Part shown: positions 1 through 64,000 of the stretch, in pieces
Layout: each line of letters opens with the position of its first letter
How positions within the stretch are numbered: the stretch's first letter is position 1
Position numbers and translations under genes: made by a program
Assembly: GCA_964016885.1 (NCBI GenBank)
Contig: OZ024741.1
Coordinates: forward strand, 351,726,001 to 351,790,000
Length of the DNA stretch: 64,000 nt
Direction of reading: 5' to 3'
Origin: Eledone cirrhosa
Taxonomy: Eukaryota
Notes under the pieces: model-generated
Told to the model about the DNA's origin: nothing
Database searches by the model: none
Seen by the model: only the letters and a program-made list of their open reading frames with translations

Positions 1-145
1 ATGAAGATAGACATAAGTGTCAAGACCTTCAAGAAACCATTGGTAAATGAATTAATTATCTTATGTTGTTTATTACATAACTAAAACGCTCTGTAGCCTA
101 CATAGAGCACTCTCTTTTCCTTTACCTTTCCTACAGAAATACTTC

Positions 146-180
<35 letters not shown>

Positions 181-185
<5 letters not shown>

Positions 186-511
186 GACCTGACTTCCCAT
201 GGGTACAAGCCGAAGCTGAAGCATATAGATAATATGCCCCCACCCTCTCCCACTGCAAAGTGGTCGTGTAGGTGCCATGACAAAAAAGCACCCAGTGCAC
301 ACTGTAAAGTGATCGTGTAGGCGCCACGGTAAAAAAGCACCGAGCACACAGTGAGGTTGGTGTTAGGAAGGGCATCCAGCTGTAGAAATCAAGGCAAAAT
401 CAGTTCCCGTATGAGCATTCTCGTATGACCTAGTATTTCCCACAACAGGACAACCCGTCTAACCCATGCTAGCGTAGAAGAATGGACGTAAAACGGTGAT
501 GATGATGATGA
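181..511 (+). mobile_element. RTE 3' end (UTR plus (GAT)n tail), second subfamily
   Basis: Reverse-complement similarity to 18345-18690; AGGAAGGGCATCCAGCTGTAGAAA core; GAT tail. Confidence 0.85.
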
Positions 512-718
512 TATATAGACCATGAAATTTGTACTTAGAAAGTTCCCCTCCAAGGCTGTTTGTGGAAGACCAGCAGTCACCCATGCATACCAGTCTCACC
601 TCTCCATGCATCCAATGTTATTCAAGGCAAAGACAATGACTGATTCAGTTTGGCACTAGTGACATTGCAACTCATTTCTACAGCTGAGTAAACTGGGGCA
701 ATGTGAAATTATATATAT

Positions 719-1606
<888 letters not shown>

Positions 1607-1811
1607 TATATCATGTATATGATTAATAGATAAATAAATCTATCCATATATATATATGAATATGATAACGATGATGATAATGAGTGCGAATGAGGCGTCA
1701 AAATATCATTATGTTTATTCATATATATAATTAAGAATGGGTTACTGAAAGAGAATGGAAAGGAACTACAGTTATATAAGGAAATCAATATATTAGTAGA
1801 GAAGATACATA

Positions 1812-1930
1812 TTCATTTCATACAGAAATCTACAAGACTAGAACGGTTTCATTCATTTGAAATCATTCTTGATGATTTCAAATGGATGAAACACTTCTAG
1901 TCCTGTAGAAGTCATTTCCATATGAAATAT
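1812..1930. repeat. Short foldback (family C); relative at 17871-17939
   Basis: CTACAAGACTAGAA..GTTTCATTCATTTGAAATCA / TGATTTCAAATGGATGAAAC..TTCTAGTCCTGTAG. Confidence 0.75.
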
Positions 1931-2126
1931 ATATATTCTGAAGAAATCAAGTATACTTTTTGTGAATAAATGTTGTGATGGTCATGGTTAGGATGTCTTT
2001 GATCATACACATTTCTGCTGGATAAAGTTAAATAACAGCAACAGAAGCTTTAACATTCAGTACTACATCCACAAATGATACCATTAGCAAAGGCCAGCAA
2101 AAGAACAATTGTAAGGGAGCACTTAC

Positions 2127-2235
2127 CTTGTATGGACTAATACTAGTGTCAGATGGAAAAGCTAGCAGCCCCATACTTTTCTGTACATCAGCCATTTGGT
2201 CGTCTTCTAAGTTTGTAAAATACTTTCTGGCATGC
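2127..2235 (-). CDS. MAEA: MAEA internal exon, CRA region
   Basis: ttttccag|G CAT...AAG|gtaagt. 1+108 nt encode (K)[36 protein letters not shown] (MAEA: RHARKHFS...MGMLAFPPDTHISPYK). Confidence 0.95.
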
Positions 2236-3538
2236 CTGGAAAACATTGAAACAGAAACAATTATTGGTTTGTTATTAATTCTAAGGTGGACGATTTGATA
2301 TATGTTCCAGTGTGTTTATGTTTTGAGTTCAAATCCCACCAACACCAATTTTGGGGTTGATAAAGCAAGTATTAGCCCAGTGCTTTTGCAGCCCTCTCTC
2401 TTTCCAACTGTCACAACCTGGATATCCCACTGGACCAAGATTTGAAGGGTTGAGAGGGTGTCTGTGTCAGCTCATGAATGTATGAGCACTTAGAACTCTT
2501 CACAAAAGCATGGTATATGCTACCAAGTCATACTCAATTACAAATGACAGCTGCATACCTTTTTTTTTTGCCTATTTATTCTATAAGTGAAGGGACACAG
2601 CGCAGTGGTTAAAGTGTACATTTCAAAGCCATAAGGTTATAGGTTTGATTCCTAGCTATAATATAATACGATAGGTATGTAAGGTGAAGGTGTGTCTTCA
2701 TGGTTAGGGTGTCCAGCTCACAGTCATAAGTTCAATTCCCAGACTAGAGAACATATTTTGGCCCTTGAACGAAATACTTAATTTCATTTAGTAATTCACT
2801 CAGCTAAAATTGGTTATTAGTGGGTGTTAGCTCTACAATGAATTAATATCCAGTTCGGGGGTAGGGGTGGAAAGAGTGTTTTACTTTTAGTTGCCTATGA
2901 AACCAGGTTAAACTCTGAACTTCACCTAACCTGTGCAAGTACAGAAAAAACAAATGATTAAGACATTAACTCTAACTCTGACTCATTCATTCAAAGGCAC
3001 AAGCCCAACATTTTGATTTTTTATTGATTAATCAACATATTGATTTTTTTGTTGGTTAACCCATTCATTACTATATTTCTAACAAAAGACACTGCCTATG
3101 ATTTTAAAATCATTTTGAACATAGTTAAGAATTTGGAATGATTTAGTAATACAAATAGCTTTCTCATTATTAAGCTAGTGTTTCGACCGTAACTCGATAA
3201 AGATTCTTACATAGAATTATGATGGAATGTTTTAAAAAAAATTAAGCATGTTTTGCAGCGTGAAGATCAAAAGTTTGAGGTGTTTGGGATTGCTAGTAGG
3301 CTACAAGTGTATACTCATTATCTTTTCATTATACTAAATGCATTTATTTATTTTAATAGGAATTTTATTATTGATTTCGCTGATGCAATCGTTATCTACG
3401 TTTTCTTTTAAAATATATCTGTGTAAAATTTTGTTTTTTTCTAAAAAACGGTCTCCCGACCATTCCCGCATCAAATGAAACAAAACCGTCTAACCCATGC
3501 TGGCGTGGAAGATGGACATTAAACGATGATGAGGATAA

Positions 3539-3578
<40 letters not shown>

Positions 3579-3593
3579 GCAATATGTACATAT

Positions 3594-3633
<40 letters not shown>

Positions 3634-4029
3634 AGAAACATAAAACATTCAAACTTCAAATAGTTATAGTTTTCTGTACCAATCTAACATAATTAACCTT
3701 TGGCATTTCGATATTTTTTGGACATCAAATATTTCTGTATTCAGGGTTGTTGTTTTTGTTGTTGCTGCAACTACTGTTGTTGATGTTTATGTTGTTGTTA
3801 CTGCTACAATTGTTGTTGCTGCCACTGTTGTTGATGTTTTTATTTTTGGTGTTGCTATTGTTGCTAATGTTGCTATCATTGAAGTTGTCTTTACTGTTGT
3901 TGTTGCTGATGTTGTTCTTCTTATTGTAGTTGAAGTTGTTGCTGATGTTTTTTCGTTGTAGCTGTTTTTGTTGTTGTTGTTACCATTGTTGATGTTGTTG
4001 TTACAGCTGTTGTTGTTACTGTTGTTCAT

Positions 4030-5330
4030 GTACATACTGACTCTTGAGCTACTACTACACAAGCTAGGGAAGTTGAGGGGCATCCCACATGAACTAGTAT
4101 GCCAGAGATTTGTGTCAGCATATGCTAACGATGTCACAGTAGTAGTGTCAAGCACCAAACACATCGGGGTGATCAGCACTTTTTGGAGGGAACACAAAGC
4201 AATAACAGGAGTGAAAATTAACCAGGAAAAATCAGTGGTCCTGCGACTCAGCACCTGGAGAAGCAAGCCCATGCAACAGCATCATAGGACACTGGACAGA
4301 TGGACCTGTTAAATTGTTTGGGGTCTGGTTTGGTCCAGACCTCCAAATGGAGAAAAACTGGGATGAGGTAATGGGCAGGGTGGCCAGTCTCACACAGAAA
4401 TGGGCCAAAAGGAAACTATCCCTGAAAGGTCAGGCAGAGGTGGTGAACAAGTACATTGTCCATCATCTACTACAGCCTGACCTTCATACCTTGCCTTGGT
4501 CCACATCTGGTTGCACTGGAGTATCTACTCTTCCACTTTTTGTGGAAAGAATGTGGTTGCCTTTCACCAGATATATGTTTCCCCAGCTCATCTCCTTGAT
4601 GGAGCTTCAGTCATGGGTCAAGCAAAGACCAAGAGGGAGTGCTTGGAAACTGAAATATCTTCAAGCAGTCACAGAACTCAGCCAGTCGAGCACTGTGATC
4701 AGTGGAAAATCTATTTTAGTCTTCTATAGAGGAATAATGTTTGGGAAAAGAGACAACATTCTTGAGGAAACCCTGGGTATCGAAGATAAGCAACTAGCCA
4801 CTCTATTCCATGGCCGATGGATAGCATCCAAAAGTCCCTGGCCTGGCAGTGCTACTGGGGAGCTTTGCAAGTTTAAGATAAACTCTACAAACATGGAAGT
4901 GTCATCAGCCAAGCATGTCTGAGATGGTTGCAGCACAATGAAACCATCCTACACACACTCATTCAGTGTTTGAGCATTGCTGATCTGTTGGCTTTTGCTG
5001 AACATCTGCTTTCACATGTAGGACAGATCAGGTTATCACTTGAATCCATCGTGAAACCCCCCTCCCCTACCGCTTTCCTTTAATCAGGAAGGGCAGGCAG
5101 TTTTTATATGCCTTGTGGTCATGGCAAAAGAGGTTGTATGGTGGATGCGATTGAATCTTTCATCATCATCTTCAAGTTTCATTTGAAAAGGAAAATTAGG
5201 GTGGAGAGGGAAGTATTGCATTTCAGCCATTTTGTTGAAAGGTAGATAATAGTGGCAAGCATGGTCCAAGTGAACAGACCTCCCATGAGTATACGCCTGT
5301 AAATCAGAACAGAAGAACTGAAAGAAGGCA
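4030..5330 (+). mobile_element. L1/Tx1-clade LINE ORF2 remnant
   Basis: YILTLELLL...VSAYANDVTVVVS...TGVKINQEKS; FGVWFGPDLQMEKNW...WAKRKLSLKG; a degenerate C-terminal CxxC..ETILHTLIQC knuckle at ~4915-4970. Confidence 0.75.
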
Positions 5331-5589
5331 CTCTCTCTAGTGGTCAGAAAAACTATGGTTTTATTGAGTTTTTCCATGATTAGCTCTTGAATGTCTCTTC
5401 TCCATTGAGCAATACTTGTTTCAAATTTCATTGTCATACCCCACTCAGACATCTCCTCATTGTTAAAATGTTATTGTTACATCCCTTTTATTATTAAATC
5501 TGTTTACACACAAATTCCACACACCAACGCACTCACTCAATATTTTTTCCTCTGTCATCCTTAATGGTTTTCTTAATGTAAAGCCTTTA

Positions 5590-5851
5590 TGGTTAAAAAA
5601 GAAACTATTATTATTTTTATTGTGCATCATTACTGCTTTACCGAGCACAGCTCTCTGCGCCTTGGGTATGAGCAGTGTAGTTTCTGCTGTTGTTGTTTCT
5701 ATTGTATTGATAGTACTTTTCGTAATATATGTGCAGTGCCTTATAGTGCTACCTTTTGTATGCTGTATATATTTGTAAGTCCTGGGGTTTTGACTATGTA
5801 TTTGTCTGTGTTTTTTTCATCATTCTTAGAGTACCTATTATTATAGGTATT
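5590..5851 (-). mobile_element. R4/Dong-like LINE 3' end
   Basis: PGLTNIYSIQKVAL*GTAHILRKVLSIQ. The same sequence occurs in + orientation at 39608-39775. Confidence 0.75.
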
Positions 5852-7502
5852 GTAAACCCCTATAGTTAGCTTAGCTTAGCTTAGCTTAGCTTTTGTCGAC
5901 TTGGAGAAAGCCTTCGACAGAGTCCCCCGTTCCATTATCTGGTGGGCTCTTAGAAAACTAGGTGTTGATGAATGGCTTGTGAGAGCTATACAAGCCATGT
6001 ATAAAGAAACAGTCAGCAAGGTTAGAATTAACAACGAATATAGTGAAGAATTTAGCGTAAAAGTTGGTGTTCATCAGGGCTCTGTTCTTAGCCCCCTACT
6101 ATTTATTATTGCCCTTCAGGCTATAACAGTGGAGTTCAAGACCGGCTGCCCATGGGAACTCCTATACGCAGATGATCTAACGCTCATAGCTGAATCAATG
6201 GCCGAGCTAGAGAAGAAATTCCAAACATGGAAGCACGGCCTAGAATCAAAAGGCCTTAAAATTAACCTGGCTAAGACTAAAGTTCTAGTTTGTAGGAAAG
6301 AAAATAAGGCGGCGGTCCCTTCTGGGAAATGGCCATGCTCAGTGTGTAGGAAAGGCGTAGGTAGAAACTGCATTTTATGTCCCAAATGCAAAGTATGGGT
6401 GCATAAAAGATGTAGTGGGATCACAGGTAAGCTAACTAAGAACATAGATTTTTACATGTGGCCGGTGCTCTGGTGCAATAAGTAGCAGCAAGTGCCAACA
6501 AAATACTAGCTCTTTCAATTGCGCAGAGGGTTCTATAGAAATAGTGGACAGCTTCCGTTACCTGGGTGACAAAATCAACAGTGGGGGAGGGTGCTCTGAA
6601 AGTACAGTAACTAGAGTCAGAACTGGATGGAAAAAGTTCAGAGAGCTTATACCACTATTAGCCGCTAAAGGGTTCTCCCTAAAAATGAAAGGCAGGCTGT
6701 ATGATGCCTGCATACGAACAGCAATGTTGCATGGCAGTGAGACCTGGGCATTGTGTGCAGAGGATATACGCAGACTAGAGAGGAACGAAGCTTGCATGCT
6801 CTGCTGGATGTGTAATAGTAATATACGCGAACGGCAAAGCATAAACGAACTAAGGGAAAAATTAGAAATAAGAGGGATCAGATGTTGTTTACTCGAGAGA
6901 AGGCTACGTTGGTATGGTCACGTGATGCGCATGAAAGACGACAGCTGTATAAAAAAGTGCAGGGCAATAAAGATAGACGGTAGCAACGGAGTAGGCAGAC
7001 CCAGAAAAACCTGGGACGACCTGATAAATTCCGACCTCACACACTTACACCTCTCCAAGACAATGTCACTGGACCGAGATCTTTGGCGGTACTCAGTAAT
7101 AGAGAAGACCCACCTTACCTGAATACAAAGTAAAACCTACTACAGTCAGTAGGCATCTCTAACAAAATACACCCCCGTCCCACCATCCCCACCCCATCCA
7201 CACCGCCCCTTTCAATGTAAAGTTATGTTGGTGCCACAACATCCAGGCCGAAACAAATGAGATCGTGTAGGTGTCACGGCAAAAAAACACACAGTCCACG
7301 CTGTAATGTGGCCGTGTAGGCAACATGGTAAAAACCTCCCAGTCCCATGCTGTAAATGTGGTTGGTGTTAGGAAGGGCATCCAGCTGTAGAAAACCCGCC
7401 AGACAGTCCTATGCGAGCAAGACAACCACTCTTGCCTCAAGTGGGAAAACTCCCGTCCAAACCCATGCAAGCGTGGAACATGGACGTTAAACGATGATGA
7501 TT
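5852..7502 (+). mobile_element. RTE-clade LINE, 5'-truncated inside RT, frameshifted, inserted into an R4/Dong remnant
   Basis: ORFs 5901-6485 and 6544-7122 match the family. ATTGT occurs on both sides (short TSD or microhomology), and the interrupted R4 sequence resumes at ~7501. Confidence 0.92.
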
Positions 7503-7531
7503 GTTTCTGGTTTCATGTTCTATTATTGCAT

Positions 7532-7921
7532 GGAGGCACATGGCTTAGTGGTTAGAACATTGGCCTTGCAATCGAAAGGTTGTGAGTTCAATTCTCAGAC
7601 CGGGTGATGTGTTGTTTTCTTGAGCAAGACACTTTATTTCACATTGCTCCAGTTTACTCAGCTGTAGAAATGAGATGATAGGGACTGGGGTCCCTATCAT
7701 TCCACTGCAAAGTGGTTGTGGAGGTGCCACGGCAAAAAAGCACCCAGCCCACACTGTAAAGTGGATGTGTAGGCGCCACGGGATAAAGCACCCAGCACTC
7801 ACTGTAAATGAGGTTGGTGTTAGGAAGGGCATCCAGCTGTAGAAATTAAGCCAGAATCAGTTCTCATCCCACCCTTGCAAGCAGGGAAAAGCGGACGTAA
7901 AATGATGATGATGATGATGAT
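7532..7921 (+). mobile_element. tRNA-derived SINE with RTE-derived 3' end
   Basis: A box TGGCTTAGTGG, B box GAGTTCAATTC, central CTTGAGCAAGACACTT domain, RTE UTR modules and core, (GAT)n tail. Confidence 0.85.
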
Positions 7922-8339
7922 TATTATTATTATTGATAAAATAAAGTCCCAGTAATGTACTGGTTAATTGCTGGCCTTGTGCCAAAAGTAGAAACAATTA
8001 TTATTATTATTATTATTATTTAAAAAAATTAAATATTCATTTCTTGCCCTAGCACAGCTGATACATAAATGTAAATATACATATGTATGCACACATATAT
8101 TCACATATATATATATATACTACCCTAAGTATTGAGTACTTTGGTGCGTTATGGTCCACCTAGTTCCTTACCACATTTCCTTTGTTATATATATACATAC
8201 ACGCATACACACATATACGTATGGGTTGTATCAAATACTAATAATAATATTTGATTCGTTTGTAAACAAACGGCCCAATTAAAGCTATGCTGAGCCGATG
8301 ACAAATTGTCACCTGTTTGTTAAACACTGGCATTGAGGA

Positions 8340-8382
8340 ACAATCAACATGTTTCTCGGTCATTACCCTTCATCAGGACTGT
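8340..8382 (-). ncRNA. Minimal type-I hammerhead ribozyme candidate
   Basis: ACAGTC-CTGATGA-AGGGTAATGACCGA-GAAAC-AT-GTT-GATTGT. Stem I is ACAGUC/GAUUGU; stem II is imperfect. Confidence 0.6.
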
Positions 8383-8530
8383 ATACCTCTGCCAATCTGT
8401 TGAAAATATATAGTATTTTCTTAAGTACACATTGGCAAAGTAGCCTCATTTACATACGGAGCGAGTTACGGCTGGCCGTGCCAAGACTAAAAATAAAATT
8501 AGAATTTCATTTCTTGCCCTAGCACAGGTG

Positions 8531-8575
<45 letters not shown>

Positions 8576-9515
8576 TCTCAGAATTTACATATAATATAAT
8601 GTAAGTTGAGCAATCCTTTTCACAACCCTTCATAATTTCACATCAATAGATGTGAAATGTAACAGAACAGAATAAGACAGGCAGAGAAACAACTACCATC
8701 TAACAACAATAAAGGTGAAAGTATATTTTTTTTAAATAAAAAAAAATGCAAAAAATAAAACGTTTTTTCTTCTTTAAACACATCATACTTTGAAAACATT
8801 GTCAAGAAAAGGAAATGTTGTTGGGATTTTAAACCATTAAAATATCCATCATTTTGAAAAAGAACATATGCTCTCTCTTTCTGTTTCTCCCACATATGTA
8901 CACATACACATGCATACATACTCTCTCTGAACACAAACAATGCACACATACATGCATAAATGAACATTCATTGCATTCTTGTATGTATGTGAATGCACAC
9001 ACACACATATATAATATATATGCGCGCGCGCGCGTGCGTGTGCGTGTGTGTGTATATATATATATATATAACCTCTGTCTCTTCTACTCACTCTCTAGAT
9101 ATTAACAAATACAACCCTTCATTGCAGTTTATTTTTCTTCCACCTATATTCCATTAGTTTGTCACACACTCTTCTTACCCACCTCCTTATGTCTGATGCT
9201 TTCTGTCACTCACATTTACTGACATACATGTACACACACACAAAGGAACAGACACACCTACATACATACATATTACACCTAGAGAACACATACACATAAA
9301 CACATCCACAAACATTCACACACACAAAGATACATAGATACATACACTCCCAAACACACATATATAGATTAAGATATATAAATATGCACATACATAGATG
9401 CACACAAATACATTAATATACAAGCACACACATATATATATGCACTAACACACACACACACACACATATATATATGCACTAACATACATAAATAGACCAA
9501 AATTTTGTTACATAC

Positions 9516-9592
9516 TTTATCGCTTCCAATCTCTGATCATTTCGAATAAGTTCGATAAATTCTTGTTGGCGGAGTTTAAATTCCAATGTACT
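9516..9592 (-). CDS. MAEA: MAEA internal exon (not in the ORF track)
   Basis: taaaccag|AGT...ATAAA|gtatg. 77 nt encode [25 protein letters not shown] plus 2 nt (MAEA: [25 protein letters not shown]). The phase-2 end matches the start of the next exon. Confidence 0.93.
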
Positions 9593-10356
9593 CTGGTTTA
9601 AGAAAAACAACAACAAACAAATAAAAATTAAGTAACAAACCGGTAACAACAATAACAATTACATTAAACTAAAAAAATATAAAGCATTATAACATTTTGG
9701 TATGGTTTCTACAGCTAAATTATTCCATGATGTTAACTACTTTACACAGAGTACAGGGTGATTTTATTGTAACACCAACAATAGAGAGGTTGCCTTGTCC
9801 TTAGCCAGATTAAAGAGTTTTCTCTATCCTGCATTATCCCCATTCATTTGTCAACTTCTTTACAGAGTGTATCAGATGCTTTTTGTCATGGTACCAACAC
9901 TAAAGAGGTTGTCATGTCCCACAGCAGGATTAAAGAGTCTTCTCCATCCTACATTGTTTCCATTCAATCACCAACCACTTTAAAAGAATAAAACAGAGTG
10001 GAGTGGGGGGTTTAACTCTTTGGGGACCATTGCATTATGGAATAGATGTACATAGGGAGCATTAACCCTTCCAATAGGACATCTTTGAGAAATGTAAGCA
10101 TAGAAATAGGCAAAACCTTTCAAAACTTGACATAAAAAAGGAAAATTGTTAATACAAATTCACTTCAAATAAAAACAAGAAACCTCCTATGAAATGCAAC
10201 ATCATATGAGGTCAGCTAAACCTATATAGGTATAAGCTGTAGTAACAACACTGTGACCCCTATGATTAAAACACCCAAGAAACCTCCAATGTGATGCAAC
10301 CTCGTTGGAAGCCAGCTAAGCCTACGTAGGTGTGAGCTGTAATAACAACAACATGG

Positions 10357-11365
10357 TATTTAGCTAAGAGTAAGCCACTGTATCTGGCTTTTGTAGATCT
10401 GGAAAGGCCTTTGACAGGGTCCTATGCTCTTTAATTTGGTGGCCACTTAGGAAGCTAGGGGTAGACAAATGGCTTGTGAGGGCCATGCAAGACTTATATA
10501 AAGGTACAACCAGCAAAATGAAAATTGGCATTGAGTAAAGTGATGAATTTGAAGTTCAAGTGTATGTAGGGGGGGGGGGGGGCAACAGGGCTCAGTTCTC
10601 TATCCACTTCTGTTTATCCTTGTACTTCAGGCCATCACTGAGGAGTTTAAAACTGGAACATCATGGGGACTCCTACATACTGATGACCTAGTCCTCATAG
10701 CTAATTCTGTAGGAAAGTTAGAGGCAAAATTTCAAGCATGGAAGAAGAACCTAGAGTTGAAAGATCTAAAAGTAAACTTAGCAAAGATGAAAGTCTTAAT
10801 AAGTAGGAAAGGGGGAAGACGAGGATGATACCATTAGGAAAGTGGTCTCGTTCAATATGTCAGCAAGGAGTGAGCAGAAATTCTATAAGGTGCACACAGT
10901 GTAATTTATGGACGCGCAAGAGATGTCATGGGATTGCACTGTAAAACAGACTTTGTATGTGGCAGATGCACAGGAGTAATAAGCCCTAAGAACATACATG
11001 AAATAGATACCTTCAGTTGCAAGAGAGGCATCTTAGAAGTTATTGACAGCTTTTGTTCCCTATACAATCAAATTAACAGAAAATAATAGCCAGAACAAGC
11101 TGAAAGAAGTTTAGAAAGCTGATACCTTTGCTGACAACAAAGGGTTCTCTCTGTGAAGAGTAGACTGTATGATGCCTGCATGTGAACTGCAAGGCTACAT
11201 GGGCCTTAATCGCAGAAGACCTGCGAAGGCTGGAAGGAAATTAAGTGAGCATGCTCCAATGGATGTGTAATGTTAGTGTGCATGAACAACATAGCATAAG
11301 TGAACTGAGAGGAATTGAATGTAGTGTGCATGACACACAACTATGTTGGTATGAACATCACATGT
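10357..11365 (+). mobile_element. Old, degenerate RTE fragment
   Basis: YLAKSKPLYLAFVDLE, GSVLYPLLF and YTDDLVLIA with multiple stops and frameshifts. Confidence 0.8.
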
Positions 11366-11408
11366 TCATACAAACATAGAGCTGCCTTTGGCTTTTTATT
11401 CCTAGGCA

Positions 11409-12020
11409 CTACCATAACCCTAACAAAAAGAAAGCCACCACCACCATAATCCCTCCAAAAAACACAGCCACCATCACCAACAACACAGTCACCACCACCA
11501 TTAACAATGCCATCACCACCACCACCATAACCACCAATAACACAACCACCTCCATAACCACTAATAACAACACACCCACTACCACAACAACCAACAACAC
11601 AGCCACCACCAGTACCATAACCACCAACAACACAGCCACCACCACCACCATAACCACCAAAATTATAAACCCCAACAACAACTCAGCCACCTCCACCAAC
11701 AACACAGCCATCAACACCACCACCAACAACAACATAACTACCACTATCACCACTGCCAACACTGCAACTAATAACACAGCCACCAACACAACTATAACCC
11801 CAACAACAACTCAGCCAACATGACCATAACCACCACTACCACCAAAATATCCATCAACAACACAGTCACTAACTTAACCACCAGTTACAATACAGCCACC
11901 AACAACAACAACAACAACAACACAACCAACACCATCACCACCTTAACCAACAACACTGCCACCACCAACAACAACAATAACATTGCCTCCGCTGCCACCA
12001 CCATAACTAACAACAACACA
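11409..12020. repeat. Degenerate (CAA/CCA)n low-complexity tract; similar tracts at 3748-4028 and 28320-28895
   Basis: Direct inspection. Confidence 0.85.
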
Positions 12021-12178
12021 CACACAGACATCACAAGCATCACCATTTCCCATTATTTTATGCTACAAAGGAACTTGTGTATCTTTTACTCTCTTTCCCT
12101 TTTCTTCTTTCTTTGTCTCACATTTAAAAAAACAAACCACCTAAAGATCAAAGAAACAGTAGAGGTAGTTACACTCAC

Positions 12179-12301
12179 CTTTAATTTCCTTAGTTTAGAT
12201 TTGTTGTCATGGCACCAAGATAAACAAAGACATGTCTCCCGCCTTAGAAGTGATTCTTCCACTTCTTTCGAAGTTAAAAATAGATCAATGTTGGTTAAAT
12301 C
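12179..12301 (-). CDS. MAEA: MAEA internal exon, CTLH region
   Basis: tgtcag|GAT...AAG|gtgagt. 123 nt encode [41 protein letters not shown] (MAEA: [41 protein letters not shown]). Confidence 0.95.
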
Positions 12302-12837
12302 CTGACAAATATAGATATACAAAGGATAAATACAAACAATAAGTGTGTGTGTGTATATATATATATATATAAAACATGAGAAGAAAGAAGAATACTGCGT
12401 GGCTTGCACATGGGTTACATATGATAAAAATAGTCCTTCGTCAGTGATTTTCCAACCATCATTGGTATTTCATCGCATTAAAAATCAGATACCTCAGGTT
12501 GGTGCGAGCAATAATCTAAAAAAAGTTATTAGGACCAGTAATCGCGTAAAGCGAGGGGGACAAGTAAACAACATAGAAGGATAAAAACAAACCAAAGAAA
12601 GGAAATAAACAAGCAACATGGTAGTCCTGGTCAGCATAAACTGGGTGGATTTCATGAGCGAAAAGTACAGACGTTCAACCTGAGTGTATATATATACATA
12701 TATACATATATATATGTGATGATGATGATGATATATATACATACATATATATATATATATACGTACATATATATATACATATACATATATATATACATAT
12801 ATACATACATATATATATACATATATATATATATACA

Positions 12838-15541
12838 CACCTCATAGTCAGGACGAGACGTACTAGACAGCAGAAGAGGACTATCCTCAGGAGAAAAATA
12901 TGGAAACTAAAGGATCCCACAGCCAGAAATAAATTTAAAAGCATATTACTTGATGCTTTCGACAGTAAGGAAGAGCAATTAGAGTCGTACAATATAGAGG
13001 AACAGTGGGAATTCCTGAAAGCAAACCTGCTGATGGCGGCAGACGAAGTCTGTGGCTGGAGCAGGCCTGTAGGCAGGAGGAGAGTAACATGGTGGTGGAA
13101 CAGTAAGGTGGAGGAGTCAACTAAGGCCAAAAAGCAGGCTTAGAAAGTATGGCGGGATGGGGGAAGTAGAGAAGACTATCAAGTGGCCAGGAGGGAAGCT
13201 AGGAGACAAGTGTACTTCGCAAGAAGGGAAGCAGAGGAAAGAAAGTTCAAGCATGTTCTACAACGCGAGCACCAAAAACGTGAGGTGTTCAGGATTGCTA
13301 GGCAATGTGTCAAGAAAAACCGTGATATTGTCGGGGAGAAGTGTGTACTTAATGATGATGGCGTACTTGCCATCATTGACGCTGATAAGAAGGTAGCTTG
13401 GAAGTGTCACTACGAAAGGCTACTAAATGAGGAGAATAAATGGGAGAAAGACAGTCTCCCCCACATCGACCCAATAGAGGGACCAGCAGTGTTAGTCGAA
13501 GGTAGTATAATAAGTAAGGCAATCAAAGATATGAAAACGGGTAAGGCGGCTGGGCCTTCGGAAATAGTTGCTGAGATGCTGAAAGCCTCTGGAACGGTGG
13601 GACACACCATGGTCACCCGGATAGTAAACCAAGTCATACAGAATGGGGTTGTTCTGAAGGACTGGCGTAGCAGCATCATCGTTAACTGTTACAAGGGTAA
13701 AGGAGACGCCCTAGATAGGAGTAACTATAGAGGCATTAAATTAATCGACCAGGTCATGAAGGTCACGGAAAAAGTAATAGCGCAACTAATCAAAGAGAGA
13801 ATTGATCTAGATGAAATGCAGTTTGGGTTTGTGTCAGGCAAAAGTACCACAGACGCTCTTTTCATTGTACGACAACTACAGGAGAAGTACCTAGCTAAAA
13901 GTAAACCCCTATACTTAGCCTTTGTCGACTTGGAGAAAGCATTCGACAGAGTCCCCCGTTCCATTATCTGGTGGGCTCTTAGAAAACTAGGTGTTGATGA
14001 ATGGCTTGTGAGAGCTATACAAGCCATGTATAAAGAAACAGTCAGCAAGGTTAGAATTAACAACGAATATAGTGAAGAGTTTAGCGTAAAAGTGGGTGTT
14101 CATCAGGGCTCTGTTCTTAGCCCCCTACTATTTATTATTGCACTTCAGGCTATAACAGTGGAGTTCAAGACCGGCTGCCCATGGGAACTCCTATACGCAG
14201 ATGATCTAACGCTCATAGCTGAATCAATGGCCGAGCTAGAGGAGAAATTCCAAACATGGAAGCACGGCCTAGAATCAAAAGGCCTTAAAATTAACCTGGC
14301 TAAGACTAAAGTTCTAGTTTGTAGGAAAGAAAATAAGGCACCGGTCCCTTCCGGGAAATGGCCATGCTCAGTGTGTAGGCAAGGCGCAGGTAGAAACTGC
14401 ATTTTATGTTCCAAATGCAAAGTATGGGTGCATAAAAGATGTAGTGGGATCACAGGTAAGCTAACTAAGAACATAGATTTTACATGTGGCCGGTGCTCTG
14501 GTGCAATAAATAGCAGCAAGTGCCAACAAAATACTAGCTCTTTCAATTGCGCAGAGGGTTCTATAGAAATAGTGGACAGCTTCCGTTACCTGGGTGACAA
14601 AATCAGCAGTGGGGGAGAGTGCTCTGAAAGTACAGTAGCTAGAGTCAGAACTGGATGGAAAAAGTTCAGAGAGCTTATACCACTATTAGCCGCTAAAGGG
14701 TTCTCCCTAAAAATGAAAGGCAGGCTGTATGATGCCTGCATACGAACAGCAATGTTGCATGGCAGTGAGACCTGGGCATTGTGTGCAGAGGATATACGCA
14801 GACTAGAGAGGAACGAAGCTTGCATGCTCCGCTGGATGTGTAATAGTAATATACGTGAACGGCAAAGCATAAACGAACTAAGGGAAAAATTAGAAATAAG
14901 AGGGATCAGATGTTGTTTACTCGAGAGAAGGCTACATTGGTATGGTCACGTGATGCGCATGAAAGACGACAGCTGTATAAAAAAGTGCAGGGCAATAAAG
15001 ATAGACGGTAGCCACGGAGTAGGCAGACCCAGAATAACCTGGGACGACCTGATAAATTCCGACCTCACACACACCTCTCCAAGACAATGTCACTGGACCG
15101 AGATCTTTGGCGGTACTCAGTAATAGAGAAGACCCGCCTTACCTAAATACAAAGTAAAACCTACTACAGTAAGTAGGCATCTCTAACAAAATACACCCCC
15201 GTCCCACCACCCCCACCCCATCCAGACCGCCCCTTTCAATGTAAAGTTATGTTGGTGCCACAACATCCAGGCCGAAACAAATGAGATCGTGTAGGTCTCA
15301 CGACAAAAAAACACACAGTCCACGCTGTAATGTGGCCGTGTAGGCAACACGGTAAAAACCTCCCAGTCCCACGCTGTAAATGTGGTTGGTGTTAGGAAGG
15401 GCATCCAGCTGCAGAAAACCGCCAGACAGTCCTATTCGAGCAAGACAACCACTCTTGCCTCAAGTGGGAAAACTCCCGTCCAAACCCATGCAAGCGTGGT
15501 ACATGGACGTTAAACGACGATGATGATGATGATGATGATGA
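12838..15541 (+). mobile_element. RTE-clade LINE, same family, 5'-truncated, with a stop at 13141 and a small deletion near the ORF end
   Basis: 646-aa ORF nearly identical to the 34371 ORF. It has the same 3' UTR and (GAT)n tail and is flanked by TA/TACA microsatellites. Confidence 0.95.
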
Positions 15542-15704
15542 TACATACGTATATATATATATATATATATATACATACATATATATGTACATATATATAT
15601 ATATACATACATATATATGTACATATATATATATATATATATACATACATATATATGTACATATATATATATATATATATACATACATATATATATACAT
15701 ATAT

Positions 15705-16942
15705 ATAGTAATAATAATAAATTTGAAGACTAAAATCCAAAGAGGGCTCGATAAGGATAAATATATATCAAATATATAAGAACCGTAGAGCAAATATTTA
15801 TTAAAATAACAGATTAAAGTTTAAGCAAAGAATCGCTGCTTTCACCCTTAACGGGATCTTCTGAAACTAACAAAGTCAATCTGTAAACGCAGAACTGGAT
15901 ATTTCAAAAAACGTTGCAACCGGAGGAAGACAGGAAGACGATACTTTGGTTCGTGGAAACGTTCGCTGGCGAAGAATGGGAAAAAACGAATAATACGTCA
16001 TTAATAGAGGCGGTGAAAAACATTTACGCGCAAAGACAGAACCACGTTTATGGTATAAAAGAGGTCGTAGACTAATGTTCTCTTAGGTGGTGCATAGATA
16101 CGTTCTCTGGCAACGAACGAAAAAACGAAGATAATACGTCATATGTGGAGCGTGGAGAACAATAGCACGCGAAGACAAAACCACGTAAATGGTATAGCAG
16201 AAGTCGTAGACTAAAATTCTAACTAGGGGACCAAATGAATCTCCGCTACAGAGTTAAGAACAAAGTAAATAAATACAATACAGAAGTAATAGAAATAAAT
16301 AAATAAATACATACACGCAAACAAAAACGTACATACACAAGCATACGCAAAACCTTACCATAGGTATACAAAACCACGCACATATAAATATGTGTGTGTG
16401 TGTGTATGCGTGTGTTGTTTGCGTGTATGTATTTATTTATTTCTATTACTTCTGTATTGTATTTATTTACTTTGTTCTTAACTCTGTAGCGGAGATTCAT
16501 TTGGTCTCCTAGTTAGAATTTTAGTCTACGACTTCTGCTATACCATTTACGTGGTTTTGTCTTTGCGTGCTATTGTTCTCCACGCTCCACACAAGACGTA
16601 TTATCTTCGTTTTTTTCGTTCATTGCCAGAGAACGTCTCTATGCACCACCTAAGAGAACATTAGACTACGACCTCTTTTATACCATAAACGTGGTTCTGT
16701 CTTTGTGCGTAAATGTTTTTCACCGCTCCTATTAATGACGTATTATTCGCTTTTTCCCGTTCTTCGCCAGCGAACGTTTCCACAAACCAAAGTATCGTCT
16801 TCCTGTCTTCCTCCGGTTGCAACGTTTTTTGAAATATCCAGTTCTGCGTTTACAGATTGACTTTGTTAGTTTCAGAAGATCCCGTTAAGGGTGAAAGCAG
16901 CGATTCTTTGCTTAAACTTTAAATCTGTTATTTTAATAAATA
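15705..16942. repeat. Large (TA)n-flanked foldback element (family A): ~530-bp inverted arms, ~90-bp spacer, ~90-bp one-sided extension
   Basis: 15795-~16323 is the reverse complement of ~16415-16942 with few substitutions. Related short copies at 41715-41880 and 21175-21258. Confidence 0.92.
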
Positions 16943-17006
16943 TACATATATATATATATATATATACATACATATTTATACATTCATATATATATACATA
17001 TATATA

Positions 17007-17713
17007 TAGTAATAGTAATATACGTGAACGGCAAAGCATAAACGAACTAAGGGAAAAATTAGAAATAAGAGGAATCAGATATTGTTTACTCGAGAGAAGG
17101 CTACGTTGGTATGGTCACGTGATGCGCATGAAAGACGACAGCTGTATAAAAAAGTGCAGGGCAATAAAGATAGACGGTAGCCACGGAATAGGCAGACCCA
17201 GATAAACCTGGGACGACCTGATAAATTCCGACCTCACACACTTACACCTCTCCAAGACAATGTCACTGGACCGAGATCTTTGGCGGTACTCAGTAATAGA
17301 GAAGACCCGCCTTACCTAAATACAAAGTAAAACCTACTCCAGTCAGTAGGCATCTCTAACAAAATACACCCCCGTCCCACCACCCCCACCCCATCCAGAC
17401 CGCCCCTTTCAATGTAAAGTTATGTTGGTGCCACAACATCCAGGCCGAAACAAATGAGATCGTGTAGGTGTCACGACAAAAAAAAACACACAGGTCACGC
17501 TGTAATGTGGCCGTGTAGGCAATACGGTAAAAACCTCCCAGTCCCACACTGTAAATGTGGTTGGTGTTAGGAAGGGCATCCAGCTGTAGAAAACCGCCAG
17601 ACAGTCCTATTCGAGCAAGACAACCACTCTTGCCTCAAGTGGGAAAACTCCCGTCCAAACCCATGCAAGCGTGGAACATGGACGTTAAACGATGATGATG
17701 ATGATGATGATGA
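17007..17713 (+). mobile_element. RTE LINE 3' fragment with UTR and (GAT)n tail
   Basis: NSNIRERQSINELREKLEIRGIR...; UTR is near-identical to 15150-15541. Confidence 0.92.
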
Positions 17714-17832
17714 TATACATATATATGCATACATATATATATACATATATATGCATATGCATATACATACATATACATATATATACATACATATATATAT
17801 ATACATACATACATATACATACATACATATAC

Positions 17833-17870
<38 letters not shown>

Positions 17871-18049
17871 GAATAACTTCTACAGGACTAGAACTGTTTC
17901 TTTCAAATGAAACAGTTCTCGTCCTGTAGAAGTTATTTCTATCATCATCATCATCATTTTACGTCTCTTTTCCCTTCTTGCAGGTGTAAGAGATGGGTCC
18001 TTTTCAGCACAGCATCTCACCTCGTCACGATCCTTCATCATCACCTACC

Positions 18050-18342
18050 TGCATTTGGCCTATCACTGACACTTCTACTATCAATTTTCCCTGAACATCT
18101 TACCCCACTACACCTCTTGTGTACCCAAGATTTGCATTGTGTACATTGTATAGAGTTTATGCCAACTTTTTTTCTGTATATCAAGCATGGTCCATTCCCT
18201 TGATAGAATCAGAGTCTTGTCCTCTTTCCTATTTATCAATACTTTAGTCTTTGCTAAGTTCACTCTCAGTCCTCTTGATTTTAATTGCTGTTTCCACAGC
18301 TGGAATTTATTCTCCAGCGCATCTACTGATTCTGCTATAAGT
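18050..18342 (-). mobile_element. Degenerate RTE RT fragment
   Basis: LIAESVDALENKFQLWKQQLKSRGLRVNLAKTKVL. Confidence 0.8.
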
Positions 18343-19390
18343 ATCATCATCATCATCATCATCATCACTGTTTTACGTCCGTTCTTCCACACTAGCATGG
18401 GTTAGACGGGTTGTGCTGTTGTGGGCAGTGTCTGGTTGGCTGACCATGCCTTGCTCATACAGGAACTGATTTGGCTTGATTTCTACAGCTGGATGCCCTT
18501 CCTAACACCAACCTCATTTACAGTGAGTGCTGGGTGCTTTTTCGTGGTGCCTACAAGTCCACTTTACAGTGTGGGCTGGGTGCTTTTTTGCCGTGGCATC
18601 GCCACGACCACTTTGCAGTGGGAGGGTGTGGGGGCATATTGTCTATATGCTTCAGCATGTACCCATGGGAGGTCGGGTACTCTGTATTACTGTGTGATGC
18701 CAGAGGTCACGGTCGTGTGTATCGCCTTTCAGAGGTGTAATTGGGTAAGGTCTGCTTTTATCACCTCATCCCAGGTCATCTTGGGTCTCCCCACTCAGCG
18801 GTTTCCATCGACTTCTAGTGCTCTGCACCTTTTTATGCAGCTGTCATACGCATCACATGTCCATACCAACGCCTCTCCTGCACACAGCATTTGATTCCTC
18901 TTATGCTCAGTCTCTCTCTCAATTCGTTTATGCTTTGTCGTTCGCGTATATTACTATTCCACATCCATCGGAGCATGCAGGCTTCGTTTCTCTCTAATCT
19001 ATGTAAGTCTTCCACCTTCAGTGCCCAGGTCTCACTACCATGTAACATTGCTGTTCGGATACACGCATCATACAGTCTGCCTTTCATTTTGAGGGAGAAG
19101 CCTTTTGCAGCTAGCAGTGGCAGTAGTTCCCTGAACTTCTTCCATCCCGTTCTTACCCTAGTTATTGTACTTTCTGAACACCCACCTCCGCTGCTAATTC
19201 GATCACCTAGGTAGCAGAAACTGTCTACTGTCTCTACAGAGCCCTCCCAGAGATTGGTGGTACTTGTTTCCTGTGGCTGTTTGTTGCTTGCTGTCCCAGT
19301 ACAGCTGCTGCATGTGAAGCCTACATTCTTAATTAAGCTTCCTGAGATCCCGCTACATCTTTTGTGTACCCATTGTTTGCATATATAACA
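18343..19390 (-). mobile_element. RTE LINE 3' fragment, second subfamily
   Basis: ORF 18833-19423 (WVHKRCSGI, DSFCYLGD, MLHGSETW). Its UTR matches 181-511 and 41905-42205; (ATC)n tail. Confidence 0.9.
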
Positions 19391-19663
19391 AAGTTGCTTA
19401 TACTCTACCAATGTATTGAGCACCTTTTTTAACTGTGGTTACTCCCCGACACAACTGGGGAATTTACATGTGTACATGCAGCACACACACATACACACAA
19501 GAGCAAGAATGAAGGGTTCATTCTACTGACATGGCTATAAAATTGAGCCTTGTTTGCGTAATTTCAAGCGAATCGAATGTTGTTATTAATATTAAAAAAA
19601 CTCAGATTATATTTATTGTATTCAGCCACGTAGAGCGAAAATTTTCTTTTATATATATATATA

Positions 19664-19922
19664 TATTATAAATATAAGCTATCGCCGTATTTTGACTAAA
19701 GAAATTAAAGAAATTATTTAGCCTGATAGTGGAGTTAAGAACCCTCGGAGAAATGGAAAAAGATGAGTATTGACATCAATACTCATCTTTTTCCATTTCT
19801 CCCTGGGTTCTTAACCACACTATCAGGCTAAATAATTTCTTTAATTCCTTTAGTCAAAATACGGCGATAGCTTATATTTATAATTTCAAACTCGCTCGCT
19901 GTTTCGAAAATATTCTTACTTG
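19664..19922. repeat. (TA)n-flanked foldback (family E)
   Basis: ~108-bp arms centred at ~19773 (GATGAGTATTGA-CA-TCAATACTCATC), plus a ~40-bp extension. Confidence 0.85.
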
Positions 19923-19932
19923 ATATATATAT

Positions 19933-20355
19933 ATGAATGTATGTATAATATATTTGGCAATATACCGTATGTTTAATTAAAAACATTTTGAAGACCTTGC
20001 GTTATCCTTTTAAAGTAGTGACTATGTCACTTCTTTTTTAATTTTTTAATTTTTGCTGGACCGGCAATCGCTCTGTATAATCAGTTCCTGATTATTACTG
20101 GAATTCTATAAGAATCCAGCCTCTATAATTTTCGGCAGAGGCAGGGAGTACGTTGCTCTGAGGAACACCAACAGTGTGAAACAGAATCTATCAGCTTCTC
20201 TCCCTTCCTTTGCAGAAAAAAGAAGTAACATAGTCACTACTTTAAAATGAAAGCGTAAGGTCTTCAAAATGTTTTTAATTAAATATATGGTATATTGCCA
20301 AATATACTATACATACATTCATGTATACATCGCTATTTCAGAACACCAATCCTAA
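19933..20355. repeat. (TA)n-flanked inverted-repeat element (family F)
   Basis: ~105-bp arms (19933-20038 and 20216-20323) around a ~180-bp spacer, plus a short extension. Confidence 0.85.
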
Positions 20356-21288
20356 TATATATATATATATATGTGGCCATGACAAGGAAGACTAGCACCC
20401 AATATAAAATTTCAATAACTTCCTTATCTATTATGTTCACCTCTATCTTTACTACCTTAGCCCATAAATAAAACAGTTAGCTCCAAATGTATTTCAGATC
20501 CTGTTTCTTTTCATCACAACAGACACTCACATTTCCTAAAATGGCCCTCTTTGAACTATAGAATGACATTGCTTATTCTGGCAGTACCATAAATACTTGA
20601 AGCCCATTGGCTACTATCCATTTCACTTCCTCCTCTTTCCCTTTTACACAAATATACCTAAAAAATAGTTATACTATTATTTCAGGAATGAGTGAATAGA
20701 AAAAATATGCATATCCAGCTCTCATAGATGATTATGTAATCAGTGATGATTACCTGTTTTTCCTAATATAATAATTTATACTAATTTACTCTGAATTCTT
20801 GGAACCTGTACCATACTTGAGGATTTAAGATCTGAAAAATTATATTACAGGACTCCATTAACCATGTTGAGAAAAATATTTGGTAAGCTGTTCTTTCACT
20901 AATGTTTACATAATCATTCCACAAATATGATTTTACCAACATAAAGTAAAAACTCCCTTATCTTCTCATATATATATTATATTATATAATATATTATTTA
21001 TTTATGTTCATAAGTACCTGAAGATTAGTTCACAATTTTGAACCTCCTTACATTCTGGAGATATGGTCAATATTGGGTCTTGAAACCATAGGTATATAAA
21101 GTGCTTTGTTTCATGTATGAACATAAATAAAAAATAATATAATATATCAGCTCTCTTCCTGATATATATATATTATAAGAACAGATTAAAGTTTAAGCAA
21201 AGAATCGCTGTTTTCACCCTTCTCTTTGGATTTTAGTCTTCACATAAATTATTACTATATATATATATATACATATATATCCCTCTCC

Positions 21289-22927
21289 AAGATCATCATC
21301 ATCAACGTTTAACGTCCGTGTTCCACGCTTGCATGGGTTTGGACGGGGGTTTTCCCACTTGAGGCAAGAGTGATTGTCTTGCTCGCATAGGACTGTCTGG
21401 CGGGTTTTCTACAGCTGGATGCCCTTCCTAACACCAACCACATTTACAGTGTGGGGCTGGGAGGTTTTTACCGTGTTGCCTACACGGCCACATTACAGCG
21501 TGGACTGTGTGTTTTTTTGTCGTGACACCTACACGATCTCATTTGTTTCGGCCTGGATGTTGTGGCACCAACATAACTTTACATTGAAAGGGGCGGTGTG
21601 GATGGGGTGGGGGGTGGGGGTGGGACGGGGGTGTATTTTGTTAGAGATGCCTACTGACTGTAGTAGGTTTTACTTTGTATTTAGGTAAGGCGGGTCTTCT
21701 CTATTACTGAGTACCGCCAAAGGTCTCGGTCCAGTGACATTGTCTTGGAGAGGTGTAAGTGTGTGAGGTCGGAATTTATCAGCTCGTCCCAGGTTTTTCT
21801 GGGTCTGCCTACTCCGTAGCTACCGTCTATCTTTATTGCCCTGCACTTTGTTATACAGCTGTCGCCTTTCATGCGCATCATGTGACCATAACAACGTAGC
21901 CTTCTCTCGAGTAAACAACATCTGATCCCTCTTATTTCTAATTTTTTCCTTAGTTCGCTTATGCTTTGCCGTTCACGTATGTTACTATTACACATCCAGC
22001 GGAGCATGCAAGCTTCGTTCCTCTCTAGTCTGCGTATATCCTCTGCACACAATGCCCAGGTCTCACTGCCATGCAACATTGCTGTTCGTATGCAGGCATC
22101 ATACAACCTGCCTTTCATTTTTAGGGAGAACCCTTTAGTGGCTAATAGTGGTATAAGCTCTCTGAACTTTTTCCATCCAGTTCTGACTCTAGCTACTGTA
22201 CTTTTAGAGCACCCTCCCCCACTGCTGATTTTGTCACCCAGGTAACGGAAGCTGTCCACTATTTCTATAGAACCCTCTGCGCAATTGAAAGAGCTAGTAT
22301 TTTGTTGGCACTTGCTGCTACTTATTGCACCAGAGCACCGGCCACATGTAAAATCTATGTTCTTAGTTAGCTTACCTGTGATCCCACAACAATGTTTTAT
22401 GCACCCATACTTTGCATTTGGGACATAAAATGGAGTTTCTACCTACGCCTTTCCTACACACTGAGTATGGCCATTTCCCGGAAGGGACCGGCGCCTTATT
22501 TTCTTTCCTACAAACTAGAACTTTTGTCTTAGCCAGGTTAATTTTAAGGCCTTTTGATTCTAGGCCGTGCTTCCATGTTTGGAATTTCTTCTCTAGCTCG
22601 GCCATTGATTCAGCTATGAGCGTTAGATCATCTGCGTATAGGAGTTCCCATGGGCAGCCGGTCTTGAACTCCACTGTTATAGCCTGAAGGGCAATAATAA
22701 ATAGTAGGGGGCTAAGAACAGAGCCCTGATGAACACCAACTTTTACACTAAACTCTTCACTATATTCGTTGTTAATTCTAACCTTGCTGACTGTTTCTTT
22801 ATACATGGCTTGTATAGCTCTCACAAGCCATTCATCAACACCTAGTTTTCTAAGAGCCCACCAGATAATGGAACGGGGGACTCTGTCGAAGGCTTTCTCC
22901 AAGTCAACAAAAGCTAAGTATAGGGGC
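21289..22927 (-). mobile_element. RTE-clade LINE, 5'-truncated, minus strand
   Basis: ORFs 22372-22998 and 21681-22259 match the family. There is an (ATC)n tail at ~21295, and CAAGAT on both flanks. Confidence 0.92.
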
Positions 22928-23349
22928 AAGATATATATATATATATCCTGGAGAGGGATAGGCTCCGCCAGGCATATAAAATGCCCCAGAAATGACATAT
23001 GCCACTATGGCACCCCTACGACTCCATCAGGGGTTATGGGACCATACCATATATATGAAAAAGAGAAAGAAAGGAAAGAGGAAGAGATTGACAATATTAG
23101 GTGCCAGAAAACTCTGGACACAGACTTAGACTCCAGCCCTTCCTAAGCTAATCAACACTGAAAGCACCATTGTTTCCCCTTCAACATGATAGCCACCACA
23201 TCACTGAGAGTCACTACCACATTCTGTGTTTTGTAATGAGGAGATAGAGAGTGAAACCACTGTAACAAGGAAAATGATGATGATGATGAGAAAATAAGGA
23301 AAGAACTGAAAACAGAATGAGGCAGCGGATGAGAAAGATTCTGTCCTAC

Positions 23350-23553
23350 CTCAATATGGGAGTGTTTGGCCAACCGGAGTGCTGCATTGTAGTAACCAGC
23401 TCTCAAGAAGTACTCTACTAACATGCGGTCAAGGCGCGTTTTCTTCCATAATGACACAGCACTGGATTGATTGCTGTCATATTCCTTCAGGTGGTCCACT
23501 CGGCGTTTGGTCATCTGAGCAGCTTCCAATTCATCATTTATACTTTCATCAGC
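23350..23553 (-). CDS. MAEA: MAEA (macrophage erythroblast attacher / GID9, CTLH complex) internal exon, LisH region
   Basis: ttttcag|GCT...GAG|gtagga. 204 nt encode ADESINDELEAAQMTKRRVDHLKEYDSNQSSAVSLWKKTRLDRMLVEYFLRAGYYNAALRLAKHSHIE, which matches vertebrate MAEA (..KRRIEHLKEH..W.R.R.DRM.VEHLLRCGYYNTA.KLA..S.IE) as recalled. Phase 0-0. Confidence 0.95.
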
Positions 23554-24159
23554 CTGAAAGAGAACAAGAAAAAAAAAATATATATATATATATAACACAG
23601 AGCGCTCTTTTTTCTTTATTTCTTCTATGGAAACCCTTGACACTGTATATATATATATATCAGTAATTTGAACTCTTGCCTAATTAGGTCAGCGTGACCA
23701 TATGCTGACCTTGTAACACAAAGATGTTCGGGGGGGGGGGGGGGGGGGTAGTCTCAAACTGACACCAGTTAGTTTTGAGAGACTGGCCAACTAGAGATTC
23801 TTTTGAGATAACATTTTGAGGTAACAAAAGCTGCCCCCAGTCAATAGCACAGAGATCCTACAGATCAGCTAAGATGTAGTGGTCAACTGTCTCATACTGA
23901 GAACCCTTTAGGTCTCTCTCCCCCTTTTTCTCTCTTTGCTTTTCTCTCTCTCTCTCTTGGTCCTTCTCACTGCCAGGCCAACGAAATTCATAGCATTAAC
24001 AGAAGTTTGGTAAATATATATATGTATTGTGAGTACACACAACAATGAAATCAACACAACACACCGTCAACCTATCTTATCCCATCATCTAACACTCTAT
24101 ATATGGAGCTGCTGTATATATATATATATAAAATTCAAAGGGTATATATATATATAAAA

Positions 24160-24482
24160 TTAGACAGTCACAGTTCTTTTCCGCGATGTACAGCCATATG
24201 ACACTTACCTAGTATTTCTCCCAGTTTTTAAACATTGATTATCCAAATAGTTTACATGGGATTAGGTACAAAATCGAAGTTAGAAGAAAAAATGCACATA
24301 AATTTTATGTCATATGGCTGTACATCGCGGAAAAGAATCTGTATCACTTGTCTATTATTTCTTCATAAGTACATTTTAAACTTATAGCCTCGTTTAAATG
24401 ATTTTTTGTGTGGTTGATTTATACTGATTGAGAGAGGAAATACTGTATTTATTTTATCTAATGATTCTTTGGACTTACTTTT
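24160..24482. repeat. (TA)n-flanked inverted-repeat element (family G)
   Basis: TTCTTTTCCGCGATGTACAGCCATATGACA ... TGTCATATGGCTGTACATCGCGGAAAAGAA, plus an extension. Confidence 0.75.
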
Positions 24483-24499
24483 ATATATATATATATATA

Positions 24500-24790
24500 T
24501 GTGTGAATGAAGTAATTCCATCGGAAAAGTCCAGGAAAAAAGAGTGCTCTATGTATGCAACAGAGCTTAATTATTATTATTATGTAATAAACAACATAAG
24601 GCAATTATTCCATTTACCAGTGGTTTCTTAAAAGCAAAAGGTTTTGCTTTCAATCCTCAGAATGGGAAAAAGCTGGTTTTAGAAAACCAGCTTTTTCCCG
24701 TTCTGAGGATTGAAAGCAAAACCTTTTGCTTTTAAGAAACCACTGGTAAATGGAATAATTGCCTTATGTTGTTTATTACATAATAATAAT
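24500..24790. repeat. (TA)n-flanked foldback element (family B); relatives at 1-150 and 42260-42422
   Basis: ~110-bp near-perfect arms centred at ~24680, plus a one-sided extension AGAGTGCTCTATGTA..CAGAGC shared by the relatives. Confidence 0.85.
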
Positions 24791-25012
24791 ATATATATAT
24801 ATATATATAGCTAGAGAGAGAAATATGACAAATAAAGATGACTATACTCCACTAACGTTTTGCATACTTTTTTAAACTCAATTACACACACACACACATA
24901 TATAAACGAATAAAAATAACCAAGATTAAATTACATTAAATTATTTACATACAAACACACTATCATCATCATCATCATTTTACGTCCGCACTATATATAT
25001 ATATATATATAT

Positions 25013-25362
25013 GGAGGCACATGGCTTAGTGGTTAGAGCATTGGCCTTGCAATCAAAAGGTTGTGAGTTCAATTCTCAGACCGGGTGATGTGTTGTTTCC
25101 TTGAGCAAGACACTTTATTTCACATTGCTCCAGTTTACTCAGCTGTAGAAATGAGATGATAGGGACTGAGGTCCATATCATTCCACTGTAAAGTGGACGT
25201 GTAGGTGCCATGGCAAAAAGCACCCAGCACTCACTGTAAATGAGGTTGGTGTTAGGAAGGGCATCCAGCTGTAGAAATCAAGCCAGAATCAGTTCCTGTC
25301 CCACCCTTGCGAGCAGGGAAAAAGCGGACGTAAAAATGAAATGATGATGATGAAATGATGAT
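25013..25362 (+). mobile_element. tRNA-derived SINE, same family as 7532-7921, with one UTR module fewer
   Basis: Near-identical head, body and tail. Confidence 0.85.
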
Positions 25363-25548
25363 ATATATATATATATATAGATATATATAGATATATATAT
25401 ATATATTTAAAGGTTAAACAAGGTTCGATGAATAAATCAAAGAATTAGTTTTACAATAGATTGGAAGCACTCAACAAAAAGGTTTTCTGGAGTTATTAAT
25501 ATTCATTTAAAATATTAACAAAAATAGAACTTCATTGTGATCAAGTAT

Positions 25549-25613
25549 ATTTTATTATACATATTTCAGAGGTACTGAGCTAACTTCAACAGTATGTCCT
25601 CATCAGATAAAAT
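25549..25613 (-). ncRNA. Type-I hammerhead ribozyme candidate
   Basis: ATTTTAT-CTGATGA-GGA(CATACTG..CAGTACC)TCT-GAAA-TATGTA-TA-ATAAAAT; 7-bp stem I. Confidence 0.55.
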
Positions 25614-25699
25614 AAGATGATGCATGACATACCCTGACATAGTAGATGGTTAAGATCCAGTCATGGATCTTAACCATCTACTATGGTGAGACCATCTAC

Positions 25700-28190
25700 T
25701 GTGGTGACTGTGGTGAGACATTGGTGATGAATGGAGTGAGACATTGGTGATGACTGTGGTGTGACATTGGTGATGACTGTGGTGTGACATTGGTGATTAC
25801 TGTGATGAGACATTGGTGATGACTGTGGTGTGACATTGGTGATGACTGTGGTGTGACATTGGTGATGACTGTGATGAGACATTGGTGATGACTGTGATGA
25901 GACATTGGTGATGACTGTGATGAGACATTGGTGATGACTGTGGTGTGACATTGGTGATGACTGTGGTGTGACATTGGTGATGACTGTGGTGTGACATTGG
26001 TGATGACTGTGGTGTGACATTGGTGATGACTGTGGTGAGACATTGGTGATGACTGTGGTGTGACATTGGTGATGACTGTGGTGTGACATTGGTGATGACT
26101 GTGGTGTGACATTGGTGATGACTGTGGTGTGACATTGGTGATGACTGTGATGAGACATTGGTGATGACTGTGGTGTGACATTGGTGATGACTGTGGTGTG
26201 ACATTGGTGATGACTGTGATGAGACATTGGTGATGACTGTGGTGTGACATTGGTGATGACTGTGGTGTGACATTGGTGATGACTGTGGTGAGACATTGGT
26301 GATGACTGTGGTGTGACATTGGTGATGACTGTGGTGTGACATTGGTGATGACTGTGATGAGACATTGGTGATGACTGTGGTGTGACATTGGTGATGACTG
26401 TGGTGTGACATTGGTGATGACTGTGGTGAGACATTGGTGATGACTGTGATGAGACATTGGTGATGACTGTGGTGTGACATTGGTGATGACTGTGGTGTGA
26501 CATTGGTGATGACTGTGGTGAGACATTGGTGATGACTGGAGTCAGACATTGGTGATGACTGTGATGAGACATTGGTGATGACTGTGGTGTGACATTGGTG
26601 ATGACTGTGGTGAGACATTGGTGATGACTGTGGTGTGACATTGGTGATGACTGTGGTGTGACATTGGTGATGACTGTAGTGTGACATTGGTGATGACTGT
26701 AGTGAGACATTGGTGATGACTGTGGTGAGACATTGGTGATGACTGTGGTGATGACTGTGGTGTGACATTGGTGATGACTGTGGTGAGACATTGGTGATGA
26801 CTGTGGTGAGACAGCAGTGTGAATGTGGTGAGACATTGGTGATGACTGGAGTCAGACATTGGTGATGACTGTAGTGTGACATTGGTGATGACTGTGGTGA
26901 GACAGCAGTGTGAATGTGGTGTGACGCTGGTGATGACTGTGGTGAGACATTGGTGATGACTGTGGTGTGACATTGGTGATGACTGTGGTGTGACATTGGT
27001 GATGATTGTGGTGTGACATTGGTGATGACTGTGATGAGACATTGGTGATGACTGTGGTGTGACATTGGTGATGACTGTGGTGTGACATTGGTGATGACTG
27101 TGGTGTGACATTGGTGATGACTGTGGTGTGACATTGGTGATGATTGTGGTGTGACATTGGTGATGACTGTGATGAGACATTGGTGATGACTGTGGTGTGA
27201 CATTGGTGATGACTGTGGTGTGACATTGGTGATGACTGTGGTGTGACATTGGTGATGACTGTGGTGTGACATTGGTGATGACTGTGGTGTGACATTGGTG
27301 ATGACTGTAGTGTGACATTGGTGATGACTGTAGTGTGACATTGGTGATGACTGTAGTGAGACATTGGTGATGACTGTGGTGAGACAGCAGTGTGAATGTG
27401 GTGAGACAGTGGTGATGTGTATATGGTATGAGAGTGGTAATGAATATGGTGAGACAGCAGTGATGGATGTGGTGAGACAGTAGTGGTGAATGTGGTGAGA
27501 CAATGTGATGAATGTGATGAGAGATGGTGATGAATGGAGTGTGACAGCAGTGATGAATGGAGTGTGACAGCAGTGATGAATGTGGTGAGACAGTGGTGAT
27601 GTATATGGTGAGACAGTGGTGAGACAGTAATGAATGTGGTCAAACAGTACTGATGAATAGAGTGAGACAGTGGTGAATGTGGTGAGACAGTAGTGGTGAA
27701 TGTAATGAGACAGTGGTGGTGAATGTAGTGACACAGTAGTGATGAATGTGGTGAGACAGTGGTGGTGAATGTGGCGAGACAGTAGTGGTGAATATGGCGA
27801 GACAGTAGTGGTAAATGTGGTGAGACAGTGGTGGTGAATATGGCGAGACAGTGGTGGTGAATGTGGTGAGACAGTGGTGGTAAATGTGGCGAGACAGTGG
27901 TGGTGAATGTAGTGACACAGTAGTGATGAATGTGGTGGTGAATGTGGCGAGACAGTGGTGGTGAATGTGGCAAGACAGTGGTGGTAAATGTGGCGAGACA
28001 GTGGTGGTGAATGTGGCGAGACAGTAGTGGTGAATGTAGTGACACAGTAGTGGTAAATGTGGCAAGACAGTGGTGGTGAATGTGGCGAGACAGTAGTGGT
28101 GAATATGGCGAGACAGTAGTGGTAAATGTGGCAAGACAGTGGTGGTGATGAATGTAGCAAGACAGTAATGGTGAATGTGGCGAGACAGTA
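25700..28190. repeat. 21-bp minisatellite (GTGACATTGGTGATGACTGTG) grading into a GAGACAGTGGTGGTGAATGTG variant
   Basis: Direct inspection; it generates the spurious SHHSHHQC ORFs. Confidence 0.95.
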
Positions 28191-29820
28191 TTAAGGGGTA
28201 GTGATAAGTTGCTGTGCTAAGGGTGGAGTAAATGCTTGTGATAAGGGTATTGGTAAGGGTTAGTTATAAGAGGTTGTGAATAATGTAGTTAGAGAGATTT
28301 TGTTGGCATTAAAAAACTTTCATCATCATCAACACAATCATCAAGATCACCTTAATCAACACCACCACCATCAACATAAACTACAATCATCATCACCAGC
28401 ATCATCATCAACAACATAAACCACTATCATCAACAACATAAACCACTATCATCAACAACATAAACCACCATCATCAACATCACTTTCATCGTCAACAACA
28501 CAACCACAATCATCAACAACATAACCACAATCATCATCGTCATCAACAACATCACCATCATTAACAACACAACCACAATCATCATCATCATTATTGATAC
28601 AATTAAAATTATGAAGTATGGGTAGGGTGAGGTGAGGATAGAAACAGTTTTAAAGATTTTGTTGGCATTAAAAAATATCATCATCACTGTAATGACCACC
28701 ACCACCACCACCATCACGACTAACAACACCACAACCACCATGATCAACATCACCATCATTATCATCACTATCATAACCACCATCACCACCACCACCACCA
28801 CCACAACCACTATCATTAGCATCACCCTCATCAACACCACCACCACCACTATCATACCACCATCATCCATATCACTACGACTACCACCATTATAATAATT
28901 GTTATTATTAACATTATTTATTTGTTGGCGTTGTTACTGTTGTTACTGTTTTCTAGTTGTATGACTTTTTATGATATATGTTCCTAGAAAAAGAGAGAGA
29001 GGGGGGGGTTGTAGTGTTGAGGCAAATGTAGCTAGGGCAAAAACAAGGGGATAGAGAGGGAGGGTGTAGTGAGAGGGTGAGTTTAGTGAGAGGCAGAGTG
29101 AAGAGAAAGGGGCTCTTGATGGAGTGGTTTGTAGAGAGGTGGTATGGATGGGGGTGTAGAGAAGGGTGTAGATGGGGATGTAGAGAGAGGGTACAGAGGA
29201 TTGTAGAGGGGGTGTAGAGGGGGTGTAGAGGGGTGGGAGTATCAAAAGAAGGGGTGCCCTTGAGAAAATTTAATCTATAGTTTATGGTTGAACCAATGAA
29301 AAAATACCCATATTATTATTATTACAAAGAGTGGAGATGGGGAGAGATCTAATATTAAGTGTATGACTCATAAATATTTCAAACATTTTTACAGGTGGGG
29401 GGGGGGGGGGGGTAAAGTGACGGGTGGGTGGTATTAACGAAGGGGCTATGTGTTGGTTGTGTTTTAAGCACTAGGCAAATAAATGAGCCAGCAAGCAGAC
29501 ACACACACACAACTGGGCATGATATACACAACCTAAGCAGACTTATAGACAGAAGTATGCGTGTGTAGGTAGTAGAACAAAAAAAACACACACATACATA
29601 TATTACATACACACATACAGATTTGCAGATATAATTCCCAATGCTTGATCTAAACTCTGATCATATGTGAGGCATTATATATATATATATATAATTGGTG
29701 TGGGATGCTTAAAGCGTCCGTATGCGGTAGGCCGTTTGAGCACTCGATGCTCTCACAGAGCAGAGTATAATATTACATAAGAAACGGAGAATCAGTGGTG
29801 CGATGAATTAAAATTTATTA

Positions 29821-29915
29821 GACATATTACAATCGTTTCTCTGGCGACCAGCTCGAGGCACAATCGATGCGATGATTGAACCTGACTCTGAAATCGCCAG
29901 ATCCTCAGATAGGTC
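29821..29915 (-). ncRNA. Type-I hammerhead ribozyme candidate with long stem II
   Basis: GACCTAT-CTGAGGA-TCTGGCGA...TCGCCAGA-GAAAC-GATT-GTA-ATATGTC. Perfect 8-bp base of stem II, GUA site, stem I 6 of 7 paired. Confidence 0.7.
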
Positions 29916-29938
29916 TTGATCTTTCGAAGCAGAGTTTC

Positions 29939-29981
<43 letters not shown>

Positions 29982-30019
29982 TTATATTTACATTGGCGAA
30001 CACAAACAGAGAATATAAA

Positions 30020-31014
30020 ATAGAGGACCTACTCCTTTCCTGCATATTGAGTAAGGCCATCTTCCAGTGGGAATCTGAGCCCTATTTTCCTTTGTATATA
30101 CTAGGACTTTAATCTTAGACAAGTTAACTTTAAGACCTTTTGATTCTAGGCCATGCTTCCAGGTTCCCATGGGCAGCCATTCTTAAACAATTCTGTTATA
30201 GCCTGTAGGGCAATAATAAACAGGAGAGGGCTGAGGACGGAGCCCTGATGAACACCTACTTGTACACTAAATTCTCTCACTATAGTTATCATTAATTCTG
30301 AGCTTGCTGACTATTCCTCTATATATAGCTTGTACAGCCTTCACAAGCCACGCATCTACTAGTTTTCTAAGAGTCCACCAGACAATGGAACGGAGGACTT
30401 TGTCAAAGGCTTTCTCCAGGTCAACAAAAGCTAAGTAGAAGGGTTTACTTTTAGTTAGGTACTTCTGCAGTTGCCTCATGAGGAAGAGAGCAATACGTGG
30501 TACTTTAACCTAGTACAAATCTAAACTGCATTTCATCAATGTTAATTCAGTCCCTAATCAGCTGTGCGATAGCTCTTTCTGTGATCTTCATGACCTGGTT
30601 GACCAATTTAATGCCTCCATAGTTTTCTCTGTCTAGAGCATCTCCTTTTCCCTTGTAGCAGTTGACAATAAGGCTGCTACACCAGTCCTTTTGTATTACT
30701 CCCACCATCCCAGACACTTTTCAGCATCTCAGCAACTATCCCCAAAGGTCCAGCTGCCATGCCTGTCTTCATATCTTTGCCTTACTATATAACTACTAAC
30801 TTTTATAGCCAGTCCCTTTTTTGGGTCAACTTGGAGCAAACTATCTTCACTCTATTCATTCTACTCATTTTGTAGTCTTTCATAGAAACATTTCCATGCT
30901 GATTTCTTTTCAGCATCAATGAGGGCAAGTACACCATTATCATCGCATACACACTTCTCCCCAACAATGTCGCAATTTTCACTGACACATTGTCTCGCAA
31001 TCCTGAACACCTCA
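30020..31014 (-). mobile_element. Degenerate RTE fragment
   Basis: RQLQKYLTKSKPFYLAFVDLEKAFDKV; TWKHGLESKGLKVNLSK. Confidence 0.85.
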
Positions 31015-31524
31015 TCTATATATATAAAACTGAGGATGTCTGTCTGTGTGTGTGTGAGTTTGAATCCCTAAAACTGGATCACCCAACCGGCTGTTTTCAA
31101 ACTTACACATGTAGTACTTGTTTCAGGGAATGTTCTAAGCAGAAAAAAATTTCAAATTTTCAATGCCCTAGGGACGGCATTAGGCGATTTAGCGATCTCT
31201 CTCTATAATTTTTAGTCTTTCTCTTTTTAGATAGATACATACATATAACGTCGCGCCCTTATAATATCTGTCTGTATGTCTGGCTGTCTGCTACATCCGG
31301 TTATTCTGCCACCCTTGCTCAAGACAAATCTCACACTCATTCCCCAAACAGTTGGTAAGTGCACACAACATCTTCCTCATGTTTTAAGCCACAGTGTTGC
31401 TTACTTACATACCACCAGACCCTTACTTCTTTGCCAGCCATGGTTGTGACAATACTAAGATTGGCTAAGGCTGTTATATATTTCACAATACCTTATGCCG
31501 TGCAACGCTGGGTACCACTGCTAG
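31015..31524 (+). mobile_element. Non-autonomous Helitron
   Basis: Inserted between A (31014) and T (31525). 5' end TCTATATATATAAAA, internal TGTC repeats, 3' GC-rich subterminal segment CCGTGCAACGCTGGG followed by CTAG. Confidence 0.8.
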
Positions 31525-31579
31525 TGGTATATAAATACATATTTATACATAAGAATATTACAGAGATTGTATTAATTAT

Positions 31580-32325
31580 ATATGAGGGTGGGCTGTGAAA
31601 TCTTGTATACATTAATTTCAACTCTTAATAACCCCATTCACGCTGACATGGTTACTTCATTAGAGGATGATGCTCCAGCTTTATCGACAGTGCAAAAGTG
31701 GGCAGCTGAATTTAGGAGGGAAAGGGAGAGTTTTGAAGATGATCCAATGTTTGGATGTCCCGCAACTGCCGCCACCGAGGAAAACATTGATTGTGTTTAC
31801 CACATAGTGATGAATGATAGCCAATGCTATTAACATATCTCATGAGAAAGTTGAGAATATTCTAAAAAATGAACTTGGCATGACGAAGGTTTCTGCTCAG
31901 TGGGTGCCACATTGTTTGAGGCAGATCCAGCTGGTTTCTTTAAAAGTTTCTCAGGATGATTGTTGGGTTCATCACTTTGAGCCAGAAAAAAAGATCAATG
32001 GAAACACCCTTCCTCACCTGTTCTAAAGAAGGCCAAGGTCGTTTCATCTGCAGGAAGGTGATGACCTCAGTTTTGGGGGATAAAAAAAGGCACTGTTTAT
32101 TGGCTATCTTCAAAATAGCCACACCATCAATGGAGAGTACTATGCTAATTTGCTGAGGCAGTTACAAAAGGTCATCAAAACAATGCTCCAGCACACAAAT
32201 CCTTGGTTTCAATGGTTGACTATGGCATTGAACTGGTTGATCACCCAACTTATTCTGATTTGGCTCCATCTGTTACCTAACATGAAAAAACACTTGGCTG
32301 AGAACCAGTATTGCAGTGATCGAAA
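31580..32325 (+). mobile_element. Mariner transposon remnant
   Basis: TATGAGGG start; IHADMV..L.DDAPALSTVQKWAAEFRR..ESFEDDP; KVSAQWVPH; DDCWVHHFEPE; TINGEYYANLL. Confidence 0.85.
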
Positions 32326-32699
32326 AGGATCTTTAAGGGGCTACAAAGTATGGGTTTCTGCAGGATTTGTAGAAGAGAAAAAAGGAAAAAATAAAGAGAG
32401 AGAGGAAGGAAAAAAGAAAAGAAAAAGGTTTTTAGTAGAAGTTTACTAGGATTTTCCTTTTATCTTGTGCTATGTGTGTATGTGGGTGGGTGCAAATGTT
32501 TGCATACAGGTGTATGTAAATTGGTTATTCTCAGCTAAAGATCTCTATTTATTGTTTAATGGGAGACAGTTACATATCTAATTGTGGATTATATTTTTTA
32601 ATGAATTGTTTTTCTTTCTTTATTCTCTGTTGTTGAATGAAAGAGTTTGAGCATTTGTAGAGTGGGAAAATGTTGAGTTGCGTAAGTCTAATCCTGCAC

Positions 32700-33650
32700 A
32701 TGTTGCAATGTGACTGTTTAAGGGGATTTGTTGTGTGTTTTCATCATCATCTTGTTTCTATAGTTTAAAAGCTTACGTGTCGACATCGTGATAAAAAAGG
32801 CTTCAGAGACACCTAAAAGGCAAGACTTTTTGTTTGCATTATAGGCTTATGCATAACCAATAATTTTCTATTGAAGGTTGTAATTGGTTTTTGACATATT
32901 GAGATCAGCAACACATCAAGCTAATGAGGTAGAATAGCTAAGGTTATCATTTTTAAAGGAATGTAGATGGGAGAAATATCAGGTCTTAAATGAGTTAGCT
33001 TTATCGCCTATATAAAAGTTGGCCAAGTTAGGTATGTTAACTCTGCACTTATACATTAGATTTTATCTAAGGCAACACCCATTTAAAGGACAGTTGCTAA
33101 GTGCTCTACAATTACATTTTAGGTTAGAGGTAGAATTTACACTGGAGGAAGAATGAGATCTATTACTAACAGTTGTATAGTTATGGTCATGTATAGTACA
33201 ATTTAATTGATTATGGCTATTTGAATTGTTAATACTATGCTGATTACCTACAATATTGTTAATAGTGTTGCTAGAAATATGATGCTTAGAAAGTTTACGT
33301 GGTTGCTGAAGGTAAAATAGTCAGCTAAGCAGGGTGTTGTTGGGAAGGATAACTTTACAGTATTCTTGTTAATTAATTTACAGTATTTATGGCCTCATGG
33401 AAAATTTCTTTCCAGAATATTGAAGAAGATTTTAAGGATATTCGTGGCTACATTTAGTTCATGGGTGAGTTAAACCATGAAATTATACGTTTTCGACTTT
33501 TAGGTGAATAAGATGATTTATCCCCAAGTATGTTTTGAGAATCATGCACAACTGGATTAGAAAGTATTTGGTTAAGTTTACCATCCATGAAACCATGCTC
33601 GGTTAAAGTTTGCTTTTGGAATTTTAAATGAGGTTTAGGATTAATACTGT
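32700..33650 (-). mobile_element. Penelope-like element remnant (linker plus C-terminal GIY-YIG endonuclease)
   Basis: RKRIISWFNSP..NVATNILKIFFNILERNFP*GHKYCKLINKNTVKLSF...CNCRALSNCPLNGCCL..NLMYKCRV..NFYIG..ANSFKT.Y.SH..SF, typical of WFNPP-type PLEs. Confidence 0.75.
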
Positions 33651-34027
33651 ATATATACATATCATCATCATCCACGCTAGCATGGGTTAGACATAATATT
33701 AATACTATATTATATATATATTAATATATATATTATAATATTAAATGTAAATTAGGATTAATATTATACATATTAATATATATATATAATATAATATAAA
33801 ATATAAATTAGGATTAATATTATACATATATATATATGTATGCAAAAAGTAAATGGAAAACAACACACCAAATGATACAGTACAACAAAGATATATATTA
33901 GTTTAAGGCTTGATATATATATATATATATATATTAGGTTATTTAGTAAGTTTGTTGATTACTGGAGGGGGTACAAATGGGTATGTTATAGTAGAGTGTA
34001 TATATTAAGTTTGTTATTACATATATA

Positions 34028-34255
34028 ATATATTTTTTATTGAGTATCGACCATTACATATGTTTCCCAGATAACTTGAGGTCTATATCGATGTGATAGA
34101 CCTGATTTCAGTATCAATCTGTTCATCAGGCATGTTGGTTCAACTAAAAACAGAATCATGTCTATCACATCGATATAGACCTCAAGCTAGTCATCTGGGA
34201 AACATACATAATGATCGATATTCAATAAAAACATTATAAAGTAAAACTTCATTAT
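34028..34255. repeat. Foldback element (family H) containing a hammerhead core
   Basis: TTTATTGAGTATCGACCATTA..CTTGAGGTCTATATCGATGTGATAGAC / GTCTATCACATCGATATAGACCTCAAG..TAATGATCGATATTCAATAAA. Confidence 0.8.
34050..34136 (-). ncRNA. Hammerhead ribozyme candidate with long stem II (stem I imperfect)
   Basis: CATGC-CTGATGA-ACAGAT...ATCTGG-GAAAC-ATAT-GTA-ATGG; lies within a foldback element. Confidence 0.5.
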
Positions 34256-34377
34256 AACACACACACACACATATATATATATAGGTGTGTGTGTGTGTGT
34301 GTGTGAATATACATATATATAAATACAAATAAGCCAGGTAGATTATATCCTTACCAGAAGATGTGACAGAGTGTCTG

Positions 34378-37141
34378 TTGTAAACACTAAATCCCTCCCC
34401 CATGAAGAATGCACCTCCCAACATAGACTGATAATTAGCGACCTCATAGTCAGGACGAGACGTACTCGACAGCAGAAGAGGACTATCCTCAGGAGAAAAA
34501 TATGGAAGCTAAAGGACCCCACAGCCAGAAATAAATTTCAAAGCATATTACTTGATGCTTTCGACAGTAAGGAAGAACATTTAGAGTCGGACAATATAGA
34601 GGGACAGTGGGAATTTCTGAAAGCAAACCTGCTGTTGGCGACAGACGAAGTCTGTGGCTGGAGCAGGCCTGTAGGCAGGAGGAGAGTAACATGGTGGTGG
34701 AACAGTAAGGTGGAGGGGTCAATTAAGGCCAAAAAGCAGGCTTGGAAAGTATGGCGGGATGGGGGAAGTAGAGTAGACTATCAAGTGGCCAGGAGGGAAG
34801 CTAGGAGACAAGTGTACTTAGCAAGAAGGGAAGCTGAGGAAAGAAAGTTCAAGCATGTTCTACAACGCGATGACCAAAAACGTGAGGTGTTCAGGATTGC
34901 TAGGCAATGCGTCAAAGAAAACCGTGATATTGTCGGGGAGAAGTGTGTACTTAACAATGATGGCATACTTGCCATCACCGACGCTGATAAGAAGGTAGCT
35001 TGGAAGTGTCACTATGAAAGGCTAATAAATGAGGAGAATAAATGGGAGAAAGACAGTCTCCCCCATATCGACCCAATAGAGGGACCAGCAGTGTTAGTCG
35101 AGGGGAGTATAATAAGTAAGGCAATCAAGGATATGAAGACGGGTAAGGCGGCTGGGCCTTCGGAAATAGTTGCTGAGATGCTGAAGGCATCTGGCACGGT
35201 GGGACACACCATGGTCACCCGGATAGTAAACCAAGTCATACAGAATGGGGTTGTTCCGAAGGACTGGCATAGCAGCATCATCGTTAACTGTTATAAGGGT
35301 AAAGGAGACGCCCTAGATAGGAGTAACTATAGAGGCATTAAATTAATCGACCAGGTCATGAAGGTCACGGAAAAAGTAATAGCGCAACTAATCAGAGAGA
35401 GAATTGACCTAGATGAAATGCAGTTCAGGTTTGTGTCAGGCAAAAGTACCACAGACGCTCTTTTCATAGTACGACAACTACAGGAGAAGTACCTAGCTAA
35501 AGGTAAACCCCCCTACTTAGCTTTTGTCGACTTGGAGAAAGCCTTCGACAGAGTCCCCCGCTCCATTATCTGGTGGGCTCTTAGAAAACTAGGCGTTGAC
35601 GAATGGCTTGTGAGGGCTATACAAGCCATGTATAAAGAAACAGTCAGCAAGGTTAGAATTAACAACGAATATAGTGAAGAGTTTAGCGTAAAAGTTGGCG
35701 TCCATCAGGGCTCTGTTCTCAGCCCCCTACTATTTATTATTGCCCTTCAGGCTATAACAGAGGAGTTCAAGACAGGCTGCCCATGGGAACTCCTATACGC
35801 AGACGACCTGACACTCATAGCGGAATCAATGGCCGAGCTAGAGAAGAAATTCCAAACATGGAAGCACGGCCTAGAATCAAAAGGACTTAAAATTAACCTG
35901 GCTAAGACCAAAGTTCTAGTTTGTAGGAAAGAAAACAAGGCGGCGGTCCCTTCTGGGAAATGGTCGTGCTCGGTGTGTAGGAAAGGTGTAGGTAGAAACT
36001 CCATTTTATGTCCTAAATGCAACGTATGGGTGCATAAAAGATGTAGTGGGATCACAGGTAAGCTAACTAAGAACATAGATTTTACATGTGGCCGGTGTTC
36101 TGGTGCAATAAGTAGCAGCAAGTGCCCACAAAATACTAGCTCTTTCAATTGCCCAGAGGGTTCTATAGAAATAGTGGACAGCTTCCGTTACCTGGGCGAT
36201 AAAATCAGCAGTGGGGGAGGGTGCTCTGAAAGTACAGTAGCTAGAGTCAGAACTGATTGGAAAAAGTTCAGAGAGCTTATACCACTATTAGCTGCTAAAG
36301 GGTTCTCCCTAAAAATGAAAGGCAGGTTGTATGATGCCTGCATACGAACAGCAATGTTGCATGGCAGTGAGACCTGGGCATTGTGTGCAGAGGATATACG
36401 CAGACTAGAGAGGAACGAAGCTTGCATGCTCCGCTGGATGTGTAACAGTAATATACGTGAATGGCAAAGCATAAACGAACTAAGGAAAAAATTAGAGATA
36501 AGAGGGATCAGATGTTGTTTACTCGAGAGAAGGCTACGTTGGTATGGACACGTGATGCGCATGAAAGTCGATAGCTGTATAACAAAGTGCAGGGCAATAA
36601 AGATAGACGGTAGCCATGGAATAGGCAGACCTAGAAAAACCTGGGACGAGCTGATAAACTCCGACCTCACACACTTACACCTCTCCAAGACAATGTCACT
36701 GGACCGAGACCTTTGGCGGTACTCAGTAACAGAGAAGACCCGCCTTACCTAAATATATAGTAAAACCTACTCCAGCCAGTAGGCATCTCTAACAAAATAC
36801 ACCCCGTCCCACCCCCACCCCATCCACACCACCCCGTTCTATGTAAAGTTATGTTGGTGCCGCGCCATCCAGGCCGAAACAAATGAGATCGTGTAGGTGT
36901 CACGACAAAAAAACACACAGTCCACGCTGTAATGTGGCCGTGTAGGCAACACGGTAAAAACCTCCCAGACCCACACTGTAAATGTGGTTGGTGTTAGGAA
37001 GGGCATCCAACTGTAGAAAACCTGCCAGACAGTCCTATGCGAGCAAGACAATCACTCTTGCCTCAAGTGGGACTACCCCCGTCCAAACCCATGCAAGTGT
37101 GGAACACGGACGTTAAACGTTGATGATGAAGATGATGATGA
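34378..37141 (+). mobile_element. RTE-clade LINE, 5'-truncated, with an uninterrupted 793-aa reading frame (end of APE, RT, PHD-like finger, C-terminus), 3' UTR and (GAT)n tail
   Basis: ORF 34371-36752 contains QHRLIISDL (APE end), TWWWN, NYRGIKL, AFVDLEKAFDRVPR, GVHQGSVLSPLLF, YADDL and RRLRWYGHVMR. The 3' UTR has the GGTTGGTGTTAGGAAGGGCATCC core and a GAT tail. Confidence 0.95.
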
Positions 37142-38306
37142 TAGGTTTCACATTTGGTAGTTGCACAGGAGCAGAAAGCAGCAAACACTCACAGGAAACA
37201 AGCTCTATGAAATTATTAGAGGGTTCCATAGAAGCAGTTGACAGTTTCTGTTACCTGGATCACCAAATTAGCAATGGATGTGGGTGTTCTGAAAGTACAG
37301 AAGCTAGAGTGTGAATGGGATGGAAAAAGTTCAGGGAGCTACTAGAACTGCTAGCTACAAAAGGTTTTTTTCCCTCAAAATGAAGGGCAGATCGTATGAT
37401 GCTTGTATACTAACAGTAATGTTGCATAGTAGTGAGACCTGGGCACTGTGTGCAGAGGACCTACGAAGATTGGAAAGAAACTAAGCTTGCATGCTACAAT
37501 GGATGTATAATAGTAACATACATGAACAGCAAAGTGTAAATGAACTAAGAGAAAGACTGGGTATAGGCGGAATCAGATGCAGTGTGCAGGAAAGGTGATT
37601 GCAATGGTATGGACATGTGATGCGTATGAAGGATGACAACTGTATAAAAAGATGCAAGGCACTGAAAGTTGATGGAAGCTATGGAAGCGGAAGACCTAGG
37701 AAGGTTTGGGATGAGGGGATAAAAGCTGACCTCGCACAATTACGCTTCTTAAAGGTGATAACACAGGATTGAGATTTCTGACATTATGCAGTATTGCAGA
37801 AGGCCTGCCTTCCCATGTGTATAAGTTGAAGCAAACATTTAGTGGTCTCTAATATGCAACCCCCACTTCTATAAACTGTCCACATCCTAACACTCCATTC
37901 TTCACCAGCTAAGTACCCCACCCTAGACATACCTCGCCAATCCCCACCCTACATACACCTACCACCACCCCTAGTGTAAAGTGGTCATCTTGGTGTCACA
38001 ACAAAAAGTGCCAAGGCTTTACTGTAAAGTATTCATGTTGGTGACATGACAAAAAGTGCTCAATGCACACTATAAAGTGGTTGCGTTGGTGACAACAAAA
38101 AATGCCCAGTTCACACTGTAAAGTGGTCATGTTGGTGCCATGATAAAAGGCACCCAGTCTCCATACTGAAAATGTGATTGGCATTAGGAAGGGCATCCAG
38201 CCATAGAAACCAAACCAGAAATAGTTTTGTATAACCAAGATACGGTTATCTGATCTGACTTGTCTAAACCATGCTAGCATGGAAAAATAGACTTAAATGA
38301 TGATGA
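37142..38306 (+). mobile_element. Older RTE 3' fragment with an extended modular 3' UTR
   Basis: GSIEAVDSFCYLD...; degenerate C-terminus; four UTR modules plus the AGGAAGGGCATCC core; GAT tail. Confidence 0.85.
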
Positions 38307-38528
38307 TATATATATATAACTAGATAAAAAGAGAGTAAGAAAAAAAGCATAAATGCAGGGAGATTTGAGCAAATGAAGAAGAGACTGAGGGGCAGATAAA
38401 TACATAGAAAGGGAGAGCAAGGATATAGAAAGAGACAGCAAAGAAAAAAAAAAAGAGAAGAAAATCTTAAGACAAACAGAAATATGATGAAGATTGAAAC
38501 TATAACAGATCCATGACAATGATGGCGG

Positions 38529-38580
<52 letters not shown>

Positions 38581-38867
38581 TTGAATGGTTATAACAACAA
38601 AAAATACTGCTATTACCACCACCACTACAACTATTTCCATGAGGACTACTACTACTACCAGCAAGAGAAAGAGCTTGCCACTGTGAAAAATGTCCATGAT
38701 TTAGTGTTTGTTCTAAGTGGAAGAAACTGGTGTTATGGGGTGGGGAGGAGCAGGAAGACAAGAGGTTGGCTAGGAAATCTGTGTCTGGTAAAAAAGATAT
38801 GAAGAATCAATATTATGGCTTTTAGTCACAAACTTTCACACACACACAAACATGTATGAGTGTGTAT

Positions 38868-39605
38868 ATCATCATCATTAAACATCCATTTTTCCACGCT
38901 AGCATGGGTTAGACGAGTTATCCTGTTGTGAGAAATGTCAGGTCAGGTGACTATGTCTTTTTTATACAGAACTGATTTGGGGTTGGTTTCTCCATCTGTA
39001 TGCCCTTCCTAATGCCAACCACATTTACAGTGAGTGCTGGGTTCTTTTTGTCATGTCCACATCACGACCACTTTGCAGTGTGGGCTTCACTAGATGTATA
39101 CTTCAGCCTGTCCTTATGAGAAAAGTATGGAAGGGTGGGGTGGTGTGGAAGTGGGGGTGGAGCATAGTATATATATGCTTCAGCCTGTGCTCATGGGTAG
39201 GTGGGTCTTCTGTATTACTGCATAACGCCAGAGATCTCGGTCCTGTGTCATTGTCTTTGAGCAAGGTCAGCTTTTATCACCTCATCCCAAGTCTTCCTGG
39301 GTCTCCCCACTCCAAGGCTTCCTTCGACTTTGAGTGCTCTGCACCTTTTCATACAGCTGTCATCCTTCATACGCATCACATGTCCACACCAATGCAATTT
39401 CCTCTCCTGCACACTGCATCTGATTCCTCTTTGCCTAGTTTCTCTCTCAGTTCGTTTATGCTTTGCCATCAAGTAATTACTATTACACATCCATTGTTTC
39501 ATTTCTTTCCAATCTTCACAAGTTATCTGCACACAGTGCGCATATCTCACAACCATGCAACATTACTGTTCATATGCACGCATCATACAGTCTGCCTTTC
39601 AGGAC
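38868..39605 (-). mobile_element. Older RTE 3' fragment
   Basis: RGIRCSVQERKLHWCGHVMRMKDDSC...GRPRKTWDEVI; UTR and ATC tail. Confidence 0.85.
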
Positions 39606-39607
39606 TT

Positions 39608-39775
39608 ATATATACAGCATACAAAAGATAACACTACTAGGAACTGCATACATATTACGAAAATTACTATCAATACAATAGAAACAACATCAGCAAAAAC
39701 TACACTGCTCATACACAAGGCACACACAGCTGTGCTCGGTAAAGCAGTAATGATGCACAATAAAAATAATAACAA
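39608..39775 (+). mobile_element. R4/Dong-like LINE 3' end
   Basis: IYSIQKITLLGTAYILRKLLSIQ*; reverse complement of ~5605-5770. Confidence 0.75.
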
Positions 39776-39789
39776 TTCAAGTCATTTCT

Positions 39790-40075
39790 ATCTCTAGATC
39801 TTTATATTTGGAGAGTTCTCTATTTCCTTGGAAGATATATTGTTGTCTGTGGGGATAGATACATCTATTAGAAGACATTTTTTTCTTTGTGGTCTTTGAC
39901 TATAATATCTGGTTGGTTGGCCTTGATCTCTGTCTGTATGTATTGACATATCCCAGAGAATGGTTGTTTTGTCATTATCTGACACTTTTTCTGGTGTGTT
40001 TGTACCATCTTTTTTCTGTTGGCATACTTTCCAGTGTATGTAGGTCCCAACTCTATCATGCCTGTGGATATATTC
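39790..40075 (-). mobile_element. R4/Dong-like RLE fragment
   Basis: TILWDMSIHTDR..ANQPDIIVKDH..CLLIDVSIPTDNNISSKEIE. Confidence 0.75.
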
Positions 40076-40149
40076 TTTTTTGGCTAGAGCCAGACATTAT
40101 TATTGGGGCTGTCATTATTTTTAGTATTATCATTATTATTATTATATTA

Positions 40150-40372
40150 AGGGTGGTGGATTCGCAGTATCAGTTGGGTGTCCGACAATATGCTTTGCGG
40201 CACAGTCACGACCCTTTACATTCTGACTTCAAATCTCGCCAAAGTTAGCTTTGCCTTTCATCCTTATGGGGTCAATAAAATAAAGCCCCAGTAACACTGG
40301 GGTTGATTTAAGCGACTTCCCACCCACCTTCAAATTGCTGGCCTTGTGCCTATATTAGAAATCATTTATTAT
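40150..40372 (+). mobile_element. SINE of a second family (Meta-domain-like core). Further copies at ~46660-46820(+), 46830-47040(-), 53670-53930(-), 55210-55350(-), 55710-55800(+) and 59240-59362(+)
   Basis: Recurrent TTCTGAGTTCAAATC..CGAGGT..ACTTTGCCTTTCATCCTT..GGGGTCGATAAAATAAAGTACCAGT and an (ATT)n tail. Confidence 0.65.
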
Positions 40373-40679
40373 CATTACTTGAGGTTCATTGGCGAATGAA
40401 GACACTGTCTTGTGTTCATTCATATTTCATCCCCTACAGCTCAAGTTCCATGTTTTCAGTGTGAGATGTGATGCCATTACAGTTGTGACTGGGGGAGGGA
40501 TATATGAGGGTGTGTGCAGAAAGGTCTCAGTGAGTCTGTATGAGCATGAATTGCTCATTTAGCAACACCATCATCTTCATGTATTTATTTACTTACTTTT
40601 GTTTATGGTAGCTGTCAATATCACTATTACTATTATTATTGTTGTTTTTCCTTTTCCTTCAGTATTGTTTCTGTTATAT

Positions 40680-41380
40680 GCTGAGTGTCTTCCTGACACC
40701 TAGGGCAAATAAACTCACTGTATACATTGGTAAGCCAGTTAATATACCAAATTGATTATAATTTTCAGAGAGATAGTGCTTTTCTCAATACATGTGCAGT
40801 ACCAGTTAAAACAATTTTTTGCACCTTTTGCAGAGAGGGTAAATCAGGGATCATTCTCAAATACTGTTCTGTTCTTTTCTTGATCATTCCCACCATCACT
40901 GGTATTGTAATGGCCTTGAGGTGCCGCATTTTTTCAATTTCAATTAGCAGATCTTTATATTTTCTTAGCTTGTCAAATTCTTTTGCCGCGATATTGTGAT
41001 CACATGGGATGCTCATATCAATCAATAAACAGACTTTGCTATGTTGGTCTTTTACAATGATATCTGGTCTATTAGCTTTTATGGTTTGGTCAGTATGTAC
41101 AGGAAAGTCCCAAAGAATTGTTACTTTTTCTCCATCAGTTCCAGCCTCAGTGTGATGGTTGTACCACTTGTCAGCAGTTTGGATTTTATAATGCCGACAT
41201 ATTAATCAGTGTAGATATTGGCCAACACTGTCATGACTAGATTTGTACTTTACTGGTGCTAAAACTTTACATCCTGAGATTAAGTGGGCCACTGTTTCAA
41301 CCTCATCATTGCAGAATGAGTTTCAGCATACAGTCATTTGTTGTTTCAAGGTATTTGGCCAGTCCAATAGTGGTGGTCTT
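40680..41380 (-). mobile_element. R4/Dong-like RLE domain and 3' end
   Basis: VTILWDFPVHTDQTIKANRPDIIVKD; LIDMSIPCDHNIAAKEFDKLRKYKDL...VQKIVLTGTAHVLRKALSL. Confidence 0.85.
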
Positions 41381-41714
41381 GTTATTATTATTATTATTGT
41401 TATCATTATTATGTTTTCATATTAGTGGCGGTGTTGCAGTGTGGTTGATGGTTGGAGTGGTGGTAGGGTGTATACCTGTTGACTAGCTTCTCTCTTAGCT
41501 ACTTGGTACTGGTTTCTGCTACCTCCATTTTTCCAGTCTTTCCATGTCTGTCCCTTGGCCTCAATGGCTCTATCCACTGTGCTGTTCCACCACCAGGCCA
41601 CCCTCTGTCAGACTGGCACATTTCTCCAGCCACTTGTCTCTTCAGTAGTTTGCAAAAATTGTCACATAGGAATTTCTCGTTGTCCTCTACATTATATGTA
41701 CCTATATATATATT

Positions 41715-41880
41715 TATTTATTAAAATAACAGATTAAAGTTAAGGCAAAGAATCGCTGCTTTCACTCTTAATGGGATCTTCTGAAACTAAAAAGAAGATC
41801 CCATTAAGGGGGAAAGCAGCGATTCTTTGCTTTAACTTTAATTTGTTATTTTAATGAATATTTGCTCTACTGGTTTTATA
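41715..41880. repeat. Short foldback copy of family A
   Basis: AAAATAACAGATTAAAG..GATCTTCT-spacer-AGAAGATCCC..GTTATTTT plus the extension TTTGCTCTAC. Confidence 0.85.
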
Positions 41881-41904
41881 TATATTTATATATATATAAT
41901 CCTT

Positions 41905-42206
41905 ATAAGCTGAAGCATATAGACAATATTCCCCCACTGCAAAGTGGTCGTGGAGGTGCCACGGCAAAAAAGTACCCAGTCCACACTGTTCATTGGACGT
42001 AGGCGCCACGGAAAAAAGCACCCAGCACTCACTGTAAATGAGGTTGGTGTTAGGAAGGGCATCCAGCTGTAGAAATCAAGCCAGAATCAGTTCCCGTATG
42101 AGCAAGACAAGGTCAGCCGACCAGACACTGCCCACAACAGGACAACCCGTCTAACCCATGCTAGCGTGGAAGAACGGACGTAAAACGGTGATGATGATGA
42201 TGATGT
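41905..42206 (+). mobile_element. RTE 3' UTR fragment with (GAT)n tail
   Basis: Matches 210-511. Confidence 0.85.
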
Positions 42207-42419
42207 ATGTATGTTATTATGGTATGTATGGTATGGTATGGTATGTGTGTGTGTGTGTTAAGTATATCCGTAGAAAAGGTAACGGAAAGAAGAGTGCTCT
42301 ATGTATAGTACAGAGCTATTTAATTACATAATAAACAACACAATATAATTATTCCATTACCAAAAGTTTTAGGAAACTAGATGATCCTTACAGAATTATC
42401 TAATTAAATATTATGTAAT

Positions 42420-42449
<30 letters not shown>

Positions 42450-42453
<4 letters not shown>

Positions 42454-42648
42454 AACGAGTAGGACCCCGATGGCTGAGCTCAAGCCGTCGAAACGGCTTG
42501 AGCTCAGCCGTCGGGGTTCTACTCATTCCTATTACCCACTCTACTACCCTAAGTATTGAGTACTTTGGTGCGTTATGGTCCACCTGGTCTAAGTATTGAG
42601 TACTTTGGTGCGTTATGGTCCACCTGGTTCCTTACCACATTTCCTTCG

Positions 42649-42650
<2 letters not shown>
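42450..42650. repeat. Hairpin plus terminus element (family D); terminus also at 8120-8190
   Basis: ~38-bp inverted arms around CGAAA; a duplicated CTAAGTATTGAGTACTTTGGTGCGTTATGGTCCACCTGGT; TA flanks. Confidence 0.8.
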
Positions 42651-42694
<44 letters not shown>

Positions 42695-42706
42695 AATTAA
42701 GATAAT

Positions 42707-43490
42707 CAAAATTATGGGTGTCATGCCAGAAAGACATGCGCCATATCACCCGCAAAATAAGCTCTAAGATTCTAGCGAATAGGTCCGAGCATTTTATAAT
42801 AACTAGAAATTGATTAACATATAAATTAACATGAATAATCACAGGAGATCATTTTTACAAGTGTGTAAGCACACATAGCTAGGTAGGTAACTAAATAAAG
42901 TTAACCAGAACTTCAAAAATAGATACCTTATAATATGATTAATCTTCCCTGTATATATTCCATTAAAGAAATATATTTCACCAATTAATCGAATGGTAAA
43001 CCATGGAGGCCCGGTACTTGGATTTTCAACAAGGAAGAAGTCCAGCGATCTATGTTTACACTTCAAGTTCAAATCAGCGACTGGCCAGCAACACGTGCTT
43101 GTATCTACTAGAAATACACACATCATACCAGCTTCGTCACAGTGGCGTGAATAGGGTTATCGACAACTAGAAACAGCAGTCAAATCCTTTCAACAGAGTT
43201 AGCTCTACAATTAAGGAGCCGTATTTATATATCTATATCCAAAATTATGGGTGTCATGCCAGAAAGACATGCGCCATATCACCCGCAAAATAAGCTCTAA
43301 GATTCTAACGAATAGGTCCGAGCATTTTATAATAACTAGAACTTGATTAACATATAAATAAACATGAATAATCACAGGAGATAATTTTTACAAGTGTGTA
43401 AGCACACATAGCTAGGTAGGTAACTAAATAAAGTTAACCAGAACTTCAAAAATAGTTTATTTATATGTTAATCAATTTCTAGTTATTATA
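42707..43490. repeat. Two ~215-bp direct repeats around a ~320-bp core, with a short inverted terminal copy; TA-flanked
   Basis: 42707-42922 is nearly identical to 43240-43455; 43455-43490 is the reverse complement of ~43328-43362. Confidence 0.85.
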
Positions 43491-44023
43491 TATATATATA
43501 TAAAGTTATATATCTGTATAAATGGAGAGTGTGTAACCGAAACTGCACCAACATCTATAAATAAATTTACATATCTAATTTGAAGACATGTAAACATGCC
43601 AGAAAATATGCATTTCCCTGTAAATTGAAAAAATGATAATCTTCTTTAATCAATTTTTGGATTTTATTGAACCATTGTATATCATCTAATCAACCAGAAG
43701 GAAACATGTAATTGATGGCTATATATACTCATTCACTCTTCATTATTCTGAAATACTAATTTGCATATAAGTAGCGCTTATAAGTAATTAATTAAAATAT
43801 ATAGTAAGAGGTGCAGATGAAGTGTATGATAAATATAACTCCAATGAACTACTATAAATATATATATATACTCTCTCTTTCTATATATATATATCCTATA
43901 TACACTCATTGCTAAATAGTGAGCCTTGATACTCTGGAGTTTCACCTGCTTATCATAGGGTCATTGGACTCTACTTCAGTACATTGAGTACTCTTTTCTC
44001 TCAACAATCAATTACATACAGAT

Positions 44024-44061
<38 letters not shown>

Positions 44062-44337
44062 AAATTGAAAAAGATAAAATAAAAAAATATATGCAAGATC
44101 ATCTATTTGATGACTAGATTAGTTAGAAGCAAGATCAAGAAAGGTGTGGTTGTAGTAGTGGTGAAAGTGAAACAAGAACAGCGACAATCACCACAACAGC
44201 ATTCACAACAACAAACCAGTGTTGTCATCCGAAAATCATCTCTAAAAGTACACTGCTGACTGAAATCAGTTAATTGAACACACACTTACATACACAGAAA
44301 CAGAAATGCACTCACACATACACTCTCACAGAGACAC

Positions 44338-44688
<351 letters not shown>

Positions 44689-45172
44689 ACACACACAATG
44701 TTTAACGATCAATATTGTGCTGAAGATTACTAAATTGACTTTTTTCAATCGATGATGCCAGCCAACATTATTGAAAGATGATGGCATGGTTTGTTTGTTT
44801 TTTTCTCCATGATCATCGTTGTCATTATTAATATCAGCATCACCATCAATATCATCTGCAGCAACACAACTATCATCACCACCAACTTCATCATTGCTCT
44901 CATATACCTCTTGTTGTGCTGCCATTGTTGAGGCACACATACACTCTCTTATTAGCAAGGTCACTCTCTAAACTATGACTATCTATCTACATATCTGTCT
45001 TTTTTCCAAATATGACTGACAAACACATGCTTACTTTTCTCTTTTACTCTCGTTTGTCTACCTTTTAATTTTCTCAGTTTCTATCTTTCAGTGAAGGACT
45101 ACCACCCAAAACAGCTCTTTTCCAACTATCAAATGTTAAACTAATATAATACACACACACTCACATATATAT

Positions 45173-45245
<73 letters not shown>

Positions 45246-45584
45246 ACATTTACTATTTGATAAGTTCAAAAAAGCCTGTGTGGTGAAAACTTTCAAAAAT
45301 GAATCCAAATGCGTGCATGTGTGTCAGGTTAGGGTACTATCGATGTCCTCTTTCTGGAGAGACAACTACAGCAGAGGTACAGAGGTACTTAGCAAAGAGT
45401 AAAATACTGTATGGGGATCCTCCATTTGTAGATCTGAAGAAGGCCTTTGACAGGGTTCCACACACTATAGATTTGCGAGCTAGGTGTAGACAAATGGCTT
45501 GTGAGGGTCATGCAGGCCATGTATAAAGGAATAACCAGAATTAGAAGTTGAGCAAAGAAAACAAAATAATAATGATAATAATAG

Positions 45585-46330
45585 AGTATAAATCAAAGTA
45601 TGACAGAGTTAACCAATATCTACACTGGTTAATATGTTGGCATTATAAAATCAAAACTGCTGACAAGTGGTATAAGCATCTACCTGAGGCTGTAAATGAG
45701 GGAGAAAATGTAATGATTCTTAGCGACTTTTCTGTTCATGCAGACAGAGCCACCCTTATTGCCGCCACCTCCTCCTCCTTTGCCCACTTATTCCTGCGAG
45801 GGTTGTGGGGGCAGAGTCCTCAGACACTCCTCCTTCCAGCGGGTCCTGTCAGAAACAACCATCTCCAACTGATCTGGCTGGATCCCCAAGCGGGACCAGC
45901 TGAGCTCATGGATGTTATCCAACCATCTTGCTCAGGGTTTACCCTTGGGTCTCCTGCCAGTTGGTTTTGCCCATAAAATCTGTCCAGCAATTCTTTCCTG
46001 AGACATTCTAACCACATGCTTATAGAATTGGAGCTGTGTTCTCTCAATTCGGAGAAGTAGCGGTTGTACCTGAAGTGAATCTCTGATCTCCGAACTATCC
46101 ACTCTATTGAGTAATGTTACTCCAAAGACTTGCTGATTGAAATTGAAAAAGATGTAGCATCTCATCTCAGGGCTGTTACTATACCAGTGATTGTAGAAGC
46201 ACTAAGAATTATTAAAAAAGGAACAGAACAGTATTTGAGAATGATCCCTGGCTTACCATTACAGCAAGAAGTGCAAAACATTGTTTTAACTGGTTCAGCA
46301 TACAAATGAGAAGAACACTATCGCAGTGAG
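45585..46330 (+). mobile_element. R4/Dong-like remnant interrupted by an RTE fragment
   Basis: EYKSKYDRVNQYLHWLICWHYKIKTADKWYKH..., resuming at ~46175 with IPVIVEAL..IPGLPLQQEVQNIVLTGSA. Confidence 0.75.
45790..46170 (-). mobile_element. RTE-like LINE 3' fragment nested in an R4/Dong remnant
   Basis: GVTLLNRVDSSEIRDSLQVQPLLLRIERTQLQFYKHVVRMSQER..GRRPKGKP. Confidence 0.7.
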
Positions 46331-49239
46331 AATGATAATCATCTATGTAATTCTTTTTTTGCATAACTTTATTTGATTATATTCGATAATTATATAATTA
46401 TAAATAATTGAATACTACTATATGATTGAATATTATTATGTTGTAAATATGATTTTAAACAGTTAATAGGCACACGTATATACTTGTAACAGTGTAAAGT
46501 GCATAATATGAACAATCTGGTGTGTTTATTTTTGTGGTTTATCAATGTATGCAGTGTGTTTCTCTGCCTTAGGTGTCAGGAAGACACTCAGCAAGAAATG
46601 GAAACAAAACTAAAAGGAGGAGCAGGAGGAGAGTCACTATTATTGCATAGAGTTATGGCCTTTTACGTTCTGAATTCAAATCTCGCTAGGTTAGCTTTGC
46701 CTTTCATCCTTACGGGGTCGATAAATATAATACCAGTAATGCACTGGGGTCGATTTAATCGACTTTCCCCCTCCCCTTCAAATTGCTGTGCCTATAGTAG
46801 AAATTATTATTATTATTATTTCTAACATAGTCACAAGACCAGCAATTTTTGGCAAGTGGGAAAGTCAATTAAATAGACCTCAGTACTTGACTGGTATTTC
46901 ATTTTCCCAGTCCTGAAAGGATGAAAAGCAAAATTGACCGTGACAGGATTTGAACTCAAAATGTAAAGTGCAGTAACTAAATACTGCAATGGCATTTTAT
47001 CCGACACACAAACAACTCTGCCAATCCACTGCCCTAATAATATAATTTTGGTACAAGGCCAGCAATTTTGAGGGAAGGGAAAGTGGATTATATCAACACC
47101 AAAACTTAAGTCATCAACCAAATATAATTAATATTAAACACAAATCTTTCATGTTTTATTTATTCTTCTTTCTCTTTCTTCCTCTCATTCCTCACCATAA
47201 CTCTTACCACATCCCTCCCATTAACACTTATTGCCTTTTCTCTCCCTCTCCTTACTGTCTTCCTTTCTATCAGTCTACAGCAGACAGAGAATTAAAAGAT
47301 AATAGTCCAAACAAGGTTATTTCCCTTTGAAAGTTAGCATTACATTCAAACACCTGTCCTGACAAGTAGAATCATCTATTTTTAAATAAGACTTGGCTGA
47401 CTTACAAAACATTGGGAAATTTGAATTTTGAAAATATAGTCGCTACAATGCAGGTAATATTGGTTGATAACTGCAGGTGCATTTGTCCACTTCTTCTTCG
47501 TTACAGGGATATTTTACCTGATGAATGTTATCTTTAGTTATCAACTATTATAATAGTTATTTATATTGTGGTGGCTATATTTTCAATTCTTTTAAAAATA
47601 TTTATAGCTTATTTGAAACGTGCTCACACAGACAAAAAACATACTATATGCAATCCATACAGAGACCAGCAACAATGTTTAGATATCCCTCTATGGTCAC
47701 CGTTTCAGCTGAAATCAGAGCTGGTGCTACCATTAAGATTAACACACAGTCACCTGAAGCACAGACTCAGGGGTCTATTTCTGGACATTAAATGATGACA
47801 GTTCTATACAAATTTGTATAATTAGATTAAATATGTAATACTTTCCCTGACATCAACAAATTAATCACTAAACATCTTTGCCATGTAGCAGTGTTGTAGA
47901 AATATCCAAAGTAGTGGAAAGGGTCATATTATGCTATGACCTGCCACATGATTTGGCATGAGTGAGTGTGGACTGTGTAGTAGAAAATGCAGGTTTCGTA
48001 ATTTTTTTACTGAGGTCAGAGCAAGAGGTGTCAAAAACTAGGTTTATCAGCTTACCAAACTGTAAGATGAAATTATTTTATTTGGGAGAATGGGGTGCAC
48101 ATTGTAGGGCTGGCTTAGGGCAATAAATACCCAAACACTTGTTCTGGCTATGACTATCCTATCTTTTTCTTTCAGACATATCCTGGACTATGTTATCCAA
48201 TGTGTTTGTCCTACTTTTAAGAGGGTTGGGAATAATTTGAAGGAGATTTTGTTAATTCTAACAGGTTAAACAGGTAGCTCTTTCATTGTTAATTAAATAG
48301 GTGTGTTATTAGTTTTCCCAACAAAGATTTACTTTATAGAGAACTCACCACAAACTTCTGCAGGACCATTCTTATTTTAGAAGGAACCAAGCTTAGTAAA
48401 CAGCTTGCCTCAATTACAATTGATGAGGCCACTGGTTTATCTGAAGCACTGATGGGGTAACATCTGAGAGTACATGTTAAGTGATCTCTGGCCTTCACCT
48501 CTACCAGAAGGAGATACATTTAAGGCATAAAGAAAAAAGAAAAACCCACCACCAACACCATTAGATACTATTTTTAGCAAGTCAAGCAACAACCTAGAGG
48601 TTGCTTCATCGTTGATAAAATAAAAGTTGTTAGTGTCTTTACACAGAGATCTGTTTTTTAGAACTCAGAGCAAAACTTTCTGCCATTTCCATTTTTGGAG
48701 AAGCCAAGCTACTAAATTGGTTGCCAGAATTGTTTTTATGTAGGGTGGCTGAATACCTGAGAGTATGTGTTAAGTGATATCTGACTTACACTTACAGCAG
48801 AAGGGGATCAATACAGGGCACATATAAAGAGGGACAACAACACTATCACCTGTAGCAAAGACCAAGGTGGTGGGGGAAAAAAAAAAAAAAAAAAAAAAAA
48901 GAGTACTGGGAGGGGACGATAAAGTCTGACTTGATATATACTTTCTGTTTGAAAATTAAACAAAGAGACAAGGGCAGTATCTAATAAAAACAAAACACAC
49001 TATTAGTGGGAACAAAAAAGGAAGAAATAAAAAGAAAATTAATAGAGGAAAAAAAAATGGATCAAGCAACTGAAAGAAGAGAAGGACAGGTACTACACCC
49101 CAGTCTGAGCAGTGCTCAGCCAGGGCCCCATGTACAAAATGACAAAGACATTACTATGGAGAATGGCCAGAGACACCCGCTACAACAGCCACCCTACCTC
49201 AAGCCTGCCACCATCTTCCCGACTTTACAGAGAAAATCA

Positions 49240-50165
49240 GTTGCACAAGCATGAAGGACACCAGAGATCTCGACGGACACAGGTACAAAGAGAAAGCAGT
49301 CAGTCAGGCCCTGGTATTTAACTATCTTCCTCTCCTTTGCATTGCAGGCAGCAGAGTCTTGATTTGTGGCCTAAGTGACAAGGCTGGAGGCAGAGAAAAA
49401 ATTGTGGCACATCACGTCCCAGAATTGTGCCCACCCTCAAAAAAGAAGAGGGTTAGTCCACCGGGGCACCTGCCATCACCATGGTCAAGGCTAATGGGCT
49501 CTAATTGTGATGGGAAACCAGTTGCATTGACGTTCCTTCTGAAGATGTTGTTCAGAGCAGCATGACAGAGAAGCCGGCCTGCATTAAGGTGGCAAGATAA
49601 CAAGTGCAAAATGAACTCATCAACCATGGCTCCACAATGCCATTTGTGTGGCTCACACATGCAGAGGCTGAGGTGCTATGCCACTGCAATGCGGGTGCAC
49701 TCCTCATCAAAAACGGTACCAGTTGATGAAGAAGGCACCAAACTGAGCCAAGTGCCACTATTTGGTTGCAAGGTGCAGCATAGCAGGTATGACAGTGTTG
49801 GTCTGAGGAAGACTTGATCTGCCTGAAGGTGGACTTGCCTTTGACAGTGTCCCAGTTATGTTGGTCATTTGTATACTGGGGGATGGTAAGACTTTTGTCA
49901 ATCCAATTAGACAGAGCCGACACCAGTTTCCAGGCTACATCAGGTTCTGTCATCTTGCGAAGGATCTTGTTGATGAGTGTGCAGCTGGAGGAGATAGGCA
50001 GGCATTGCCAAGTCAAGGATTGCAGGTTGAGGTTGCCAAATCTCACAAGGAGTTTCGCCTGTTGCCAGCCAGCCAGCAGTGTCAAAGCAAACATTGCAGA
50101 TGAGCTCCGAACAGCGTCAGAAGGTGGCATTGAGTTCGACAAGCCCCTGGGGGAACACTTCCCAT
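49240..50165 (-). mobile_element. CRE-clade non-LTR retrotransposon 3' remnant (zinc knuckle plus restriction-like endonuclease)
   Basis: WQQAKLLVRFGNL; SGTWLSLVPSSSTG...TRIAVA; CEPHKWHCGAMVDEFILHLLSC..AGRLLCHAALNNIFRR..GFPSQLEPISLDHGDGRCPGGLTL; ERKIVKYQGLTDCFLFVPVSVEISG. This fits the CRE RLE pattern (LEP.GL..DGKRPDG.T...K..KY...F.P...E..G). Confidence 0.8.
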
Positions 50166-51071
50166 CCTGATCACCACCCCTACAACTCTTGCTATTACTA
50201 CTACTACCACAAACAACACCATTACCACTACTATTACTACCACTCATACTGCTGCTGCCGCTGCTACTACTACTGCTACTACTACCAACAATCAAAACAC
50301 TATCCATCACCACGAAAAACAGCAACAACACTGAAAACCCTACAACCACACAACCACATTGATCTTATTCTAACTTTCTGACCATAGTCAGTGGGATATA
50401 ATCTGGGATGAAATGAAGAGAGGAACTGCGGGTGGAACAAGCCCACTCTTCAGCTTTACCCAATTAACTCCTTTTTTAAAAAAAAAGAAAAAAGAAATGC
50501 AATGAGAAACTTTTTATTTCAGAATAAAATACAAAATATCCAGTAGAAAAAAAAAAACTGTACAATATACATGGCAATGGGAAAACAAAAAAAAGGGAAA
50601 GGAAAGGAAAATAAGAAAAAGAATAAGGAAAAAAAGGAATTAAGCAAGAAAGAAAGGGAGAGGAGGAAGGAACAACAACAGCCACCCCACCTCACTGGAG
50701 AGGGGCTCCTTCCTCAGGCAAAAGACAATTAGGCAGAGAGAGGAGGGAGAAAGGAGAGAGAGATGAGAAAGTGTGTGCATGTGTATGTGTGCGCACGCAC
50801 ACACAAGCATTCATGTGAGTGTGTGTGTGCATAGGACCTTGCCATAACAACCAGATAAGTTATGAAGGGACTTTTTCTTCACCTGACATGCCACCACCTG
50901 CCCCTCTCAAAATTTCTTTTCCCAATAGTTTATTGTAGATAAAGCTTGACAGGCAGTTGTTAAACCCCTCCCCACCATCACAACAACAACAATCACAGCC
51001 ATCAATGCAAACTAGAATAGGTAATAGAATAGGTAATACATGGAGACAACAACAGTAACTCTCTCTCTCTC

Positions 51072-51102
<31 letters not shown>

Positions 51103-51479
51103 AGAAGATAAAGAAGTTTCCCCTTATGTTAGTTTATTTGTATTTGTCTGGATTCAATATGCAAACAAAAGGTGAAAAATTAACAGGCTACCAGATAGTT
51201 GTTCTCAATGTGGTTAACAGAGTTATGTAATATAATTATCCAGATGTTAAATCTTGAAGTATGGTACAAGGTATAATATAGTATTAGGAAAAACCAGGCA
51301 AGAAGTGAGGAGAGATTTGAAGAAAGATTTATTAGATTTTATTACCTAACACGAGGGCTGGATAGGATTTTTTTTTTATGTACTCACTTGCATTTATTTA
51401 TCCCTGAGGATTTGCTGAACATGGACATAATGCGAGTGAGTGAATAGAAACCCAATCATCCTCCTATCTACCATTTACA

Positions 51480-51960
51480 AAGTGTTTTATATATCCCACT
51501 CAGGAGGATGCTCAGTACATTAGAACTGCACCAACCAAGAGAGCAGGTAGGATTCAGGTCAGGATTCTCAACAATTGACCACATCTGGGTAGTTAGTCAA
51601 CTACAAGAGAAGGCAAATTAATACAACTTCCCTCTTTGCTTTGCCTTCATCAACTTTGAAAAGTCATTTGTCTCCATTGAATTAACCCCACTATTCATAA
51701 CACTGGAGAAACAAGGAGTAGACCCTGCTTACATCACACTACTAAAGGATCTTTACAATGGAGCTACAACCACTCTTAGAAGATCAAGTTAGAAAGGAGA
51801 TATTTCCTTGAGAATATTTACATCTTGTTTACAAGTCGCCATCATCAACAAAGTCAACTGAGAGAACAAGGGTATCAACATAGATGGTGAACTCCTATGC
51901 CAGCTAGACATCGCAGATGACATTATCCTTATAGCCCTTACACCACAAGAATTGGAGGAG
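51480..51960 (+). mobile_element. RT fragment of a different RTE family
   Basis: QPREQVGFRSGFSTIDHIWVVSQLQEK..YNFPLCFAFINFEKSF; IADDIILIA. Confidence 0.75.
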
Positions 51961-53165
51961 AAATGAAACCTTACCTACAATGTTAAATAAGAAGGCACAT
52001 TAGATTATGTAGCCCTACAAATATTATGGCCAAATGGTTAAGGAGTTTGCTTTACAATCCTGCTGCATGGCATTTACTAAATACGTCTTGTGAGTGAAAG
52101 TGGGGGTAGGCAGATACTGTTTGGAAGCCTATCAGAGTGCACCCAAAATTCAAAGGGTCAACCTTGTCGCACTGTGTCATGTCAAATCTCCATAGTGTCT
52201 ATGGAATGCTCAGCTACTTACATGTTAATTTCACAAGTAGGCTGTTCCATTAATCAAACAACTCATTGGAGTTCATTTCATAAAAATAAAAGACAGGATA
52301 GTTTTAGTTCCATGGCTGATTGTTGATCAAGTCTGACCTGGTGCTAAGCAACAACATTCACTTCTCTAAATTGAATCATGTTTGATATTCACTATTTAAC
52401 CCTTTCCTATGGTTTTCATGTAACTTTGAAAATAATCAACAACTTGGAAGGATTTAAACTCACATTGTCATTGTTAAATCGGTGTTGGAGATGGTGGTGT
52501 TAGGGATATCAGCTTTATAGTTTCAATGAGTATGTGCGTGAGTATGTGAGTATGGGTGCATCTATGTGAAGATGTGTGTGTTGTGTGATACAAGACAGCT
52601 TAGCTGTGACAACAGTTGCTGTAGAAACAGAGAAGGGGACAAACAAGCCATGCCATGTTATATCACAGGACTACATTACACCATACTACACCACATCACA
52701 CTACACCAAACAAGATTGTTTGACTTATGAAGCAGTAGAAATGTTGAAATTTGAAAATATATTCACCACATAGTTAATAACTATAAATATTTGAATAAAT
52801 TAGAGATAGAAGATATATTACCTCTGGTTAGGAAGCATATAAATTCATGTGAAATTGAGAGAGGACTTGTTTCAATGCCAATATGAGTGTGCATGTGTGT
52901 GTTTATATATATGTTTATGTGTCTATGTGAATGGAAATCTGTCTGTATATATACATGCACATGTGAAAGTGAGAGAAAGCATGCAGGTATATATATTTGT
53001 ATACACATCCTTTGATATCATTAGTTACTGGGTTCAATTCCAGTGTGTGGCATCTTGAAAATGTATCATTTACCATAGCCCCAGGCTGATTTATTCTTTG
53101 CGAGTGAAATTGGGTAGTCAGAAACTGTTTGGGAGCCCATCACATGAACGGAAACTAATTCAAAG

Positions 53166-53365
53166 NNNNNNNNNNNNNNNNNNNNNNNNNNNNNNNNNNN
53201 NNNNNNNNNNNNNNNNNNNNNNNNNNNNNNNNNNNNNNNNNNNNNNNNNNNNNNNNNNNNNNNNNNNNNNNNNNNNNNNNNNNNNNNNNNNNNNNNNNNN
53301 NNNNNNNNNNNNNNNNNNNNNNNNNNNNNNNNNNNNNNNNNNNNNNNNNNNNNNNNNNNNNNNNN
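53166..53365. other. Assembly gap (200 N)
   Basis: Run of N. Confidence 0.99.
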
Positions 53366-54314
53366 GATAGATTCATGCATTTGTAGATCGACATATATAT
53401 ATATATGCATATATGTATGTGTGCATATATTCACACATGTATGCTCCTGTAGGTTATTTTTGAACGCACAATATAAGCATTACCCTGGAATGACAGACAA
53501 AAGGGTGGTGGAGGAGGAAAAAGAGAAAGAGATGCAATATGGGGGAACTGCAGTAAATGCATGCATTTTGACAGACATATATTTAATATTGCTCTTATGC
53601 TCTTGCATTTACTGCAGTGCAGATCTGCACATTGGAGAACAAAAGCGGGCAACAGCAACAATAATAATGATTTCTACTATAGGCACAAGGCCAACAATTT
53701 TGGGGAGCAGGGAAAGTTGATTAAATTGTCCCTAGTGTGTTACTGCTACGTTATTTTATCGATCCCTGTAAGGATGAAAAAACAAAGCTAACAATGATTT
53801 CTAATTTTGGGCACAAAGGCTGGGGAGAGGTCAATTATATTAACCCCAATAATTTACTGGTACTTATCGACCTTGGAAAGATGAAAGGCAAAGTTGACAT
53901 AGGCAGGATTTGAACTCAGAATGCAATGACATTTTATTTGATACCCTACCAAATATGATACTTGTTTGGGGTTATACAGATTGTCATGCCATAATTGATT
54001 AGGTTACCATGTCTAATTCATATGCTTTGATTTTGAGATTTGCCTTTTATGACTCGATGCTCTTCCTAAATTCAACCAATTTACAGCATTTTACCATGGC
54101 ACCAGCACTATCCCCTAACAGGGTGGACTAATTTGGTTACAAACGAAAGAAAAGAGCTACCAACACTTGACGTTGTAGTTGAGAATATTTATATTAACAG
54201 TTTGATTTATATTTTTACATTACCAAATAGTTTTTGTAGGCATAAATACAACCATCTCTTTAAGATGTGATAGAAAAAAATTGAAATGAAAAAGCTGGTC
54301 CACAAAACTGTTAA

Positions 54315-54366
<52 letters not shown>

Positions 54367-54469
54367 TTGGACAGAAAGTTCCCATCATTTTTCAAAAAGA
54401 GATATTTTGGTAGAGTTTTCTGGAAATGTTGAAGGTTGCACATGCACACATATAGAAGTATGCAGTATA

Positions 54470-54655
54470 TGCATTTCTCAATTTCTGTTTACGCCATCAA
54501 AGCAACATAGATCTATCCAAGGCTGTTTACTTTCAAATCTGGCCAAAGTGCAGCAGCATTGAGTCATCACATTAACAATGCATTTGGATCATACACCATG
54601 TCTGAACATAGTGCCAGGGACTGGTTTGCATACTTTCATTCTGGTGATTACAGCA
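54470..54655 (+). mobile_element. Mariner HTH fragment
   Basis: FKSGQSAAALSHHINNAFGSYTMSEHSARDWFAYFHSGD. Confidence 0.5.
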
Positions 54656-54679
54656 GAAGCTGGAAAGTATGACACACAT

Positions 54680-55175
54680 CGCAAATGCCTGTGACATGTT
54701 GGCACAGAGCTAATATAAAAAGCTTCATGATAAAGTATGCTTACACATCCTTGGCCTTATGGGTTTAGAACCATTAAAAAATATATAAGCACACACCTGA
54801 GAAGGTCCTAGAAAATTAGGCTATGAAACACTTGTGGGACTTTACAATCCAGACAGATAGAATTCTTGAAAATACAAGGCCAGACATAACTTTGGAAGGG
54901 AAAGGTACTGAAAGAGGTGTTTGTTGATCAATGTCGCTTGACAAGGAGAGCATCACATCAATGGTGACGAAAATGAGAAAAATCATAAATTATGCAGACT
55001 TGAGAATAGGTGTTGAGAGAATGTGGGATAGGAAAGTAAGAGGAGCACCTGGGTCTGTGACAGAAAACCCTTGATAGAATTGGAATCAGTCCCAGCATTA
55101 CAACATTGCAAAAATAACAACACTTTGGGGAATAGCAAATATCCTGCGGAAAGTACTGTCGATCCAGTGTTAATA
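54680..55175 (+). mobile_element. R4/Dong-like RLE remnant
   Basis: HDKVCLHI..; LWDFTIQTDR..RPDIT; LQK*QHFG.ANILRKVLS. Confidence 0.65.
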
Positions 55176-56791
55176 TGATCATCACTGTGCAAATGAAAGA
55201 TGATGATAATAAAGGTTTCTAATTTTAGATGCAAGGCCAACAATTTTTGGGGAGGGGAAAGTCAATTTAATTAACTCCAGTGTGTTACTGGTACTTTATT
55301 TTATCGAACCTGTAAGGATGAAAAGCAAAGCCAATCTCAGTGGGATTTGAACTGAATAATGATAATTCTTTAAGTCTCCACAAAGACAAAGAGGCAGCTA
55401 CAAAGGACAGGATACAACATTGTTGAGAGGTTTACATACAACCTGTAAAAATAACAAAAGCAAAAAACAAAAAATACCAACAATGAAGGACCCGCTACAC
55501 ATACTAGATTATCCTGACCATCAAAGACCAAGTACACTTTCTCAGCTATCTAGCCATGTCACTTTATACTAAGAGTGTAATTTTCATCTGGATCCTTTGA
55601 AGATCAATAAAATAAAGTACCAGCTAAATACTGTATCAATTTTGTTAACTTCCCCTCCCTCGGCTAAATTTATGGCTTTCATTATAATATATTAACTATC
55701 AACATCTTTATAATTTGAGTTCAAATCTCGCTGAGGTTTACCTTTCATCCTTGCAGGGTCAATAAAATAAAGTATCAGTCAAGCAAATATAATCAATGTT
55801 TCTCTCCCAGTTCTGGCTCAGTTCGTACTGAGTTCAAATGTCACTTCATGCCACCTAACAAAATATGGGAACATAATAGGACTGAGGACCTTATCATTAA
55901 AACACCCAAAAAATCTCCATAGAAGGTTGGGTAAGCCTGCATAGGTGTGAGCCATTACATCAACAATGGACACTAACCAACGGAGTTCCATCATAAATAG
56001 ACAAAGACCCTTTCATTACCATATATTTCATTAGGAATATATTCCAAATGAAATATACTGTCCATGATTTTCAATTAATTTTTAAAATAATCAAGCATTT
56101 AAAGGGATTTAGTCAAACAGCTTTTTTCATTATGAAGTTGGTGTATAAAAAATTAAAATGGAAAGTTTTAATTTAAACACAAAAACTTTAGAATATGCTT
56201 TTTTATCAAAGAATCAGAGGATGTTTCAGGCAGTTTGATATAAAAAATGTAAATAAATACATACACATAACACTCCCACATTTACTGACACTGTAACCAC
56301 TACACCATACACATCTCACCCCTACAGCCACTGACACTGCAACCACTACACCCAGACAACCACATATAATCCACCATCACTACCTTTATGGCAGAAAGTA
56401 AACCACCACTACTAGTGCTGCCACCACCTCCATGACATAATACCTAATACCATCAGCAGCCATGCTTCAATAACAACAATCACTGTAACATTTCACTAAA
56501 AACAGACAGGTAGTCAGACAGACAGATGCACATATAGAAAGACAAACACAGAGATTCACAAATAGACAGCCAGACAGATAGACTGATACATACACAGAGA
56601 TAGACATTGGATGGACAGATGCACAGACAGATAAGCAGGCAGACAGAGAGGGTGAAAAAAAGCCTTGTTAAATAAAATCTAAGATAACAATGCTGGTGTC
56701 ACTTATTCTCTTGGAATGGAAAAGAAAGACACCCCCTCCCCACCTTGAGACCTCAAACTCTGAAAAGAAAAGCAACAAAATATATGGTGTG

Positions 56792-56822
<31 letters not shown>

Positions 56823-57195
56823 TAATGCTAAAATAGAACATAAGGGCAAATTAGAGAACATAGAAATAAAAATAGAATCTACACACAGAAAAGACGCAAT
56901 GTTTAGACAAATCACAGAGGCAATAAACATAAATGAACTCCAACCAAAATTAAATAGAAAACATGAATGGAATAGCAACATCACAACTTACAATTAAGGA
57001 CAAAATGAAAACACACACACACATAGAATAAACAACCAACCAGTAAAATGTAAATAAACAAATAAATAAACAAATAAAAACACACACAGACACCCGGATG
57101 TAACACATGCGCAAACTAAGCACACAACACACACAAAAACAAGACGGCGTAGGACAGAACAAAGGAGAGGCACAAAACAAAGAAAAGAATCCCCA

Positions 57196-57238
57196 GTCAC
57201 TGAAGAGGTCACAGAATGTGTGACGAAAGAACTTTGAC
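57196..57238 (+). ncRNA. Minimal type-I hammerhead ribozyme candidate
   Basis: GTCA-CTGAAGA-G-GTCACA-GAATG-TGTGAC-GAAAG-AA-CTT-TGAC; stems I, II and III all pair. Confidence 0.65.
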
Positions 57239-57374
57239 AATATATGAACAACCGACCGGTTATGGAACCAACCAACCAACCAACCGGAAATTTATAAATT
57301 TAATTTATAATAAATTGGAGTGAAAGCAACTGGTGCGTGTGTTTCTTATTGGCAACATGACCCTCCCAAAGCAT

Positions 57375-57441
<67 letters not shown>

Positions 57442-57987
57442 TCTTCACATTTTTTATTATTACTATCATCATCACCATTTTACATCCACGCTAGCATGGG
57501 TTAGACGGGTTGTCCTGTTGTGGGCAGTGTCCGGTCGGCTGACCTTGTCTTGCTCATACGGGAACTGATTCTGGCTTGATTTCTACAGCTGGATGCCCTT
57601 CCTATATATATATATAGATATATATATATGGTGTGTGTGTGTGTATATATATATATATTTTAGTCTTCACATTTTTTATTATTACTATATATATATATAT
57701 ATATATATATATGGTGTATAACCAATACTAGAGTTGAAAATGGACGTTAAACGACAATGATGATATATATGTATGTGTATATATAATATATATATATAAA
57801 CGCACACACATATGACTACAAATCAAAGAAAAACACTTATCACCACCACCACCACCTTTGCTAGTTCAAACATAACAAAGATTAGAATTTCAATTTTTGC
57901 TAATTATCATAATTCCTGCTTTAAACATGCACACATACATATACACGCAAAATATTTTTTTCACATATATAAATCTCTCTCTCTCTG

Positions 57988-58071
<84 letters not shown>

Positions 58072-59699
58072 AAGCGAGAAAAGTGAGTGGAGATGGTTGG
58101 CAAGAAGATGGAGAGAATATAAGACTCATACAGAGCTTCACTCCACCCAACCAGCACCACAACTCCACTCCAACCCACCATTGTAGTGTGTTGTTTGGCC
58201 TGTTTATTGTCCTTTTCTATCACTTTTTCAATAAGAGACAAGAAGTTTAATAGTGAAACAGAAGTGTCAAGTATGTGTTACCATGGTAACAAGATTGCTG
58301 CTGGTGCTGTTGGTGCTGCTAGTCTTGTTGTTACTGCTTGCACAAGACATAGATGTATAATAATTCGTTTTTAGTTTAATTAGAATATATGTGTGTGTGT
58401 GTGTGCGTGCACGTTTGCTGCTGACATGATAAAATGCACTCAGTACACTATGTCTGGTGGTTGTCGTTAGGAAGGGCATGCAACGGTAGAAACTGTGCCA
58501 ACATATGGAACATGTGTGATTCTCACATCAATCCAGTCTCAGATCCTGACAACCCATCTAACCCATGATGTTATACACATAAATATATATATTTTATTTT
58601 AAAAAAAAGGACCATTTATAATGAGGCTCCAACACCAATATTAGCATATATGACCACCAGTATGACTACCATTAAAATTAGCACACCTACCACAGTATAT
58701 CATCATCACTATTATCATCATTTAACTTTAGCATTTACATTACTCTGTATTTACTGTTATATTTTCATGGTAAAGGTTTTACCTCACATAATATCGAATC
58801 TATGAGATTTTGATATTATATATTTTGAAAACAATAACTTAACATAAGTATGAGTAGCTGGTTATGGTCAGTTTGAATAGAAAGAGGTGAGAGAATTCTG
58901 GCCGGATATGGCCGGTTTAAATGCTAATGGATTGATGTTTCTTTGAATGGCGATGATGGGAGAAGAATATATTATATCAGACAATGACAGTTGGGAGAGG
59001 CCACTTACTCTTGATGGTCAGGGTGATTCCTCAATTAACCACAGATATTCAGCTCTCTGTACCAGGAGGACAGAATGCCTTATATAATTATTCACTATGT
59101 ATTCCTAATTCATATACTATGTATTCTTGTTAACTATATTTTTTCTCATTTCTATATAAACTGCCACCTTAACGTAACTTTGTAATGTCTCCTTTATTTG
59201 ATGTCCTTGTTGCAAGTAAAAGAAATTATCATTATTATCAGTCTGAGTTCAAATCCCGCCGAGGTTAACTTTGCCTTTCATCCTTACGGGGTCGATAAAA
59301 TAAAGTACCAGTAATACACTGGGTAATTGCTGGCCTTGTGCCCAACGTAGAAACAATTATTATCAGTAATGCTTTTACCACAAAAGTCATAAACAGTAAT
59401 ATTAGATAGCTTTTAAAAAGAAAGTAAATGATTAAAAACAATTATTTTTTTGTCTAAACAAAAGAACAAAACCAAAAAAGTAAAACATATAAACACACAC
59501 ACACACACACACATATACATAACACATATATATATATATAACATATACATACATATATACACACACATATACACATAAACATACACACATATATACATAC
59601 ATATATACATCTATACACACATATATATATATATATACATCTATACACATATATATATATACATACATACAAATATATGGTGATTGTTTCATCTATGCA

Positions 59700-60450
59700 G
59701 ATGACAGTCGTACTCTCCCTACGCATCCATCAACTGTCACCAACTCCAAACGGCTATTTATGGCCTCTTAGGTGGCTTTTAAGTCCAGCTGCAGATTTGC
59801 CTGGTCTGCAGCAAATGTGACAGACAAAATATGTGCCCTCTACTGGATTAATTGGGTCAATTTGTGGGATGTCATCCTTATCTACCCTCATATGCCTTTT
59901 AAGACCATAAATTGATTTGCAAATTTTTGCACGCCACGCATGTTGTCTCACCTAGGGACAGTGCTACATACAGTTAGCTTTTCATGTGATTTTAAATGAG
60001 TGATGTACACCCAGATTTAGAGAGCAATAGACAACCACACATTTCACAATTCCAGCTCACTATGTTGAGGTTATTGAGGTTCATACTGTGGCTTCAAAAA
60101 AGCCACAGTATGAACCATTCTACAGCCTTCCTTGACGTGAACTCTCCATTTACCTATCTTTGAAACTAGCACTTCCCAGTTCTGAACTTCAAACTGTAGA
60201 TCCTTAGGGCTGTTTTTATGTAATTTTATATCTTTTTCTTGGTTTGTGCAGAGGACGTTTCCCAGTGTGCAATTGACTGTAAAATAGTTGTTTTGGGAGT
60301 CTTTCTTCATTCATGAGCACAACATGGCTTACCCAACGCATTTGAGAGGATATGATAAGGATTTGTGTGTCAGGTATTTTTTGTTGCCATTTGATGTTTG
60401 GGATTTGTCTTAAACACTTTTGGTTAAAGTATTCAAGCAAATTAACACTT
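59700..60450 (-). mobile_element. RTE (BovB-like) LINE 3' fragment with C-terminal C2H2 fingers
   Basis: LEYFNQKCLRQIPNIKWQ...QMRWVSHVVLMNEERLPKQLFYSQL..G.RP..KPRKRY; CHICCRPGKSAAGLKSHLRGH. Confidence 0.8.
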
Positions 60451-60819
60451 TCTCCTCAGTTGCTGCACCTACAAAAGCTTCTAGATTCTCTCACTATTGC
60501 ACTCTAGTAGCCATTCTCTTCACTCTAATTCATCCCATCCATGCCTCCTCCACTAGCTATTTTCTCCATCACTTCACCTTCCATTTCTGGCACTGGTGAG
60601 TGCCACCTCACCACTTCAGTTTTCTCATCACTGCATTCTCTTCACCATTCATCACCTTGTCAAATTCTGCCACACTTGCCCTAATGTCACATCTTCTCCT
60701 ATCGCCCCCACCACCACACAGGTGGTTAGCGACAAGGAGGGCACCCTGTCGTAGAAAACATGCCTAAAAAATAAGGGTCAGAAGGAACCCTCAATTGTAC
60801 CATGGTATGGAAACCTCTT

Positions 60820-61820
60820 TAGTATTGGTGATCGACATGATAAATACACCCAGTACATGCTGTAAAGTGGTTGGTGATAGGAAGGGTATCTAGCTGTAGA
60901 AAGTTTGCCAAACAAAGGGTTGAGAATACCCTACAGTTGTGGCAAAAACACTCCTGTGCACTCGCTAGAATGTGAGACTGTATGTAAGTCAGATCAGATC
61001 TCCCAACTTGGTCCAAGTAGAACTCTCTAACCCTTGCTAGCAGGGAGGTTGTCATGTCTTTGACACAATTGAGGGTCCTCCCAACCCTTTGTTTGGCAAG
61101 TCCTCCGTGGCTGAATGCCTTTCCCATCACCAACCACTTCACAAGAGAGCAGTGGTTAGGAATGTGTGTGTGTGAGGATGAAGAGCATGAGGTGTGTGTG
61201 ATGAGGGTGGTGTACTGGTGTTGAGAATAGCTGTTAGTGAGTGGCAGTGGAAGGAGGGCGCGAGGGGTAGGTCAGGTCACATTGTATTTTGCATGTCGGG
61301 TCTTCTTCAGTACCGCATAGTGCCATCCCTCACAGACTTTAGTCATATCTGTTGTGAAGTTTAGTTTTTTAAGGTTCGTTTTCACAACCTTATCCCGTGT
61401 CTTCCTGGGTCTGCCCAGCCGCTGGGTTTTCTCTGCATTTCTTTATGCAACTGTTATTTTCCATGCACATCACATGTCTATACTAATGCAGTCTTCTCTC
61501 TAGCACACTACATTCGATTCTTCTGATGCCAAGTTTTTATCTCAGTTTAATCCATTGGAGCATACTTGACTCAATTCTTTCTAGCCTCCACAGGTTTTCT
61601 GCAGTCAAGGCCAATGTTTCACTGCCATGTAGCACTGCAGTTCACACACAGGTACCATACTGTCTACCCTTCACTCTAAGAGAAAAGCATTTTGTTGTTA
61701 GCAGCAGTAATAAATCTCTAAACTTCTTCCAGCCTGTTCTTATTCTAGCTATCACACTTTCAATACATCCTCCCCAACTGTTAATGTGATTGCCTAGGTA
61801 GAAAAGCTGTCAAAAACTTC
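60820..61820 (-). mobile_element. Old RTE 3' fragment
   Basis: Reverse strand gives RIRTGWKKFRDLL, LHGSET and GRPRKTRDKVV, with frameshifts. Confidence 0.75.
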
Positions 61821-62235
61821 TAGTAACCACCTATATAGCAAGCTAAGACTAAAAATACAATATCTACTAGCCATCACTCTCTGGCTATCTTACATTGCTA
61901 CATACCCTATCACTTTATTGCTAGCCATTACTCCCTGAACTGTTAATGTGATTGCCTAGGTAGAAAAGCTGTCAAAAACTTCTAGTAACCACCTATATAG
62001 CAAGCTAAGACTAAAAATACAATATCTACTAGCCATCACTCTCTGACTATCTTACATTGCTACATACCCTATCACCTTATTGCTAGCCATTACTCCCTGA
62101 CTATCTTACATTGCTACATACCCTATCACCTTATTGCTAGCCATTACTCCCTGACTATCTTACATTGCTACATATCCTATCACCTTATTGCTAGCCATTA
62201 CTCCCTCACTCTCTTACATTGCTACATACCCATTA
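61777..62235. repeat. ~160-bp local duplication plus ~54-bp tandem repeats
   Basis: CTGTTAATGTGATTGCCTAGGTAG occurs twice; CTAGCCATTACTCCCTGACTATCTTACATTGCTACATACCCTATCACCTTATTG is repeated. Confidence 0.8.
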
Positions 62236-63199
62236 CTCCTTGTCTCTCTTACATTACTACCTACCCTATCACTCATTTTTGACATCCAACAACACTCATC
62301 ATCAGTCTTATGCCCTGTTTCTTCTCTCTCAGCTCATTCTTGCATTGTGCATCTAGCACACAAATATTACATATCCATTAGAGTATTCTGGATTCATTTC
62401 TGTACAGTCATCACATATCTTCTGCCTTTACTGCCCATGTTCCACTTCCACACAAGCATCCTACAATGTACCTTTTGCTTGGAGAGCAAATCCCTTTGTT
62501 GACAACAGAAACAGTAGCTTCCTGAAACCTTTCTATCTTGTTCTTATTTTAGCTAGTATGCTTTCAGAGCAACATCCTCCAATGCTAATTAGCTCACTTA
62601 TGTAAGAGAAGCTATCAACTACTTCTATGTAACCTTTCCAAGATTGTAAAAGTGTTATTTTACTAGTGCCTCACTGTGCATCTGTCAAATACAAAGTCAA
62701 CTTTCTTTTAGACTACCTGCTTATTCCACTACAACTCTTGTACACACACACACACGCACACACACACACACAGTTTCTTATTTCTATTACACCTAAACAT
62801 GATTTAACCAACCAAATACATATCATACTAAACATAAAGCAAAAAAATTAATCCTGTCGATTAGGACCTACCCAAAACATACTCTCATTCATTACAATAA
62901 TTGCACCTATACTAATTACTGGTATGGAGGTGACAGATGTTATCAGGTTGTGGCTGTCATGATATGTACCATTCCTTCTGTGTATATAATGTTAAATGAT
63001 GAAAGAATAAGACAGAGTGAAGTAGTTAATTAATCCATTGTTTTGACAATCATTTTAGAGAGCAAAAGTATTGATATGCAGACCAATTGATAGAAGTTTA
63101 TGTAACTCCATTGCATTAACTTTGACTAAGCACATTGATTCTGCTGTTTATCCTCCGAAACAATATTCATATCAACACCATATCATGTTCTAAAACAGT

Positions 63200-63955
63200 T
63201 AGGTAAAACCCTAATGAGTGATACTCCTGTCGCTCATCATTTCTGTTCTCCTGGGCATTCTTCCCTACATGTTTCAGTCCTGGGTGTCACAGGCTTCGCG
63301 CACCAGGACTTAACAAAGTCTGATTCACCGCTTTGGGTCCTATTCCCCTCTTGGACTCAACTCACCTCCCTATTTCTCTAATACCCCGTCCATTATCTCA
63401 CCCCTAGATTCCTAATGCCGACTATATATGCTCACTCCACTTTTCCCTTCACTGCTCTGTATACACACATACACACCCTTATATTAACATACTTTTGCTC
63501 ATAGCTTCGTACTTACATGCACGCACACTCTTTTACTCACATATACACACACATTTCTTCTTAGCTTCATACGGACATATAATAACACACACACACAAAC
63601 ACATGCTTATGCACGTGCTCAAGTATAGCACTTTTTACAAAATGTTTTTTTTTCCATTTCAGGTAGACGCACTCCATCATCCGTTTTTCTAAAAAATAAA
63701 TAATACACAAAACACCAGCACCAACAGTTTTGCAAGAGATGTCAACATGAATGGACCTGTTATTTTTATCTAAAGACATTTTTTCCAATTCCATCCCGCC
63801 CGTCCCCTTAATCTATCTTATTTCTCATTCTTTCTTCTGATGAAGGACTAGCGTCTGAAATGTTAAGACCCTCTTCCTGCTATATCAAGCGTTAACCTAA
63901 TATATCCCTTCCATATACTGTACCGATTGCGTTGTTATTTCTGTTTACCTTTTAC
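63200..63955 (+). mobile_element. Penelope-like element 3' end (GIY-YIG C-terminus plus pLTR with hammerhead)
   Basis: TPVAHHFCSPGHSSLHVSVLGV...LIHRFGSYSPLGLN (PLE PVA.HF...H...P.GLN motif), followed by a hammerhead core at 63833-63868 and a TA-flanked end. Confidence 0.7.
63833..63868 (+). ncRNA. Minimal type-I hammerhead ribozyme of a PLE pLTR (probably CpG-decayed)
   Basis: TCTT-CTGATGA-A-GGAC-TAGC-GTCT-GAAA-TGTT-AAGA, downstream of a GIY-YIG remnant. Confidence 0.7.
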
Positions 63956-64000
63956 ATATATATAATATCATCATCATCATCATTTTATGTCCGCTTTTCC

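Follow-up and report, generated by a model that had tools for sequence, protein, structure and literature searches.

Penelope-like elements (PLEs) of the Hydra clade are described as having DKT and RW(K/R) motifs, a CxCX5C linker, CxxC and CxH around E and N and no CCHH motif, and as inserting into (TA)n targets with an inverted truncated partner, a tail and a canonical hammerhead near the 3' end, and all of these traits are shared by the element reported here (PMC8557442). The formation of PLE inverted repeats and tails is presented in the same source as an open problem. The hammerheads of PLEs are of type I, lie in the pseudo-LTR (pLTR), have a small palindromic helix III suited to dimers and occur mostly solo or as opposite-strand pairs from truncated PLEs, as at the present locus, and their helix II is also large, being larger than usual at 7-8 bp (PMC4209133). 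The initial annotation of this DNA, which took PLE and retrozyme hammerheads to have usually a short stem II, was half right on this point. In vitro, the PLE protein of Anolis cuts and extends both strands of AT-rich DNA, and its reverse transcriptase (RT) starts at two internal sites that define the tail; insertion is independent of hammerhead cleavage, and the protein is predicted to be a dimer (PMC11167929).

Here, we analysed a 250-bp unit with a hammerhead in a 64,000-nucleotide stretch of Eledone cirrhosa DNA (the window). Judged from its continuity with coding copies elsewhere in the genome, the 250 bp is not an independent family and can be identified as the 5'-truncated pLTR end of a ~4.9-kb Hydra-clade PLE.

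Parent element and genomic copies

Minus-strand positions are numbered from 29945 (A1), so that An is window position 29946-n. The features of the unit and its ends are as follows.

29695..29943 (A3-A251), minus strand: solo 5'-truncated pseudo-LTR end, 84% identical to one pLTR of the long copy L088 and 80% to the other
29944..29977, no strand: (TA)n target tract at the element's 5' end, from the sequence
29676..29694, no strand: (TA)n target tract at the element's 3' end; its first 4 bases show microhomology to the sequence with which the element itself runs on towards the ORF
29766..29773 (A173-A180), minus strand: first fixed 3' end, candidate RT start site 1, from end mapping blurred by TA microhomology
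29695..29769, minus strand: tail of ~75 nt between the fixed 3' ends, from end mapping
29695, minus strand: candidate RT start site 2, at the tail end, which in long copies lies 43 nt before the ORF ATG
29935..29943, minus strand: 5' wall of truncated arms and putative transcript start (+1 = 29943), from 5'-end mapping
29911..29916, minus strand: DPE-like motif at +28 to +33 (fits RGWYVT) in the majority sequence, overlapping the stem I 5' strand; putative function

Upstream of the 250 bp, long copies contain about 2 kb of non-coding sequence and, before it, the end of a GIY-YIG domain, a CxCX5C linker and an RT, and the 250 bp is continuous with the ORF in L079, L081-L086 and L088-L091. In L082, L084, L085 and L088 the tail recurs 43 nt before the ATG, and therefore the 250 bp represents a pseudo-LTR end. 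The order in long copies is pLTR, 43 nt, ATG, RT, CxCX5C linker, GIY-YIG, a 3' region of ~2 kb and pLTR, which gives a unit of 4883 bp in L088. Natural copies have a single ORF with the RT followed by a C-terminal GIY-YIG domain, and none of the 13 long copies examined has it unbroken. Sister families at 65% and 55% identity have open frames of 861 and 894 codons, respectively, and the sister Hydra ORFs at L175:983-3556 and L178:999-3674 are open over 858 and 892 codons.

Using Pfam, the GIY-YIG domain was found just below the cut-off of 22.6 bits (21.8-22.1 bits, E = 2e-4), and the RT in the element ORF was unrecognised. By its motifs the element belongs to the Hydra clade, as compared by eye with the rows of Fig. 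S7 in PMC8557442: DKT and RWR are present in L080 and L082 and RWK in the sister L178, and L084, L089 and the sister ORFs have the CxCX5C linker and CxxC and CxH around E and N, with CCHH absent. A Naiad PLE (N-terminal GIY-YIG, DKA, no canonical hammerhead) was rejected because the endonuclease here is C-terminal. Homologue searches returned one protein for the RT fragment and 38 for a sister ORF, and the nearest named proteins to the latter are from Argonauta hians (42%), which would fit an octopod-like host. ORF continuity, the Hydra motifs and the covarying 62-nt arm described below bear out the earlier proposal of a PLE-derived unit with an atypical, extended stem II.

The family is abundant and moderately diverged. 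A 36-mer from the hammerhead motif has 946 exact matches in the genome, compared with 0 for its reversed control, and the best 40 full-length matches, the window's own aside, are 92-95% identical. In a set of 70 distinct copies (copies not covering A30-A130 and identical copies were left out), all 12 core positions are kept in 52, so the core is conserved among genomic copies, a point on which the first assignment of the hammerhead had been made to depend. The window copy differs from the majority at 8 of 249 positions (3.2%), 5 of these being CpG transitions, and across the family mismatch at CpG positions is 2.7 times that elsewhere (9.6% vs 3.6%). The description of the unit as young and retaining many CpGs therefore needs adjusting: CpGs are present but decaying, and with 3.2% divergence in the window copy and broken ORFs in every long copy examined, the family is only moderately young.

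Insertion ends and a proposed mechanism

We mapped 95 insertions: the tail by itself served to select 28 of them, and the other 67 were taken as matches to the 36-mer in their order on the first contig; the loci thus came from ranked matches and the first contig and not from a random draw, and 5 of 100 loci were left out (the window itself, three insertions seen twice and one duplicated flank). Copies of the family end at one of two fixed 3' positions with ~75 nt between them, and this intervening tail opens with a hairpin (29767-29741) that is kept in the sister families. A head-to-head partner arm is present in 59 of the 95 insertions, and the other 36 are single-armed like the window copy. 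In 55 of the 59 two-armed insertions, unlike ends are joined, one at A251 and one at A176; like-ended pairs were not found (0/59), and one end is eroded in the remaining four. In the sister at 65% amino-acid identity, 13 of 14 partner arms share an end to within 1 nt, at a site that precedes the other end by 103 nt. The two-armed insertions L066, L063, L098 and L118 have arms from internal ORF or 3' regions, and therefore the head-to-head join is not limited to the pLTR.

The 5' ends of the arms pile up at one site. Among 34 pattern-anchored arms that reach A12, 22 stop in A1-A12, mostly from A3 on, and among arms not tied to the anchor 22 of 29 do so, compared with about 7.5% expected from the downstream rate. 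This pile-up lies 35 nt upstream of the hammerhead core, off the cleavage site. The cut site itself is not enriched in 5' ends (A117-A122 holds 4 of the 72 at risk, and the figure for the sister family is 2 of 35), and hammerhead cleavage was rejected on this ground as their origin. For the sister family, a wall was predicted beforehand at an initiator-like site, and 10 of 20 tail-picked arms stop within -4..+14, with 1 of the other 10 stopping in the next 163 nt (the query's own locus, 1/30, was left out of the count). The wall was weaker in a core-picked sister sample, in which 5 of 40 arms stop in -4..+20 and 35 run more than 70 nt upstream.

From these DNA ends we infer that the wall is the transcript start of an internal Pol II promoter at 29943. 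With A3 as +1, the majority sequence has, in addition to the DPE-like motif, four of the five bases of CGANC at +18 to +22 (both consensus sequences are from PMC5580651). The DPE match was noticed after the wall had been found, and its chance at a fixed site is about 0.6-2%; the sister family matches at 4 of 5 positions. The initiator match at 29943 is weak, and no cap-derived extra G was seen at the wall by inspection.

We consider it probable that the 250 bp is the pseudo-LTR 3' end of a ~4.9-kb Hydra-clade PLE inserted in (TA)n, likely made when the enzyme began copying inside the 5' pseudo-LTR of the RNA and ran off the RNA 5' end. In the mechanism we propose, for which the insertion anatomy agrees with what the Anolis element does in vitro (PMC11167929), the internal Pol II promoter in the 5' pLTR would start the RNA at 29943, the protein would bind near the tail and the ORF start, and its GIY-YIG domain would nick both (TA)n strands. 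The RT, probably as a dimer, would prime one strand at each of the two start sites, cDNAs reaching the RNA 5' end would give arms of ~175 and ~250 nt, and the two cDNAs would be joined head to head, or one would be lost as in the single-armed window copy. For long copies to form, the template would have to offer a start site at the 3' pLTR or be a tandem read-through. A full-length RNA would carry two hammerhead copies 4.9 kb apart. With its self-complementary loop on a stem III of 2 bp, the hammerhead likely needs a partner; it would probably cut poorly alone, requiring either a partner engaged through the near-palindromic loop III or the protein, and the templates behind these insertions would have been mostly uncut.

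Short copies far outnumber long ones in crude first-look counts (3651 candidates for the 250 bp, against 603 for the 257 bp that follow and 592 for the RT), and promoter-like motifs lie inside the unit, both of which would fit a self-propagating SINE-like element in which a solo copy would be equipped with a promoter, a hammerhead and the two start sites, be transcribed and be copied in trans by Hydra enzymes. We regard such an element as unlikely. By inspection, the subfamily variants of short copies also occur in copies that cross the wall or carry the ORF, and no subfamily private to short copies was seen; moreover, the Anolis RNA must extend past the start sites into the ORF (PMC11167929), which is absent from solo copies.

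The wall might instead mark a point on a longer RNA at which the RT is strongly stopped or the RNA end is processed (structure, splice acceptor), since about a third of the arms (12 of 34) pass it and continue for hundreds of bases, the start is read from DNA ends only, and the intron of D. virilis Penelope ends beside helix I (PMC4209133). We hold this to be distinctly improbable: an AG acceptor is absent at the wall, where long copies read GGAC and then ATT, the wall recurs at the initiator-like site of the sister although the sequence there is unrelated, and both arms stop at the same place in several insertions (L107, L124, L140, L208 and L214).

A non-LTR retrozyme, in which tandem hammerhead repeats are cut to monomers, circularise and reinsert, would share the type I hammerhead, the size of ~250 nt, the lack of coding sequence and the high copy number, and retrozymes are reported to derive from PLE pLTRs (10.64898/2026.07.22.740005). 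With no head-to-tail tandem among the 95 insertions (one same-strand neighbour lies 141 nt away across TA), ends off the cut site and a family that has an ORF contiguous with the unit, this origin is largely ruled out and has very little probability left. The initial annotation had raised a retrozyme-like or separate non-coding family, and this part of it falls, given the lack of tandems and a unit that runs into an RT/GIY-YIG ORF. Of the tandem copies or autonomous PLE partner that it proposed to look for in the genome, tandems are absent from the 95 insertions, and RT/GIY-YIG copies of the parent element were found, with broken ORFs in the 13 long copies examined. For copying that began inside the 5' pLTR, the fixed 250-bp size likely marks the stretch from the RNA start to the point where the RT started copying.

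The hammerhead and its stem II arm

An intact type I hammerhead was recognised at 29915-29821 on the minus strand, between the (TA)n tracts, by sequence inspection and folding, and its parts are as follows.

29915-29909 (A31-37), minus strand: stem I 5' strand, from the sequence
29908-29902 (A38-44), minus strand: core CUGAGGA, from the sequence
29901-29840 (A45-106), minus strand: stem II arm of 62 nt, from sequence, folding and covariation
29900-29894/29847-29841, minus strand: predicted basal helix with unpaired flanking bases, from folding and alignment
29890-29888/29851-29849, minus strand: predicted second helix, from folding and alignment
29885-29880/29859-29853, minus strand: predicted third helix, from folding and alignment
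29878-29874/29865-29861, minus strand: predicted fourth helix with an 8-nt apical loop, from folding and alignment
29839-29835 (A107-111), minus strand: GAAAC, followed by the 4-nt loop III
29839-29828, minus strand: GAAA, 2-bp stem III, near-palindromic loop and GUA triplet, with the cut predicted after 29828 (A118)
29827-29821 (A119-125), minus strand: stem I 3' strand, from the sequence

The core, the GUA triplet, stem I and stem II on the minus strand between TA tracts are thus where they had been reported, and the conserved core and three stems of a type I hammerhead are all present, with stems that covary. A strict type I descriptor has 3 matches in the window, compared with 0 in 100 block shuffles, the whole motif folds with z = -2.1 (6 of 200 shuffles are equally good), and the self-duplex of loop III is predicted at -5.8 kcal/mol. 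Rfam, which had been suggested as a check, gave nothing at the gathering score for the window hammerhead, and none of the 27 matches obtained at a relaxed E = 10 is from a hammerhead family. The G10.1-C11.1 pair beside the core is absent; the flanking bases, the first stem II 'pair' 29901/29840, are unpaired in 12 of 16 family representatives and are followed by an invariant C-G. Two details of the earlier description hold for the window copy more than for the family. The perfect 8-bp base of stem II exists here and is not a family trait: of 70 other copies, 69 have T and 1 has A at 29898, so that with G in none of them the family has a mismatch there (two further arms outside that set carry G). 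Stem I, read as GACCUAU/AUAUGUC, exists with 6 of 7 pairs and one C-U mismatch, caused by a C at 29912 that is nearly private to the window copy (1 of 70 copies); the majority base gives 7 pairs.

On the evidence of the alignment, the arm is a genuine domain of several helices, undetected by Rfam. It folds as a single long interrupted hairpin at -28.4 kcal/mol, with no kink-turn seen by inspection. Using 16 natural copies from about nine subfamilies and sister families, we found two-sided changes at 11 of 30 tested arm pairs and pairing in 86% of cells, compared with 28-40% for slid partners, and none of 500 shuffles reaches the observed covariation score, although relatedness inflates such scores and the tested structure was derived from the same 16 sequences. 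RNAalifold recovers the arm unaided, with a two-sided change in 8 of 18 pairs. Changes on both sides that keep pairing occur at 3 of the 6 paired positions of the basal helix beyond the first, at one more, and in the upper helices. It is scarcely credible that the arm has no structure under selection, as would hold for a neutral insertion or a small retained intron, even with many arm pairs invariant or changed on one side only and kinship inflating covariation, since pairing is kept through two-sided changes far more often than for slid partners, RNAalifold finds the arm and, as regards the intron, which was rejected, no precise GT-AG deletion is seen in 40 copies with a shortened arm. About half of those 40 copies lack the same 12 nt between two GATC repeats, a deletion that removes the apical hairpin and is likely due to slippage. 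It appears that some structural role, not necessarily cleavage, keeps the arm in place.

Across the lineage the core varies (CUGAGGA, CUGAAGA, CCGAGGA, CCGACGA, CUGAAAGA and CCGUCGA). CCGUCGA is the core in 95 of the 100 matches listed, of 326 in all, in a young sister family with 96-98% identity among its top matches; this family (65% amino-acid identity; L183:1500-1770) shares the long arm, has a GUC site and a loop III that is fully palindromic, and its two 3' ends are separated by 103 nt. In L165, L166, L168 and L169 (for example L166:6163-6272), a sister core with an extra base after A6 (CUGAAAGA) was observed with the arm kept, and in the hammerhead of the L178 family stem II spans 26 nt. 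Hammerhead activity in vitro is reduced by U4C, by changes at A6 and by an insertion after that base (PMC3088659); the A6U change itself is absent from the passages of that paper used here. Cores altered in this way with the arm kept are therefore either weak natural variants or a sign that cleavage is dispensable in those families, and sister families that keep the arm while changing the core offer a natural series for what PLE hammerheads do. More tentatively, and with the odds against it, the hammerhead may be a scaffold more than a cutter: selection would hold the 62-nt arm while the core drifts, the first strand of stem I would double as a downstream promoter element, and every insertion would be built by an RT-endonuclease dimer that primes the two TA strands at two different positions on one capped RNA. 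If so, the genome would hold thousands of read-outs of PLE transcript starts, and the same copies would read out the unexplained inverted-repeat-plus-tail structure.

The window contains other hammerheads and coding sequences. At 34050..34136 on the minus strand, a related but older family contributes another long-armed hammerhead, which forms one arm of a head-to-head pair. It had been noted as an unrelated example; it does exist, and it shares arm motifs and the tail hairpin with the present family and is therefore an older, distant relative. In a model search of the window this site scored 19.8 bits (E = 0.02, rough), and other copies of its family reach 37 bits (E about 1e-6). Head-to-head type I hammerheads with an 11-bp stem II (26-nt span) lie between TA tracts at 24602-24761 and represent another PLE end family, and a type I hammerhead with a 32-nt stem II span is found at 25544-25619 on the minus strand, with similar ends in L013 and L167. 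A broken Hydra-type endonuclease fragment of another family occupies 32742-33463 on the minus strand (tblastn E 1e-11 to 1e-16). A LINE-type RT reading frame, which we take to be RTE-like, is present in several copies, at 5880-7119, 12658-15120, 21684-23004 and 34323-36749. Two minus-strand coding exons at ~23350-23554 and ~9500-9600 resemble a CTLH-complex subunit, MAEA-like, for which Pfam gave no support. No further upstream exon of this host gene was found within the window; if one lies beyond 29945, the hammerhead would be intronic and in sense orientation.

Comparison with known systems

Metazoan non-LTR retrozymes are like the present unit in their type I hammerhead, size range and link to PLEs; they are tandem non-coding repeats giving circles, whereas here we have a dispersed end fragment of a coding element (PMC7229834; 10.64898/2026.07.22.740005). 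PLE-X1 of spike mosses reaches about 50 nt in its stem/loop II and is flagged in File S2 of PMC8557442 as departing from the canonical structure, and therefore arm length alone has a precedent. It differs in being an EN-minus plant element of unrelated sequence, for which File S2 reports no multi-helix covariation. Compared with the PLE hammerheads of PMC4209133, ours has a four-helix arm, a first stem II pair that is C-G instead of G10.1-C11.1, and an unpaired base on both sides.

Within the Hydra clade, an unpaired base on each side of stem II is also found in 19 of 26 Hydra rows of File S2, in which no more than 26 nt separate the core halves (PMC8557442). Here 62 nt separate them, which makes the arm more than double the length of those in published relatives. 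Published units are, in descriptive terms, generally below 3 kb, whereas the present unit is ~4.9 kb (PMC8557442), and the tail, published as 30-40 nt, is ~75 nt here and 103 nt in the sister. The hammerhead sequence also differs from that of Hydra-1_Obim. PMC8557442 was the sole match in the literature for octopus, hammerhead ribozyme and Penelope together. We found no description of the arm, the end-pairing rule or the wall in the openly searchable literature, and the family may be catalogued in Repbase or Dfam.

Poseidon PAc of Anolis carolinensis is alike in its two RT start sites, its AT-rich target and the extension of both strands (PMC11167929). It belongs to a different clade, both start sites lie upstream of the ATG only in the element reported here, and one-of-each end pairing and a 5' wall are not among the features described in the parts of that account used here. 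In conclusion, the element class and its hammerhead were already known, and the long covarying arm is the new part. In addition, one-of-each end pairing together with the 5' wall provides a countable genomic test of how PLE inverted repeats and tails are formed.
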